Below the pieces are notes generated by a model. The model saw nothing but the letters and a program-made list of their open reading frames with translations. It ran no database searches and was not told the origin of the DNA. A stretch of 64,000 nt of DNA, from NCBI GenBank assembly GCA_965240325.2, contig OZ251223.1, positions 620,001 through 684,000 on the forward strand. The letters run 5' to 3'. Source of the DNA: Rebecca billardiae RCC1528 (taxonomy: Eukaryota > Protista > Haptophyta). Both the position numbers and the translations under genes were made by a program. Shown here in pieces: positions 1-64,000 of the stretch. How positions within the stretch are numbered: position 1 is the first letter of the stretch; every line of letters begins with the position of its first letter.

Positions 1-48
1 CCTGCTCGGCCCTCCCGCGTCGTCCCCTCCCCGCACGTGACGACCACG

Positions 49-1146
49 ATGGGCACGGCGGCCGATACGCGGATTCGCGCCAGGCGCCTCGGCTCGACGG
101 CGAGTGCCCTCGCCAGCATCGCGCTCCTCGTCGTCCACGCCTCCGCACCTGCCTCCGCGTCGGCCGTGTCCCATGCCGCCGCAGCCGCATCGCACGCCGC
201 CGCGGGCTGCAGCGCAGCAAATGTCTCGTCCGCGACAAACACGACGGAGTGGCGCGATGTGCCGATCTACATCGCCATCGTCGGGCTGCCCAAGTGCGGC
301 ACCACCTACCTGCGCAATCTCCTCGCCGTGCACCCGCAGCTCGCGTGCCCGAGCATGGCGCTCGGCGAGCGCCCCCGGTGCCGCGAGGAGACGGCAGGAG
401 CGCCGATGTGGCGCGCCAGCCCCCCGCCCGCCTTTGTGCGCCGCATGTGCGCGACGGTCAGGGTGTCGGAGCCGAGGGGCCCTGGGCGTGCACGGCCGAG
501 GCGCGTGGTGATCAGCGAGCCGTCCCTTCTGTTCGGGCCGCGGCTCCCCGCCAGCCTCGCGCAGATCCCGGACATCCGCGCCGTCGCGTGCATCCGAGAG
601 CCCATCGCATGGCTGGTGTCCGCGCGCAACCACGTGCTCAGGGAATCTGACGGGAACCCCCTCGCGCTGGGCCCGGCGTGGCGGACGCTGTCTGGCTGCC
701 CAGCCAACCACACGCCTGCGATGCCCCCCTCGCTCGCAGACCTTGCGCTCGGCTGCCAGTGGCACTGGGTGCAGCGCAAGAAGTATGCCCAGCTGCCGCG
801 CCAGCTGAGCGGGCTGGCGGCGGGGGGGCAGGTGATCGTGGTCAGCCTCGAGGCCAACGAGCACAACCAGGTGGGCACGTGGCTGCGGCTGACGAGGTGG
901 CTCGGCGTCAAGTCGGTGCGCTCCCTGGCAGAGCAGCCCGACCCCATCGGCAAGGCCAAGGTGCTCACCCGGGGCCCGTGGTATCAGACCTGGTGCGCCG
1001 ACGTGAGCCCAGCCGTGCGCGCCGCAGTGCACGGCCACTTTGAGCGCTCGTACGGCGCACTGCTGGGCTTCGTGCGGGAGCGCCTGCCACACAGCCTTCT
1101 TTCGCCGAGCCAGAGGCTGGGCACTGCGCGCGTGCTGGCGTGCTAA
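49..1146 (+). CDS. Sulfotransferase-family protein, probable secretory/Golgi type
   Basis: N-terminal hydrophobic segment; 5'-PSB loop IAIVGLPKCGTTYLRNLL and 3'-PB-like IREPIAWLVSA; first ATG at 49. Confidence 0.75.
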   Translation: MGTAADTRIRARRLGSTASALASIALLVVHASAPASASAVSHAAAAASHAAAGCSAANVSSATNTTEWRDVPIYIAIVGLPKCGTTYLRNLLAVHPQLACPSMALGERPRCREETAGAPMWRASPPPAFVRRMCATVRVSEPRGPGRARPRRVVISEPSLLFGPRLPASLAQIPDIRAVACIREPIAWLVSARNHVLRESDGNPLALGPAWRTLSGCPANHTPAMPPSLADLALGCQWHWVQRKKYAQLPRQLSGLAAGGQVIVVSLEANEHNQVGTWLRLTRWLGVKSVRSLAEQPDPIGKAKVLTRGPWYQTWCADVSPAVRAAVHGHFERSYGALLGFVRERLPHSLLSPSQRLGTARVLAC

Positions 1147-2748
1147 CTCATTAATCAGTCCGCGCGGGGAGTGTCACGGTGACCGGGTCCGGTGCGGCCT
1201 GCGCCCGACGCCGTCCCGGGCAGCGGGCTCGTCGCGCATAGCAGCGCGCGCATCAGTAGCTTGCGCGCGCGCTTATATTATATATATGCTGATTATTTAA
1301 CACCGCGCGACTAGATGAGTATGATCTCGGCCGGCCCCGCGCGCCCGTCGGCCCGTCCGCCGTCGGGCCGACGGCGCCGTCACCGTGCCGCGGCGGCTAA
1401 CTTATCACGGCCACGCGCCGGATCGGACGGCGTCACTCGCGCCGGTCGGATATCTGTGGCATTCTGATCAGTGATCACCCGCGGAGCCGGCGAAAGAATC
1501 CTGCCGTCGCCGACCTGCCGAAATCGGCTGGCCTCGTTAGTTAAGTACGGCGGATTACTGAACTACTGTCCTGGGATTTAGAACGGGCTCCCATGGCCAT
1601 GCTGTGCAGATGTTCGCCGTCAATAATAGTCGCTAATAATTCTTTCTGAATAGTGAATGGTTCGAGGACTTCGAGGAGCGCGGGATCGGGCACGAACGCA
1701 ATCGCGTGCGCGCTTACCTGCGGTTATTGGCAGCATTGCCGTTATTGGTGACAGACAGCCGGAGTCACAGACTGACGCGACCCATATTAATTCGCCGCGA
1801 CAGAAAGGAATCGATGCCATACGACGCGCGCAGATCTACTAAAGGCGACAGCTGAGATCGGTATACAGCGGCATCCCTGGGCGCCCACTGACCTCACCCA
1901 CGGCCAACGCGCTCCGCGGACATCCTCCGTCTCCGGCCAATCCGTACTTCGACAGGCGCCATCACGGGAGAGCTGCTCCCTCGTGCCTGTGTTTTTAAAT
2001 CATAGAATCAGCTGACAGGGCATCGGCGTGGGCAAGGACGGTTGGGCGCCCAGGTGTGCCCATCTCACTCGCGCCACGTACTACCGCGCGAGCCCTGTTA
2101 AGCGGACTGCCGCAGCGACGTCGACGACGGATCCGTCCCGAGCTGGCAGGTCTGCAGTTTCGGTCGTTTGCCCTCTCGTCGTCATCATTCTACTCAGATT
2201 CTCAGTGCATCCCAGGACCGGTGTCCACTGACCCTGAACGACGTGGCCACTGCGAGATTAATATGAACATACCCAGGCTCTTGCACGGATATATGAGCCA
2301 CGACCAATGAGCCCGTAGCTTGCTCTGACGAACAGGTTTACCCACCTGCCGTTGTTGACTTTTGAAACAATATGTGCGAGCCTTCCAACTGGCGGCGTTG
2401 GCGAAAACGTGAATCTGAGAGGCGGCGTGCCGGCCAGCCGGTGCTTCTTTCGCTCGACGCGAGCCCGGACCGCTGCGCTTTTGATTCCGTCAACGCTCAA
2501 GGGTGCGTACGCGAGACGGCACCCGCCGTCCGGAGCGCTTTCAGCGGGAAATCGTCAGGGGATTCAGACCGGCGCGGCGGCGTACACACCGCGCGCACCC
2601 GCGGCCGGCGGGGCAACTGGAGAATCTCAGCAACCAGCACGTCGGGGTCGCCTCGTCTTGCTCGGCCCAGAACCGCACGCGCCGCCGTCTCCTCTCGCGC
2701 GCGCAGCTCGACCGCAGCGACCGCTCGACGCGCCTCAGTTGCTCAGCC

Positions 2749-5075
2749 ATGTCGAACGCATCCATGTGGAAGCTGGCGTCGACCTGCGCGCTGCAGCCGC
2801 TCCGCCTCATGCACAGCGTGGCGAGGCGCGCCGCTGATTCCCACAGCGCCGCTGGCCCGCTCGCGCTGCAGCGGTGGCAGCAGACGGCGCGCGCGCTGGC
2901 GACGGCGACGCCCGCGGGGCCGTCAAAGACGGCCGGTGCACACCGGAGCATGGCCTCCGTCGCCGAGAGCGTCGACTACGACGACGACGAGCTCGCGCCG
3001 CCGCACACGTCGACCATCACCGACGAGCCGCCGAGCGTGAAGGAGGTGGCGCGCGGGCGCGTGGCGGATCTGCAGCGGCGGGCGGTGCAGGGCGGCGGGT
3101 CGGAGCGCGTGGCGACGCAGCACGCGCGCGGCAAGCTCACCGCGCGCGAGCGCCTCTCGCTGCTCCTCGACGCCGGCACGTTCCGCGAGACGGATCAGAT
3201 CAAAGCGCACCGCGCGACCGAATTCGGGATGGACAAGAAGCAGTTCCCGGGCGACGGCGTGGTGACGGGGCAGGGGAAGATCTTCGGGCGCACGGTGTTC
3301 GTCTGCTCGCAGGACTTCACCGTCCTCGGCGGCTCCCTCTCCGAGACGCACGCCGAGAAGATCTGCAAAGTGATGGACCGCGCGATGCTCGTCGGCGCGC
3401 CGCTCATCTGCCTGAACGACTCGGGCGGCGCGCGCATCCAGGAGGGCATCGCGTCGCTCGCGGGCTTCGCCGAGGTGTTCCAGCGCAACGTGCTCGCGAG
3501 CGGCGTCATCCCGCAGATCTCCGTGATCATGGGCCCGTGCGCCGGCGGCGCCGTCTACTCGCCCGCGCTCACGGACTTCACGTTCATGGTACGCGATTCA
3601 TCGTACATGTTCGTGACTGGCCCGGACGTCGTGAAGGCTGTGACGAACGAGGAGGTGACGGCGGAGGCGCTCGGCGGCGCGCAGACGCACTCGCGCGTGT
3701 CGGGCGTCTGCCACGGCGCCTTCGACAACGAGCTCGAGGCGATGGCCGGCATCCGCAACTTCGTCTCCTACATGCCACAGTCAAACCGCGAGAAGCCGGC
3801 CATCCTGCCGACCGACGACTGCCGGCACCGCACCAACCTGGACGTGCTCGACACGGTGGTGCCGGACGACCCGAACCAGCCGTACGACATGCGCTCGATC
3901 GTGGAGCGCGTGGTCGACGACGGCAAGCTCGACGAGATCCAGCCCGAGTACGCGCGCAACATCATCGTCGGCTTTGCGCGCATGGAAGGCCGCTCGGTCG
4001 GCATCGTCGCCAACCAGCCTCTGGAGGTCGCGGGCTGCCTGGACATCGACTCGGCGGTGAAGGTGCGGGCCGCCGCGCCGCGCCGCGCCGAGGGCGCGGG
4101 TGTCGGCGCGGTCGTCGCGTTGGCCTCGCCGCCTCGCGCCGCGCCAGGCCGCGCTTCGCGCGAGAGCTCACGCGCGCACGCCTTGCCGCGCGCTCTGGCG
4201 CCCACCCCGCCCGCGCACGCGCGGGCGCGCAGGCTGCGCGCTTTGTGCGCTTCTGCGACGCCTTTGAGATCCCGCTGGTCTCGTTCGTCGACATGCCGGG
4301 CTTCCTCCCGGGCACGGTGCAGGAGTACAACGGCCTCATTCGCCACGGCGCCAAGCTGCTGTACGCGTACGCGGAGGCGACGGTGCCCAAGATCACCATC
4401 ATCACGCGCAAGGTGCGCCCTCGCGCCCCGCGCGCGCACACACACGCCGCCGCCGCCCGCACGCGCGCGCGCGCACGCGCCCGCGGCTGTGCGCATGCTT
4501 GCTCACGCGCGTCGGTCCCTCCACGCGGCGTGCGCGCGTGCAGGCGTACGGCGGCGGCTACATCACCATGTCCAGCAAGCACCTGCGCGGCGATGCCAAC
4601 TACGCGTGGCCCTCGGCTGAGATTGCTGTGATGGGCGCCAAGGTGGGCGGCAGCCGCGGCGCACGGCGGCGCGCGCTCGGCCCGCGCGCGCGGCGGCGTG
4701 TGTGCCTGGCATGCAGCTCACTGTCCGCGCCCCACCGCCGTGCGCCGCCGCCTCTCGCCCCCGCCCCGCCGCCCGCTCTGCGCCGTCCTCTCCCCCCTCT
4801 ATCTCCCCCCGTATCTCCCTCCATCTCCCCTCTCTCTCTCTACCGACCGTCCGCAGGGCGCGGCGGAGATCATTGCGCGCGGCAAGAACAAGGAGGAGGC
4901 GACGCGCGACTACGAGGAGAAGTTCGCCAACCCCATCATGGCGGCGGAGCGCGGCTTTGTCGACGGGATCCTGAGGCCGCGGGACACGCGCCGCGTGATC
5001 TGCGAGGACCTGGAGCTTTTCCAGGACAAGCAGCTCACCAACCCGACAAAAAAGCACGCCAACATGCCGCTGTAA
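2749..5075 (+). CDS. PCCB: Propionyl-CoA carboxylase beta chain, mitochondrial; exons 2749-4062, 4233-4412, 4544-4642, 4857-5075
   Basis: Motifs [68 protein letters not shown]; GT-AG introns join the frames. Confidence 0.95.
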
Positions 5076-6407
5076 TTGCCGGACGCGGTTGGTAGTCGCA
5101 GGCGGCGCGCGGCGGCGGTGACGGCAGTGTGCCTCCTGCCGCCGCGCCCGCCATCCTGTAGCCTGGCCGGGCGGGCCCCCGCGGGCCACACGGCCCACTG
5201 CTCGCCCCCCGAGCAGCCGGCACGCCGGCTCCACCCGGCACCCCGCATGCTAGTGCCTGCGGCACGCATGGGCAGCCTTCCGCCTTGCCCGTTGCCGCCG
5301 ATTCAGCCATGCACTGTCTGACACTGTTGTAGCAGTGGCCACGTACTCCTCAGCCAAGTGAGCGGCTGCAGCCTGCACCTGGACACACTCGGTCACCGCT
5401 CCTAAGATAAAGATAGACTGAGGCACTAAGTGGCATCACTGCTCGTAATAATCAGTCGTAATGTCTTATCTGTCCTGACTCAGACTATCATACTCACTAT
5501 CCGGACTACATAGTACATAAATTCATAATCTGAGGTCTCAGTCTGAGTAGACGACATCAGCCAGTGAGTTCGGCCTCGCCGCGGCCGCGAGGCGACGGCC
5601 ACGGCACGGGCCGAGCAGCCCCGGGGGCGTCACAGCGGCGGTCCAGCCAGCCGCTGCGGCTGCCCGCTGAGATGGCCCACGCCGGTGTCCGGTGCGACCC
5701 GGTCTGCATCAGCCATCAGGCGGTGAGTGAGCCAGCTGTGCCCGCTTCCGGCTTCGTCGGAGTCAGACCGCGCGAAGGCTTGACTCTCAGAGAGTCAGCA
5801 GACATCAGCAGAGTAGACAGTAGTGCTCTACTATAGCAGCATCATTAGCGGCATATATGTAGGCCATACTCACATAGCCATAGGCTGACGCCCGACAAGT
5901 AAGATATTTGGCGGCGCCGTATTTAATGACGCGCGACTAAGAATTTGTCTTACTTACTGTACAGTCAACTGAGCTAGACTTTTATTAAAGCTGCTATGTG
6001 AGTAATGTGAGAGTCCGAAGGCGACCCGCAGTGAGTGAGCGTCAGCGTGTCGGACACTGACTCGGCGCACGCGAAAAGAAGACTGCCGTACTAGTTACGA
6101 GCAAATACTGCCAATTACTACAGCAATTACCTTGCATGCTTATGAGTCATTCAATTTCACACCGGCACCCGCGGCGCCGGGGCAACCCGCCGGGCGGGGT
6201 GCTCACAACGCCGTCCAGGGAACGGGGTCGTCCAGGGGACGGAGGCGGAGAAAAGACGACTGCACGCTCCCGCCCGGGCCGGCCCGTGCTCCCGCGCGAG
6301 CGCTGCCCGCTGCGCAACAATGAAATGGACTTGCGGCACACTCATTATTGCTAGGCAAAGCGAACTTCCTGTTCATAAGGCGTACGCAGTGATGACTGAA
6401 TTGACTG

Positions 6408-6507
6408 GAGGGTGGTGGTTGGTTGGGGGCTGGCCAGGGTAGGGCTGGAGGCTTCGGCCGCCAGTCTGATCACCCGGAGCCCGTTATATAGAGGGGAACT
6501 TAAAAAA
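6408..6507. repeat. ~95-bp dispersed repeat copy 1, containing a C(UUCG)G hairpin
   Basis: Near-identical to 36297-36393. Confidence 0.85.
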
Positions 6508-7438
6508 TATGGGTTGGCGCTGCGCGTCAACTTGGGCTGGAAACCTGTTTCTGAAACGCACGATGGCACGCCGGGCCGGTGGCCCGAGCTCGGAATTCCG
6601 ACGCTCGGCCATGGGCGCCACAGGGGCGCCGCGGCGGGGCTGACGACGCGCGCGCGTGTGCACGTCTGGGCACGGAGTGCGCGCTGCAATGACTGTCCCG
6701 TCTGCAGCACCACGCCCCGCGCTGTGAGTGAGAGTGTGGCCCGCGCCCAAGCGAAACGCCGGACGGGCGGCACTCCGCCGACCTTGCCGTCCGCCGACCA
6801 ACCCGCGGCCGCCTGCTGCAGCTCGTGGAAGGCACGCAGTCGCGCGCTCGCGCGTGGATGGCGGCCCTGCGCGTATGCGCCCGCCGCGCGTGCCGCTTCA
6901 TCCGCTGGCACCGCACGCGAGGGCGCTCGTCGCGCGCAGTCGGCAGCTCGAGCCCTCCGCCGCCCGACCGGGCCGGCGCCACGCCTCGCGCTCGTGCTCG
7001 AGCTGAGGCGGCGCGTGTCGCCCGAGCCGGCGGGTTCGCACGCGTGCGCGTGGTGGGCGGCCTCGCGCGTGAGCCCGCTGCGCGCCCCGCGTTGTTCGCT
7101 GGCGCCGCACGCGAGCCGTTCGTCGCGCGACCGACCGCAAGAGGGCGACCCTCGCTCGTGGGCTCTCGCTCTCTGTCGGCTTCGGACCCGGGACGCCGAG
7201 GCCGCGCGACGGGCCGACGGCGACGACGGCGCGAGGTGGTTTCGATTCCTTTGTTTCGACGCTCGTATGTCAAATGCAAGATGATATCCGCGTGGACGCC
7301 GCGTGCTAATATCGGCGCGCACTTTAAGCCACTTTTCGATCGGACGCGACCACGAGTCCGAATTAGTCCAAGAGTCCCACACGCGCCCAAGAGGAATCCC
7401 GAGCGTGCGGACCCGACGTCCCTCGGCGGCAACGAGGC

Positions 7439-8422
7439 ATGCTGACGACAGCGCTCCGCCGCAGCATCGCCTCGCTCGCGCGGCACGCGCCACGCGCCCG
7501 CGTGACGGTGCGCATGCCCGCGACGAGTGCCAACATGGGCCCGGGCTTCGACTCCCTCGGCATCGCGCTCGCCAACCAAGCCACCACCAAACTTCCTCTC
7601 CGCCGAGCTGTCAACAACTGCCCGCTTCAACCCATGTCGACTGGGGAGACCTCGGCGCCGGGGCGGCAGGAGAACGAGGCGTGGGACGATGTGTACGACG
7701 AGGGGTCGCCCGCGCGCTACTTCCAAGACCTCTTTACGAAGGACCACGCGATGTGGCACGACCAGCTCGTCGAGCTCTTCGCCGCTGAGCTCGACGCGTT
7801 CGTCGAGCGCACCGGCGGCGAGCGCGAGCTGCTCGCCGTCGAGTTCGCCGCGCTGTACGGCAATGCGACAATGGCGTACAAGTACGGGCTCCGCGCGCAC
7901 GACGTTGAGCGCGCGTGGCACGAGGATGAGTGGCTGCCCGCGCCGAGGCATAACATCCGCGTGGTCGCCTCCGACCTCGATGAGAAGCGGCTGCAGTACG
8001 GGCTGCGGCGAGGCCTCTTTGCCGAGGTCCACGCGCACGACCTGAACGAGCCGGTGCTTCCCGAGGCGCTCGCGCGGCACATGGCGCAGGCGGACGTGCT
8101 GGTGTGGATGCTCGGCGCCTACTACATGCAGCTGCCGCTCTACTGGCAGCGGATGGTCCTGCAATTCCTCAGCGACCGGCGGCGCGAGAAGCTCGTGGTG
8201 TACACGGACTCGCCGCCCTTCCAGCCAGCCAACTTCTCGCCCGAGGCGCTCTTTGCAGGCGTGCCGGGCTGGACGTCGGTCAAGCGATTCATGAAGGTGC
8301 GCAACTTTTCCCTCGCTCGGCCCGAAGGCGCCACTGAGTTTTGGATGAACGTCTATGTCGTCCGCTTCCGCGCGGCTGAGGACAGGCACGACCCGTACGC
8401 CCATCCTGACGAGTGTCAGTGA
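7439..8422 (+). CDS. Chimeric ORF: presequence + homoserine-kinase N-terminal fragment + class I SAM-methyltransferase-like domain
   Basis: VTVRMPATSANMGPGFDSLGIAL (ThrB motif 1), then WDDVY..SPARYF, VEFAALYG, VVASDLD, HDLN (Rossmann MTase-like motifs); second ATG at 7634. Confidence 0.6.
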   Translation: MLTTALRRSIASLARHAPRARVTVRMPATSANMGPGFDSLGIALANQATTKLPLRRAVNNCPLQPMSTGETSAPGRQENEAWDDVYDEGSPARYFQDLFTKDHAMWHDQLVELFAAELDAFVERTGGERELLAVEFAALYGNATMAYKYGLRAHDVERAWHEDEWLPAPRHNIRVVASDLDEKRLQYGLRRGLFAEVHAHDLNEPVLPEALARHMAQADVLVWMLGAYYMQLPLYWQRMVLQFLSDRRREKLVVYTDSPPFQPANFSPEALFAGVPGWTSVKRFMKVRNFSLARPEGATEFWMNVYVVRFRAAEDRHDPYAHPDECQ

Positions 8423-9087
8423 GGCTTCGAGGGCGGGCGCGACCCGTACCGGCGCCCACCCCAGCAAGTATGGCTCGGAAGACAGGCACGAGTACGACCC
8501 TGTCGGCGGGGCGCACAGCCACCTGCCTGACATGGCGGACCGTGTGATCGGCCCGCAGGCCGCACGCTGCGCGCCATTATGATGGGCGCACGGCAGCTTT
8601 GCGGCCACTGGCGCCACCGTGAGGCCGCGCGCTCGTGTTGGCGGGCTCCTGCCAGCCGCGCGTACTTTCTGAGTGTACTGTGAGCCGGCGGGCGGCGCGT
8701 GAGGGCCGCAGCGTCAGACTGCGGCGTCCGGCTTTGGCCGCCGTGCGCACCGTCCGGCGTGCAGCCGTCTGCGGCCGCAGAAGCGGCAGGGTCTGCGCCG
8801 CATTACATGATGAGCTCTTATGACTGATGAGTAATCTCTCTCTCTCTCTCTATACTGTAGTCGCTGTAGAAGCGCAAGCAAGCTGCGAGGCCATCGCCAT
8901 GACCTGCGCATGACTCTGAGTCGTGAGCTCGAAGGCGATCGTGATAAACGGATGCCGTGTTGTTGCGGAGCTGACTCAGCTGTTAGTGTTAGAGCTCATC
9001 AGGTCCAGCAAGACGAGGTCGTCGTCGAGGAAGAGCATGCCCACGCACACGTGCAGCAAGCCCGGCAGTGAGAGAGCCTCAGCCTCT

Positions 9088-9152
9088 CGCGCGCGCGCGC
9101 GCGCGCGCGCGGGGGGGGGGGGCGGGGCGGGGGGGGGGGGCAGGGGGGGGGC
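9088..9152. repeat. (CG)n followed by poly-G low-complexity tract
   Basis: Directly visible. Confidence 0.85.
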
Positions 9153-10626
9153 ACGCTTATATTGTTGTGCGCAGCATGATGTGCGCGCTGCCAGCTGCAC
9201 ACCGAGGACGACGATGATGAGCAGCGACACGACCGTGATCCGCGAAGGACGCTTTGAACACCGCTGCCGCTGGAAGCGTGACCCTGTCGACAACGGCAAG
9301 CTTGACGAGCACGCCATCGCATGACATACATACATGCACACCACTGAGATGAGGGAGAGGGCAATGCCGCCGGCAGTGAAGGCTATACTAAGAAGCACTG
9401 AATCAGAGACACACATCATCAAATAGTTTAGGCGCGAGATTAATCTCGCCTGCCTGAGCTGTGTGCGTCTCTTATTTCTAGTAAACTGTCATCTCAGCCT
9501 GCCTGAGCTGTCTGCTGTGTGCGTGTCTTAGTCTTAGTAAACTGTCCGCCTCAGCCCAACGCTGCTGCAGGCACAGGGAAGCGCCATATGCACAGGGCCC
9601 ACGCAGACAGCCCCCCGCCACCTGTGGCACTAGGACCTCCGCTTGGACACCGCCCGGGATGTAGCCCAGCTGGTGGCAGCAGCAGTGCCAGGCTGCCAGC
9701 GTCCGCGCCGCCCCGCCCGCCCGTCGCGCAGCTTGTCGATCCCCCTACACTGAGGCGTCGCCCGCCGGCCAAAAGGGGCCGCCTGGATTCCGATACCCTG
9801 CAGCCTTACTTGCCAGGCGTCCCTGTCCCTGACCAGCCCAAGCCTTCAGCACCTGCGCCTGAGGGCCCTCCCCTGCGCAAGTCTGCCAGGCTGTGCCAGC
9901 GCCGCATGCGCGGCGCAGGCACAGCTGCAGCTCCTCGCCAGCATGACGAGTGACGACGCTTCACATGCACCTGCGTACAGGCACGGCCTGCCTGGGAGCA
10001 GCCCGCCGGTGCGAACCTCGGGCAGCAGCCGTACATGCAGGCCGGCACGAGCGGCAGGGTCGCACCAGTGCCGGCCCCAGCCCGTGAAGCGCAAACAGCC
10101 CGACGACCCGGCCCCCGCGGCTGGCGAGCCAGCTGACCCCCCGGGCAGCAGAACCTTGCCGCCGGCTTTGAGGCCGACTCGCCACACTGGGCCCCATGTC
10201 ACCTGAGGGCCAGCCCTTCTGTGTGATATGCTACCCCAGTCATGCCGCTTGATACACGCCTTCCCCAACCGACAGTGGGGCTCCACGTTCAATACTACAT
10301 CCTCATCCTGTCGGCGCGCTGTCGCATCGGCGCCCAGTCGGAGAGTTCGGACGGCGACGTCTTGTGGACGACGGTGGGGCGAGGACGACGGGCGCTGGCG
10401 CGCCGCGAGGCGGCCGCAGCCCTCATCCAGGCCTCGCAGGCGTCGGGACGGCTGACATGAAAGTGATGAATGAATCTTCGGACGGGCTCCGACCAAAGCC
10501 TCCGGCCGGACCGTTTAGGTTTAGGTCGCAGAAATTCCGGTTGCTCGCGCGGTCGCGCCGCGTCCGTGGGCGGGAGGGCGTCAACTCAAACTCCACCCCG
10601 GCGCCGCTCATGGGCGCGAGGGCTTG

Positions 10627-13600
10627 ATGAGCGCGCTGCCCGCTCTCGACCACGCGACGTCGACGAGCTTCGAGTACCCGCTCAATGTGCCCCTCAGGAC
10701 GTACCAGCACGCCATCGTCACGCAGGCTCTCGTGAAGAACACGCTCGTCAGCCTGCCGACGGGCCTCGGCAAGACGTTCATCGCCGCCACGGTGATGCAC
10801 AACTTCCGCCGCTGGTTCCCGGACGGGATCGTGCTCTTCATGGCGCCGACCAAGCCGCTGGTCGCGCAGCAGCTCGACGCGTGCCAGAAGCTGCTCGGAG
10901 TCTCGCGGATTCATATGGCCGAGCTCACCGGCCACATGGCTCCCAGCGTGCGCGCGCGCGCGCGTGCGCGCGATGGATTGCGCCGCGCGCGCACGTGCCC
11001 CGGCCCGACGCTCACGCAGCCGCGCGCCCGGGCCCGCACGCTCGTGCGCAGGCGCGCGCGGCGGCGTGGAATAGCGCGTCGTTCTTCTTCACCACGCCGC
11101 AGACCGCGCTCAACGACCTGCGCCTCGGCCTGTGCCCCGCGCAGCGCGTCGTCTGCGTTGTCTTGGACGAGGCGCACCGCGCGACCGGCAAGTACGCTTA
11201 CGTGGAGGTGGTCACCGCGGTGCAGGCGGCGACGGGCGGGCGATTCCGCACGCTCGCGCTCTCGGCGACGCCCGGGAGCGACACCAAGACGCTGCAGCGC
11301 GTCATCGACAACGCGCTCATCGCGCACATCGAGTTCCGAGACGAGTCGTCTGCGGACGTCGCACAGTACGTGCACGCCAAGGACGTGAGCGTGATCGAGG
11401 TGCCGCCCTCGCGCGCGCTGGAGGAGGCGGAGCGGCTGCTGCGCGGGATCACGGGCACGATCCTGCGCCGGCTGCTCGCCAAGCGCGTCTTCTACGAGGC
11501 GGACCCGACCAAGGCGACCACCTTTCAGCTCAAGCTCGCCATGGACAAGGTGAGGGCGCGCGCCGCCCCCTGGCCGAGCTGCCGCCGCGCTACCCGCGCT
11601 GTGAGCTGTGCCACCGCGCTGGGCCGTACGCTGCCCGGCGCACCTCAGCCCGCCAGAGGGTGGGGCGGAGCGAGAGCGGCTGGGCAGCCATCGCCGCGCG
11701 CCCTTGCTCACGAGCGCGCGCCGCCACGCCCTGCTCGCGCGCCCGCTCGCCGCCCACCGCGCAGCTCGCGGGCTCGGCGCGCAGCGGCGGCGGCATGGCG
11801 CAGCTCGCGCATCGGCCGCTCTCGGACGACGAGTTCGGTGCAGCCATGTCCGACTTCGGCGCCGCGATGGCGATGCAGCACGCGCTCAAGCTGGCGAGCG
11901 CGCACGGCCCGCACGCGCTGCGCGCGTACGTGCGCCAGATCGACGAGGCCAGCTGCACGCCCGGCGCCGAGAAGGCGAAGCGCAACACGGCGCTCCGGAT
12001 CGCGCTGGAGGGCAAATCCGATTGGCTGGCGCTTCGCGACGCGCTCGGCGCGCTGTGCGCCAAGCCGGCGGCTGAGGTGTTCCCGAAGCTCGGCGAGCTG
12101 GAGCGTGTGGTGCGCGAGCACTTCGAGGCGTCGGCGGAGACGGTGGGCGCGGGCGGCACGCGGGTCATCGTGTTCACCTCGTTCAGAGAGTCGGTGATCG
12201 AAGTGACTGCACAGCTGAACCGGCTGAGGCCGCTGGGAGTGCGCGCGCATCCCTTCATAGGGCAGGGCACGCGCGCCGCGCCGCGCGCCGCGCCGCGCGC
12301 CGCGCCGGGCGCCGCGCCGGGAGCGCGCGCGGCCGCCGAGGGCGAGGCAGCGCACGGGGCAGAGGGCGCGGCGCTCGACGGCGGCGCGGCGTGCGACGAG
12401 GCGGCCGAGGGCGGCGCCGAGCCCCTCCTCTCGCTCGGCCCCGGCGGCGCGGCGCCGGGCGCGAGCGAGCGCGGGCAGTCGCAAAAGCAGCAGACTGCCG
12501 TCGTCCGAGCCTTCCGCGACGGCGGCATCAACGTTCTCGTCGCGACGTCGATCGGCGAGGAGGGCCTGGACATCGGCTCGGTCGATCTGATCGTGTGCTA
12601 CGACGCGGTGGGCGCGCCCACGCGGCTGATGCAGCGCTTCGGCCGCACAGGCCGCCACCGACCCGGCAGGTGCGTGGTGCTCGTCACGGCTGGCCGCGAC
12701 GCGGCTTCGCACACGCGCGGCGTGCAGTCGTCGAAGGCGATGAAGCGCGCCGTGCAGCGGCCGGAGCGGCTCGCGCTGTACGACGCGAACGAGCGGATGG
12801 TGCCGGAAGGCCGGCTGCAGTGCATCCAGAAAGTCTTCGAGCTGCCCGCGGCCGACGCCGACGCCGAGGCCCAGGCCGAGGCGGAGGCGGCGCCGCACAA
12901 GGGCAAGAAGCGGCCGCGCGCGCCGACCGCTGAGCGCGCGCGCTCGGCCGCGCCCTCCGGCGCCGCCCGCGGGGGCGGCCGCGCTGGAGGCGGCGGCGCT
13001 CGCGCGCAGTCCGCACGGCCGCTCAAGCGCAAGCGCGCGCACGCCGCGCACGCCGCGCCGCCGCGCGGCGGCGAGAGCGACGCCGACGACGACTTCGAAC
13101 AACGCGGCGGCGAGTGGGGCGCTCCGGAGTCCGCGGGTGCACCTGCCGCGTGCGCGGAGCGGGAGGTTGCGGCGGCCGCCGGCGCGCGCGCGGCCCCGGC
13201 CGAGGCGGGCAATGCCGAGTGGACACGCGCAGGGCCGGAGGGCGCGTGCGCGCGTACGACCGCACGGCCGGACGGCGCGTCCGCGCGTGACCAACCACCC
13301 GGCCTGGCGCAGCCCTGCGCGTCCCCGCGCGGCGCGGCGCGCGCCGGCTCCGAGCTCGGCTGCGTCATCCCGGCAGTGGGCGCGCGCGTGCGCGTGTTCT
13401 GGGGCGGCGAGGGTGCATGGTACGACGGGCGGGTGTGCGACGAGCGCTCGTCGCTCGGCCGGGGCAAGGCGTGCGCCATCGTGCGCGAGCACCGCGTGCA
13501 CTACGACGACGGCGACATGCGCTGGCACGACTTGGCGCAGGAGCCATTTCTGCTGCTCGATTCGGCGGCGCCGTCGCCGGCCGCGGCGGCGCGGCAGCCG

Positions 13601-15195
13601 GCGGCGCGCTCGGCGGCGCCGCGCGCGCCCGAGCTGCAGTCGCCAGCGGCGCGTATGCCCGTGGCGAGGCGCGCGGCGATGGGCGGCGCGCTGGAGCAGC
13701 AGGAGGCGCCCTCGCCGGCCATGGACGTGGACGAGGCGGGGCCACCACCGTGCGACCTCGAGGAGCTGCGCGCCTCCAGAGGAGCTGGCTGGACGTTTCC
13801 GGGCAACTTCCTCGGCGCATCTGCCCCGCCAGCAGACCACTCGACCTGCCCGGCCACGCCTGCGCCCAAGCCTGTGGGCGGCGTCGAGCAGCGCTCGCCC
13901 GGCGCGCGAGCAGGGTGCAACGCACGCGGAGGCCCTGACCAGCCGCGAGCCTGCAGCCCGGCAGCGAGCGCGAGCCCTCTGGCCGGCGCTGCGAGCGCCG
14001 ACGCCGACGCCGACGCCGACACCGTCGCCGACGAGGGCGCGCCGGGTGCGAGCCCCGGACCCTGCTGGCCCTGCACGCAGGAGGCCGCCGTATTCGGCGC
14101 CCTGGGCTCGCAGGAGGTGATACCGGACGGTGCGACCGGGAGCTGCCGTGCTGCGCCGCCGTGGAGCCCGCTGCCGGTCGTGCGCTTCCCGGCCCTGCGC
14201 ACCGCCGCTGTGCGGGCGATGCGCGCGGGCGCCAACACGGCAGCGGGCGCCACGGCCGCGGATGGAAGCATGGCGCCCGGCCTGCTGCTGCCAGCAACTC
14301 TGCAGCTCAGCGGTGCGCTCTCGCCAGCGCCGCCAGCCTTGCCGCCTCGGCGCTCGGGCAGCATCACACCGCGCGCCGAGACGGCTGCAGGCCCCAGCGA
14401 TGCCCGTGCGCGCGACCCACGCGACCACTCACCGCCGCGCGGACACGGCGCGCAGCCACGCCCACCCGGCGAGGCTGTGCCTGGGCTGCAGCAGCGGGCG
14501 GACTGCTGCAGCCATGCTGGACCGAGCCGCGCGGCGTCTGGTGCAGACGCGGCAGGAGGGGCGGCGCCGAGGTCGGAGGCCGCCGAGGCGCACGCGGCTC
14601 CGCCGTGTGCGTCGCGGCCCGCAGGCCTGGCCGCGCAGCCGGCGCCGTCCGCAGCGTGCGCGGCGCCTTCGTCAGCCGAGCGCCTGGCCGTCGCGCCGGC
14701 AGCGGCGCACACGGCGACGTCGACGAGAGAGGCGGACAAGCCCGCGGACGTCCCGGCGACGATGGGGGGAGTGGTGCCCGCGGCCGGCGCTGACGAGGCG
14801 ACGACTTCGGACTGGCTGGCTGCTGAGCTCGCCTTCTTGGAGAGCGTGGCCCTCGAGGAGCTGTTCGCACCGCCGCCCAGCGTGTCGCCCGCGCCGCAGC
14901 GGCCTGCGAGCGTGGCGTGCCCGCCGCTGCCGCCGCGCGCAGAGCCGCACATGGCTGCGGCAGCTGCATGCGATCATTGCGGCGCGCACACGCTGCCACG
15001 AGCAGGTGCTGCTCATGGGGGCGCGCCTGCACCTCCGCGGCAGCAGTGGCCGCCGCAGCAGCAGCAGCCGCCACCTCTGCCAATGGGTCGGCCGCCGATG
15101 GCGCAGCCACAGCTGCAGCGGCTGCAGCAGCCGCGGCCGTGGCAGCCGTGGCAGCCGTGGCAGCAGCAGCAGCAGCCGTTGCAGCAGCAGCCGTT

Positions 15196-15231
<36 letters not shown>

Positions 15232-16231
15232 GTTGCAGCAGCAGCCGCAGCCGTTGCAGCAGCAGCAGCCGCCGCAGCAGCCGCAGCAGCAGCAGCGGCG
15301 GCAGCAGCCGCAGCAGCAGCAGCGGCAGCAGTCGTTGCAGCAGCAGCCGCAGCAGCCGCAGCAGCAGCCGCAGCAGCCGTTGCAGCAGCCGCCGCAGCAG
15401 ATGCAGCAGCAGCTCGGTGGCGCGGTGCCGCCATCAGCCCCAGCAGCCCTGTGCCCATCGGATTCTCCTGCGGCGACCCCCGCGCATGTGCGTGGCTGCC
15501 CACCGAGACCCATCGGGCTGCAGCCGCCTGCGAGCGCGCAGGTCGGCGCCGCGCGTCCATGGGCCCCGACTGGCAGCACGCACGGTCCGGCGGAGGGGCA
15601 GAACAGCAGCGCGCTCGTTCGGACGCGAAGGTCGCCGCTCCGCCGACTGCGCCGCAACGCATGCGTGGACACGGCTGCTGCTGCCTCTCCGCAGCCTGCG
15701 GCCGCGCCGTCGAGCTGCCACGACCGCGTAGGAGCGGCGCGGCCGGAGCGCGCGCGCCCATCTCACCGACGCATCGCCTCCCGATTCATCCAGGACCAGG
15801 CGGACGCAAGCAGCGACGAGGAGGACGAGTTTGCGGAGGACAGCCAGGAGCTGCCAGACGTCTCTCAGCTCATCGACGACGACGACGGCGCGCACGACGA
15901 GACCGCCCGCTGGGTGTACCTGCGTGCGCAGCTGTCGCAGCCCAGCCCGGGCTGCCGGCTCCCGTCGCCGGCGAGGGCCGTGTGCCGCCGCGCCGAGCTC
16001 CGGCGCCGCGCGGGCGCGGTGGCCGACACGCCCTCGCCGGCGCTGTCCGCAGACAACGTTGATGGTCACGACCGAGGCAGTGTTGGGGGCAGGCGGTGCG
16101 CGGGCCGCAGGGCCAGGGGCCGGTCTCCGCAGACGACGACGCCAGCCGATGAGCCATCCTCGTCGCTCGACGGCTTCATCGTGCGCGATTCCACGGTCTC
16201 CGACGAGCCGGCCAGCGGCAGCTTTTACTGA
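10627..16231 (+). CDS. FANCM: FANCM/Mph1-family helicase with Tudor-like domain and polyQ; exons 10627-10947, 11052-11549, 11765-16231
   Basis: RTYQ, LPTGLGKT, MAPTKPLVAQQ, DEAH, LSATPG, ATSIGEEGLDI, QRFGRTGR; acidic C-terminus ending LDGFIV. Confidence 0.9.
15040..15415 (+). repeat. Coding CAG/CCG/TTG-interrupted polyglutamine tract in the FANCM-like gene
   Basis: Directly visible (CAG)n runs. Confidence 0.95.
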
Positions 16232-16695
16232 TCACCGGGCGACGTGACGAACGCCGTCAGAAGGCAGACTGGTGGTGTCCCCTTCCGTCCGGCCGACCGG
16301 CGACGACGCCATGATTCCATCATCAGCGATTCAGCGCGGAGAGAATGAATTCAGAGAAATCCCATCACGACAATTTTCATCATCGTCGTCATCAAAACAG
16401 CGAAAAATAACGAAACTCCGCCGCCGCGCGGACGGTTTCAAGTTCCCGGGTACCACCTGGCCAACTCACTCCAACTGCCAAATACTGTACATGATCGATG
16501 AGCAGCCAATATGACTAGCAGCTCAGTCAATCTCCCCAACTTGTCATATGTATCTCACCCACGTATGGGGGTATTCTTGCATTTGGAATAGGAGTGTTGC
16601 GCGGGGCAGCTCGCCCCTGCAGCTGAGTGAGCTGGCGAGCATTATCAAGCAGGTGAGAGGTGTGCAGCAAGGAGGCCTGCCCCCCGAGCTACAGT

Positions 16696-19225
16696 ATGGT
16701 GCTCGCCGCGGGCCACGCGCCGCCTCGACAAACGCGGCCAAGGCGGCCGCCGACGCTCCTATTGTTTGTGCTGCTCCCTTGGATCGGGCAGGCCGGCGGA
16801 TGGGTCACCCTGCCCTCCGACTATGACAAGTGGGAGGGGCGCAAGTACGCGTGGACATTTGGCTCCGAGGCCGTCAGCATGGAGGGCCTGCGCGGCGGCC
16901 TGGCGTTTGCGATCGACCCGCGCCTGTGCGCGGAGCTGCGCCCAACGTTCCGCGAGGACTCGGTCAGTAGCGGCGGGCTCAATCTCATCGAGTTCATCAA
17001 CTGCGAGGAGATCAACGACGCGATCGCGCGTGCCATGTCGACGTGGGCGCTGAATCACCCGTACCTCGACTTCTACAACGTGACAGACGAGTGCAACGCG
17101 GAGGGGAAGGGGCGCGAGTGCTCGCTCGCGGAGGTCTACATCGACGCCTCCGCGCCCGCGCCGGGCTCGAAGTTCGAGACCATCGCCGCCTACGTCATCC
17201 ACAACCCGAGCTGGCGCAAGTACTCGGGCGACCGCTGGGAACGAGGCGTGCGAACGCCCGCAGGTGCGGCAGAGCGCGGGCGTGCGCACGCGCGGCGGTG
17301 GGCGCGGGCGCCGCGCGGGCGCGCGCGCGGCGGCGGGCGCGCGCTGACCCGCGCGGGCGCGCGCGCGTCCCCGCTCGGCCCGCGAGTCGCGCAGGCGACA
17401 CCGTGCGCGAGGACTTTCGGATTAAATTCGCCACGGTCACTTTTCACACGCACCTGTGCTGGTACCTCGACAACACGTTCTGCGGAGGCTTCCGCGAGCG
17501 CAACGAGGTGACGGGCTCGGTGGCGATCACGGGGCGCGCGGTGGTCTGGTCCATCTGGTTCCTCGCCTTCCTCTACCTGCTCTACCGCGCCGTGCGCTTT
17601 GTTTACAACGTCTACCACCTCGGTGCACGCGAGCGCCGCGCGGCAGCCGCGCGCGGGTGGCTCGCGGGCGGCGGCGCGGTGGCCCGTTTGGCAGTGTGCC
17701 TCACCACCCCACCCCCGCGCTGCGTGGCGCGCGCGCGCGCGCACCACCACCAGGGCTCGAGGGCGGGATCGCGTTCACCATCCAGCGGGCCTCGCGGATG
17801 ATGCTCCCGAATTACCTCTGTCTCTTTTTCATCATCTCTCCGCCCATCTTTTGGTTCAAAATCTTCGTGCCGTGCATCGAGTGCTACGACTTTGAGGCCA
17901 CCGCCGCGCACGAGATCGGCCACGTGCTCGGCTTCACGCACCCGGACGTGTACCCCGAGTTCCACCGGGTGGCGCTCAAGCCCGCGTCGGCGGAGACCTG
18001 CTGCCCGCGCGCCGCACACCCTGAGGGCGTCGACTTTGGCTGGCTCGACGCCGCGCCGTGCGCGTCGGGCTCCAACGAATCGGCCGTTCGGTTCGACGCG
18101 GCCGACGGCGCGATCAACGGCTCCATCATGTATCACCTGACCACGTTCAAGTCGCGCGCGTGCCTCTCGCAGAACGACCTGGACGGGCTGCTGTACCACT
18201 ACCCGGTGTGCAACGACGACGCGGTGCACCAGGGCGAGCCCATCTGCGTCAAGGCGACGCGCAACATTGGCTGGATCCGGCTGTGTGAGGCCATCCTGCC
18301 GCCTTTTGTTTTTGCATCTCTCGTCCTCTTCTGCGGCGTGGCCGTGGCGAGCTGGCAGCAGCGCGGCCGCACGAACCGCGGGCGGTGGCACCTCGCGACG
18401 CAGACGGCGGTGCGCGCGTCTGACGGCGAGCGCGAGCGCCAGCCGCGCCGCTTCGGCCGGCCGAGAATGCTCGGCAGGCGCCGAGGTGGCTCGGACTCGC
18501 AGCCGGCGTCACGCTGTGCGCCCGCCGACCCTCGGGCTGCGCCGGCCGCGGCCGCGGCACGGCCGGAGGAGGGCAAGCCGGCCGCGGCGCCGGCGGCGGT
18601 GGGCGCGCCGAAGGGGCTGTCGGGATCGTCCACATCAGACTCGCACTCGGCGAGCTCGGTGGGCTCGCCCGGCATGCCGCCCGCCAAGCCCGCCCAGCAC
18701 GGAGCGCTCGCGAGCACCACGGACGGTGGCGCGCAGCACGCGGCGGCAGCTCGGCCGCCGGCCGCAGCCGATGTGCACGCGCCTGCCGAGGCGGAGAGGG
18801 GGGCGGCTGTGTGCGGCGCGGGCGGCGCCGATGGGACGGCGGGTGCAGCACGAGGCGGCTCGGCGAGCCCGAGGGAAGCGCCGCTGGCACAGCCGCCAGC
18901 GGCTGCGCTGCCCGCGCCGCTATCTCCGCGCGACGGGCGTGTCGGCGCGGACGACGATCCGACGGCAGCGGCAGACGGCGGCGGCTCGGATGTGCTGGCA
19001 AAGTGGCGCTCGTACCGTGAGCGGCAACGCTCGCAAGGCCCATTACAGGCCCAGCCGCCGCCTGCGCCCACGCGGCCGCCCCAGGTCCCGCCTCTCGCGA
19101 TGATCATCACGCAGCCGAGCGACCTGCCGTCCGATCGGCACCTGGGCGGCGCCGCCGACGACGCCAGCCACGACGAGGGCGGCTCCGACGGCTCGAGGAC
19201 AGAGGGTGTCATGCTATACGCCTGA
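16696..19225 (+). CDS. Membrane-anchored metzincin (M10/matrixin-like) metalloprotease; exons 16696-17263, 17395-17622, 17754-19225
   Basis: Signal-like segment, HEIGHVLGFTH zinc motif, Met-turn GSIMY, three hydrophobic helices; two phase-1 GT-AG introns. Confidence 0.8.
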
Positions 19226-19476
19226 GCCGGCAGCGTGCTGAGGCATGCTCAGCGTGATGACGATTCGCCGGCGCCCGCCTGGTGGATGTGACCTGATGTA
19301 GCTGAGTGAGTGAGTAGGCAGGCGAGAAATACAGGAAGCTATGGAGTGAAGAGCTCGTCCTGATGAGCGCCTGACGAGACGAAAACATCAGGAGCTTCCG
19401 GTAGATTTCGTCAGGATCTCGACTACCAGCAGGTCGCCTCAGACGCGATCGCCGACGGCACGAGCGGGCGTGAGCG

Positions 19477-21261
19477 ATGTCGCGCTCAATCGCGCTGCTG
19501 CTGCTCGCATGCCTCGCGTCGGCGCGCGCGCTCGTCGTCTCGACGGCGCTCGCCGCCCGTCGCGCCGCGCTCGCGCGCAGGCGGCAGATGCCGAGGCTCA
19601 CCATGTCGGCCGCGCGCGACGCTTTCTCACTCGTCGTCCTCGGCGACCTCCACATGGAGGATGACATGGGCGCGCACGAGGAGGCGCGCGCGGACTGCCT
19701 CGACGCACTGCGCTCGATCTCGCTGCTCGACTCGGCGGAGGTCGAGCGGCTGCGCGCACGCCCAGCCGGCGAGCTCTCCCTCGCCGAACTGGAGCTCGTC
19801 CTTGATGCAGCGCGGCAGGGCGAGCTGCTCGACGCGCACCTCGTCTCACTGGGTGACCTTGGGCGCAAGGACATCCGGCACGAGCCCGGAGACGCGGGCA
19901 CGACGAAGAGCTTCGTGGATGCGAAGGCCTTCCTGGAGGGCTTCGCGCCGCTCCCCCTGCACATCATCACCGGCAACCGTGCGCGCCGCACGCGTTTGCG
20001 CGCGCGCGCTCCGGCGATGCGCGGCTGCGACGCTCGGCGCACGCCCCGGCCCCGTGGCCTGCGGGCGCGGCGTCCGGCGCGCAGCGAGCGGCGCGACCAG
20101 CTCAGCCGCGCCGCGAGCGCCTCGCCGCGCCTGCGCCCCGCAGACGATCTCGAGGGCCTCGACGAGTTCGACACCGACGCGGCCAACCTGCAGGCATGGC
20201 TCGACACATTTGGGCTCGACGCGCCCTATTGGAGCGCGCAGGTGGCGCGGCGCACGCTGGTCGTCGGGCTGTCGACCGTGCGCTTCCGCGACTCGCCGTT
20301 CTCGTCGCACGAGGTGCACGTCGACCCGGACCAGCTCGCCTGGTTCGAGCACACCCTCGAGACCCACCCCGCGGCCGACGGGTGGCGTGTGCTCGTCTTC
20401 TCACACGCGCCTCCGATGGGCTCGGGCCTTCGGGTGCTGCAGAGCGTACACATCCGGAACGGGTGCGCGTGGCTCAACCACTGCGGCGCGCCGGACGAGT
20501 CGCGCGCGTTCCTCCGCCTCGTGCGCCAGCACCCGCAGATCAAGCTCTGGTGCTCGGGCCACTTCCACCTCTCCCACGACTTCGAAGACTCAATCTCGTT
20601 CAAGGATGGGTGCGCGTTTGTGCAGGTTGGTGTGATCGGTCCGGCGTCCAGCCGCGACGGCCGGCGGCAGACGCGGCTCGTGCAGGGCGACGCGGACGGG
20701 CTGCGCGTGTACACGGTGAACCACCACGATCGCGACCCCGCGAGCAACGCCGCCAAGGTCCGGCTCGACGCCGAGCTCGACTACGCGAGCGGCGAGATCG
20801 CGTTTGCGCACGGCTCGGAGGCTTATGACGACGAGGACTGGTTCTCAGCATACGTGCCGCAGGAGGCGGACGGCTGCTACCTCGAGAGCCCGAACGGGCA
20901 GGTGGCGTGCACGCAGAGCGCGCCGAGGAGCGTGTGCTGGTGGCACATGGCCGACGGCAAGACCCTCGGCGTGCACGACCAGCAGATCGTCGAGTACGAC
21001 GCCGAGACGCTCTCGCCGCTCGGCATCGTCGTCAGCCGCGACCAGCTCGCCGGCCGGCAGGTGGTCGTGGTGAACGAGGGCGAGGCCCTCGTGCTGATGG
21101 GCGAGGGAGACGGCCCGGGCGGCAAGACCGTCGAGGTTGTGCACCCGAACGAGGACGGCAGCTACTGGCGGCGCCTGCAGCGGAATAAGCGCGTGCGGCA
21201 GGAGGAGCAGGCGCGCGAAGCGCTCGCGCGCCAGTGGCTCGAAGTCGAGCAGTCGTCCTGA
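19477..21261 (+). CDS. Calcineurin-like metallophosphoesterase, probably plastid-targeted; in-frame intron 19979-20143
   Basis: GDLH, GDLG, GNHD (restored only after splicing), FSH, GHFH; signal peptide plus Arg/Ala-rich transit region. Confidence 0.88.
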   Translation: MSRSIALLLLACLASARALVVSTALAARRAALARRRQMPRLTMSAARDAFSLVVLGDLHMEDDMGAHEEARADCLDALRSISLLDSAEVERLRARPAGELSLAELELVLDAARQGELLDAHLVSLGDLGRKDIRHEPGDAGTTKSFVDAKAFLEGFAPLPLHIITGNRARRTRLRARAPAMRGCDARRTPRPRGLRARRPARSERRDQLSRAASASPRLRPADDLEGLDEFDTDAANLQAWLDTFGLDAPYWSAQVARRTLVVGLSTVRFRDSPFSSHEVHVDPDQLAWFEHTLETHPAADGWRVLVFSHAPPMGSGLRVLQSVHIRNGCAWLNHCGAPDESRAFLRLVRQHPQIKLWCSGHFHLSHDFEDSISFKDGCAFVQVGVIGPASSRDGRRQTRLVQGDADGLRVYTVNHHDRDPASNAAKVRLDAELDYASGEIAFAHGSEAYDDEDWFSAYVPQEADGCYLESPNGQVACTQSAPRSVCWWHMADGKTLGVHDQQIVEYDAETLSPLGIVVSRDQLAGRQVVVVNEGEALVLMGEGDGPGGKTVEVVHPNEDGSYWRRLQRNKRVRQEEQAREALARQWLEVEQSS

Positions 21262-21729
21262 CGTCCTCGGTCTGAGTGAGCAGTTGACCACGAGCACCCA
21301 CATCCACATGACTCATGTAGTCATGAGCCCACATCGTCATCATTCTGCTGACGACACTGGTACTGTCCTCTCGAGATTTCTCAGCACCGAGCCAGGCCGC
21401 GGAGGTCTCCCAGAGTCTAAGCTAGACTTTAGAGCCTACGGCTACGCGGTGACGGACAGACGTGAGTACGCCGGCCGCAGTATCAGAGTACGCATCTGAT
21501 TCTGAATAAGTCATATGGAGCCCCGCCTCGGTATCAGACTAATCAGTATAATCAGACTCAGTATCAGCAGCACTCGCCGGACCACCACGCGGACGCTGCC
21601 AGTCGATGACATTGACGTGCTGAGATGCGGCAGCCGCCTGCAGAGCCGTGGCACTGACTGACCGCGAGCCTCCCGCCCCGAGCCGCCTGATGCGGCCGGC
21701 AGCAAGCGCGGCGATGTGGCTCGCACTCG

Positions 21730-22999
21730 CTACGGGGGGCACGCGACGACGCGAACCGACGAGTCGCCGGCGGCGATCGCGAGCATCTTGGAGTCGTGCG
21801 AGAAGTCGACGCCATACGCGCCCTTGGCAAGCTTGACGATCCCGAGCGGCTCGTTGGTCGAGCGCGAGAAGACGCGCACCTCGTTGGCGCCTGCGCCACC
21901 CGCGGCGACCAGGGTGCCTGATCGGCTGAACTGCGCGGCGTACAGCATGCACGGCTCGCTCTCGTCCACCCACGGCACCGTGCTGATCAGGTCGCCCGTG
22001 CGGTAGTCCCAGAGCTGGAGCTGCTCGGTCGCCCGGTACGAGCCTGACACGACCTCGTTGCCGGAGATGTCCACCGAGTCTCCCGCGATGAACGGGCCGT
22101 AGATCGAGCGCACGGAGCCCTCGGTGCGCAGGTCCCACATCTGGATGGTGTTGTCCCACCCCGCCGAGAGCAGCACGTTCTCGTCCGTCGGGTGGAAGCG
22201 CAGCGAGAAGACGCGGTTGGAGTGGCCTGCGCGGGCGCACGCGCGCAGCGCACGCGGGCAGCGCGCGCCGGCCACGCGGTGTCGGTACGCGCGCGTGGCT
22301 GGGCCGAGTGCGGAGCGGAGCCGTGGGCGCGGCCTGCGCTCGGCCCCGCGCGCAAGCCGTCTCCTCCCAGCCCCACGCCTCCTTCCTGCGCGCACCTGCG
22401 TGCTTCTTCCCAAAGCCGCTGGACAGGTCCGCGACCTTGGACTTGGTCGCCTCGTCGTAGATGCGCACGGTGTAGTCCTTGCCCGCGGTGGCGAACTTGG
22501 TGCCGTCGCCCTTGTAGTCGATGGCGAAGATCTGGTTGTCCGGCTCCACAATCGTGTGCAGGCACTTGCCCGACGTGATGTGCCAGTGCTGCAAGCAGCC
22601 GTCCGCATTCGCGGTCAGGAGCACGTTGCGCGTCTTTGTGGACGCGCTCGATGGCCGGAAGCGCATGCACGTCGCGGGTAGCCCGTTCTCCGACGTGACG
22701 AGCGAGTAGCTGTGCCGGCCCGTCTGCGATTGGAAGATCTTGACGCGCCCGTTCCCCAGCCCCGCGGCGACGAGCGTGCCGTCTGACGAGAAGCGCACGC
22801 AGAAGACCTCAGCCTCCTGCCCCGCCTGCGTCCACGACTGCAGCAGCGGTTTGATCGGCGTGAAGGCGGGCCGCTTCGTGCCGCCGTCGGCACGGCCATC
22901 GTCGAGCATGTGCCCCATCTTCCCCGCGTCGGGCTCGCCGTCATCAAGCCCATCGTCGTCGTCGTAGTCGTCGTCGTCGTCGGAAGGCGGTTCCGCCAT
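21730..22999 (-). CDS. WD40-repeat protein; intron 22227-22395
   Basis: Repeats such as FATAGKDYTVRIYD and GHSNRVFSLRFHP..LLSAGWDNTIQMWD. Confidence 0.9.
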
Positions 23000-23183
23000 C
23001 TTGGGCTATCGCGCTCGCTCGCTACCGGCTTTGGCCGCCCGCAGCCGCTGGCTGGCCCGCGCCGCCGTGAACCAAGCTTGTGCCGGTGTAACCGAATCGA
23101 TGGCGTCGTCCCTGTGAGCAGCAAGGTGGCTCGCTGCTGGCTGTGAGCAGCGCAGCACTAAGGGCTCGGCTTGGGGGCTCACC

Positions 23184-25060
23184 ATGCCGCCCCCGCCACA
23201 GCCGCACGCGAGTGCGGGCGCGGGTGGCCAGCCGTCGCCCACGGCAAAGGTGCCCGCGCGTTACATCATCCGCAACGGCCTCCTCATCGACCGCTCCGCG
23301 AGCCGGCAGGGCGACGCGAAGCGAATCCCCATCTCACACCGGAGCGACGGGCCGTCCCCGGGCGGCGGCGCGCGGCGGCTGTCGCCGCTGCACTCGCCGT
23401 CGGATGAGCAGGCGTCGAGCATCTCGGTGGGTAGCACGCACATGGCCGTCGAGCGCTCCGCCGTCGTGCCGACCGCGCTCCCAGTCTCCGAGCTCCCGGA
23501 TGAGTTTCACATTTATTCAGCGCACAGGGAGGGCCGCGCGTTCAACCTGACGAGCGCGGCGGCGGCGCTGAGCGGCCAGCCCGTGGGCTCGCCGCCGCCG
23601 GATGGCGTGCCCCGATACCGCATCTTCCCGTCGATGAACCCGTCCTCCCGGCAGGAGGCCATCCTACTGAACGACGTGCTGGAGAAGATGCTCGGGCGCT
23701 CCAACTCGTCGTGGGAGCAGCAGTTCCACGTGTACGACCTCGTGCTCTCGGAGGTGGTGCGGCAGGTGTGGGTGAACTGCTCGGAGCGGGGCGAGCTGCT
23801 GGGCAAGATCCGCCGCGCGTACGCGCGCACCGTGCGCGCCGCCGCGCAGCGGATCAACCAGCTTGAGGGCGCGGTGCGCTCTCTGCGCGAGGAGCTTGCA
23901 ATGACCGACCTGGCGGCGGCGCAGCGGATTGCCGCGTCGCAGGCGCTCACGCTCGACCAGCAGCACGAGGCGCGGAAGACGGCGCTGCTCACGCGGATGC
24001 GCGCGCAGTACCGCCACGCGATGCAGGGGCTGCACCACGGGATCGACGCCTTCACTCGCCTCTCAGACGGCGACCGCGTGCGGCTCATGCACGTGCTCGC
24101 GTGCACCAAGCTCGAGCGATACCAGGCGGCCATCCTCGTGCAGGCGCTGCTCGAGACGCTGCCGCCCGCGGAGGCGACGCGCGCCGTGCGCGACTACATC
24201 GACGAGGTGCGTGCGCGCCCGCGGCGCGACGCCCGCCTCGGCACGGCTCTCTCTCTCACAGGCAGCAGTCGCTTGCGCACCGCACGCGCTCAAGGCGCGC
24301 GCACCCTCGCGTTCACGCGTGTGCGCCTTGTGCCTGTGCCTCCGGCGCACCCTCCGGAATCGCGCGGCTCGACCGGGCATGCCCCGCGCGGCGATCACGC
24401 GCGCGCTGCTCGCGCGGATCGAGCAGAGCGTCTCCTCGCTCGACGTGGTCAAGCTCTGCCTCCCGCCGAAGCTCCACCAGCCAGTGCTGACATCGCTGGT
24501 AGCCATGCTGATTGGCGCGGAGCCTCGCGCCGACGGCCCCTCGGCCCGGCAGAAGGACTCGCAGGGGCAGCCGGATTCCCATGGGGCCCTCGAGCACGAG
24601 CCGCCGATCCGGCTGCACCTCGAGGAGGTGCTGGCGCAGTGCGAGGCGCACACGCCCGGTATGCGCGCGAGCCCGGAGGGGGCGCGCCCGCCAGTGCGTG
24701 TGTGCGTGCGCGGGAGGGGAGCGTGTGAGCATGCGCGGGAGCGTGTGTGCGTGCGTTGGCGCGTGTCGCGGCGCGCTCCGCACACACCGGGCGGCACAGC
24801 CAAGCGCAAGGGCGCAGCCACGCCGCGCGCGCGCGCGCGCTGCGTCACACGTGCTGCACGGCGAGCTGCGCGCGCGCCCGCTCTCACGCCCCGCGCCGCG
24901 CCCGCCCGTGTGCACCACCGCGCCGCCGCGCGCGCGGGCGCACCCGCTGCACGCAGGCAGCAGCAGCACCCACCTCGCTGCCGTCGTCCGCATGCTCGAC
25001 AGGCCGACCCGCGAGGCCATCGTGGCGAGAATGGGCGAGCTCACGACCGAGTACCTGGAT

Positions 25061-25092
<32 letters not shown>

Positions 25093-26404
25093 CGTCGCGG
25101 CGGGCGCGCCCGCGGCCCAGGGCGGCCCCGACTCGCCCTCCGGCGGCGCGCCGAGCGCCGCCGCGCCCGCCGCTTCCGAGCAGCCCTTCTCAGAGTTCGA
25201 CGATTTCGACTCCGCGTCGGCGCCGGCGGCCGCGCCCGCGGGCGCGGCCGACGTCGACGTGTCGGGTCGGCCGCGCCGGCTGCTGCACTCCATCGGCGCG
25301 TTCGCGCAGTCCGGCATGCTCAACGTGAAGGGGAAGACCGTCGACGAGATCGCCGACGGCGTACTCCGCACCGGCGCGATCCTCACGCTCGAGCAGACGC
25401 TGCGCGCGTGCGGCGAGATGCTGATTGCGCGGCAGGAGGCCAACCGCGCCGACGACCGCTCGCACACGTCGCGCTCGAGCCTGTCCAACTTTGTGGACTA
25501 CTGGGCGTTCCAGATGCACGGCGTGCGCTCGAAGGCGCGCGAGTGGCTCGCCTCGCTCGCCGCGTCGATCCACCACCACGCCACGTACACGGACCACCCG
25601 CGCGTGCAGGTGGTCGCGCTCGCCCTCGGCGTCGGCGACTCTGTGCTGCTCAAGGCCGCGGACGAGGAGCTGGACGAGGAGGCGGTGTACTCCGAGCCGC
25701 CGCGCTTCCGAGCGCGGCTCTTCGGCTTCTTCCTGCACGTGCTCGAGGAGCTGCTCTCCACGCCGGAGCAGGTGCGCGCGTACTTTGGCACGACCGAGCC
25801 GGTGCACATCGCGTGCGACACGAAGCAGCACGGCGCGGCGACCGTCCAGATCGGCGCGGACGAGCAGGGCGTGGCCGTGGACGCGATGGAGGTGCTCGCG
25901 TCGCTCACCGAGCTCAACGAGCTGCACTTCGACGTCACCGAGTCGCTGATCGAGCGGATGCGGCCGAAGCTCGAGCCGATGCCGGTGGGCTCGGGCGCGT
26001 TCTCAGGCGTCTCGCTCCGGCTGGACGAAGTGCTCGCCGAAGTGCTCGCGCTGTACGCCGAGCTCGAGAACGAGCGGAAGGGGCGGCTGCAGATGCTCTT
26101 CAAGAAGCACGACGAGAACGGCGACGGCGTGCTCGACTTTGCCGAGTTCCGCTCGCTCGCGCTCGACTTCAACCCGCACTTTGCGCCGCGGGACGTCGCG
26201 GAGCTCTTCGTCGAGGTGCTTGACGAGTCGGAGACGCGGCGCACGCGAGGCATCGCCGAGACGAGCGACGGCACCGGCGACGACGCCGACTCGGAGGACG
26301 TCGTCTCGGCTGAGGCGTTTGCCGACGTGGTCGAGCGCTTCTCTGTGCGCATGTTCCTCGCCACCGGCGTCACGTCGGTCGGCGGGCCTCGGCTCGACAT
26401 GTGA
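23184..26404 (+). CDS. Axonemal dynein light-chain-domain (AXDND1/p28-like) protein with C-terminal EF-hand; introns 24207-~24261 (acceptor uncertain) and 24659-24956
   Basis: FPSMNPSSRQEAILL..ML..YDLVLSEVVRQVWVNCSERGELL; EF-hand DENGDGVLDFAEF. Confidence 0.7.
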
Positions 26405-26863
26405 GCGCGACGCATTGTCGGCTCCCTCGCCCACGGACTGCCACTCGCTCTCGTGACCTGATCTGTGTCTCTGCATGATCATGCGGATGATGATGATCTG
26501 CTCGTCAGCCCGCTCTGTGATGAGTCTGTGAATGTGGTGTACTACTACTAGCTGGTGTGTCCGTCCGCGCTACGACCGTGTAGACCAGTCACAGTGCTGA
26601 CACTCACTGAGTCACTGACACTGGGACTGGGTAACCGTGGAAGTAAAGGCCCGGGCCTTGTTATTCACGCGCTCAGATCTTCAAGTTCATGCATGGCGAG
26701 AGTCTCATCGGGTTATACGAATCAGGCTCAGCTACAGTAGGCACCGGCCGGCTGTCCGGTGAACTTGGTTAGGTCCGGTAGCACAGTCCGGCGCTCGGTG
26801 ATGGTTGGGCGCCGCGCGCCGGCCACTAGTAGGCACTAGCGGCGATATATAGAAAGAAAAGGT

Positions 26864-26882
26864 GACCGCGGAACTCGCGGTC
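26864..26882 (+). repeat. Degenerate solo 3' hairpin of the Helentron-like family
   Basis: GACCGCG-GAACT-CGCGGTC preceded by AAAAGGT. Confidence 0.55.
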
Positions 26883-26974
26883 ATAATCCGATTGATGAAC
26901 TACTGAATATATATCTAATGATTCCGCGCGTACGGCCGTACGGGCCCGTCGGAGCCGTGATCGGCGTGATCACA

Positions 26975-28551
26975 TCACAGGGTGAAGAGGTGGTCGGACT
27001 CGGGGCGCAGCAGGTCGACCTTCATGGGCGCGGCGACCTGCAGCCCCGACGCGTTCCGCTGGCCGCTGCTGTGGAACGGCACGCGCCCGACCTGGCCGCC
27101 GAAGCTGCGCACGCCCTTCACCCGCGGCTCGAGGAACGAGTCGACGTGGTGCGTGCCGTACGAGGACGTGCCGCCGCCGTACGACGCCGCACCGTACCCG
27201 CCAGCCGCCATGCTCGGCTCGGCCGAGGCGGATGGCGTGCTCGCGCGGCGCCGGTCCTCGCCGCGCATGCGCCGGCGCTCTGCGCTCTGCCGCGACTTGC
27301 TCAGCGGGCGCTGCCCATCGCCGCCCGCCGCCGCGCGCGAGAGCACCGCCACCGAGCGGTCCTCGAGAAGCTTCCCGGAAACTGCCGTCAGCCGGTCCGT
27401 CTGCTTGCTGAAGTGCGGCACGGATGAGGTCGCGCGCCGAATGATCGAGTCGTCGGCGTCGTAAAAGTCGGCGCCGCCCTGCGCGCCCGCGCCGTTGAGG
27501 AACTTGTTCATCGCCTGGTCCTCGAGCAGCTTCCCCACCACCGCCTGCTGCCGGCTGATCTGCTTGTCCCAGCCCACGCCCGACTTGACCGAACGCGGCC
27601 GCGTGAGCGCAATGCTCGCCGGCTTGGTCGCACGCCAGTGGTTGAGTGTCGTGCCGTTCGCGGCGAGGCGCGAGCCGGAGAGGCCGCTGTGGTCGCGGCC
27701 GACGGAGCGGCTCATGTCGACGTGCCCGACCGCCGGGCGCGGCCGGTGCGGCCCCGGCGTGTGCATCGTGTCGTTGACGATCCCGTCGTACGCGCCGTCG
27801 GGCCCCGCGCCCGCGCTCGCCTTCTTAGAAGTGGCGCCGCTGCTCAGCAGCTGGCGCATGGCCGTGTCCTGGAGCAGGTGGCCCTGGACGGCCTTGTTGC
27901 GCGGCAGCTGGCGCGAGATCCGCACGGCGTCGGTCGTCCGCGGGCGCACCACCCGCTCCGCGCTGCGCAGCCCCTCCGGGTCGGTCGTGGCGTCGGACCT
28001 CCCATCCAGCCGCATGCTGCTCGCCGCGAGCCGAGAGCCCGTGCTCGCAATCGGCACATCGCGCCCCATGTACTTGCTAAAGTGCATGGTGTGCGGCTCG
28101 AACGAGCCGGCCTTGACGTTCGGGTCGGGCACGTAGAACCGGTCCTCCGCCTGGTTCCCCGTGCCGTTCAGGAACTTGTTCATCGCCTGGTCCTCAAGCA
28201 GCTTGCCAATCACGCCCTGCTGACGGGTCGTCTGCTTCCCCCACGCGGGCGGCGTGACGGTGCGCCGCCGGATCTGGGCCTCGGCGGGCGGCGGGAGCGC
28301 CTCAAAGACGCTCACGGGCTGCCCCTCCGCCGCCAGGCGCGAGCCGATCCGCGCATCCTTGCCGAGCTGCGGGGGGGGGGGGACGCGGGGTGGTGGTGGT
28401 GGTGGTGAGCCGACGCATCCCGGGCGCGCCCGAGGGCTCGGCAGCGGCATCGCCGCGGGAGCGGGGGTGAGTCACGGGCATCAGGCTCGGCCCGCCTTGG
28501 CGACGCTCGCCCTCATGAAGCAGCGCACACCTGCTGCGAGAACTTGGGCAT
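26975..28551 (-). CDS. Uncharacterised internally repeated protein; exons 28551-28531 and 28366-26975
   Basis: Micro-exon MPKFSQQ splices to LGKDARIGSRLAA and completes a repeat; GSRLAA x3 and (K/H)LL(E/Q)D x4. Confidence 0.7.
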
Positions 28552-28737
28552 ACTGCTGCACCGCCCCCAGGGACCACGCTGTAGGCGCGCTGCCTGGGTC
28601 GGCCGTGATGTGCTTGATCGCCCAAAGCCGATGATGAAACGATCGGAAACGACACCAGCAGCTGCAAACGAAGCGCACGCGGTGCCGCCGTCCGGACCGA
28701 CGTCAGTCGTCCCAACCCCTCGGTCGTCGAGGGCGTG

Positions 28738-30417
28738 ATGACGGCGCGCGCCGGCATGCTCGTGCTGGCGCTGCTAGTGGTCCAGCACACGCCGAGCTGT
28801 GTCTGCTTCGCATCCGGCGGCATGCTCTATCGGCCCAGCCTTCCCACGCTCCCCCTGGGGCGCAGCGGTACAGCACCAGTCGCCGCGGCGCGCACAGCCT
28901 ATTGGACGCGCCGGGCGCCGACGTCGATGAGCACAGACGGCTTGAACTCGACGCACGTGCCGCAAGCGCCGACCCTGCGCGCGCTCGTCAGCTTTGTCGG
29001 CCCATGCCTCGGCTCGGCGCTCACGTCCGAGGTCATGAGCCTCGTCGACACGGCCGTGGTGGGCCGGATGTCTGTGACGGCGCTCGCATCCCTCGCTCCG
29101 GCCGTGCTGGTCGCGGACACGTCCGCGTTCACCTTCTACTTCCTCACGATAGCAACCACGTCTCTGGTCGCAGGCGCTCTCGCGCGTGACGACAGCCGCG
29201 GCGCGTTCGACGCCGTCGCGTCCTCCCTCGCGCTCGCGCTCGCGCTCGGCCTGGGCACGGCGCTCGTGCTCGCCGTGTCGTCGCGCGCGGTGCTCACCCT
29301 CGCCCTCGGCCAGGCAGCGACGCCGGCGATCCTGGCGGACGCGCTGGGCTACCTGCGCGTCCGTCTGATCGGCCTGCCGCTCACGCTGTGCACCATGGTG
29401 ATGCAGGCGGCGCTGCAGGGCATGCGCGATCCGCTCTCGCCGCTGCTCGCAATCGTCGGCGGCGGCAGCCTCAACTTTGCGCTCGACATGCTCCTCTGCT
29501 TCGGGCTGCGGATGGGCGTGGTCGGCGCGGCGATCGCGACGGTCGCGTCGCAGTTCGTGCAGACCGCCGTGCTCCTGCTCGCCCTGCTCCGCCAGCGCCG
29601 CCGCCTCTGCCCGGAGCGTACCGGGCTGCTCGCCGCCTGGCCGGCGCCACGCGTCCTCCGCCGCTATCTCAATTATGCCGGCCCCATCTTCTTCGTGATC
29701 CAGGGGAAGATCCTGTGCTACAACTCGATGACGCTCGCGGTGACCGCGTCGGGCGTCACCGCGCTCGCCGCGCACCAGGTCGCCGCGACGATCTTCTTCA
29801 CCGCGTGCCGGCTGGGCGACGCCCTCTCCCAGACGGTTCAGGCGTTCCTGCCCGCCTCGCTCACGTGGAAGGGGCGCGTCACGCCGGCGACCAAGCAGCT
29901 CGCCAAGCGAGCGGTCGTGGCGTCCGTGTGCGCCGGGCTGGTGGGCGCGTCGCTGGCATGCGCGGCGGCTACCGTCGGCGCGCGCCTCTTCACCGCCGAC
30001 GCGGCCGTCCTCGCGGGCATGGCCTCCGTCGCGCCGCTGCTCTGGGCGAGCCTCGCCCTGCACACGCCGACGATGGTCGGTGAGGGCGTGCTGCTCGCGA
30101 TGCGCGACTTGAACTACCTTGTCGGCGGGTACGCCGTCAACATCTTCACGTTCGTGAGCGGCCTGCTGCTGGTGAAGCAGCGCGCGCTGGGCATCCGCGC
30201 CGTGTGGGCCGCGCTCTTCTGCTTCCAGGGTGTGCGATTCGCGCAGTTCTACCTGCGCGCGGTTGCGCTCGGAGCGGTGCCCTCCGGCCCGAGGGCGTGG
30301 AGGGCTGCGACAAAGATGGATGATGACTCTGATGACAGTGACGCCTCCTCCGAGGACGGATCGTCGTCGTCCGACGCGGATGAGCCGGTGCACCCGCTCG
30401 CGCCAGCTCCCCAGTGA
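28738..30417 (+). CDS. MATE (DinF/DTX-like) transporter, probably plastid-targeted
   Basis: SLVDTAVVG, YLRVR, GMRDP..PL, GVVGAAIAT, LAAHQV; many TM helices; bipartite-like N-terminus. Confidence 0.9.
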   Translation: MTARAGMLVLALLVVQHTPSCVCFASGGMLYRPSLPTLPLGRSGTAPVAAARTAYWTRRAPTSMSTDGLNSTHVPQAPTLRALVSFVGPCLGSALTSEVMSLVDTAVVGRMSVTALASLAPAVLVADTSAFTFYFLTIATTSLVAGALARDDSRGAFDAVASSLALALALGLGTALVLAVSSRAVLTLALGQAATPAILADALGYLRVRLIGLPLTLCTMVMQAALQGMRDPLSPLLAIVGGGSLNFALDMLLCFGLRMGVVGAAIATVASQFVQTAVLLLALLRQRRRLCPERTGLLAAWPAPRVLRRYLNYAGPIFFVIQGKILCYNSMTLAVTASGVTALAAHQVAATIFFTACRLGDALSQTVQAFLPASLTWKGRVTPATKQLAKRAVVASVCAGLVGASLACAAATVGARLFTADAAVLAGMASVAPLLWASLALHTPTMVGEGVLLAMRDLNYLVGGYAVNIFTFVSGLLLVKQRALGIRAVWAALFCFQGVRFAQFYLRAVALGAVPSGPRAWRAATKMDDDSDDSDASSEDGSSSSDADEPVHPLAPAPQ

Positions 30418-30574
30418 CAGAATTGGCCGGCGGGTGGACGACGACTCGCTGTCATCGCAACGGTGAACGGATCCGGCCCCGACGTGACTGAGCCGGCCTA
30501 GCTCATACTACTGTAGCTGACAATGGCGGTGAGAGTGTGACTACGGCCCAGCAGACGGGCCATCGGCATCATCG

Positions 30575-30770
30575 GGTCTCTATCTCTCTCGTCTCTCTGA
30601 CAGTGACTCTCTCTCTCTCACTCTCTCTCTCTCTCTCGGCTCTCGATCTCTCACTCTCTCTGATCTCTCTCTGATCTCTCTCTCCTCGATCTCTCTCTCT
30701 CTCGATACCCACTCGATAGTCGATCTCTGCTCTCTCTCTAGCTCCGAGATCTCTGTCTCTCTCTCAGGCT
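30575..30770. repeat. Degenerate (CT)n microsatellite
   Basis: Directly visible. Confidence 0.85.
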
Positions 30771-31385
30771 CCGGCTTCGGTCCACCCCGCCCCCAGTCCG
30801 GTCACTGGAGCGTTACATCTTGACCGACTGCATTATCGGCGGGATCGCCGCCGCCTCTCGGATGATCTACGATACAGTAGCTCCTAGACCACCCCAGGCG
30901 GTCCCTTGGACGACATTACGGCGCCAGATCGGCAGATGGATCATCAGCCACACCTCCAATTACCAATAGGTTCATGCAGACTCTATTTTCTATATAACTA
31001 AATACCCAGCCCGGGTACCATTTTCGCATATGTATACAGGTGTCCGGAACGCTCCCGGATTGTGCTGAAATATGACTAAGGGACGGGTAATTACATAGTA
31101 AAAATAGAGTCTGAACCTATTGGGCGGAGGTGGTCGCCCGGTCGTCGGATGATATGCGACATTTCTCGTTGAAGTCATCAATCGGAGTTCGCGGAAGGGA
31201 GTAACAGTAAGGGACTCTGCTGCACTGTGGACTGTGGTCAGTCCGCTTGCTGGTTGACTTCGGCCGGACTCTGCGGGCCAAGACGTAACGGAGCTGGCGG
31301 GGGGGGTGGACCGGAGCCGGAGCCCTCATGGTTTCTCTACTCTCGTCTAGACTCCAGCAGCATCGGCAGAATCACATCACAGCTA

Positions 31386-31633
31386 TCAGTCATCAGATTC
31401 GCGTCGCTGCGAACGGCGCTGGCTGCCTGCCGCGGCGGCCACGACCTGGCGCACGGCCTCCTCCGTGGCGCTCACAAACTCCTCCAGGGACTCGACCTCT
31501 GTCAGACCGCCAGGCGTGAGCCGCAACGTGCGCGTCAGCTGCAGCGTGGCGAGGAAGTCGCGGCTGTGCGACACGACGACAACCGTGCCCTTGTAGTCGT
31601 TCAACGTCGAGGCCACCTCGCTCACAGCTTCGT

Positions 31634-31665
<32 letters not shown>

Positions 31666-32552
31666 AGGGCATTCACCTGGCGCAAGGAGAAGATGGCCAG
31701 CAGCGTGCGCGCGCGCGCGCCAGGGTTGAGCTGCCCGATGCTCCAGTCGACCTGTTGGCGCGTCAGCCCGTACTGAATCAGCCGCACGCCCGCTTCGAAC
31801 GGTGGCATGCCCGTGAGCGCCGCCACGTGCGAGCGCGGCGTCTCCTCGCGCGGCAGCGTCTCGTGCTCCTGCGTGAGGTTGCCGACGCGCAGCTCGCGAC
31901 CGACGTGCACGCTCCCCTCGATCGGCTCGATCGCGCCCGTCAGCGTCTTGAGTAGCGTGCTCTTGCCGACGCCGTTGAAGCCCACAATGGCCACGCGCTC
32001 GCCAAAGTCGATGCGCAGCGACAGCGGCGTCAGCGGCAGCGCGCGGCCGTCCCAGCCGAGCACGGCGTCGCCGAGCGTGATGGACGAGTCGACGCCGCGC
32101 TTCACGTCAGGCAGGATGATGCGTAGCGGCGCGCGGTCGACGACGCGCTCGACCGTCGGCTCGGCGTCGCGTCGCGTCTCGATGGCCTTCGCCTTCCGGC
32201 CCGAGCGGCCCGCTCGATCGCGCTTGAAGTCGCGCTGCAGAAGGTCATGGTCGCGCGACTGGTGCTGCGCGCCCTTCTCCGAGGCGGCGCGCAGCTTCTC
32301 GGCGACGCCGCTCAGCTGCCTGTGCCGGTCCTGCTGCTGCTCGTACGCGGCGCGCTGCTTCTCGCGCGCCACCTCCTTGGCGTGCACGTACGCACTGAAC
32401 TGCGCACCCGAGACCGTGAGCGAGTGCCTGCTGGCGTCCACGTCCCAGATGTGGTCCGCGACCGCGTCGAGAAACGCGTGGTCGTGGCTCACCATGACAA
32501 CCGCCTTCCCGCTCGCGAGAATGGTCTGCTGCAGCCAGAGGATGCTCGGGAT

Positions 32553-32587
<35 letters not shown>

Positions 32588-33125
32588 GCTTCACATCGAC
32601 GCGGTGCAGGGCAACGGCCAGGTACGCGCGCACCGCGCAGCCGGGCGAGAGCTGGCCGAGCGGGGTGCGGTCGTAGGCGGCAGTACTCCAGCCGAGTGCG
32701 CTGTGAGCCGCGACGCTCAGTCTACGCCACGTGTCGATGTCCTCGACGGCACTGTCGTCGCCTGAAGCGGCTGCCATGTCGAGAGCCTCGGGCAGTGTCA
32801 TCGTACGCAACTCCTCCTCAGAGCACTCGGCTGTGGGCAGCAGCTGCGCCCACTGCAGGTCGTCCTGCTCGACGAGAAGCGTGGCTCCTTCCGGCCAGTC
32901 CGCAGCGCTCACCTGCCCCGCGATGTGGCCACCGCCGACGAGGAAGTACTCGGTGGCACCGGGACCCGGTCGGCCGAGCGCGCGAAGGAGCGTCGACTTT
33001 CCACACCCGTTCGGGCCAACGAGCGCGATGCGCTGCCCTTCGATGATCTGGGCGGAGACGCCGTCAAGGAGCAGGTTGGCTCCAACGGAGAGCGTGTAGT
33101 TCGAGAGCTGGATGAGCGGTGCCAT
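31386..33125 (-). CDS. ABC-F family ATPase (two NBDs, no TM), intronless
   Basis: GPNGCGKST and GFNGVGKST; two LDEPTNHLD; VSHD/VSHS; coiled linker. Confidence 0.92.
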
Positions 33126-33397
33126 CCTCCGGCGACGGCCGGCGGCCGCCGACGGGTAGACGGTCGGCGTCTCTACTCGGGGCCGGGGTTGGGCAAGGGA
33201 GGTGGTTGGGCGATAGACGGCGCGCCGTCGTCCAGCGGCCCGGATTCCTCCCGTCCGGTCCAGCCTGCGGAAGTCGCATCTTGGTCCGGGACCCGCGCCG
33301 GCGCCGCCGCCGCCCGGACACGAGCGCGCTCGCAGCAGGGTGTTATTAGTGCGCCATCCCTGACTTGCGACGGTTGCTGTTCTGTCGCGCTCGAGCG

Positions 33398-34339
33398 ATG
33401 AGCAGCAAGCTCGGGCTGCTCCTGACGTCCTACCTCGCCGGCGGCCAGAGTGCGGCCGAGAACGCCTCGTCGTACTTTGACTTGCCGACGTACATGATCA
33501 GCCTCCGCGCGAACTCGTACAACCGGCGCGTGATGGCAACAAAGCGCGCAAAGGAGGCGGGTGTTCGGCACATGGAGTTTGTGGACGCCGTGGACTACCA
33601 CGACACGCCGACGATGCGGTACTGGCTCGAAGGGCGCAACTTCTCGCACTTCAACTGCCCGCAGTGGCGCCATGGGCTGCTCGAGAAGAAGGTCGCCGTG
33701 TGGGCGTCGCACATGGTCGTGCTCGAGAAGATGGCGAAGCTGAGCACGCCCTCGCTCATGCTCGAGGAGGACATCGTGTACATGCCCGAGCCAAAGTCGT
33801 TCGCGCCGATCGCGAACCGGGTGCTCGAGTTCCTCCCGGACACCCACCTCTTCGAGTGGGACCTCGTCTTCTTCGGCAGCTGCGTGGAGGAGCTGCACAG
33901 GGTGACGCGCTGCCGGGAGGTCCGCTCGCACGGGCGCACGCGCGGCAACCGCCTGTGGCTGTCTCGCGCCTTCGCGCCGACGTGTGCGCACGGCCTGCTC
34001 TTCAGCCCGCGCGGCGCCGCGAAGCTGAAGCGCATGATGAGCGGCTGGGGCCCCATCTACCACGAGCGCAGCCTCAAGTTCACGAGCGCGCAGCCGCGCG
34101 TGTGCACTGACGAGGCGGTGCTCCAGCACCAGCGCAGGGGCGCGGGCAAGGCGGCGTTCCGCGAGCTCTACGCGGGCGACGACCAGGTGATCCGCACGGG
34201 CATCCTTGATGGGCAGGTGTACGCCTACGAGGTGTGGCCGATGCTCACAGAGCAGCTGCCGCGGCTCAAGATGGCGGCGTTCTCGTACGACCACAAAATA
34301 CCGCACGCGTGCAAGGCGGGGCAGCTGGTCGGACGGTGA
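33398..34339 (+). CDS. Glycosyltransferase family 25-like protein
   Basis: YMISL....RR, FVDAVD, SH, LMLEEDI, WDLVFFG, AHGLLFSPRGAAKL. Confidence 0.75.
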   Translation: MSSKLGLLLTSYLAGGQSAAENASSYFDLPTYMISLRANSYNRRVMATKRAKEAGVRHMEFVDAVDYHDTPTMRYWLEGRNFSHFNCPQWRHGLLEKKVAVWASHMVVLEKMAKLSTPSLMLEEDIVYMPEPKSFAPIANRVLEFLPDTHLFEWDLVFFGSCVEELHRVTRCREVRSHGRTRGNRLWLSRAFAPTCAHGLLFSPRGAAKLKRMMSGWGPIYHERSLKFTSAQPRVCTDEAVLQHQRRGAGKAAFRELYAGDDQVIRTGILDGQVYAYEVWPMLTEQLPRLKMAAFSYDHKIPHACKAGQLVGR

Positions 34340-34821
34340 CGAACCCGAACGTGCGCCGTGCTGAGGCGGCGTTGTACGGGGCCGCCAACAGTGCCCTGGC
34401 ATCAAGCATGGCCTGTACCATGAGACTCTGGCTGCGGTCCACGAGTGCTGACAACCGAGCCACAGCGTGGCGCGCGCGCGCACCCACGGGGCCCACAAAC
34501 ATCTGACGCCGCCGCCGCCGCCGCCGTGCCGTGATCCGGCCGAGTCCTGACGCTCGCCATTGCCGGCTGATGCCGGCAATGCGAGCGGCCGAGCACGCGG
34601 GGTCCGGGTGCAGACTCAGCAGTGTAGGCTACTGACTGCTGGCTAGTAGTATCCGTAGTATTAAGACTATGGAATAGGGGTCGGGTCGTCCTCGTCGGGA
34701 CCGGAGCCGGCCTCATCGCGAATCGTCGATCGATTCGTGACGTCCAGAGGCCGCGGACGTGGTCCGCCTGCGCGCCACCACACTTCGAGCAACGCCGGGG
34801 CGCGGGCGTAACCCCGCGCTC

Positions 34822-35469
34822 ATGCGGAGCGTTGGGCTCCTCATCTCGATGCTCGCCTGTGTGGCGTCGGGCCTCAGGGTGAGCCCGGCACTCACCGCGC
34901 GGCGCGCGATTCGCATGATGTCTGGGCCAGACGATGACCTGCCGGCCATCTCGCAGGTGATGGGCACCGTGATCGAGAAGGGGTTTTCCGAAGGCAAGCG
35001 CGTCAAGTACGGCGTGTTCACAGAGTCCGTGGATCCGTCGAGCGTCCCCGCCGAGGAGGAGCAGCGCAAGCGCCGCGAGGATGCGGCCCGTGACCTTGTC
35101 AACATTGACATGCAGGAGCGTCAGCGCCGCACGGCCGTGGGCACGGCCGGCAGCGTGCTCACCGCCGCGCTAGGCGTCGGCCTACTCGCTGCGCATGCCC
35201 CTGTCGCCACGCGCTTTGCGATCGCGTTCCCGCTCTTCCTCTCCTACGGCTTTCTCGAGTCCGGGCGCACTGGGCTGTGAAACATCGGCCAGGCGAGCTA
35301 CTGGGACGTCGATGGCACTGGGATCCAGCGCATCACGGACTCGAAGCTCGCTAGAGCGCTCCTCGACAAGGTGAACAGCTTCAACGCGCAGACAGCGCGC
35401 AGGGTCGCCGTCCTCACTCTTGCGTACGTCATTCTCCCTGAGCTTCTCGCTCGGGCGGGCCTGTACTAG
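34822..35469 (+). CDS. Putative membrane selenoprotein (215 aa, Sec153 encoded by TGA 35278-35280), probably plastid-targeted
   Basis: Frame continues 62 coding-like codons past the TGA to TAG 35467-35469; SECIS in the 3'UTR; signal+transit peptide; 3 hydrophobic segments. Confidence 0.82.
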
Positions 35470-35553
35470 TACTACCAGATGGCCATGGCAGTATGGCAGC
35501 GATGCGACGGCCCACACACTGACAGTGGGGCCCTCGCGATCATGCCAAGGAGC

Positions 35554-35616
35554 TGCTGAGTCCATGACGGCGCGATGCGCAAAGCGAATGCATCGTACCT
35601 GACCTCATCCTCAGCA
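35554..35616 (+). promoter_or_regulatory. Eukaryotic SECIS element (type I-like)
   Basis: Helix I TGCTGAG/CTCAGCA; core ATGAC (35564) with TGAC (35600); helix II GGCGCGATGC/GCATCGTACC; apical AAA at 35581. Confidence 0.85.
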
Positions 35617-36296
35617 CCCTGGAGAGCATACGCTGCTTGCATTCAGAAATCCATTCCGCATTCGGTTGAGTGCATAACTTGCCAGTGCAGCGCCCGCGCG
35701 GATTTCGGCGGGGCCGCCGGGCGCCGAGCAGCACAGCGTCAGTGTATAGCACGCCCTCGTAACGCCCTTGGGCTTATTACCCGTAGAGAGAGAGAGAGAC
35801 GAGAGAGAGATCTAGCGTATTTCAAATACGGGCTACGCGCCCGCGCGCCCCGGACACGTCCGCGGACCGAACAGAACGCCTGAAATAAAGTCGTCCGGGA
35901 GGCAGAATTAAATTAAAGCCCGCCAGAAACGGGATGACGAGTTACGGATTGCCAGTCAAGCTAGCAGTGTCTATACTGTCCGATTGCCAATAAGACATAA
36001 GTCGCCTTTGGCACTCTTGATGGACCGTTCACGTTGCTGCCTTCCAGCTTATTGAGCAACCGCGGCGATTAATGAGCAGTGGCGGGCGCGTGTTGGAAAT
36101 GACCCGCCATGACCGGATCACATGCTGCACTTAATCATCTTAAATCTATTATTCACTGAATTCTAAGCTGCTACAGGTAGCTAGTTAGTACTATTAGTAG
36201 TACGCGGTAGTTTAATACGATTCCGTCGTCCGAAATCAGATATTCAACGAGTGGTTCACGCTCGAAAACATGAGGCGGGTAGGCCTGAGGTTGGGT

Positions 36297-36393
36297 GAGG
36301 GTGGTGGTTGGTTGGGGGCTGGCCAGGGTAGGGCTGGAGGCTTCGGCCGCCAGTCTGATCACCCGGAGCCCGTTATAAAGGGGAATTTAAAAA
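36297..36393. repeat. ~95-bp dispersed repeat copy 2
   Basis: Near-identical to 6408-6507. Confidence 0.85.
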
Positions 36394-37785
36394 GGCCTTC
36401 TTACGAAAGTGAGTGGCGCCGACTCGATTGATGACTTGTCGCCACTGCCGATTTGCAGGCCCAGCCTTTCTCTACTTGGTAGATGCACGCCTCCCAGTTC
36501 TGCAATCGGTCCCAGAGCTCCTCGACACCGCAGCGTGGCTCGTCCCACAGGTTGTCCCAGGAGTGCTGCTTAGCAGTCTTAAAGTTGGCATGATGTCGCC
36601 TCAAGCCGTCCGCCACGTCCGCGATCGCGTTGAGCAGACCGCCCATACCCACGTCCCACCAGGCGAGTGCTAGTCCTGGCTCTGCCGGCGCCGGGCGATC
36701 AAAGATAAACGCGGACAGTAGCCGGCCGAAGTGCTCCGAGTCCGGATCGCAGCACAGGAAGAGGTTTACATGTGGTCGGCCTCCTCGCGTCGCCGCGCCT
36801 TCAAGCCCGGAAAGAGGTTCAACTCCTGGAGCAGCCGGTGTGCCACGTCCAGCAGCTTAGCGGGGTCACAGCCAAGTATCTCGGGCGGCACGCGCTCGAC
36901 CTTGGCCGCGCCATGCTGCCGCTCGGGGTGGCTCGGCGTGCGCTGCCACGGCGCCAGGTCCACTTCGAGGCCGTTGAAGTGGCCCAGCCCTTCACACGAC
37001 TCGTGCTCGCCAAAGCCCTCGGGCATCAGCGCCCAGAAGAGCGCCGCGTCCGCGGGCAGCTGGAAGAGGCACGGCGGCGCGTGTGCGCGGGCGTTTGTGA
37101 GCGTTTCGGCGCCGCTGCGGTAGCAGCACGGTCGCGCGCGCTTGGCTGACAGCGTCGGGCGGTCCATGTTACCATGGAGCGTGCTCACGCGGAGGTCGGG
37201 GTCGGGCTCGCCGCGCGCCCACGCCAGCCGGCGCGCCACGCCACTCCAGCGCGTGAGCGCCACGCTGTGCCAGTCGCGCCCCATGCGGTCGAGCCACCTC
37301 AGCACGGCCGCCGGCCCCTCGCACGCCCCGCGTAGCGGCTGCGGAAAGCCGTGCAGCGCGCTGAGCCAGCTCGGCGTCGCGTCGGGGCCCGCCCACGCGC
37401 GTGGATGTGCGTACGGCCGGAGTTCGGCCCAGTCGTGCCCGAATGTGCGCACGGCCTTCCAGTGCGCTGGCGGGACCAGCGTGACGGAGGCGCACCGTGG
37501 CCACGCTCCGTCGCGGAGGGCGGCACGCCAGCGAGAGTGCACCGCCCACGCGCGCGCGGCGTCCGTCCAGCGTGGCAGCTTCGAGAGGCACGCGGCAAGG
37601 CATTCGAGAGGGAGCGCGTCGAATGGGCACGCGCAGCGCACGAGACACTCCGGCCGGACGAGGAGGCCCGCGCCCGCCGACGCGGCGCCACCGCCCGCCA
37701 CTTGCACGGCGTAGCGCTCTTGCGGCGCGCGCCACTCGAGCACGGCCACCTCAGCACCGTTGAGCTCGGGTTTGCTTTGTAGACT

Positions 37786-40700
37786 CAAAGGAATCAAGGG
37801 GGGTAGGACGGAAACGAGCCTCCCGGACTCCTCCCCCAGCTGGGGGGCCGTGTTTCGATCCGGTGCTGAGGTTGGAGCGCCCGGCGTCCCGAAGAGGGCC
37901 GCCCGGCACCCCGCGCCAGCAGCGACCGCCGCCGCCCGCGGGCGCGCCACTGGACGCGCGAGCTCGAGCCGGCCGCCGCGGCGATGCGGATGCGGAGGGA
38001 ACCCCTTGGCAAACGTCCATGCGAGGCGCCGCCAGCCGCCGACTCCTCCGGGTGCGCAGCCGCCCACGCGCTTTCGCGCGAGCGCGCTCGCGCGCGCCCG
38101 CACGCGCGGCCGGCGCGCGGCGCGCGGTGCGCGCCGCGCGCGGCCGCGGGCGGGCGCGCACCACACCGGGGCACTACCATTCTCCGCCCCCGTCGCCTCC
38201 GATCAACGAAATTGACCCCCACACGCCCGCGCGAACGGGCCTCCCAACACGCTTGTCGTGGCTGAACTCACACTCTCACTGTCGTGCAGGCCTGCGGTTC
38301 ATGCTGACTGGTGGTACGATGTTGGCCATGTGGCGGATGACGTGGCACGCGCCCGGACCAGTCTCGGCATGCCCAGACTCGTCGAGAAGCTCAAGGGTGC
38401 GAACAACGTGTACGACAAGAAGCGGAAAAGCGGAAGGGGAACAACGCCGGGGCGCCGGATGCTCTTTTGAGCGGCACGGAGCGACGGTTGCAGCTTCGCT
38501 CCGAGCACGACCCTCGGAAGCGCGCTGCCGACGCCGGGCAGCCGAAATTCGGCGCGCCTGTCATGCAGCCGCTGCAGCCGCCGCCGCGCGGCGCGCGGGC
38601 CGCGCGGCCCCGCGGCCGCGCCGCGCCGTCGGCGGTCCGCGTCGGAGTCACACAGCTCCACCTGCTGCCGCCCCCGGGGCGCTTTGATTAATATTACGTA
38701 GCATGTGTGTGTGTTAATGAATTAAGTATTATTGACGCCAGCTCACTACGCGAGGACCGTCGCCATTATCACTACTGAGACTGCTCCTCGTCAGAGCCGT
38801 CATCCACGACATCATCGTCAGCCGAATCTGCCGCTGCCCCCGCGGGCGCGCCGCCGGGGGTGGCTGCAGCCTCCTCCAACGGCTCGGGCATCAGGCTGGC
38901 CCTGGCGTCCGCGTCCAGGGCCGTGAGGGCAGCTTCCACGTGCTCTTCGTCCGTGCTCGGCTGGTACAGGTACCCGCCGTCGGTCACCTCCATGCAGGTC
39001 AAGATCTCGTCGAGGAGCACATCGTCGGCCAGCGGAACGGCCGCCGGCGCGGCCGCTGCGGCTCGCGCACTCGTCGAGCCCGAGGTGCCGGCGGCCGGCG
39101 CGGAGGCGATCACGACCAAGTCGGCGTTGAGGGGCATGGCGGGCACAGGCGCAGCTGCGTCGCGCTGCGTCTGGCCGCCGCGCGGGCCGACGACGTGCGC
39201 CGACGCCAGATGCCCGCGGAGATTGCTCGACCGCTTGCTCGCAGCCGAGGTGAAGGCATGGAACTGAGAGAGGAGTGTCTTGGTGAAATCGCGCGATCGC
39301 ACCTTGGCGTACTGGTGCAGCACAAAGCTGTAGAGCTCGTCGGGCGTCTGCGGCTGGGAGAAGCAGTCGGACTCGATCACGTCCTTCGGGAATGTCGCGG
39401 CGAACAGTTCCTTCGTGGGCTCGTCCTTGAGGAGCAGCTCGACGATGACGTCGAGCGCGCGGTCGCGGAAGTAGAGCACGTGCTTCTGCGTCAGCAGCTC
39501 GCAGAAGGTGCGCTCGATATGCCAGATGAGCGCAAAGAACTTGGCGGACGCGAGTCGTAGCATGCCGTAGCGCCGAGTTTCCACAACGTGAGTCGGCAGG
39601 CGGCGCAGCTCCTCGGCGTCCCGGTCGTACTCGAGCTGGTTGTGCTCGAGCCACCGAGGCCAGAACCACCGCTCGTCCCCGGTGAACGAGCCCCGGGGCA
39701 AGCGAGCGTGCATGCTCCGGAGCAGCCAGCCGGCCAGGTAGTACACGAGCCCGGCGCGCGAGTCCTCCGCGAGCGGTGGAGTCTGCGCGGGGACCTTCAG
39801 CTCGGGTCGAGAGGCCCGCGCGAGCCGATCGCAGATCTCGTCGTAGAGCTCGGTGTCGATCTGGTTGAACACGGCGCGCGCAAAGCCCGCGCGCTCGTCT
39901 CTGAACAGCGCCTCGACGTCCTTGAGCTGCGTCCACTGCTCGCAGAACTCAACCCGCGTCTCGCGCCGCTGCTGATCAAACCGCTGACGCGCCGACGGGA
40001 GCGCAGTGTACGCAGTGATGCGGTTGTCGACGACCAGGCCCAGGATCGTCGCAACGCGCTTCGACAGGAACTCCTGCACGGAGTCATTCGCAAGGAGAGC
40101 AGCCTGCCACCGCGCCGGCGCCATGAAGCGTTCGACAGTCTTGTTCCGTGCGGCGCGTTCGATGGCGGCACGGGGGAGAGTCGCCGCGCCGGCCCGAGTG
40201 GCGAGCTCCTGCGCGTGTTGCTCGCGTTCTGGGTACGTGATCTTACCCCCGCCGCCCCCCGGGCCCTTCCACCGCCTGAACTGGTTCGTGAGCTGCGTCC
40301 GGTTCAAGTTGAAAGCCAAGGCGACTGCGAGCAGCTCGGCGTCGCTCTCCGTCCTCGGCATGTCGCCGCGCCACGTGCGGTTTTTCTGCTCGAAGAGCTG
40401 GAACAGGAGCTGCGAGACGTCGCGGGTGACGCGCGTCGACGGAGCAGTCGCCATGGCCATCGTCAGGACGCGTGCTGTGACCCGTGTGCGCGCCTGCGCG
40501 GGCTCGCCGCTGCAGGACACATGCATTTGGGAGGCCCGTTCGCGCGGGCGTGTGGGGGTCAATTTCGTTGATCGGAGGCGACGGGGGCGGAGAATGGTAG
40601 TGCCCCGGTGTGGTGCGCGCCCGCCCGCGGCCGCCCGCCACGCGCACCGGCCGCGCGCACCGGCCGCGCGCGCGGGTGCGCGCGAGCGCGCTCGCGCGAA

Positions 40701-40986
40701 AGCGCGTGGGCGGCTGCGCACCCGGAGGAGTCGGCGGCTGGCGGCGCCTCGCGTGGACGTTTGCCAGTGGGTTCGCTCCGCATCCGCATCGCCGCGGCGG
40801 CCAGCTCGCGCTCGTGCGCCCAGCAGCCCGCCCGCGGGCGGCGGGGGTCGGTTGGGGAGGGGCGCTGGGTGTGCGCCTTCGAGACGCCGGGCGCTTCCAA
40901 CCTCAGCACCGGATCGAAACACGGCCCCCCAGCTGGGGGAGGAGTCCGGGAGGCTCGTTTCCGTCCTACCCCCCTTGATTCCTTTG
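37786..40986. mobile_element. Long-TIR DNA transposon, P/Galileo-like, probably non-autonomous
   Basis: TIRs ~37786-38247 and 40527-40986; termini CAAAGG...CCTTTG; TSD GTAGACT at 37779-37785 and 40987-40993. Confidence 0.92.
38772..40460 (-). CDS. Element-encoded 562-aa protein with P-transposase C-terminal-like motifs
   Basis: Intact ORF starting just inside the right TIR; VYYLAGWLLR and GMLRLAS..FF.LI..IE..F; no recognisable THAP or DDE core. Confidence 0.65.
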   Translation of the reverse strand: MAMATAPSTRVTRDVSQLLFQLFEQKNRTWRGDMPRTESDAELLAVALAFNLNRTQLTNQFRRWKGPGGGGGKITYPEREQHAQELATRAGAATLPRAAIERAARNKTVERFMAPARWQAALLANDSVQEFLSKRVATILGLVVDNRITAYTALPSARQRFDQQRRETRVEFCEQWTQLKDVEALFRDERAGFARAVFNQIDTELYDEICDRLARASRPELKVPAQTPPLAEDSRAGLVYYLAGWLLRSMHARLPRGSFTGDERWFWPRWLEHNQLEYDRDAEELRRLPTHVVETRRYGMLRLASAKFFALIWHIERTFCELLTQKHVLYFRDRALDVIVELLLKDEPTKELFAATFPKDVIESDCFSQPQTPDELYSFVLHQYAKVRSRDFTKTLLSQFHAFTSAASKRSSNLRGHLASAHVVGPRGGQTQRDAAAPVPAMPLNADLVVIASAPAAGTSGSTSARAAAAAPAAVPLADDVLLDEILTCMEVTDGGYLYQPSTDEEHVEAALTALDADARASLMPEPLEEAAATPGGAPAGAAADSADDDVVDDGSDEEQSQ

Positions 40987-41112
40987 GTAGACTAGTGATC
41001 GATGCGCGGCAACCCAGTGGCAATGTTGTTGATAAGGGGTTTAGCCCCACCGCCCCGGCCGGGCCGAGGCCTCCCGCGGTAGTCAAGTTCGAATCGCGAG
41101 CAGCAGGTCGCC

Positions 41113-42735
41113 ATGGCGGCCGCCGCCGCCGACCACGGCGACCTGCCTTGCGTCGTTTGCCAGGAGTCGCTCTGGGATGCTGGCGAGGACGGCATGCACG
41201 TGGTGTGCTCGCTTCGATGCGGCCACATCTTCGGCCGCCCGTGCATCGAGACCTGGATCAGATGCCACGGGCGAAAGACGGCATCCACGTGCCCGCTGTG
41301 CAGCGCTCCGTGCGCGCTGCGCGATGTCTGGCCCATGCACGTGCGCGGACCGCTGGCCACGATCGACGCCGACGAGCATGAATCAACGGCGGACGCGCTC
41401 GATGCCGCGCGCGCCAAGCGGCAGGCGCTCGAGCGCGACGTCGGGCGCGCCACGCTCGCGCTTGCGCGCACGAGGCAGGAGCTGCGCATGCTGCGGGGCG
41501 CAGCGCAGCCGGCAGATGCCACGGCGCCTAGGGCCCATGTGGAGCAGCCTCGGCACAACGTGCTCGCCCCGCACTCAAGCACTGCGCAGCCAGGCGAGGC
41601 TGCTGCATTCGTCGCGAGTGTGCCCATCCGCGGCGCGCGCGTCCTTGCCTTTGGGCCGGCCACAAGCACGAGTGTGTACGTGAGCACGCAGCAGCCGGGG
41701 AGTGCGTGCGGGTACACGCTGGTCAGCCTGTACGACGTGCGCCACCGGATGGATGTGACGCCGCACACGAAGCCCGTGCGCGGCCTCGCCCCGTGCCCGG
41801 CCGACAGCGCCTCGCCCGCGCTCGTGATGACGTGCGCGTTCGACGGTGACGTGGCCATCACCTCGGCGCAGAGCCGCAACGTGCTGCACCGGCTGCGCGC
41901 GGGCGCGCCGTGCTGGGCGTGCGAGTGGGACGCGGAGTCGGCGCACCGGCTGCATGTGGCCATTGGCGCAGGAGCCACGGTGCTCACGTACGACCTGCGG
42001 CAGCCTGCCCGCCCGCTCGCCACCAACGGACGGCCATGGCACGAGCACAGCGCATGCGCCGCCACCACGCCGGCCGATGAGCCCGGTTCACGGCCGGGCG
42101 GGCCGCCCTTCCACTCGCTCGTCGCGTGCCGACTACGGCTGGCGCAGCCCGGCCACGAGCAGGTGGACGGGACTGGCGCGGAGATGGCCGCCTCGCCCGT
42201 GGCCGGCCTCCTGTGCGCCTCGCCCCAGGTCGTGCTCTTCTGGCCATTCGCTCGGGACGGCCTGCTCGCGCCTCCAGGCGCGCGCACTGTGCTCTCGCTC
42301 GGCGGTGCGCAGTGCACATCCGTCTCGTTCGAGGCTGGCCTCGGGATGGGCGTGGCGTCCTTCCGGTCGCGCGTCCCCGCCGCGACCGCCAGCGCGAGTG
42401 CAGAACAGGGCGCCGTGCACTGCACCTTTGCCGACGACGGCCAGCCGCTCGCGTGCATGGGCGGGCACACGGCGCCAATGGCCCTTTCGCGCAGCCGGCT
42501 TGTGGTGGACGCGTCGCGCACGACGTACGTGGCTGCTGGTGACGACACCTCGCGCAGTCCGTGGCTCTGGCAGCTGCCCGATGGCGAGATTGCGTGCCGC
42601 CTGCGGCCACACGCGCACGCCATCGTGGACGTTTGCCAACGGGCCGGCAGCGAGCTCGTCGGCGTGCTGAGCGAGCAGTCGCTCGATCTGCACCGCTTGG
42701 TCGGTCGGTCGCAGCTCAGTGACAATTATCAGTAA
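41113..42735 (+). CDS. RFWD3: RING + coiled-coil + WD40 E3 ubiquitin ligase (RFWD3-like)
   Basis: CVVC..HVVCSLRCGHIFGRPCIETW..CPLC, coiled coil, then WD-like WACEWD and YDLR. Confidence 0.75.
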   Translation: MAAAAADHGDLPCVVCQESLWDAGEDGMHVVCSLRCGHIFGRPCIETWIRCHGRKTASTCPLCSAPCALRDVWPMHVRGPLATIDADEHESTADALDAARAKRQALERDVGRATLALARTRQELRMLRGAAQPADATAPRAHVEQPRHNVLAPHSSTAQPGEAAAFVASVPIRGARVLAFGPATSTSVYVSTQQPGSACGYTLVSLYDVRHRMDVTPHTKPVRGLAPCPADSASPALVMTCAFDGDVAITSAQSRNVLHRLRAGAPCWACEWDAESAHRLHVAIGAGATVLTYDLRQPARPLATNGRPWHEHSACAATTPADEPGSRPGGPPFHSLVACRLRLAQPGHEQVDGTGAEMAASPVAGLLCASPQVVLFWPFARDGLLAPPGARTVLSLGGAQCTSVSFEAGLGMGVASFRSRVPAATASASAEQGAVHCTFADDGQPLACMGGHTAPMALSRSRLVVDASRTTYVAAGDDTSRSPWLWQLPDGEIACRLRPHAHAIVDVCQRAGSELVGVLSEQSLDLHRLVGRSQLSDNYQ

Positions 42736-42983
42736 TCATATACCTAGGCGCAGCTTTATACGACTGCGGGACAGCGGCGGGTGTCGGGCGGTGATGAGCG
42801 GTTCGTCATCACGCGGGCTGACTCACTGACACTCATTTCAATCGTCAGCCCCTGACTGACACATTCGGCGATTGAATTTGAATAATTTGATATTTGAATT
42901 TGATTGGCAGCGGACACTGGACAGTCATCGCGGATTTTGGAGGCCCTGACAGTGGACGACGAGTGCCAGACTGAGACAGCAGC

Positions 42984-43051
42984 CGACGGAGGGTGCACCG
43001 CGGGCCCCTAACTACGTCGTTGGTTCTACGGAAGGACCGCGGAACGCGGTC
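42984..43051 (+). repeat. Solo 3' end of the Helentron-like family
   Basis: TGCACCGCGGGCC subTIR + TTCTACGGAAG + GACCGCG-GAA-CGCGGTC. Confidence 0.75.
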
Positions 43052-43138
43052 GTCATATTATGATGACGGCTCACAATAATTGGCGCTGTGAGTCACTCAG
43101 TCAGGCCAGCGCTCAGTCTGAGTCAGGCTCAGCCGGGC

Positions 43139-44287
43139 TCAGCCGCTCAGGTCGTCCAATACTGCGAGAAACCCTGAGCACGTGTGAGGACCAATGTGCG
43201 TCCCAGTGACGATGAGCAGCGCTTCCACACGAGGAAGAAGCATCGCCGCAAGCAGGCCCCTGGCAGCGACGACTCTTGTGGCGTATGCCATCCTCTGAAG
43301 GGGTAGCGTCGTGTACTCGCATCCGTTAATGGCAAATGAGGTTCCAAATGTCAATGAAGGATCTCGAAAGAAGTTCTCAATGAACGTGATGAGCTGCTCG
43401 CACTCCAGTACCGAGGGCTTCAGAGCATCGGTGGGATAGCTTACCCAGCTCTCCGCTTCCGTGACGACAATATCACGCTTGCGTTGTGCAAACAGGCACC
43501 GCTCGAGTGCAGCATGAACACTTCCGTCCGCAAGCGTGGCGTTCTTCCGCGCGGCGTCCTTCGCCAGCTCCAGTTGGCTCGCAATGTGCGCGGCACGCCC
43601 ACACACGAAAGCGTTCTCTGCCCCGCTCCTCTCCACGATGTGCATCAGCCAAGGTGTCCATTCTGCTTTCAGCGCCTCAAACCTCTGCTGCTCGCTTGCT
43701 TCACCGACGACCCTTGCCACGCGACAGCAACGATGATCCACGCATGTCAAAGTCGCAAGTGCCTTCGCGTCAAGGAGCATGTGAGAGAAGATGATGTGCA
43801 GTGCGTCGTCGTCCAGATTGCCAAAGCATCCCTGAACATCACTCGCCCCGTCGTACCGATCATCGGCCGCCATGGTGCCACTGTTTGGCATGCCTGGAGC
43901 ATCCAGGAACACAACCGAGATATCATCGGCGTCCTCCTCTGCGTCCTCGGCAACCAGCATAGGCTCGGCAGCGTCGAAGAACATGTGCTCGCCACCATCT
44001 TGCGCATCGCCCTCAGCGCGCGCCATGCTCGCCTCCTTGCCGGCCGCGTGTTCGTCATGCGAGCCGCCGGGCGGAGCAACGGGATCATCATGATGCTCGT
44101 CCGCATCCATGTAGCCGGACACGTACATGTTCTCCGCCTCGGGCTCCCCGGAACGATCGAGCACGTCGGACTCGTCGTCGTCAACCCCGTCGCCGGCAGC
44201 CGACGACGGACTCAGCGCGCCCGCCGCCGCGTGACCGCCGCCACCCAGCCATTGCCTGACACGTCCGAACAAGGTCAGCGCTGTCAT
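43139..44287 (-). CDS. Acidic N-terminus, F-box-like protein
   Basis: FGNLDDDALHIIFSHMLLDAKALATLTCVDHRC; ATG at 44287. Confidence 0.55.
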   Translation of the reverse strand: MTALTLFGRVRQWLGGGGHAAAGALSPSSAAGDGVDDDESDVLDRSGEPEAENMYVSGYMDADEHHDDPVAPPGGSHDEHAAGKEASMARAEGDAQDGGEHMFFDAAEPMLVAEDAEEDADDISVVFLDAPGMPNSGTMAADDRYDGASDVQGCFGNLDDDALHIIFSHMLLDAKALATLTCVDHRCCRVARVVGEASEQQRFEALKAEWTPWLMHIVERSGAENAFVCGRAAHIASQLELAKDAARKNATLADGSVHAALERCLFAQRKRDIVVTEAESWVSYPTDALKPSVLECEQLITFIENFFRDPSLTFGTSFAINGCEYTTLPLQRMAYATRVVAARGLLAAMLLPRVEALLIVTGTHIGPHTCSGFLAVLDDLSG

Positions 44288-44446
44288 CGTTCCCGCCCTG
44301 GTTCGGGAGAAGTCCGGCGTTTGTCGCTGCGTCCGTTTCGCTGCTGGAGCGGTCGTTCCTCCGCCCGCGGCGTATGGTACTTCGACGAAACGATGGAGTA
44401 GCGGTGCGGCACTGTCGCCTTCACAAGGACCCTGAGTATGGGGGCC

Positions 44447-45943
44447 ATGACGGACGGCCTCGCGGCCTCGCTGGTGGGCAAGCTCCGAGGCGAAGCCCTC
44501 GTCAAACTCGTCGCCCGTGTCGACGCCGACAGCCTCTTCCCGTTGGCTCTGACCTGCCGGGCGCTGCACGATGCTGCGCGCGCGTCGATTGCCACACCGA
44601 CGCTGGGCGAGGCGCGCTTCAGGACGTCGGTCGTGCCGTTTCTGCGCTCTACAGCGTGTTTGCAGTGGGCACGCGATGCCGGCTGCACCCTGGCCGACGC
44701 GAGCTTGTGCGCGCTCATCGCGCGATCTGGAGAGCTGCCCTCTCTGCAGTGGGCCGTGGCCAACGGCCACAAGTGCTCCTTGGCCGTCTGGGTCAACGCC
44801 GCCGAGCGTGGCCATGTCCACCTGCTCCAGTACGCGCGGAAGCACGGGTGGACATTCGACGAGAAGGTGTGCGCGGCCGCCGCGGCGAGTGGCCAGGTCG
44901 CAGCCGTGAAGTACCTTCTCGAGGTCGGCACGCCGTGGAACGCGGCCACGTGCGCGGCTGCGGCCAAGGCCGGAAATCTGGGCATCCTGCAGTACTGCCG
45001 CTCAGAGGGCTGCCCGTGGGATGCGGCGACGTGCACGAATGCTGCGGCGTCGGGTCATCTGGAGGTCCTCAAATGTACGCGCACCGCTGCACGGGCTGCC
45101 TGTCGACCGACCCCTTTGTGGCGCGCGGTGCGGCTCGGCAGTCGCGGGCTCACTCCGCGCCTCGCCATGCGCCCATGCCGTGCAGGGGCGCGCGCACACG
45201 GCTGCCAGTGGTCGGAGTGGACGTGCGCGTACGCCGCGCTCAACAACCACCTCGACATTCTCAAGTGGGCGCGGGCGCAGGGCTGCCGCTGGGATGAGCT
45301 CACGTGCTCGCATGCCGCCAGCAAGGGCAACCTGGAGCTGCTCAAGTGGGCGCACGCGCAGGGCTGCCCATGGGGTCCGTATACGTGCGGCATGGCCGCG
45401 GCCGGCGGGCACATGGAGACTCTGCGCTGGGCGCACGAGCAGGGCTGTCCGTGGGGGGCCTACACATGCGCCATGGCGGCCGGCGCAGGTCACCTCGACA
45501 TCCTGAAGTACTGCCTTGATCAGGGCTGCCCCATCAACGGCGAGGCGTCGGCAAACGCGGCCGCCGCGGGCCATCTCGAGGTGCTGGAGTATCTGCTTGA
45601 TCGCGGCCAGGATCTCGACAAGCGGGTCTGCGCAAGCGCCGCACGGCATGGCCACCTGCCTTGCCTCCAATTCGGGCGGCGGCACCTGGCGACAGGTTGG
45701 GATGCGTCCGTGTGCGCGGCGGCTGCGGCTGGAGGGCACCTCACCTGCCTCAAATATGCGCGCGCGGAGGGCTGTCCCTGGGACGAGTCGACCTGCTCCG
45801 CGGCGTCGAGGAATGGACAAACACATGTGCTCAAGTGGGCGATGGAACATGGCTGCCCCGAGCCGAAATCCTCGCCGTCCAGGCGAGGCAGCAGAGTTTC
45901 CGCGATTGCTGAAAGCGTCAATGCTCTGGGTGCTACGATTTGA
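44447..45943 (+). CDS. Ankyrin-repeat protein (GHLEVLKWA..GCPWD class); in-frame intron 45075-45185
   Basis: About 13 repeats of C..AA..GHL..L.W....GCPW; splicing restores LKWARAHGC; alternative ATG at 44438. Confidence 0.88.
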   Translation: MTDGLAASLVGKLRGEALVKLVARVDADSLFPLALTCRALHDAARASIATPTLGEARFRTSVVPFLRSTACLQWARDAGCTLADASLCALIARSGELPSLQWAVANGHKCSLAVWVNAAERGHVHLLQYARKHGWTFDEKVCAAAAASGQVAAVKYLLEVGTPWNAATCAAAAKAGNLGILQYCRSEGCPWDAATCTNAAASGHLEVLKCTRTAARAACRPTPLWRAVRLGSRGLTPRLAMRPCRAGARAHGCQWSEWTCAYAALNNHLDILKWARAQGCRWDELTCSHAASKGNLELLKWAHAQGCPWGPYTCGMAAAGGHMETLRWAHEQGCPWGAYTCAMAAGAGHLDILKYCLDQGCPINGEASANAAAAGHLEVLEYLLDRGQDLDKRVCASAARHGHLPCLQFGRRHLATGWDASVCAAAAAGGHLTCLKYARAEGCPWDESTCSAASRNGQTHVLKWAMEHGCPEPKSSPSRRGSRVSAIAESVNALGATI

Positions 45944-46543
45944 TCAAGGCGAGAGTGGCGGCGGACACGGGCGCGGCGGCGGTCATCACCGGCGGTGAAC
46001 CTAGATACTCGTCGCTGATGAGCAATCCTCCGCCTAATCATAATATCAGTGAATAGAATTAAATTATATTATTAATTATTATTAGGTGCCGTGCGCTGAG
46101 GCCGTGAGCTCGGCCAAGCAGCGGGCATCCGGCACGCCCCGCCGCCGCCCCCGGTGCCGCTCAGGACTCAGGCGAGTAGCACTCTTGCGAGCACTCATCA
46201 TTGGACAGCAGTCGTCCGACGGCCCGCGGGTGCGGCGGCCTGCGCGGCGGCCCCGGGACGGGTAACGTCGACGCGGGCGGACAAGCCTACGGGACAAGCC
46301 CGGGACTCCGCCGGACAGTCCGCCCGGACGAGGCACGGAGGGCCGGCTCTGCGGGCGGTCCTGCCCGCTGGCTCAGCGAGCAGAGGCGAGACTACCGGCG
46401 GCCGACACCTACTATCTTAATATTTGTTGTATTAAAAACGGACGAGTCGTGACTCGTCATCGGCTCGTGTCGTCACGCTGAGAGTTTGAGACCTGACGGA
46501 GGTCGTCGCTGAGTGCCCTCGGAGCAGAACAGCCGCTGCTCTA

Positions 46544-47857
46544 TCAGCACCGAGGCACGAGCAATGCCGCGACGAGAGCGAGCGCACCGACGAAGACGAA
46601 AGGGAGGTTGCCATTTGCCAATACTCCACCATTTGCCGTCGCGATCGAGCGCTTGAACAGCGTGCTGCACATGAGTGGGCTCACGACACGGCCGAGCGCC
46701 TGCGCTGACTGCATGATCCCCTGCGCCCGCCCCTGCTCGTCCAGCCTGCATCGCACACTGACGATCGAGCCCTCTGCGCCGTCGGCGAGCTGGTAGGCGA
46801 GCGCGTGCACCACGAAGCCCACCAGGTGCGCTGTGCGCGTGGGGGATAGAGCGATCAGGAACATGGCACCACCAAGCGCGACGAGCGCGCCACGTGCTGT
46901 GCGGCGGAGGCCCAGCCGCGGCACAAGCGCCGCAAGGAGAGGGTGGACGCAGGCCGCGCAAAGCGCGGAGGTACACGCGTGCAGAAGTCCCAGCCCGCGA
47001 GGGCCGATCCCGTACCGCCTCGCTGCGAGCAGCGGATACGTCGCAAAGCCAGCGGTGCAGGCCACCGATGCCAGGAAGGAGCAGCAGCTGAGCAGCGGCA
47101 GCAGCAGTGGCTGTTTCGTCGTGTCCGGATGCGCAGCTGCCGGCGTCCGTCGACGCCAGCCGCGGGCGCGGCGCGGGGTCATTGGGAGCTGGCGCGGGAC
47201 AGGCACGAGCGCAGCGGCTATCACCAGGGCGGCGATGGCGTTCAGTCCCGCCCCTGCACCCAAGGCCAGCACGATGTCGCCGCTCGCACCCAGCGTGGCC
47301 GCCAGGAGCGGCCCGAGGCACATGCCTGCGCTCGACGCACCAACGAGCTGTGCCATGGTGTCCGCGCGCGCTTCAATCGCGCAATGCTCGACAGCTGCCA
47401 TGCGTGCCACACCGATCAGACCGGCGAAGGCACCGCTCAGCGCCCTGGCCCGAATGAGACGGGTCGGGCTGCTTGCAAGCGCAGTGGCGACGAGCGCAGC
47501 AGAGGTACCGGAGCAGGCCGCCACAAGCACGTACTTTGGTCCAAAGCAATCGGCGCTGAGACCCATTAGGTACCCACTGATCACTTGCGCGACCGAGTAC
47601 CAGGTCACGGCGTGCGCGTAATCGGCCGGGTCTCCACCGACCTCAGCGAAGCGGTGCGGTACCATCGCCCGGCATGCGCTCACGGAGACCATGAACGCGA
47701 GGGCGGAGAGATCGATGCATTTCTGCTGGGCCGAGTCACTCACGAGAACACGCCGCTTTGATGTGAGCGACGGCGCGCGCCCAGCGCATGGCGTGGCCAC
47801 AAATACGGACAGCACCGCCACGACCGCGCAGAGTAGACGACGCCTTCGCGTCGGCAT
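46544..47857 (-). CDS. Major facilitator superfamily transporter (TetA/DHA1-like)
   Basis: Motif A-like GLSADCFGPK, RALSG, EQGRAQG; many TM helices. Confidence 0.85.
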   Translation of the reverse strand: MPTRRRRLLCAVVAVLSVFVATPCAGRAPSLTSKRRVLVSDSAQQKCIDLSALAFMVSVSACRAMVPHRFAEVGGDPADYAHAVTWYSVAQVISGYLMGLSADCFGPKYVLVAACSGTSAALVATALASSPTRLIRARALSGAFAGLIGVARMAAVEHCAIEARADTMAQLVGASSAGMCLGPLLAATLGASGDIVLALGAGAGLNAIAALVIAAALVPVPRQLPMTPRRARGWRRRTPAAAHPDTTKQPLLLPLLSCCSFLASVACTAGFATYPLLAARRYGIGPRGLGLLHACTSALCAACVHPLLAALVPRLGLRRTARGALVALGGAMFLIALSPTRTAHLVGFVVHALAYQLADGAEGSIVSVRCRLDEQGRAQGIMQSAQALGRVVSPLMCSTLFKRSIATANGGVLANGNLPFVFVGALALVAALLVPRC

Positions 47858-48075
47858 TTCCCGCCACTCGGCTCCCGAAGGACTCTGGTGCAGTATTGTA
47901 CGACTCGAGAGACCAAAGCTCAGGCTCTCGCTCAGATTCTTCGGTGCAGTCCGGAGCGGTGATCGAGCTCGCGTCCGGAACGGTTGCGCCAAGAGGAACT
48001 CGCGCCGCTCCGCGGCCGCTGCGGAATCCAGGACCGCTGAGGCTCACCTCCGAGCTGCGCGCGCGAGTGCGCGAG

Positions 48076-50370
48076 ATGCTGCTGGAGCACGACACGAAAG
48101 AGCCGCTCACCAGCGGCGGCAAGACCCCGATCCCCGCATGGCAGAACCGCGCGCTCGCGATCGGCGGCACCATCGCAGTGGTCATGCTGCCGGCCGTGCT
48201 CATGGTCGAAGTGCCACGACACACGGCGGACAAGAGGCTCCCTTTCTACCTGTCGCTCGGCGCGATGCTGCTTCTCGGCTGGATCGCTGGGCGCGCCGCG
48301 GACTTCCTCTTCGGCCTGCCGCCGCTGCTCGGGTACATGGCCTTTGGCTTCGCCTTCCGACAGGTCGAAGCGGACGCCATGGTCGCCGCGCGGCCGTACG
48401 TGCTTGCGCTCTCGTTCGTGCTCGTGCTCGTGCGGGCCGGGCTCGAGGTGCGGCCGCAGGACGTGAACGCCGTCTCGCTTGCGCTGGGCCTCCTCCCGTA
48501 CGCCGCGGACCTGGCGGCCACCGCCGCGTGTGCCGCCTCCATCTTTGGCCTCCGCTCGACCGTCGCGGTCACGTTCGGTGCCGTCATGAGCGCGCTGGGC
48601 GATGGCATCGTCATTCCGCGGATGGCCGACCTGTGCGCGCGCGCGGAGTCGGCCGAGCTCGCCGCGCTTCCGAGGGCGGTGCTGACGGCTGCGCCCATCG
48701 AGTGCACCGTCGCGCTCTTCACGTACGGCACTCTGGCCGAGCTGCTCACCGCGCAGAAGCGCGCCGCCGACGCGCTCGCGCACGCGGCCGCGACAGGCGC
48801 CACCATGGGCACGGCCGATCTGCACCAGCCGCCCGTGGCGATGCAGGCCGTGCTCGTCATGCTGCGGCTGATCGGCACGCTGCTCGTGGCCGCGATGCTC
48901 GCGCACGTCTTCGCCCTCCTCCTCGGCGCGCGCCGGCGCATCATGTGGGCCTCGGGTAAGCGGCTGTTTGCGTGCACGCCCACGGAGGAGCTTGTGGTGG
49001 TCCTGGCCGGTGCGATGCTGGCGTACGGCGCGGCGGCGCTCGTGCCGATGCCGGGGGCCACCGAGCCCGCGCGCGTGCAGGCGGGCGCATCGCGCGTGGC
49101 CTCCTCGGGACGGCTGGTCGAGGCGGACCTCGCCGTCGTCGCCACCGCCTTCTTCTTTGCGCGGCTGCGGCCGGCGCACACGGTCGCGCGGGTCGAGGCG
49201 AGCGTCGGCTCGGTGTGGTCGGTGGCAGCGCTCTGCCTCTTCGTCAGCCTGGGCTCAGCACTCGAGCTCCCGGAGCTCGCGCCCGACCTGGGCTTCGCCG
49301 GCTCCGCGCTCGCTCTCGTCGCACCGCTGGGTGCGGGCTTGTGCGCGCGCTTCCTGTGCTACCTCTGCCTGCTGCGCGCGACGGCGCGGGCGCGGCGCAC
49401 GCCGCCGACCATGCGCAACGCCGCCCTCGAGGCCTCGTTCTGCTCCGCGGCCACGCTGCCCCGCGCGACGGTGCAGGGCGTGCTCGGCGCGCTGCCACTG
49501 CACGCCGCGATCGTGAGCGACGCCGAGGGCCAGCTCATCCGCGCGGCCGCCGCTGGGACCGTCCTGCTGCTCGCGCCGCTCGGCGTCGTTGTGCAGGAGG
49601 CGTGGTGCGAGCGCGCGCTCGAGGTCGCCACACCGCCGAGCCCGCCACCGCCAGGGGCGCGCGAGCACCTCGACGAGCTCGACGCAGGCGAGGCGTCGGG
49701 CTCGTCGGGCGCCTTCTCGGGCCTCGTCTCGGCCCTCCGGCTCGCGCTCGCGCCGCACTGGCTGGCCGACCGCGAGGTCTCCGCCGAGCACATGGCATCG
49801 GCCGACGGCGAGCTGGACGTGTCCGAGGCGGAGGCGGTGGCGGTGGCCGCCGCGGCCGCCGCCATGTCCGCGGCCAGCGCCACAGACGGCGCTGCCTCCG
49901 CGACGCGCCGCTCGGGCACGCTCAGCTGGGCGTGGGATCGGCTGGACCTCGAGCGCATCGCGCTCCTGCACACGGACGGGCCACAGCTCCCCTCTGCTGG
50001 TGCTGCTCTCACCAGGCTGCGCTTGACGCCACGGGGCCGCGGCGACGGTCGGGGCTTTGGCGCCTCCGCCGAGGCTGGCAGTGGTGGCGCTGGTGTGCCT
50101 GCACGCCGCATGTCGGCCGACGCGGCGGGGCTATTGCTCGCGGCATTCCGTGCGACGGCGGCGGAGGCCATGGCTGATGAGCTGGAAGCGGCGGGCGCTG
50201 GAGAGCTCGACGGTGCCGCCTTTCGTCGTCGCCGGACGCCGGGTCGGGCACAGGCTCAGGCTGACAGCGCGCCGTCGACGATGGCGATGCAGAGGCGGTC
50301 GGTGTCGATGGGGCAAATGGAGGTCCCAGAGAGCACTGCCAGGCAGAACTGGTGGCGGCTGCGCGGCTGA
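48076..50370 (+). CDS. Cation/H+ antiporter, NHA/SLC9B-like
   Basis: PPLLGYM, VLVRAGLE, GIVIPRM, LFVSLG, PRATVQGVLG; multiple TM helices. Confidence 0.8.
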   Translation: MLLEHDTKEPLTSGGKTPIPAWQNRALAIGGTIAVVMLPAVLMVEVPRHTADKRLPFYLSLGAMLLLGWIAGRAADFLFGLPPLLGYMAFGFAFRQVEADAMVAARPYVLALSFVLVLVRAGLEVRPQDVNAVSLALGLLPYAADLAATAACAASIFGLRSTVAVTFGAVMSALGDGIVIPRMADLCARAESAELAALPRAVLTAAPIECTVALFTYGTLAELLTAQKRAADALAHAAATGATMGTADLHQPPVAMQAVLVMLRLIGTLLVAAMLAHVFALLLGARRRIMWASGKRLFACTPTEELVVVLAGAMLAYGAAALVPMPGATEPARVQAGASRVASSGRLVEADLAVVATAFFFARLRPAHTVARVEASVGSVWSVAALCLFVSLGSALELPELAPDLGFAGSALALVAPLGAGLCARFLCYLCLLRATARARRTPPTMRNAALEASFCSAATLPRATVQGVLGALPLHAAIVSDAEGQLIRAAAAGTVLLLAPLGVVVQEAWCERALEVATPPSPPPPGAREHLDELDAGEASGSSGAFSGLVSALRLALAPHWLADREVSAEHMASADGELDVSEAEAVAVAAAAAAMSAASATDGAASATRRSGTLSWAWDRLDLERIALLHTDGPQLPSAGAALTRLRLTPRGRGDGRGFGASAEAGSGGAGVPARRMSADAAGLLLAAFRATAAEAMADELEAAGAGELDGAAFRRRRTPGRAQAQADSAPSTMAMQRRSVSMGQMEVPESTARQNWWRLRG

Positions 50371-51283
50371 TGATGATGAATTACGAGCGACGCGATATAC
50401 AACGACGCGACGCGGATGAGTAGTCCGCCTCTGAGGTCGCGCGCGTCGTCGTGACTAATCTAGACGTCTCGTCGTTGCTGCAGCCCCGACCCCGTCAGCG
50501 CGCCATCATGCGCATCAATATGACTATACAGCGCAATAGGCGGTATACAGCAGTAGTATAACTCAGTACTCACTCCGACACTCGCCGCCCCGACGGCGGT
50601 GGTGACCGCACAGATGATGTTCCCCCCGCCCCGATTTAATCCCCCCACACTGTGCGGGGGCTCACTAGTCACTGGCCAGCCCTGCTCACTGGAGTCTGGG
50701 GACGAGTGGCCGATGATGCTAAACGGCCATATGAAGACGCCCGCACTCCGCAGGTGCAGGTGGCCGACTGGCCGCCGCCGCATCGGCACACGCCTCAGCC
50801 CCAGAGCCCAGAGCGAGCTTGCCAGCGTGGCCCCGCCATGCACCACCCAGGCAGCCGAAGCCAACAGGGTGGGAGGGCAGGGTGAAAACCGCGACGCAGG
50901 CGGTCTCACCAGGGGGAGAGCTTGCTCGCCAGCCGGCGGGCGCGTCGTCCGACTGACAGCCCGCTGTAGGCCTGCTCGTCGCTCGTCACTCTCGTGCTCT
51001 GTGCACCGCAACTTCGGGTCGGGGCCAGATGGAACCGAATTAAAGACCGAATTACTCAGCCGTACACGACAGAGCTCCGCCGCTCTGCGAATGATCGAGA
51101 AGCAGCTTGGCGGCCGGGCGAGGCTAGGAGTCAGGGAGCCAGGGCTGCGGGCTGGGTGCGCACCAGCCCGGGATGAGGAGGTCCTTCGCGGGGCGGTGAG
51201 TTATACCCCCATAAACAGAGGCATTTATAGGGCAATATATAGACGTCCGAGACGGGCCCGGCAGTAATCACTACTAGCGAGAG

Positions 51284-51285
<2 letters not shown>

Positions 51286-51375
<90 letters not shown>
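51286..51375. repeat. Perfect (GA)~45 microsatellite
   Basis: Directly visible. Confidence 0.98.
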
Positions 51376-51377
<2 letters not shown>

Positions 51378-51400
51378 CAGTATCATAGCTAGTAGTTTTA

Positions 51401-53071
51401 TGGCCCGCGGTGCAGGGCGGAGCGCGCAGCGTGGAGCCCGCACCAGCGGGCCCGAACAACGTTTCAAAAAGATCTTTGATCAAGAAAAAAGGGACGGGGG
51501 ACGATTTTCATGGCTGGAGGAGACCGAGTTTCGAATTTTGAGACCCTCTCTACCGATGCATCACGGCCGAAAAAGGTCGCGCCCACGGCAAGTTCATAGT
51601 AAAGCGTGGAGTGACGCCCGTCCAAAAAACTTCACGCCCTTTAGGATCCCTAACGTAACGAACCGTTACAAGCGATTTTTCCGGCCAATGAGATTGCAGC
51701 AAGGTCCAAGGAGCGATGACGTATCTAGATAGAGATTGCCGCGAACCGATGAGTGACCATGTACGTCCCTTGAATCAGTTGAATCAACTATTCAATCGCG
51801 CCGTGTCTGTATCAGGAGCCGACGAGGCAAGGGTCAGTAGCCGATGGGCCAACCTCGGCGAATCTCAATACTATCTGACGCGAACGGACTTGGTTGGGCG
51901 CGCGCGTGGCCCCGGGCGGCGGCCCACCAGAGGCGGCCCGCGTTTGGAGGCGAGCCACGGGCACGAGGCTCACGAGCGACCGACGCGGGTGAGGACGGCG
52001 ATGGGCAGGTGCGCGCGGCGAATGGCGCCTGGAGCGCGCGGCTGCGGCGGGTCCCGACTGCCGTCGACATCGCGTTCGTCGTGCCCCCGCTCACTCCGCG
52101 CGCCCCCGCCGCCCCTGCCGCCCTGTCGATGCCTCGGCGCGGCCTTGCGCGGCCCCGGCGCGTCCGCGAGCCGGCGCCGCAGCCGCCGCCCTGTGTTCGG
52201 GCTCTCGCAAGCTCGGGGGCAGCGGCGCCTGATGCCGGACTGATCGATCTCTGAGCCTTCGACTTCACCACGCGCCGCCCTTGCCATGCCTTTCCGGGGT
52301 CTCCCAGAACTCTTCTTGATTGAGAGAGAGCAGGCGCGCCGACGATCCGAGTCCATCGTCGGTCGACTCTGAGCGAGGGCTACGCCTCGGAACTGAACGG
52401 TACTCTACGAGGAGGACGAGCTGCGCGGGCGACGGTGGTGCGTGACGTCCCCAGAGCTGGCCGTGCCTCTGCAACGCGTGCCGAGCCTGATCGAGGTGTG
52501 TCAGCTGCCCGTGCACGCGCGGCGAGTGCGCGAACCGGATCACCGGTGCCCTCGCACCTCGGCACCGTGCTCCCTCGGGCTGTCAGCTCCGCGTGGCCTG
52601 GCGTGCACGTAGAGTTGCGCTCATGCGTCGATCACGCCTCGCGCCCGCCTGTCGGCCGTCGCGCAGGCGCTGGTCGAACCCTACTCGGACCCTACTCCTC
52701 CAGCCCTACTCCCGGGCGCTGCCGGCGCGGGGGGTGACCCCGGGGACAGCGGTCAGCAGCAGCGGCCCGAACGAATCCGCGGCCCCGCACCGTGCTCCCT
52801 GGCTGTCAGCTCCGCGTGGCCTGGTGTGCACGTGGAGTCGCGCTCATGCGTCGATCACGCCTCGTCGCATCCGCCTGTACACAATCGGCGCCGCGCCGGC
52901 GGCTGCAATGGGCCCGCCCGGCGCGGCGGGCGGCGGCGCGCCGCTGATGGAGTCTAGTTGTACGGGCATATGCAACTGGTCTGTCAATAGACGACTGCGA
53001 CGGAGGGTGCACCGCCACCGCGGGCCCTGAACTACGTTCGTTCTACGGAAAAAGGACCGCGGAACGCGGTC
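51401..53071 (+). mobile_element. Helentron/Helitron2-like non-autonomous unit 1
   Basis: 5' TGGCCCGCGGTG; 3' subterminal CACCGCGGGCC (53016) and terminal hairpin 53055-53071. Confidence 0.65.
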
Positions 53072-53098
53072 ATATATAGTTTAAATAAATAATAATGA

Positions 53099-55263
53099 TG
53101 GCCCGCGGTGCAGGGCGGAGCGCGCGAACCACGTTTCAAAAAGATCTTTGATCAAGAAAAAAGGGACGGGGGGCGAAAAAAAGGGACGGGGGCGATTTTG
53201 GCCCGCGGTGCAGGGCGGAGCGCGCAGCGTGGAGCCCGCACCAGCGGGCCCGAACCACGTTTCAAAAAGATCTTTGATCAAGAAAAAAGGGACGGGGGGC
53301 GATTTTTAGGGCTGGCGGAGACCGAGTTTCGAGTTTTTGAGATCGCATAGAGAGGTCTATTAGGCCGAAAAAACCGCGCCCAGCTGATTCCCTTAAGTAA
53401 AGTGCGATCTGGACGTCAGCTGGACGTGACATTAGTGTAACGGTTCGTTACGAGCGCGATTTTAAGTATGAGATTGCCGCCAACCGCCAACCGATAAAAA
53501 CGGCCAGGCAAGGGATCGGGAAACTTGATCACCTCCAACTGTGAATAGTAAAATGCTCTCCCCGAGCGCGCCTGTCGCCTCGATCGGGAAACTTGATCAC
53601 CTCCAACTGTGAATAGTAAAATGCTCTCCCCGAGCGCGCCTGTCGCCTCGCAGGCCGCGCGTCTCGCCCTCTCTCCGCTCTCCCCGAGGCTGAGCTCGCG
53701 GCCCGCCTGTCACCTCGCAGGCGCGCGCCACGGACACATGCGCGACGAGATCGCGGCGGGGGCGGCGAGATCGCGGCGGGGGCGACGGGCAACAACCTGC
53801 CCGCGGGCGCGTTCGTCACTCGAGGAGCAGCGCGCAAGGGCGAGCCGAGTCCGGAGCACGCGAGCTCGTCGCTCGCCGACCAGAGCAGTCAGCAGAGCGC
53901 GCCGCCCGCCGCCGCCGAGCGAGCGGCGCGGCAGAGCTGATGAGCCGGATGCGCCCGGAGCTCGCGCGGCTGAAGGGCGAGCTCGAGCACGCGAGCTCGC
54001 GCCTCGACGCCGAGCCCGAGCTCCTCCTCAACTCGGTCGACGGCGGCGCGGAGGTCCGGCAGCAGCGTGAGGACTCACAGACAGTGTGAGTGAGCCGCGC
54101 GCAGCTCAGCCTGCCGCTGGCAGCCGCCGTCTTCGAGGCCGACGCGGCGGAGGAGGCGGCGGGCGACGAGATCGCGGCGGGGGCGGCGAGATCGCGGCGG
54201 GGGCGACGGGCAACAACCTGCCCGCGGGCGCGTTCGTCACTCGAGGAGCAGCGCGCAAGGGCGAGCCGAGTCCGGAGCACGCGAGCTCGTCGCTCGCCGA
54301 CCGGAGCAGAGCGCGCCGCCCGCCGCCGCCGAGCGAGCGGCGCGGCAGAGCTGATGAGCCGGATGCGCCCGGAGCTCGCGCGGCTGAAGGGCGAGCTCGA
54401 GCACGCGAGCTCGCGCCTCGACGCCGAGCGCGAGCTCCTCCTCAACTCGGTCGACGGCGGCGCGGAGGTCCGGCAGCAGCGTGAGGACTCACAGACAGTG
54501 TGAGTGAGCCGCGCGCAGCTCAGCCTGCCGCTGGCAGCCGCCGTCTTCGAGGCCGACGCGGCGGAGGAGGCGGCGGGCGAGCACGGCGGCGCGGTAGAGC
54601 AGGCGCGCACGCGCGGCGGCAGGCGCGACGCGCCGCTCGCCTCGTTCCACCGCCCCGAGCTCCGCTCGGTCGGTCTCGGTGCGCGGCTGCGCAGCCGGCA
54701 GGCCGGCGGGCCAGCAGTCTGCAGTGGCGCGCGCTCTCGCTCTGCCGGCACGAGGCGTGCCGGCTGAGCGACCAGCGGCCCGTCGTCGAGCGCATGGCGC
54801 AGGGCGAGTACCTCAAGCAGGTGCGCCCGCTCGCGCGCACGCGCCGGCTCGCGACCAGCGGCCCTTCGTCGAGCGCATGGCGCAGCGCGAGCACCTTGCA
54901 AGCTGAAGCAGGTGCGCCCGCACGCGCGCACGCGCCGGCCCGGCGCCGCGCGGCGCCTCTCGCCCTCTCGCCCTGTGCGCGCCGCCGCCCCGCTTCCCCG
55001 CGCGGCCCGTCCGCGCCTCTCGCCCTGCGAGCGCGCCGCCCCGCTTCCCCGCGCGGCCCGTCCGCTGGTGTCCCATGCCACCCTCGGCCGCGCGCGCCCG
55101 CATACTCGCGCCGAGTCCGAGACTCGGTCTCGGGTCTGACTCTCCCTCTCAGAGTGGCTGAACTGTCTTTCTGACTCGGACTGACTGACTCGTCAGTCTC
55201 AACCACTGCGCCGCGGGCCCCCAACTGCGTTGGTTCTACGGAAAAGGACCGCGGAACGCGGTC
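53099..55263 (+). mobile_element. Helentron-like unit 2, with duplicated 5' end and captured gene fragment
   Basis: 5' end twice (53099, 53199); hairpin 55247-55263; internal tandem duplications. Confidence 0.65.
53742..54580 (+). repeat. ~420-bp tandem duplication of a coding-like fragment
   Basis: 53742-54162 vs 54163-54580 near-identical. Confidence 0.9.
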
Positions 55264-55281
55264 ATTAGTTACTCACTAAAG

Positions 55282-56434
55282 TTAGGGCTGGCGGAGACCG
55301 AGTTTCGAGTTTTTGAGATCGCATAGAGAGGTCTATTAGGCCGAAAAACACCGCGTCCACGATATTCCCTAAGTAAAGTGCGATCTGGACGTCCGAGCCG
55401 GACGTGACTTTAGCGTAACGGTTCGTTACGAGCGAATCGTATTCGTCGTCCCGGATCGCGTGACGTCCGGACTGGGCCACATCCGGATCGTCGGAGGTGA
55501 CGTGCCCCGGCACGATGGCGGATGCCGGGACGGCGCCTGCACGTGCCTCCGGACCCGCCTCCCGCTTGCTGCTCACGCAGTCAGCTGCGACCGTGGCGCA
55601 TGATCGCAGAAGCAGTGCCGGCAGTACGGCCTGCATCAGCTAGTCATAGTGCCGCGCCGTCGTGGCGCGCGCGGTACGGTTGCGCGTTTGCAGCGCTCGC
55701 CGCTCGGCGACGGCACGCGCGTGCGGCTCAGGTGTGTCAAATGCGGTCTCGTCGGCGCGCTTTCGCCTGCCACCTCGTGCACCCGTGCCGCCAGTTTCAT
55801 CGTCTTCATGAGGACTGCTGCTGCTGTCGCCATCCGCTCTCCATCACCCCGAGTCGCGCGGCGCGCGCGGTAGGCACTAGGCAGGGCGTACGGTCACTCA
55901 CCCGTGCAACGGGTCAAGTGGCCAGAGTACGTCTGGTCGTTGGCTGGCACGGGCCGCAGCGCTAAAGCACCCTGCTGTCACACCCGACTCCTTCAGTACT
56001 CCGAGCTCCGCGGCACGACTCACTCGGCACGATCGCGGACGGGTCGGATCCGAGCTGATCAGCAGCCAGAGGCAGAGTTGGACACAGTTTGGCAGCTACT
56101 AGTAGTAATTCCGATGCCGATGGCACGATCGCGGACGGGTCGGATCCGAGCTGATCAGCCAGTTGGACATTTGGCAGCTAGTTGTCAGACGGACGTCCGA
56201 TTTGACGACCGGTGCCGGGTGCGGTCTCAGGTCCGCTGCTGTGATTGTGTGAAGTGTGAATGAATGAGTCTCGCAGTCGCGCAGGCAGGGCGACGGTCGG
56301 ACTAATAGCTTCAGTCATCTCAGAACCGACTTCAACTGGCGAACTGCCACTACGGCGGAGAGCCGCGATTGCACGGCCACCGCGGGCCCCCAACTGCGTT
56401 GATTCTATGCAGAAAAGGACCGCGGAACGCGGTC
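55282..56434 (+). mobile_element. Helentron-like unit 3 (5'-truncated)
   Basis: 55282-55432 matches ~53306-53455; subTIR at 56378 and hairpin 56418-56434. Confidence 0.6.
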
Positions 56435-56591
56435 ATAACTAATTCTCGCGCGTACGGTGTAGTTTCATGAGTCTATGGCAGTACTCTGACGATTTCGGAG
56501 TCGATTCGAGTCGTACTACTATATACTCCGTCGCGCTGCTGCTGGGTATTTGAGCAGCATCAGAGTCGTTTGCTGCCGCTGCCACCGGCAC

Positions 56592-59036
56592 TCATGCTGG
56601 CGGTGGCGGCGACGATTGCTGCTGTCGTCGTGGCATTACAGCCGTGCCGCCGGGGCATACCTGTTGCAGTGTTGACGCGGTCAGACGCCCGTTGCGACGC
56701 AGCTTGTTGATTCTGGATGGCGGTTGCCCGAATTGCCTGCGCAGCTTGTAGGCCTCGCGCTCCAGCGTCTGAGTGCCATTGAACTGACCATAGCACGTGA
56801 AAGCGGCGCCCTTGACAATCGAGGCCTCACCCTGCGCCTTCAGGGTCGGGATGCGCTTGGCCAGCTTGACAATGCTCTCGCTGACGTAATTGGTGATGTT
56901 GGGCAGCAGCGTGACAATCTTGCTGGAGGTCAGCCAAGGGCCGCACATGTTCAGCTGGCGCTGCTTCGGGTACTGCGAGGGGCGATGCAAGCCCGAGGCG
57001 CGACAGCATCGCGCGCGCGCGCGTGGGCAGGAGCGCGTGAGCACATGGGCACGCGGCGCGCTCAGTGCGCGCTTACTTGCGCGCACGCTCAAGGGCGCGG
57101 CGCGCACGTAGAACACAAAGTCGATGCACATCTCCGCCTCTGACTTGAAGCCGAACGACAGCTCCTTCTCTCGCGCGATTCGCTCCGGCACGCGGTACGT
57201 GCAGTCCACCGTCCACCAGTCGCCGCGCTCGATCGTCGAGCCGGCGCCCACCGAGCGTGCCTCGGGCGCGGACGACGCGCCAAAGTCAAAGTACTCGATG
57301 CTGTCCGCGCGCTTGACGCGGCCCTTGGCGTCGTACTGCGTCGTGACCATGTGCGACCCGTAGGTGTGCATGTGCAGCCCGCGGCGGAAGATGTGCAGCG
57401 CGGGCACCTTCACCTTCTCCATCGTGCACTTGGGCGGGCACACGTACGTGAAGCGATTCAAGCCCGAGCCCACCTGCAGCCCGGCGGAGGCCACGGCCGG
57501 GTCGCCGAGCTGGAGGACGCCAACGTCGTACTTGCGCAGCTGGTCCGTCACGTAGAGGTCGACACCGGACGAGTCGTACACCTCCGCGCCCGGCGCGATC
57601 TCGTAGTGGAACTGCAGTGGTGGGAGGGATCGGGCGCGGGGGGCAGCAGCACGGCATCCGGGCGGAGGCGAGGCGTCCATTGGTGGGTGGCAGCGCCCGG
57701 TTGGAGCCACACGGCATCAAGCCCTGTTGACAGCCTTGGGCTGATGCTCGGAGCGCCCGGCGCGGAAGTCCGAGCCGCGCGCGGCGCAGACGGCACGCGC
57801 GCGCGTCGCGGGCCGCGGCCGCACCTGCAGCGTGAACGAGCGGTAGTGCTTGTCGCCCGCGCGGATCCCCGCCTCGGCGGGCGTGATCAGCGGCCCGACG
57901 CCCTTCGTCCAGAACCAGAGGTCGTCGGCAAAGTACTCGCTCACCATCTTGATGCACGGGGCCTCCGAGCCCTTGAAGCCAAAGTGGTGAATCACGTTCA
58001 CGTTCTCCTTCGGCTCGATGTGCGCGTCGATCGCCACGATGTGCACCGACTGCCCCTTGAGCAGCCCAGACACCGCCTTCGCGTCGAAGCACACGTTCGT
58101 GTACATGGCCGCCGAGTCCTGCGCCATGCGCTGCACGCGCTTGTGCTGGCTGGCCAGCGTGACGACGCGCACGCTCGGGTCGGCCTTGAGGTTGGCGAGC
58201 GGGTCGTGCACGCAGTTGCGCGCGTGGAAGCGCAGCTGCGTCACGATCAGCGCGTCGTGGCCGTGCGCGTGCTCGCCTGGCGGAGCCTGCGCGTGCTCCG
58301 CCGAGTACGCACCCACGCCCGCCATCAGCACCACCTTGGTTGGCAGCCATGGCATCTCGCCGTCGATCTCGAAGTCACGGTCCTGCGTGCGGTCGTCCGA
58401 GCGCACGCGGCGCGCCATCTGCACGTACGCTCGGAGGCCGCCGTCCGGCGTGGGCTCGGCCCTGGCGCTCAGCAGCTGCCAGTTGGCGCACAGATCTCGG
58501 ATGAGGTGCGGCGTCTCGCGCGTGTGCGCGTCCATCAGCACGCCGGTGGACGACTGGTAGTAGGCGACGTCCGCGCCGAGCATGCGCCCAGCCTCGCCAA
58601 GGCCGAAGAGGATCCACCACCCCTTGCTCCGTGCGAGCGCGGCGGTGCTGTTGTCGAAGCGAGCGACGAGCATGAGCGCGATGGATCTGTTGCCGCACGC
58701 CGTGCGCTCGGGCTGCCGTGGCGGCTCGCCGAGGGGGCGCTGTCGCGCCTTGGACGCGGACGTGGTACTTTTAGGCGATGTGGACCAACCCATGGCGAGC
58801 TCTCTGCCGTGGCCTCGCAACCGTGGCGGCAGCGCGTGATGCACCTTGCGCGTGACGAGACTCTGGTAGTGGCAGCTGTGCCGTGCAGATGACTCGAACG
58901 TCCAGTGCACCTCGATGCTCGGCTCATGCTGGCGCTCATACGCCGCTGCGCACGTGAACCCACGCTCCGTCGAGCGCCCAAGCGAGTCGGGCGCCGAGTG
59001 CCCCAGCAGCAGGGCGAGCAGCGCGGCGGAGACCAT
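56592..59036 (-). CDS. DOMON + copper type II ascorbate-dependent monooxygenase (DBH/MOXD1-like), copy A; exons 59036-57825, 57611-57108, 56972-56592
   Basis: Signal peptide; DOMON GWWILFGL..GRMLGAD; Cu ligands IHH, QFHY, LHMH, EMC. Confidence 0.88.
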
Positions 59037-59274
59037 GCCGCCACAACCCACCTTGCCTCCTTGTGGGCACCGGAGCTAGGACCGGCGCCCACACGTATCC
59101 TGTCACCAAAGAAATAGAGGGGGCGGTGCACACCTGTCACGCGCCTCCAATAATGTTGGGCGACGACGACGTCACGGCACGAAAGCGAATGATGAGCCAA
59201 TGAAATAATACAGGGATGAGGGCTGCGCTGCGCCGTGGGAGCGCTCCGCCAAGCCCTGCTCACAAGCACGCACG

Positions 59275-61813
59275 ATGGTTGTTGCACCGGGAGCGCTCTG
59301 GCTCCTGCTTCGAGTGCTTGGTCACGCAGCGCCCGACTCCCTTGGGCGCTCGGCCGAGCGTGGGTTCACGTGTAGTGCGGTATACACCCGCCAGCAAGAC
59401 CCGAGCATCGAGGTGCACTGGACCTTCGAACCCTTGCCGCACAGCCGGTGCGACTTTGTCTCCGAGGAGCGGCTTAGGCGCGCGCAGGCGCGTCCTCGGC
59501 CACCATCGGGCGGGCGCCGCCTTCAGACGGTGCTCACGACGGGCGGTGGCGGGCCAAGCATAGCGTCCTCGTTCAAGGAGCGGCTGGCACGCGCGCGATC
59601 GCGCTGGACGCAGAAGCGATCATCGTCTTCATCAGGCACCGCGGCTGGCGAGCCGTCGAGCGGGCCTGACCGAATCCCGATGCGCCCCACGGGCCGATTG
59701 CCGCCGCTGCCCGAGCGCACGGCGTGCGGCAAGCGCTCCATCGCGCTCATGCTCGTCGCTCGCTTCGACAACAGCACCGCCGCGCTCGCTCGGAGCAAGG
59801 GGTGGTGGATCCTCTTCGGCCTCGGCGAGGCTGGGCGCATGCTCGGCGCGGACGTCGCCTACTACCAGTCGTCCACGGGCGTGCTGATGGACGCGCACAC
59901 GCGCGAGACGCCGCACCTCATCCAAGACACGTGCGCCAACTGGCAGCTGCTGAGCGCCAGGGCCGAGCCTACGCCGGACGGCGGCCTCCGAGCGTACGTG
60001 CAGATGGCGCGCCGCGTGCGCTCGGACGACCGCACGCAGGACCGTGACTTCGAGATCGACGGCGAGATGCCATGGCTGCCGACCAAGGTGGTGCTGATGG
60101 CGGGCGTGGGTGCGTACTCGGCGGAGCACGCGCAGGCTCCGCCAGGCGCGCACGCGCACGGCCGCGACGCGCTGATCGTGACGCAGCTGCGCTTCCACGC
60201 GCGCAACTGCGTGCACGACCCGCTCGCCAACCTCAAGGCCGACCCGAGCGTGCGCGTCGTCACGCTGGCCAGCCAGCACAAGCGCGTGCAGCGCATGACT
60301 CAGGACTCACCCGGCATGTACACGAACGTGTGCTTCGACGCGAAGGCCGTGTCGGGGCTGCTGCAGGGGCAGTCGGTGCACGTCGTGGCGATCGACGCGC
60401 ACATCGAGCCGAAGGAGAACGTGAACGTGATCCACCACTTTGGCTTCAAGGGCTCGGAGGTGCCGTGCATGAAGATGGTAAGTGAGTACCTCGCGGACGA
60501 CCTCTGGTTCTGGACACAGGGCGTTGGGCCGCTGATCACGCCCGCCGAGGCGGGGATCCGCGCGGGCGAGGGCCACTACCGCTCGTTCACGCTGCAGGTG
60601 TGCCATGCGGCCCGCGGCGCGTTCGCAGCTGCCGGTTGGCGCTGGCGGCGATTGCACGGCTCACCCGTCTCCCCGCCCGCCCTTCCGCTCGCACCTCGCC
60701 GCACTATGACTATGTACTTGTTGTCACTTGTTGCCGCTCGCAGTTCCACTACGAGATCGCGCCCGGCCAGGAGGTGTACGACTCGTCCGGTGTCGACCTC
60801 TACGTGACGGACCAGCTGCGCAAGTACGACATCGGCGTCCTCCAGCTCGGCGACCCGGCAGTGGCCTCGTCCAGCCTGCCCGTGGGCGTCGGCCTCAATC
60901 GCTTCACGTACGTGTGTCCGCCCAAGTGCACGACGGAGAAGGTGAAGGTGCCCGCGCTGCACATCTTCCGCCGCGGGCTGCACATGCACACCTTCGGCGC
61001 GCACATGGTCACGACGCAGTACGACGCCAAGGGCAGCGTCAAGCGCGCGGACAGCATCGAGTACTTCGACTTTGGCGCGTCGTCCGCGCCCGAGGCACGC
61101 TCGGTGGGCGCCGGCTCGACGATCGAGCGCGGCGACTGGTGGACGGTGGACTGCACGTACCGCGTGCCGGAGAAGGTGGGGCGTCAGACACGCCTGTCTT
61201 TCGGCTTCAAGTCCGCGGCGGAGATGTGCATCGACTTTGTGTTCTACGTGCGCGCAGCGCCGACTCGCCCATGCGCGCGACCGCGCGTGATGCAGTGATC
61301 TTCTTGTTGTCGGCCGGTGTTGTCCCCACGCGCGCCCCCTCCATCTGCTCCACGCTGCGCTGCTCACAACCCCTTTTTCACGTCCCGGTGCATGGATCAT
61401 CCTCGCTGTGTGCGCAGTACCCCAAGCAGCGCCAAATGAACATGTGCGGCCCGTGGCTCAGCTCCTCAAAGATCGTCACTTTGCTGCCCAACATCACAAA
61501 GGTGGTGCCGCAGAACGTGCTCAACTTCATGAAGAGCCTGCCGCCCATGCAAGCAGAGGGCGAGGACTCTATCGTCGAAGGCACGTCGATGACATGCTGG
61601 GGTCGATACAACGGCACGCAGCGGCTGCGCAATGAGGACGCGCTGCACCGAAAGTTTGGGCGGCCGCCAGTCCTAGGGCGCCCTTCCGACAGCCTGTCGG
61701 CAGCTTCAGGAGACGCTTCGTCAGCAGCGGCGTCGTGCCGGCCATCGCCACAGCTGGCTGGGCTTGTCACACGGCCGTCGTCGACGACTGCCTCGCCATC
61801 GAGGACATCGTAG
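59275..61813 (+). CDS. DOMON + copper type II monooxygenase, copy B; exons 59275-60597, 60744-61247, 61418-61813
   Basis: Same motifs and intron positions as copy A. Confidence 0.88.
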
Positions 61814-62238
61814 TCGTAGTAGTGCTATGAGCGGGTCGGGAGACCTCGTCGGAAAACAGGATAGTGCAGACTGCGAGCTCCCCCAGCCGCCGCACCTCGT
61901 TTGAAAACGGTGTCGGCCATCAGCAGTGGGAAGCAGCTTCAACAGTAACGCTGCGACAGTGACCAAGGGTGACCAGCTTCAAATGACTACGTCGATCACA
62001 TCTTCAATCTTGATTCCTTTGATCACGTCATTCTCAATTTAGCGATTCAACTGTGAAAACGACGACGACGGACCGCCGTCAGTTAGACACCCAAAAATCA
62101 TTTGTTGTGCGTGGATTTTCATTATTCCTTTTCGGAGTCCGGCCCGGCTTCGGTAGCCGCCGCCGTCGCCCTGCTCGAGCTCGTCAGCTCGCACGACGCT
62201 GGCGCGGTGCCGGCCCCACACGAGCACGGCGCGAGCTC

Positions 62239-63240
62239 ATGACGGTGCGCACGCCGAACGGCAAGGCCGTGTCATCGCTCAAGGTGGCAGAACTGCGCGC
62301 CGAGCTCAAGAGCTTAGGGCTTCCCACAGATGGGCTCAAAGCCGTGCTCGCCGGTCGCCTGGAAGAGGCGCTCACCAGCAGCGCACAAGAGCTGGCTGCG
62401 GCGGCCCCCGAGCCCACTTCAGCTCCCGTGCCGGCGGCCGTGGACGCAAGTCGTGGTGCTGTCACCACCACGCCCGACAAAAAGCCGGCTGCCGAGGAGA
62501 AGGGGCGGCGCAGCTCCCGCGGCTCGGCGCGCAAGTCCGCGCCTGATGCTGACAAGGGCACGGCCACGCTGCAACCGGCAGCTGCACCTGCAGCGGCAGA
62601 CTCGGCGCCACCGAGTCACGCCGCGTCGGCAGTACCCGCTGAGGCCGCACCAGCAGCACCAACGCCAGCCAAGGCCCCGCCCTCGCAGCCCGCGGCTGAG
62701 CGCCCCGCGACCGAATCGGCCGTGGCCGCGCAGCCGCACCGGGCGCAGGAGCCAGCAGATGGGACTGCCGTCCCAAGCATGAGCTCGGAACCAGCTGCCG
62801 TGCCCTCGCAGGCTGCCCCTGCCGCTGCGATGACCAAGAAAGTGCCTGCTCCGGCTTCCGAGCCCACGGCGGCGCAGCCGCAGCCCGGCACGACGGGCAG
62901 CAAGCGCCCAGCACCTGCGGCGGCAGGAGCTCCGGATGCAGCCATGCCGGCGGCGGCGTCAGACTGGGTGACGCAGTGGGACCCGAAACATGGGTGCGTC
63001 TACTACTTCAACACGCGCACCAAGGAGAGCACGTGGGCGGCCCCGCCGACGCTCGCCCCACCCGGCGCTGGCGCAGGACACGTGAGCCAGCCTCCGCAGC
63101 TCCCGGCCCCGCCTCCGCAGCCGGCACCGAAACGAGCACGCGCGGATGCTGCGCATGGGAAGCCGGCGTCGGAGGAGTATCGCGAGAGCTTCCGCGAGTA
63201 CATGGCGAGATACCAGGCATCGCTCGCAGAACGCAGCTAG
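62239..63240 (+). CDS. SAP-domain + WW-domain protein
   Basis: LKVAELRAELKSLGLPTDGLKAVLAGRL (SAP); WVTQWDPKHGCVYYFNTRTKESTWAAP (WW). Confidence 0.88.
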   Translation: MTVRTPNGKAVSSLKVAELRAELKSLGLPTDGLKAVLAGRLEEALTSSAQELAAAAPEPTSAPVPAAVDASRGAVTTTPDKKPAAEEKGRRSSRGSARKSAPDADKGTATLQPAAAPAAADSAPPSHAASAVPAEAAPAAPTPAKAPPSQPAAERPATESAVAAQPHRAQEPADGTAVPSMSSEPAAVPSQAAPAAAMTKKVPAPASEPTAAQPQPGTTGSKRPAPAAAGAPDAAMPAAASDWVTQWDPKHGCVYYFNTRTKESTWAAPPTLAPPGAGAGHVSQPPQLPAPPPQPAPKRARADAAHGKPASEEYRESFREYMARYQASLAERS

Positions 63241-63808
63241 GAACTGGCTGGCGCTCGCGTCTCCCTGTCTGCAGCTCCCCCGTGATCTCCGGTGCAGCGG
63301 GGCTGCGACCGCCACATCACACCTGGGAACGCGCGCATTTCAAAACGCACTCGTCCCACGTCCTCCCTCCTTTTCGCGCGTGCTCCTCGTGTCCATAGCC
63401 GCCCAACCTGGGACCGGTGGGCAGATTGGCGCCCACGACTCGCACGTGACTCTGGCAGCCGCGACCGTGCGCAGCGGCCACCGGACACCATGCGTCCGAA
63501 GGCTCTGACTGCCTGACTCTTCTGCGCCGTGGCCTGCGGGATCGCGGAGAGCCGGAGAGCCCGGAGACGTCAGTCAGACGCGGCGCAGGTAGTCGGTCAA
63601 TGCCGTCAATGTGATCGATCACCGTCACTGAGCTCAGGCACGCATCAGACATCAATCAGTCTGTTCTCAGACATCACGTGACTCACGTAGACGTAGTTCA
63701 GATTAAATAAGTTCACGTAGTAGTAATAAGCTACCGCGATCAAATATATATATATATATCAATATTATGATGATGATGATCATCCGGCCTCAATTATTAT
63801 TATTAATA

Positions 63809-64000
63809 TTAACCGTCGGCGTCGGAATCGGGCGAATCGGCGTCGTCGTCACCGCGATGCCGACGTGTGCGGCGGTGGCGCTCATGATGGTGATGATGTC
63901 TCCTGCGGCTGTCATCGTCGGCCGCCTCAGCGCTCGTCGCATCATCATCGCTGTCCATGTCGAATCGGCCGGTAGCATTGCCGAGCTGCGAAAGAGGCGG
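63809..64000 (-). CDS. Possible 3' end of a gene running off the window (acidic/His-Arg tail)
   Basis: Open frame ...MDSDDDATSAEAADDDSRRHHHHHERHRR...DADG then TAA and an AT-rich tract. Confidence 0.35.
   Translation of the reverse strand, partial: PPLSQLGNATGRFDMDSDDDATSAEAADDDSRRRHHHHHERHRRTRRHRGDDDADSPDSDADG

Follow-up and report, generated by a model that had tools for sequence, protein, structure and literature searches.

The question raised by the reading frame that opens at position 34822 of the window (the whole 64,000-nucleotide stretch of Rebecca billardiae DNA analysed here) is whether an in-frame TGA ends its protein after 152 residues or is decoded as selenocysteine (Sec), and, in the latter case, to which family the protein belongs and what it may do. 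The public gene prediction, P0001, stops at the UGA, and the gene product is thereby cut to 152 residues. The initial annotation of the locus proposed instead that translation continues to a TAG, yielding a 215-residue selenoprotein with Sec at residue 153, and that a SECIS element lies downstream. The coordinates and peptides it gave for the read-through frame are correct; the features of the region are collected in Table 1.

Table 1. Features of the selenoprotein gene and the region downstream of it (window positions; residue numbers refer to the 215-residue product)
Feature	Position	Strand	Basis or remark
ORF start ATG	34822-34824	+	152 sense codons up to the TGA
N-terminal leader	34822..34926	+	Residues 1-17 hydrophobic, signal-peptide-like, ending ...CVASG; residues 18-35 Arg/Ala-rich, transit-like, starting with LRVSP
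Conserved soluble N-terminal module	34927..35130	+	Invariant columns GK.[IV]..GV, D.S..P and LVNID..ER.RR; motifs also in the printed Ostreococcus sequences
Predicted membrane helices 1 and 2, hairpin (about residues 104-126 and 129-149)	35131..35268	+	Helix 1: hydropathy
In-frame TGA, probable Sec codon (residue 153)	35278-35280	+	Motif G-L-U-N-I-G-Q, directly past membrane helix 2
Region past Sec	35281-35469	+	In-frame GC3 0.82, tail identity 42-60%, hydropathy
Conserved loop NIGQASYWDVDGTG, W161-G167	35302-35322	+	Past the Sec codon
Predicted amphipathic helix ...LLDKVNSFN	within 35281..35469	+	Between the WDVDG.G loop and membrane helix 3
Predicted membrane helix 3 (about residues 194-214)	35401-35463	+	Hydropathy
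True stop TAG	35467-35469	+	Reached in frame, 62 open codons past the TGA
SECIS-like hairpin, type I	35554-35616	+	Constrained fold -21.2 kcal/mol; passes the published SECISearch criteria
SECIS helix I, 7 bp	35554-35560 paired with 35610-35616	+	
SECIS ATGA core	35564-35567	+	
SECIS helix II, 10 pairs	35569-35579 paired with 35589-35599	+	
SECIS unpaired apical AAA	35581-35583	+	
SECIS 3' TGA	35600-35602	+	GA at 35601-35602

The codon usage of the frame was compared on the two sides of the TGA. Upstream of it, GC content at codon positions 1, 2 and 3 is 0.68, 0.51 and 0.84; between the TGA and the TAG, in the same frame, the corresponding values are 0.63, 0.44 and 0.82. Beyond the TAG they are 0.51, 0.60 and 0.66, and the periodicity is gone. 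Since the codon-position GC pattern persists until the TAG and is then lost, the stretch downstream of the TGA looks coding.

A word-indexed homologue search retrieved one relative only, P0002, an MMETSP transcript protein that ends at the identical ...SGL. A profile made from two N-terminal pieces (those of the window protein and P0002) was scored exhaustively against 1.84 billion representatives and retrieved 348 relatives at E <= 1e-3, and about 130 of the best 150 of these 348 end exactly at the residue preceding the TGA. Among relatives that run on past this position, five have cysteine there (P0116, P0131, P0142, P0143 and P0157, the Cys forms), and P0013, P0020, P0058 and P0082 are given with tryptophan (the W forms). 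The first four of these Cys forms and all four W forms continue with NI[AG]QA..WDV[DE]G.G...DKVN.[FM]N, which matches the tail of the window protein. In the DNA of P0058 (locus L004), the one W form that was directly checked, the codon under the tryptophan is TGA, and TGA is likewise found in loci L002 and L003 of the P0020 cluster. It thus follows that the tryptophan is TGA translated under another genetic code.

A metagenome scan supplied 80 further loci, so that 85 were available in total, the window included. The Sec codon is TGA in every one of the 85, and most of them have a conserved tail behind it that is 54-62 codons long, reaching as many as 100 in a few. True stops in 55 distinct loci were TAA (25), TAG (19) and TGA (9). 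Since TGA is itself among the true stops, these lineages have not reassigned it to a sense meaning.

Alignment by tblastn ran through the TGA in a single HSP both for residues 9-221 of P0020 (window positions 34825-35451, E 4e-43) and for residues 61-229 of the Cys form P0142 (34954-35457, E 4e-32). Identity to relatives is 42-60% in the tail and 40-54% in the head; the tail is thus conserved no less than the head. The initial annotation had suggested that its call would gain support if Cys or TGA aligned with residue 153 with homology on both sides, and this is what the 85 TGA-bearing loci, the five Cys forms and the single HSPs reveal. Among the observations that it named as counting against the call were transcripts spliced at the GT at 35277 and homologues ending at GL with nothing conserved downstream. 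The first finds no support in full-length relatives, which are collinear across the TGA, and the second is contradicted by the identity of the tail to its relatives.

The hairpin quoted as a SECIS in the initial annotation is present 95 nt past the stop and 286 nt past the UGA. We examined it with our own implementation of the published SECISearch criteria with constrained folding. The primary criteria call for NTGA, an AA or CC at a distance of 10-13 nt, a GA at 15-39 nt and an energy of -12.6 kcal/mol or below (PMC2375036). In the window element, AA is found 13 nt on, GA 18 nt on, and the energy of the constrained fold is -21.2 kcal/mol, so the architecture agrees with the published criteria; the unconstrained fold of the region has an energy of -28.9 kcal/mol (z = -2.4). 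The weak points of the element are two mismatches in helix II (a C.U adjoining the core and a C.A) and the position of the AA, which at 13 nt is at the upper limit.

The canonical ATGA...AA...GA form occurs twice in the 128 kb that make up both strands of the window, one occurrence being the element at 35554-35616. The second match, at 43733 (+ strand), was judged to be due to chance, as it lies antisense within an ORF (43139-44845) and has no candidate ORF upstream. The relaxed form, with [AG]TGA and AA or CC, is found 23 times in the 128 kb, with about 0.1 occurrences expected per 600 nt of one strand. When regions 3' of the relatives were scanned, SECIS-like elements were detected in 23 of 55 distinct sense regions, compared with 2 among 55 antisense regions and 1 among 55 shuffled ones; in a stricter scan (ATGA only, ungapped), 3 of 60 regions were positive, the window itself being one of them. 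The Rfam SECIS models did not report the window element, even at E <= 10, and reported nothing in loci of relatives that clearly decode TGA. Because they miss the latter, we take these models to be insensitive rather than to provide a negative result. An alignment of the SECIS elements of relatives (MAFFT, RNAalifold) showed no consistent SECIS register across AAA-type and CC-type elements.

The idea that the TGA is an ordinary stop, that the protein has 152 residues and that the downstream frame and hairpin are products of chance agrees with the behaviour of gene callers, which end the protein at the TGA (P0001), with the lack of a SECIS report from Rfam and with the fairly frequent occurrence of relaxed SECIS patterns in a GC-rich window (23 per 128 kb), but it is contradicted by codon bias that continues beyond the TGA, by TGA in all 85 loci together with the conserved tail, by Cys forms that read straight through, by the identity of the tail to relatives and by the sense-strand enrichment of SECIS-like elements, and we consider its probability to be negligible. 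We favour decoding of the UGA at 35278 as Sec153, which would be directed by the type I SECIS in the 3' UTR (35554-35616). The locus would then be an intronless nuclear gene that encodes a 215-residue precursor of a selenocysteine-containing membrane protein, and the proposal of the initial annotation is in this respect supported by the codon bias, by the TGA- and Cys-bearing relatives and by the SECIS criteria. For annotation, the product to be recorded would be one of 215 residues with Sec153, and most predictions for relatives likewise end at the UGA.

The initial annotation implied that the protein was novel. However, the same motifs are present in 'hypothetical protein 3' of O. tauri and O. 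lucimarinus, whose sequences were printed by Lobanov et al. (2007, Genome Biol 8:R198, Additional file 2; PMC2375036). The printed sequences contain one Sec and the motifs GK.IY.GVF, LVNID..ER.RR, SAK.GL-U-NIAQAGVWDV[DE]G.G and DKVNDFN (PMC2375036). The family motif, in which G-L-U-N-[IV]-[AG]-Q precedes W-D-V-[DE]-G-x-G and DKVN.FN, is found in the window protein as GL-U-NIGQASYWDVDGTG...LLDKVNSFN. The profile of the window protein and P0002 matches P0038 at E 2.5e-23, and agreement with the O. lucimarinus sequence as printed is seen for P0038 (in its N-terminus) and for loci L027, L028 and L030. Compared with the O. lucimarinus-type locus L027, the window protein is 45% identical in the head and 57% identical in the tail. 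Judged by its sequence, the window protein is a clear member of the Ostreococcus 'hypothetical protein 3' family; the Sec call is right, and the family has been known since 2007. The alignments already exclude that the printed Ostreococcus sequences are unrelated to it. That the locus is a genuine Sec gene belonging to this family is, overall, very probable.

The window protein shares with the Ostreococcus proteins the architecture, the motifs, the Sec position, a C-terminal hydrophobic helix and a SECIS in the 3' UTR. It differs from them in coming from a GC-rich alga, apparently one with a secondary plastid. Its leader is of the signal-peptide type, while that of the Ostreococcus proteins is rich in Arg, Ala, Thr and Pro, and its SECIS is of type I with an ATGA core, while the elements of Ostreococcus mostly have GTGA and long mini-stems. 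One might have suspected a selenoprotein family not described before from the results with Pfam, which gave no useful match for the window pieces or for the full-length Cys and W forms, from the absence of an informative name in public protein sets, where relatives are called 'hypothetical protein' (including MPSEU_000878900 of Mayamaea pseudoterrestris), and from the absence of a PDB relative. This reading is refuted by the Ostreococcus protein, with which the window protein shares its architecture and GLUNIAQAGVWDV[DE]G...DKVNDFN, and is further disfavoured by one neighbour cluster in the ESM Atlas that is automatically named 'Selenoprotein family protein'; we regard it as highly improbable. 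The 'Hypo' group in a 2020 survey of algal selenoproteomes may include the 'hypothetical protein 3' family (PMC7539508). The family has remained 'hypothetical' since 2007, and the comparative data presented here now open it to experimental study.

Two other groups of membrane selenoproteins invite comparison. MSP, the membrane selenoprotein of algae and Dictyostelium, is listed as a separate family with the motif VGS-U-CWP, in which Sec stands beside Cys within a membrane helix (PMC2375036). Like the window protein, MSP is a small multi-helix membrane selenoprotein of unicellular eukaryotes whose function is unknown, but the VGS-U-CWP motif is absent from the window protein, in which no Cys adjoins the Sec, Dictyostelium MSP has a second Sec, and the remaining sequences are unrelated. 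SELENOK and SELENOS are likewise small and anchored in the membrane, have a single Sec, lack a CxxU motif and probably depend on an external thiol; they are single-pass proteins, and their Sec lies close to the very C-terminus, within a disordered tail. None of the searches made revealed a resemblance between them and the window protein in sequence or in fold.

The predicted anatomy of the precursor comprises a leader, a soluble module, a two-helix hairpin, Sec at the membrane surface, the WDVDG.G loop accompanied by an amphipathic helix, and finally membrane helix 3, which supports the claim of the initial annotation that this is a membrane protein. In the leader, 17-residue segments that begin at residues 1-6 have a mean hydropathy of 1.5 or more. 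The LVNID..ER.RR motif immediately precedes the first membrane helix. Helix 2 was assigned from long helices at equivalent positions of the AlphaFold model of the Cys form P0142 (pLDDT 80-94). The sole Cys of the 215-residue product is Cys13, which is located within the leader; it is thus true, as was noted at the outset, that there is no CxxU motif and that the mature chain lacks any other Cys.

A bipartite leader of the ASAFAP type consists of a signal peptide, F, W, Y or L at position +1 and a transit-like stretch; with F, W or Y it is a hallmark of import into secondary plastids. The window leader has a hydrophobic N-terminus followed by ...CVASG/LRVSPALTARR, where the slash marks the putative cleavage site, with Leu at +1. 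In many relatives the signal peptide is followed by F, W or Y at +1, as in SVHA/FAPR (Mayamaea), VVDA/FTPS (P0142) and AASG/WSAA (P0020); other members, P0038 among them, have leaders rich in Arg, Ala, Ser and Pro. The leader sequences across the family point to the plastid. The plastid-type leader proposed in the initial annotation is therefore plausible and is backed by the leaders of relatives. The accompanying remark, by which a selenoprotein imported into plastids would be out of the ordinary, was overstated, since two chloroplast-targeted Sec-type GPx have been described for Chlamydomonas (PMC3095285).

We considered whether a selenoprotein of this family might instead reside in the secretory pathway or ER, or in mitochondria, its leader being only a signal peptide or a mitochondrial presequence. 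The residue after the putative cleavage site of the window protein is Leu and not Phe, the start at ATG 34822 is a predicted one, and the Arg/Ala-rich leaders of green-algal-type members cannot by themselves separate plastid from mitochondrion. However, many relatives combine a signal peptide, F, W or Y and a transit-like stretch, and textbook examples of ASAFAP-like sites are found in the Cys forms P0157 and P0142. A non-plastid location is accordingly possible but rather unlikely. A plastid location, with Sec facing the stroma, would fit the leaders better, and we favour it with modest confidence.

The fold of the protein was approached through the AlphaFold model of the Cys form P0142, which has a mean pLDDT of 71.7 (80-94 over most of the core) and in which the Cys sits where helix 2 ends, at the membrane surface. 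In a Foldseek search of AlphaFold DB clusters, the core was matched with DUF2892-named proteins and with the fungal Rax1/RGS C-terminal membrane domain at a probability of 1.0. For the DUF2892-named matches, TM by hit was 0.79 (A0A7C2R231) and 0.68 (A0A6B0GM69), and rmsd 2.0-7.6 A. Shape search of the ESM Atlas retrieved small prokaryotic membrane proteins (TM by hit 0.66-0.81), and in one row the YgaP-like_TM label was carried by 94% of members. For the closest of the Rax1/RGS matches, the three-helix core superposes with an rmsd of 2.0-2.9 A over 122-132 aligned positions, but these are matches of predicted folds only, with 13-24% identity and no Sec.

YgaP-like DUF2892 domains (PF11127), exemplified by E. 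coli YgaP, a membrane-bound rhodanese, have two helices that form a membrane hairpin, with helix 2 followed closely by a conserved Cys; to this plan the selenoprotein family adds the N-terminal module, the WDVDG loop and the third helix. The membrane hairpin and the following helix of the family, as modelled, resemble the YgaP-like (DUF2892) fold, the comparison being one between predictions on both sides. In sequence comparisons, Pfam PF11127 was matched neither by the window pieces (threshold E <= 10) nor by the Cys and W forms (threshold E <= 1), while E. coli YgaP itself matches PF11127 at 7e-08. Comparisons by hhalign with E. coli YgaP alone and with an enterobacterial YgaP alignment were not significant (E 0.09-0.17); the only local alignment, with E 0.09 and a probability under 1%, pairs GLcNIg with GFCGMA, which places Sec on the YgaP Cys. 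A scan of prokaryotic genomes with the family motif revealed no relatives, and the PDB yielded no convincing match, whether it was searched by sequence, with Foldseek or with VIA-align.

Clues to the chemistry of the Sec come from relatives. A glutaredoxin domain (PF00462, E 1e-15 to 1e-17, with CPYC or CGYC) is fused upstream, in the same ORF, in P0008, P0016, P0021 and P0025, which represent four different clusters at 50% identity. The fragment P0005 also has an upstream glutaredoxin domain, and the glutaredoxin-fusion locus L088 carries TGA. In P0133, the place of glutaredoxin is taken by a SnoaL_2 fusion. The Cys forms P0142, P0116 and P0157 have an additional C-terminal helix; P0157 is the Cys form of the diatom Mayamaea pseudoterrestris. 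The Cys forms, one of them from this diatom, could be produced without Sec machinery. Since no glutaredoxin domain is present in the window protein and no glutaredoxin exon was found by tblastn within the 64-kb window, the assignment of a redox partner rests on the fusions of relatives.

These fusions point to glutathione/glutaredoxin as the reductant. As the chain crosses the membrane in two helices between its N-terminal part and the Sec, a fused glutaredoxin would be on that side of the membrane on which the Sec lies, and since the mature chain has no resolving Cys and relatives carry glutaredoxin fusions, a one-selenol centre recycled by glutathione and glutaredoxin is suggested. Most likely, the single Sec at the membrane surface would serve as a one-selenol redox or chalcogen-transfer site recycled by glutathione/glutaredoxin. 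As far as the sequences allow one to judge, the chance that the role is a glutaredoxin-coupled redox one is about even.

The competing view is that the Sec is not recycled by glutaredoxin and serves instead in binding of a metal or of Se/S species, or in YgaP-like handling of anions or persulfides, with the DVDG.G...D loop binding a cation. It draws on the similarity in fold to YgaP-like domains, which are found alongside rhodanese sulfurtransferases, on the SnoaL_2 fusion of P0133 and on a weak resemblance of DVDGTG..I.D to dockerin Ca-binding loops (E 0.75). However, glutaredoxin is fused to members of at least four clusters with less than 50% mutual identity, the similarity to dockerin falls short of significance, and a ligand at position 5 of the loop is not conserved. 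The dockerin or EF-hand-like reading of DVDGTG..I.D was, in view of its E value and the non-conserved ligand position, kept only as a lead, and a role without glutaredoxin recycling appears possible but rather unlikely.

The glutaredoxin-coupled reading can be extended to a composite proposal, in which the Sec of the family would lie at the stromal surface of a plastid membrane and be recycled by glutathione/glutaredoxin, and the family would be a Sec-using eukaryotic offshoot of the YgaP-like (DUF2892) domain. Taken as a whole, this proposal is tentative and we would not expect all of it to hold. If it is true, the fusions and the Cys forms provide the first functional handle both on a selenoprotein that has been 'hypothetical' since 2007 and on a widespread DUF.

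In the surroundings of the gene, an upstream ORF at 33365-34339 (+ strand) has a weak match to glycosyltransferase family 25.

Out of the protein representatives retrieved by profile search, five relatives (P0008, P0016, P0021, P0025 and P0005) carry a glutaredoxin domain (PF00462) upstream of the selenoprotein module in a single ORF. The active site of the fused glutaredoxin domains is CPYC or CGYC. At the DNA level, the glutaredoxin fusion at locus L088 is followed downstream by the TGA of the family. This fusion is absent from those described in the 2020 algal selenoproteome paper (PMC7539508). In a single member, P0133 (340 aa), a SnoaL_2 domain (PF12680, E 1e-11) occupies the place of glutaredoxin upstream of the module.

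Relatives with Cys at the Sec position were also found. Three of these forms, P0142, P0116 and P0157 (the latter from the diatom Mayamaea), have an additional C-terminal hydrophobic helix, and plastid leaders of the classic ASAFAP type are present in P0142 and P0157.

Of the SECIS-like elements detected, only that of the window gene clearly belongs to type I. The elements from one clade of relatives have CC in place of the expected AA, and their core is either ATGA or GTGA. Several Ostreococcus-like loci have SECIS-like elements with a GTGA core, AAA and long mini-stems. The 3′ regions of relatives considered here are those of loci L006, L008, L010, L012, L013, L016, L024 and L057.

The window contains one other canonical ATGA...AA...GA SECIS-like match. 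Since it lies antisense within a long ORF, and no candidate selenoprotein ORF is present upstream of it, this match probably arose by chance. A further SECIS-like hairpin, retrieved by the strict scanner (ATGA-only, ungapped), probably results from inverted repeats rich in GC.

Coordinates of features in the window and at locus L088
Feature	Position	Strand
Upstream neighbour ORF, 324 aa	33365-34339	+
Conserved WDVDGTG...I.D stretch, residues W161-D172	35302-35337	+
SECIS-like hairpin (strict scanner)	~38564	-
Long ORF	43139-44845	-
Second canonical SECIS-like match	43733-43800	+
Glutaredoxin fusion	L088:169-1065	

A weak, non-significant resemblance (E 0.75) links the conserved WDVDGTG...I.D stretch to the Ca-binding loops of dockerins (PDB 4uyq), and the fifth position of such a loop is not conserved in the selenoprotein family. 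As judged from predicted folds, a three-helix core is common to the family, DUF2892 (YgaP-like) proteins and the C-terminal membrane domain of fungal Rax1/RGS-domain proteins (AlphaFold DB matches A0A2T0FDI4, A0A2T9YX08 and R4XGE3, among others). The product of the upstream neighbour ORF gave a weak glycosyltransferase family 25 match (PF01755, E 2.7e-05) that narrowly clears the curated cut-off.
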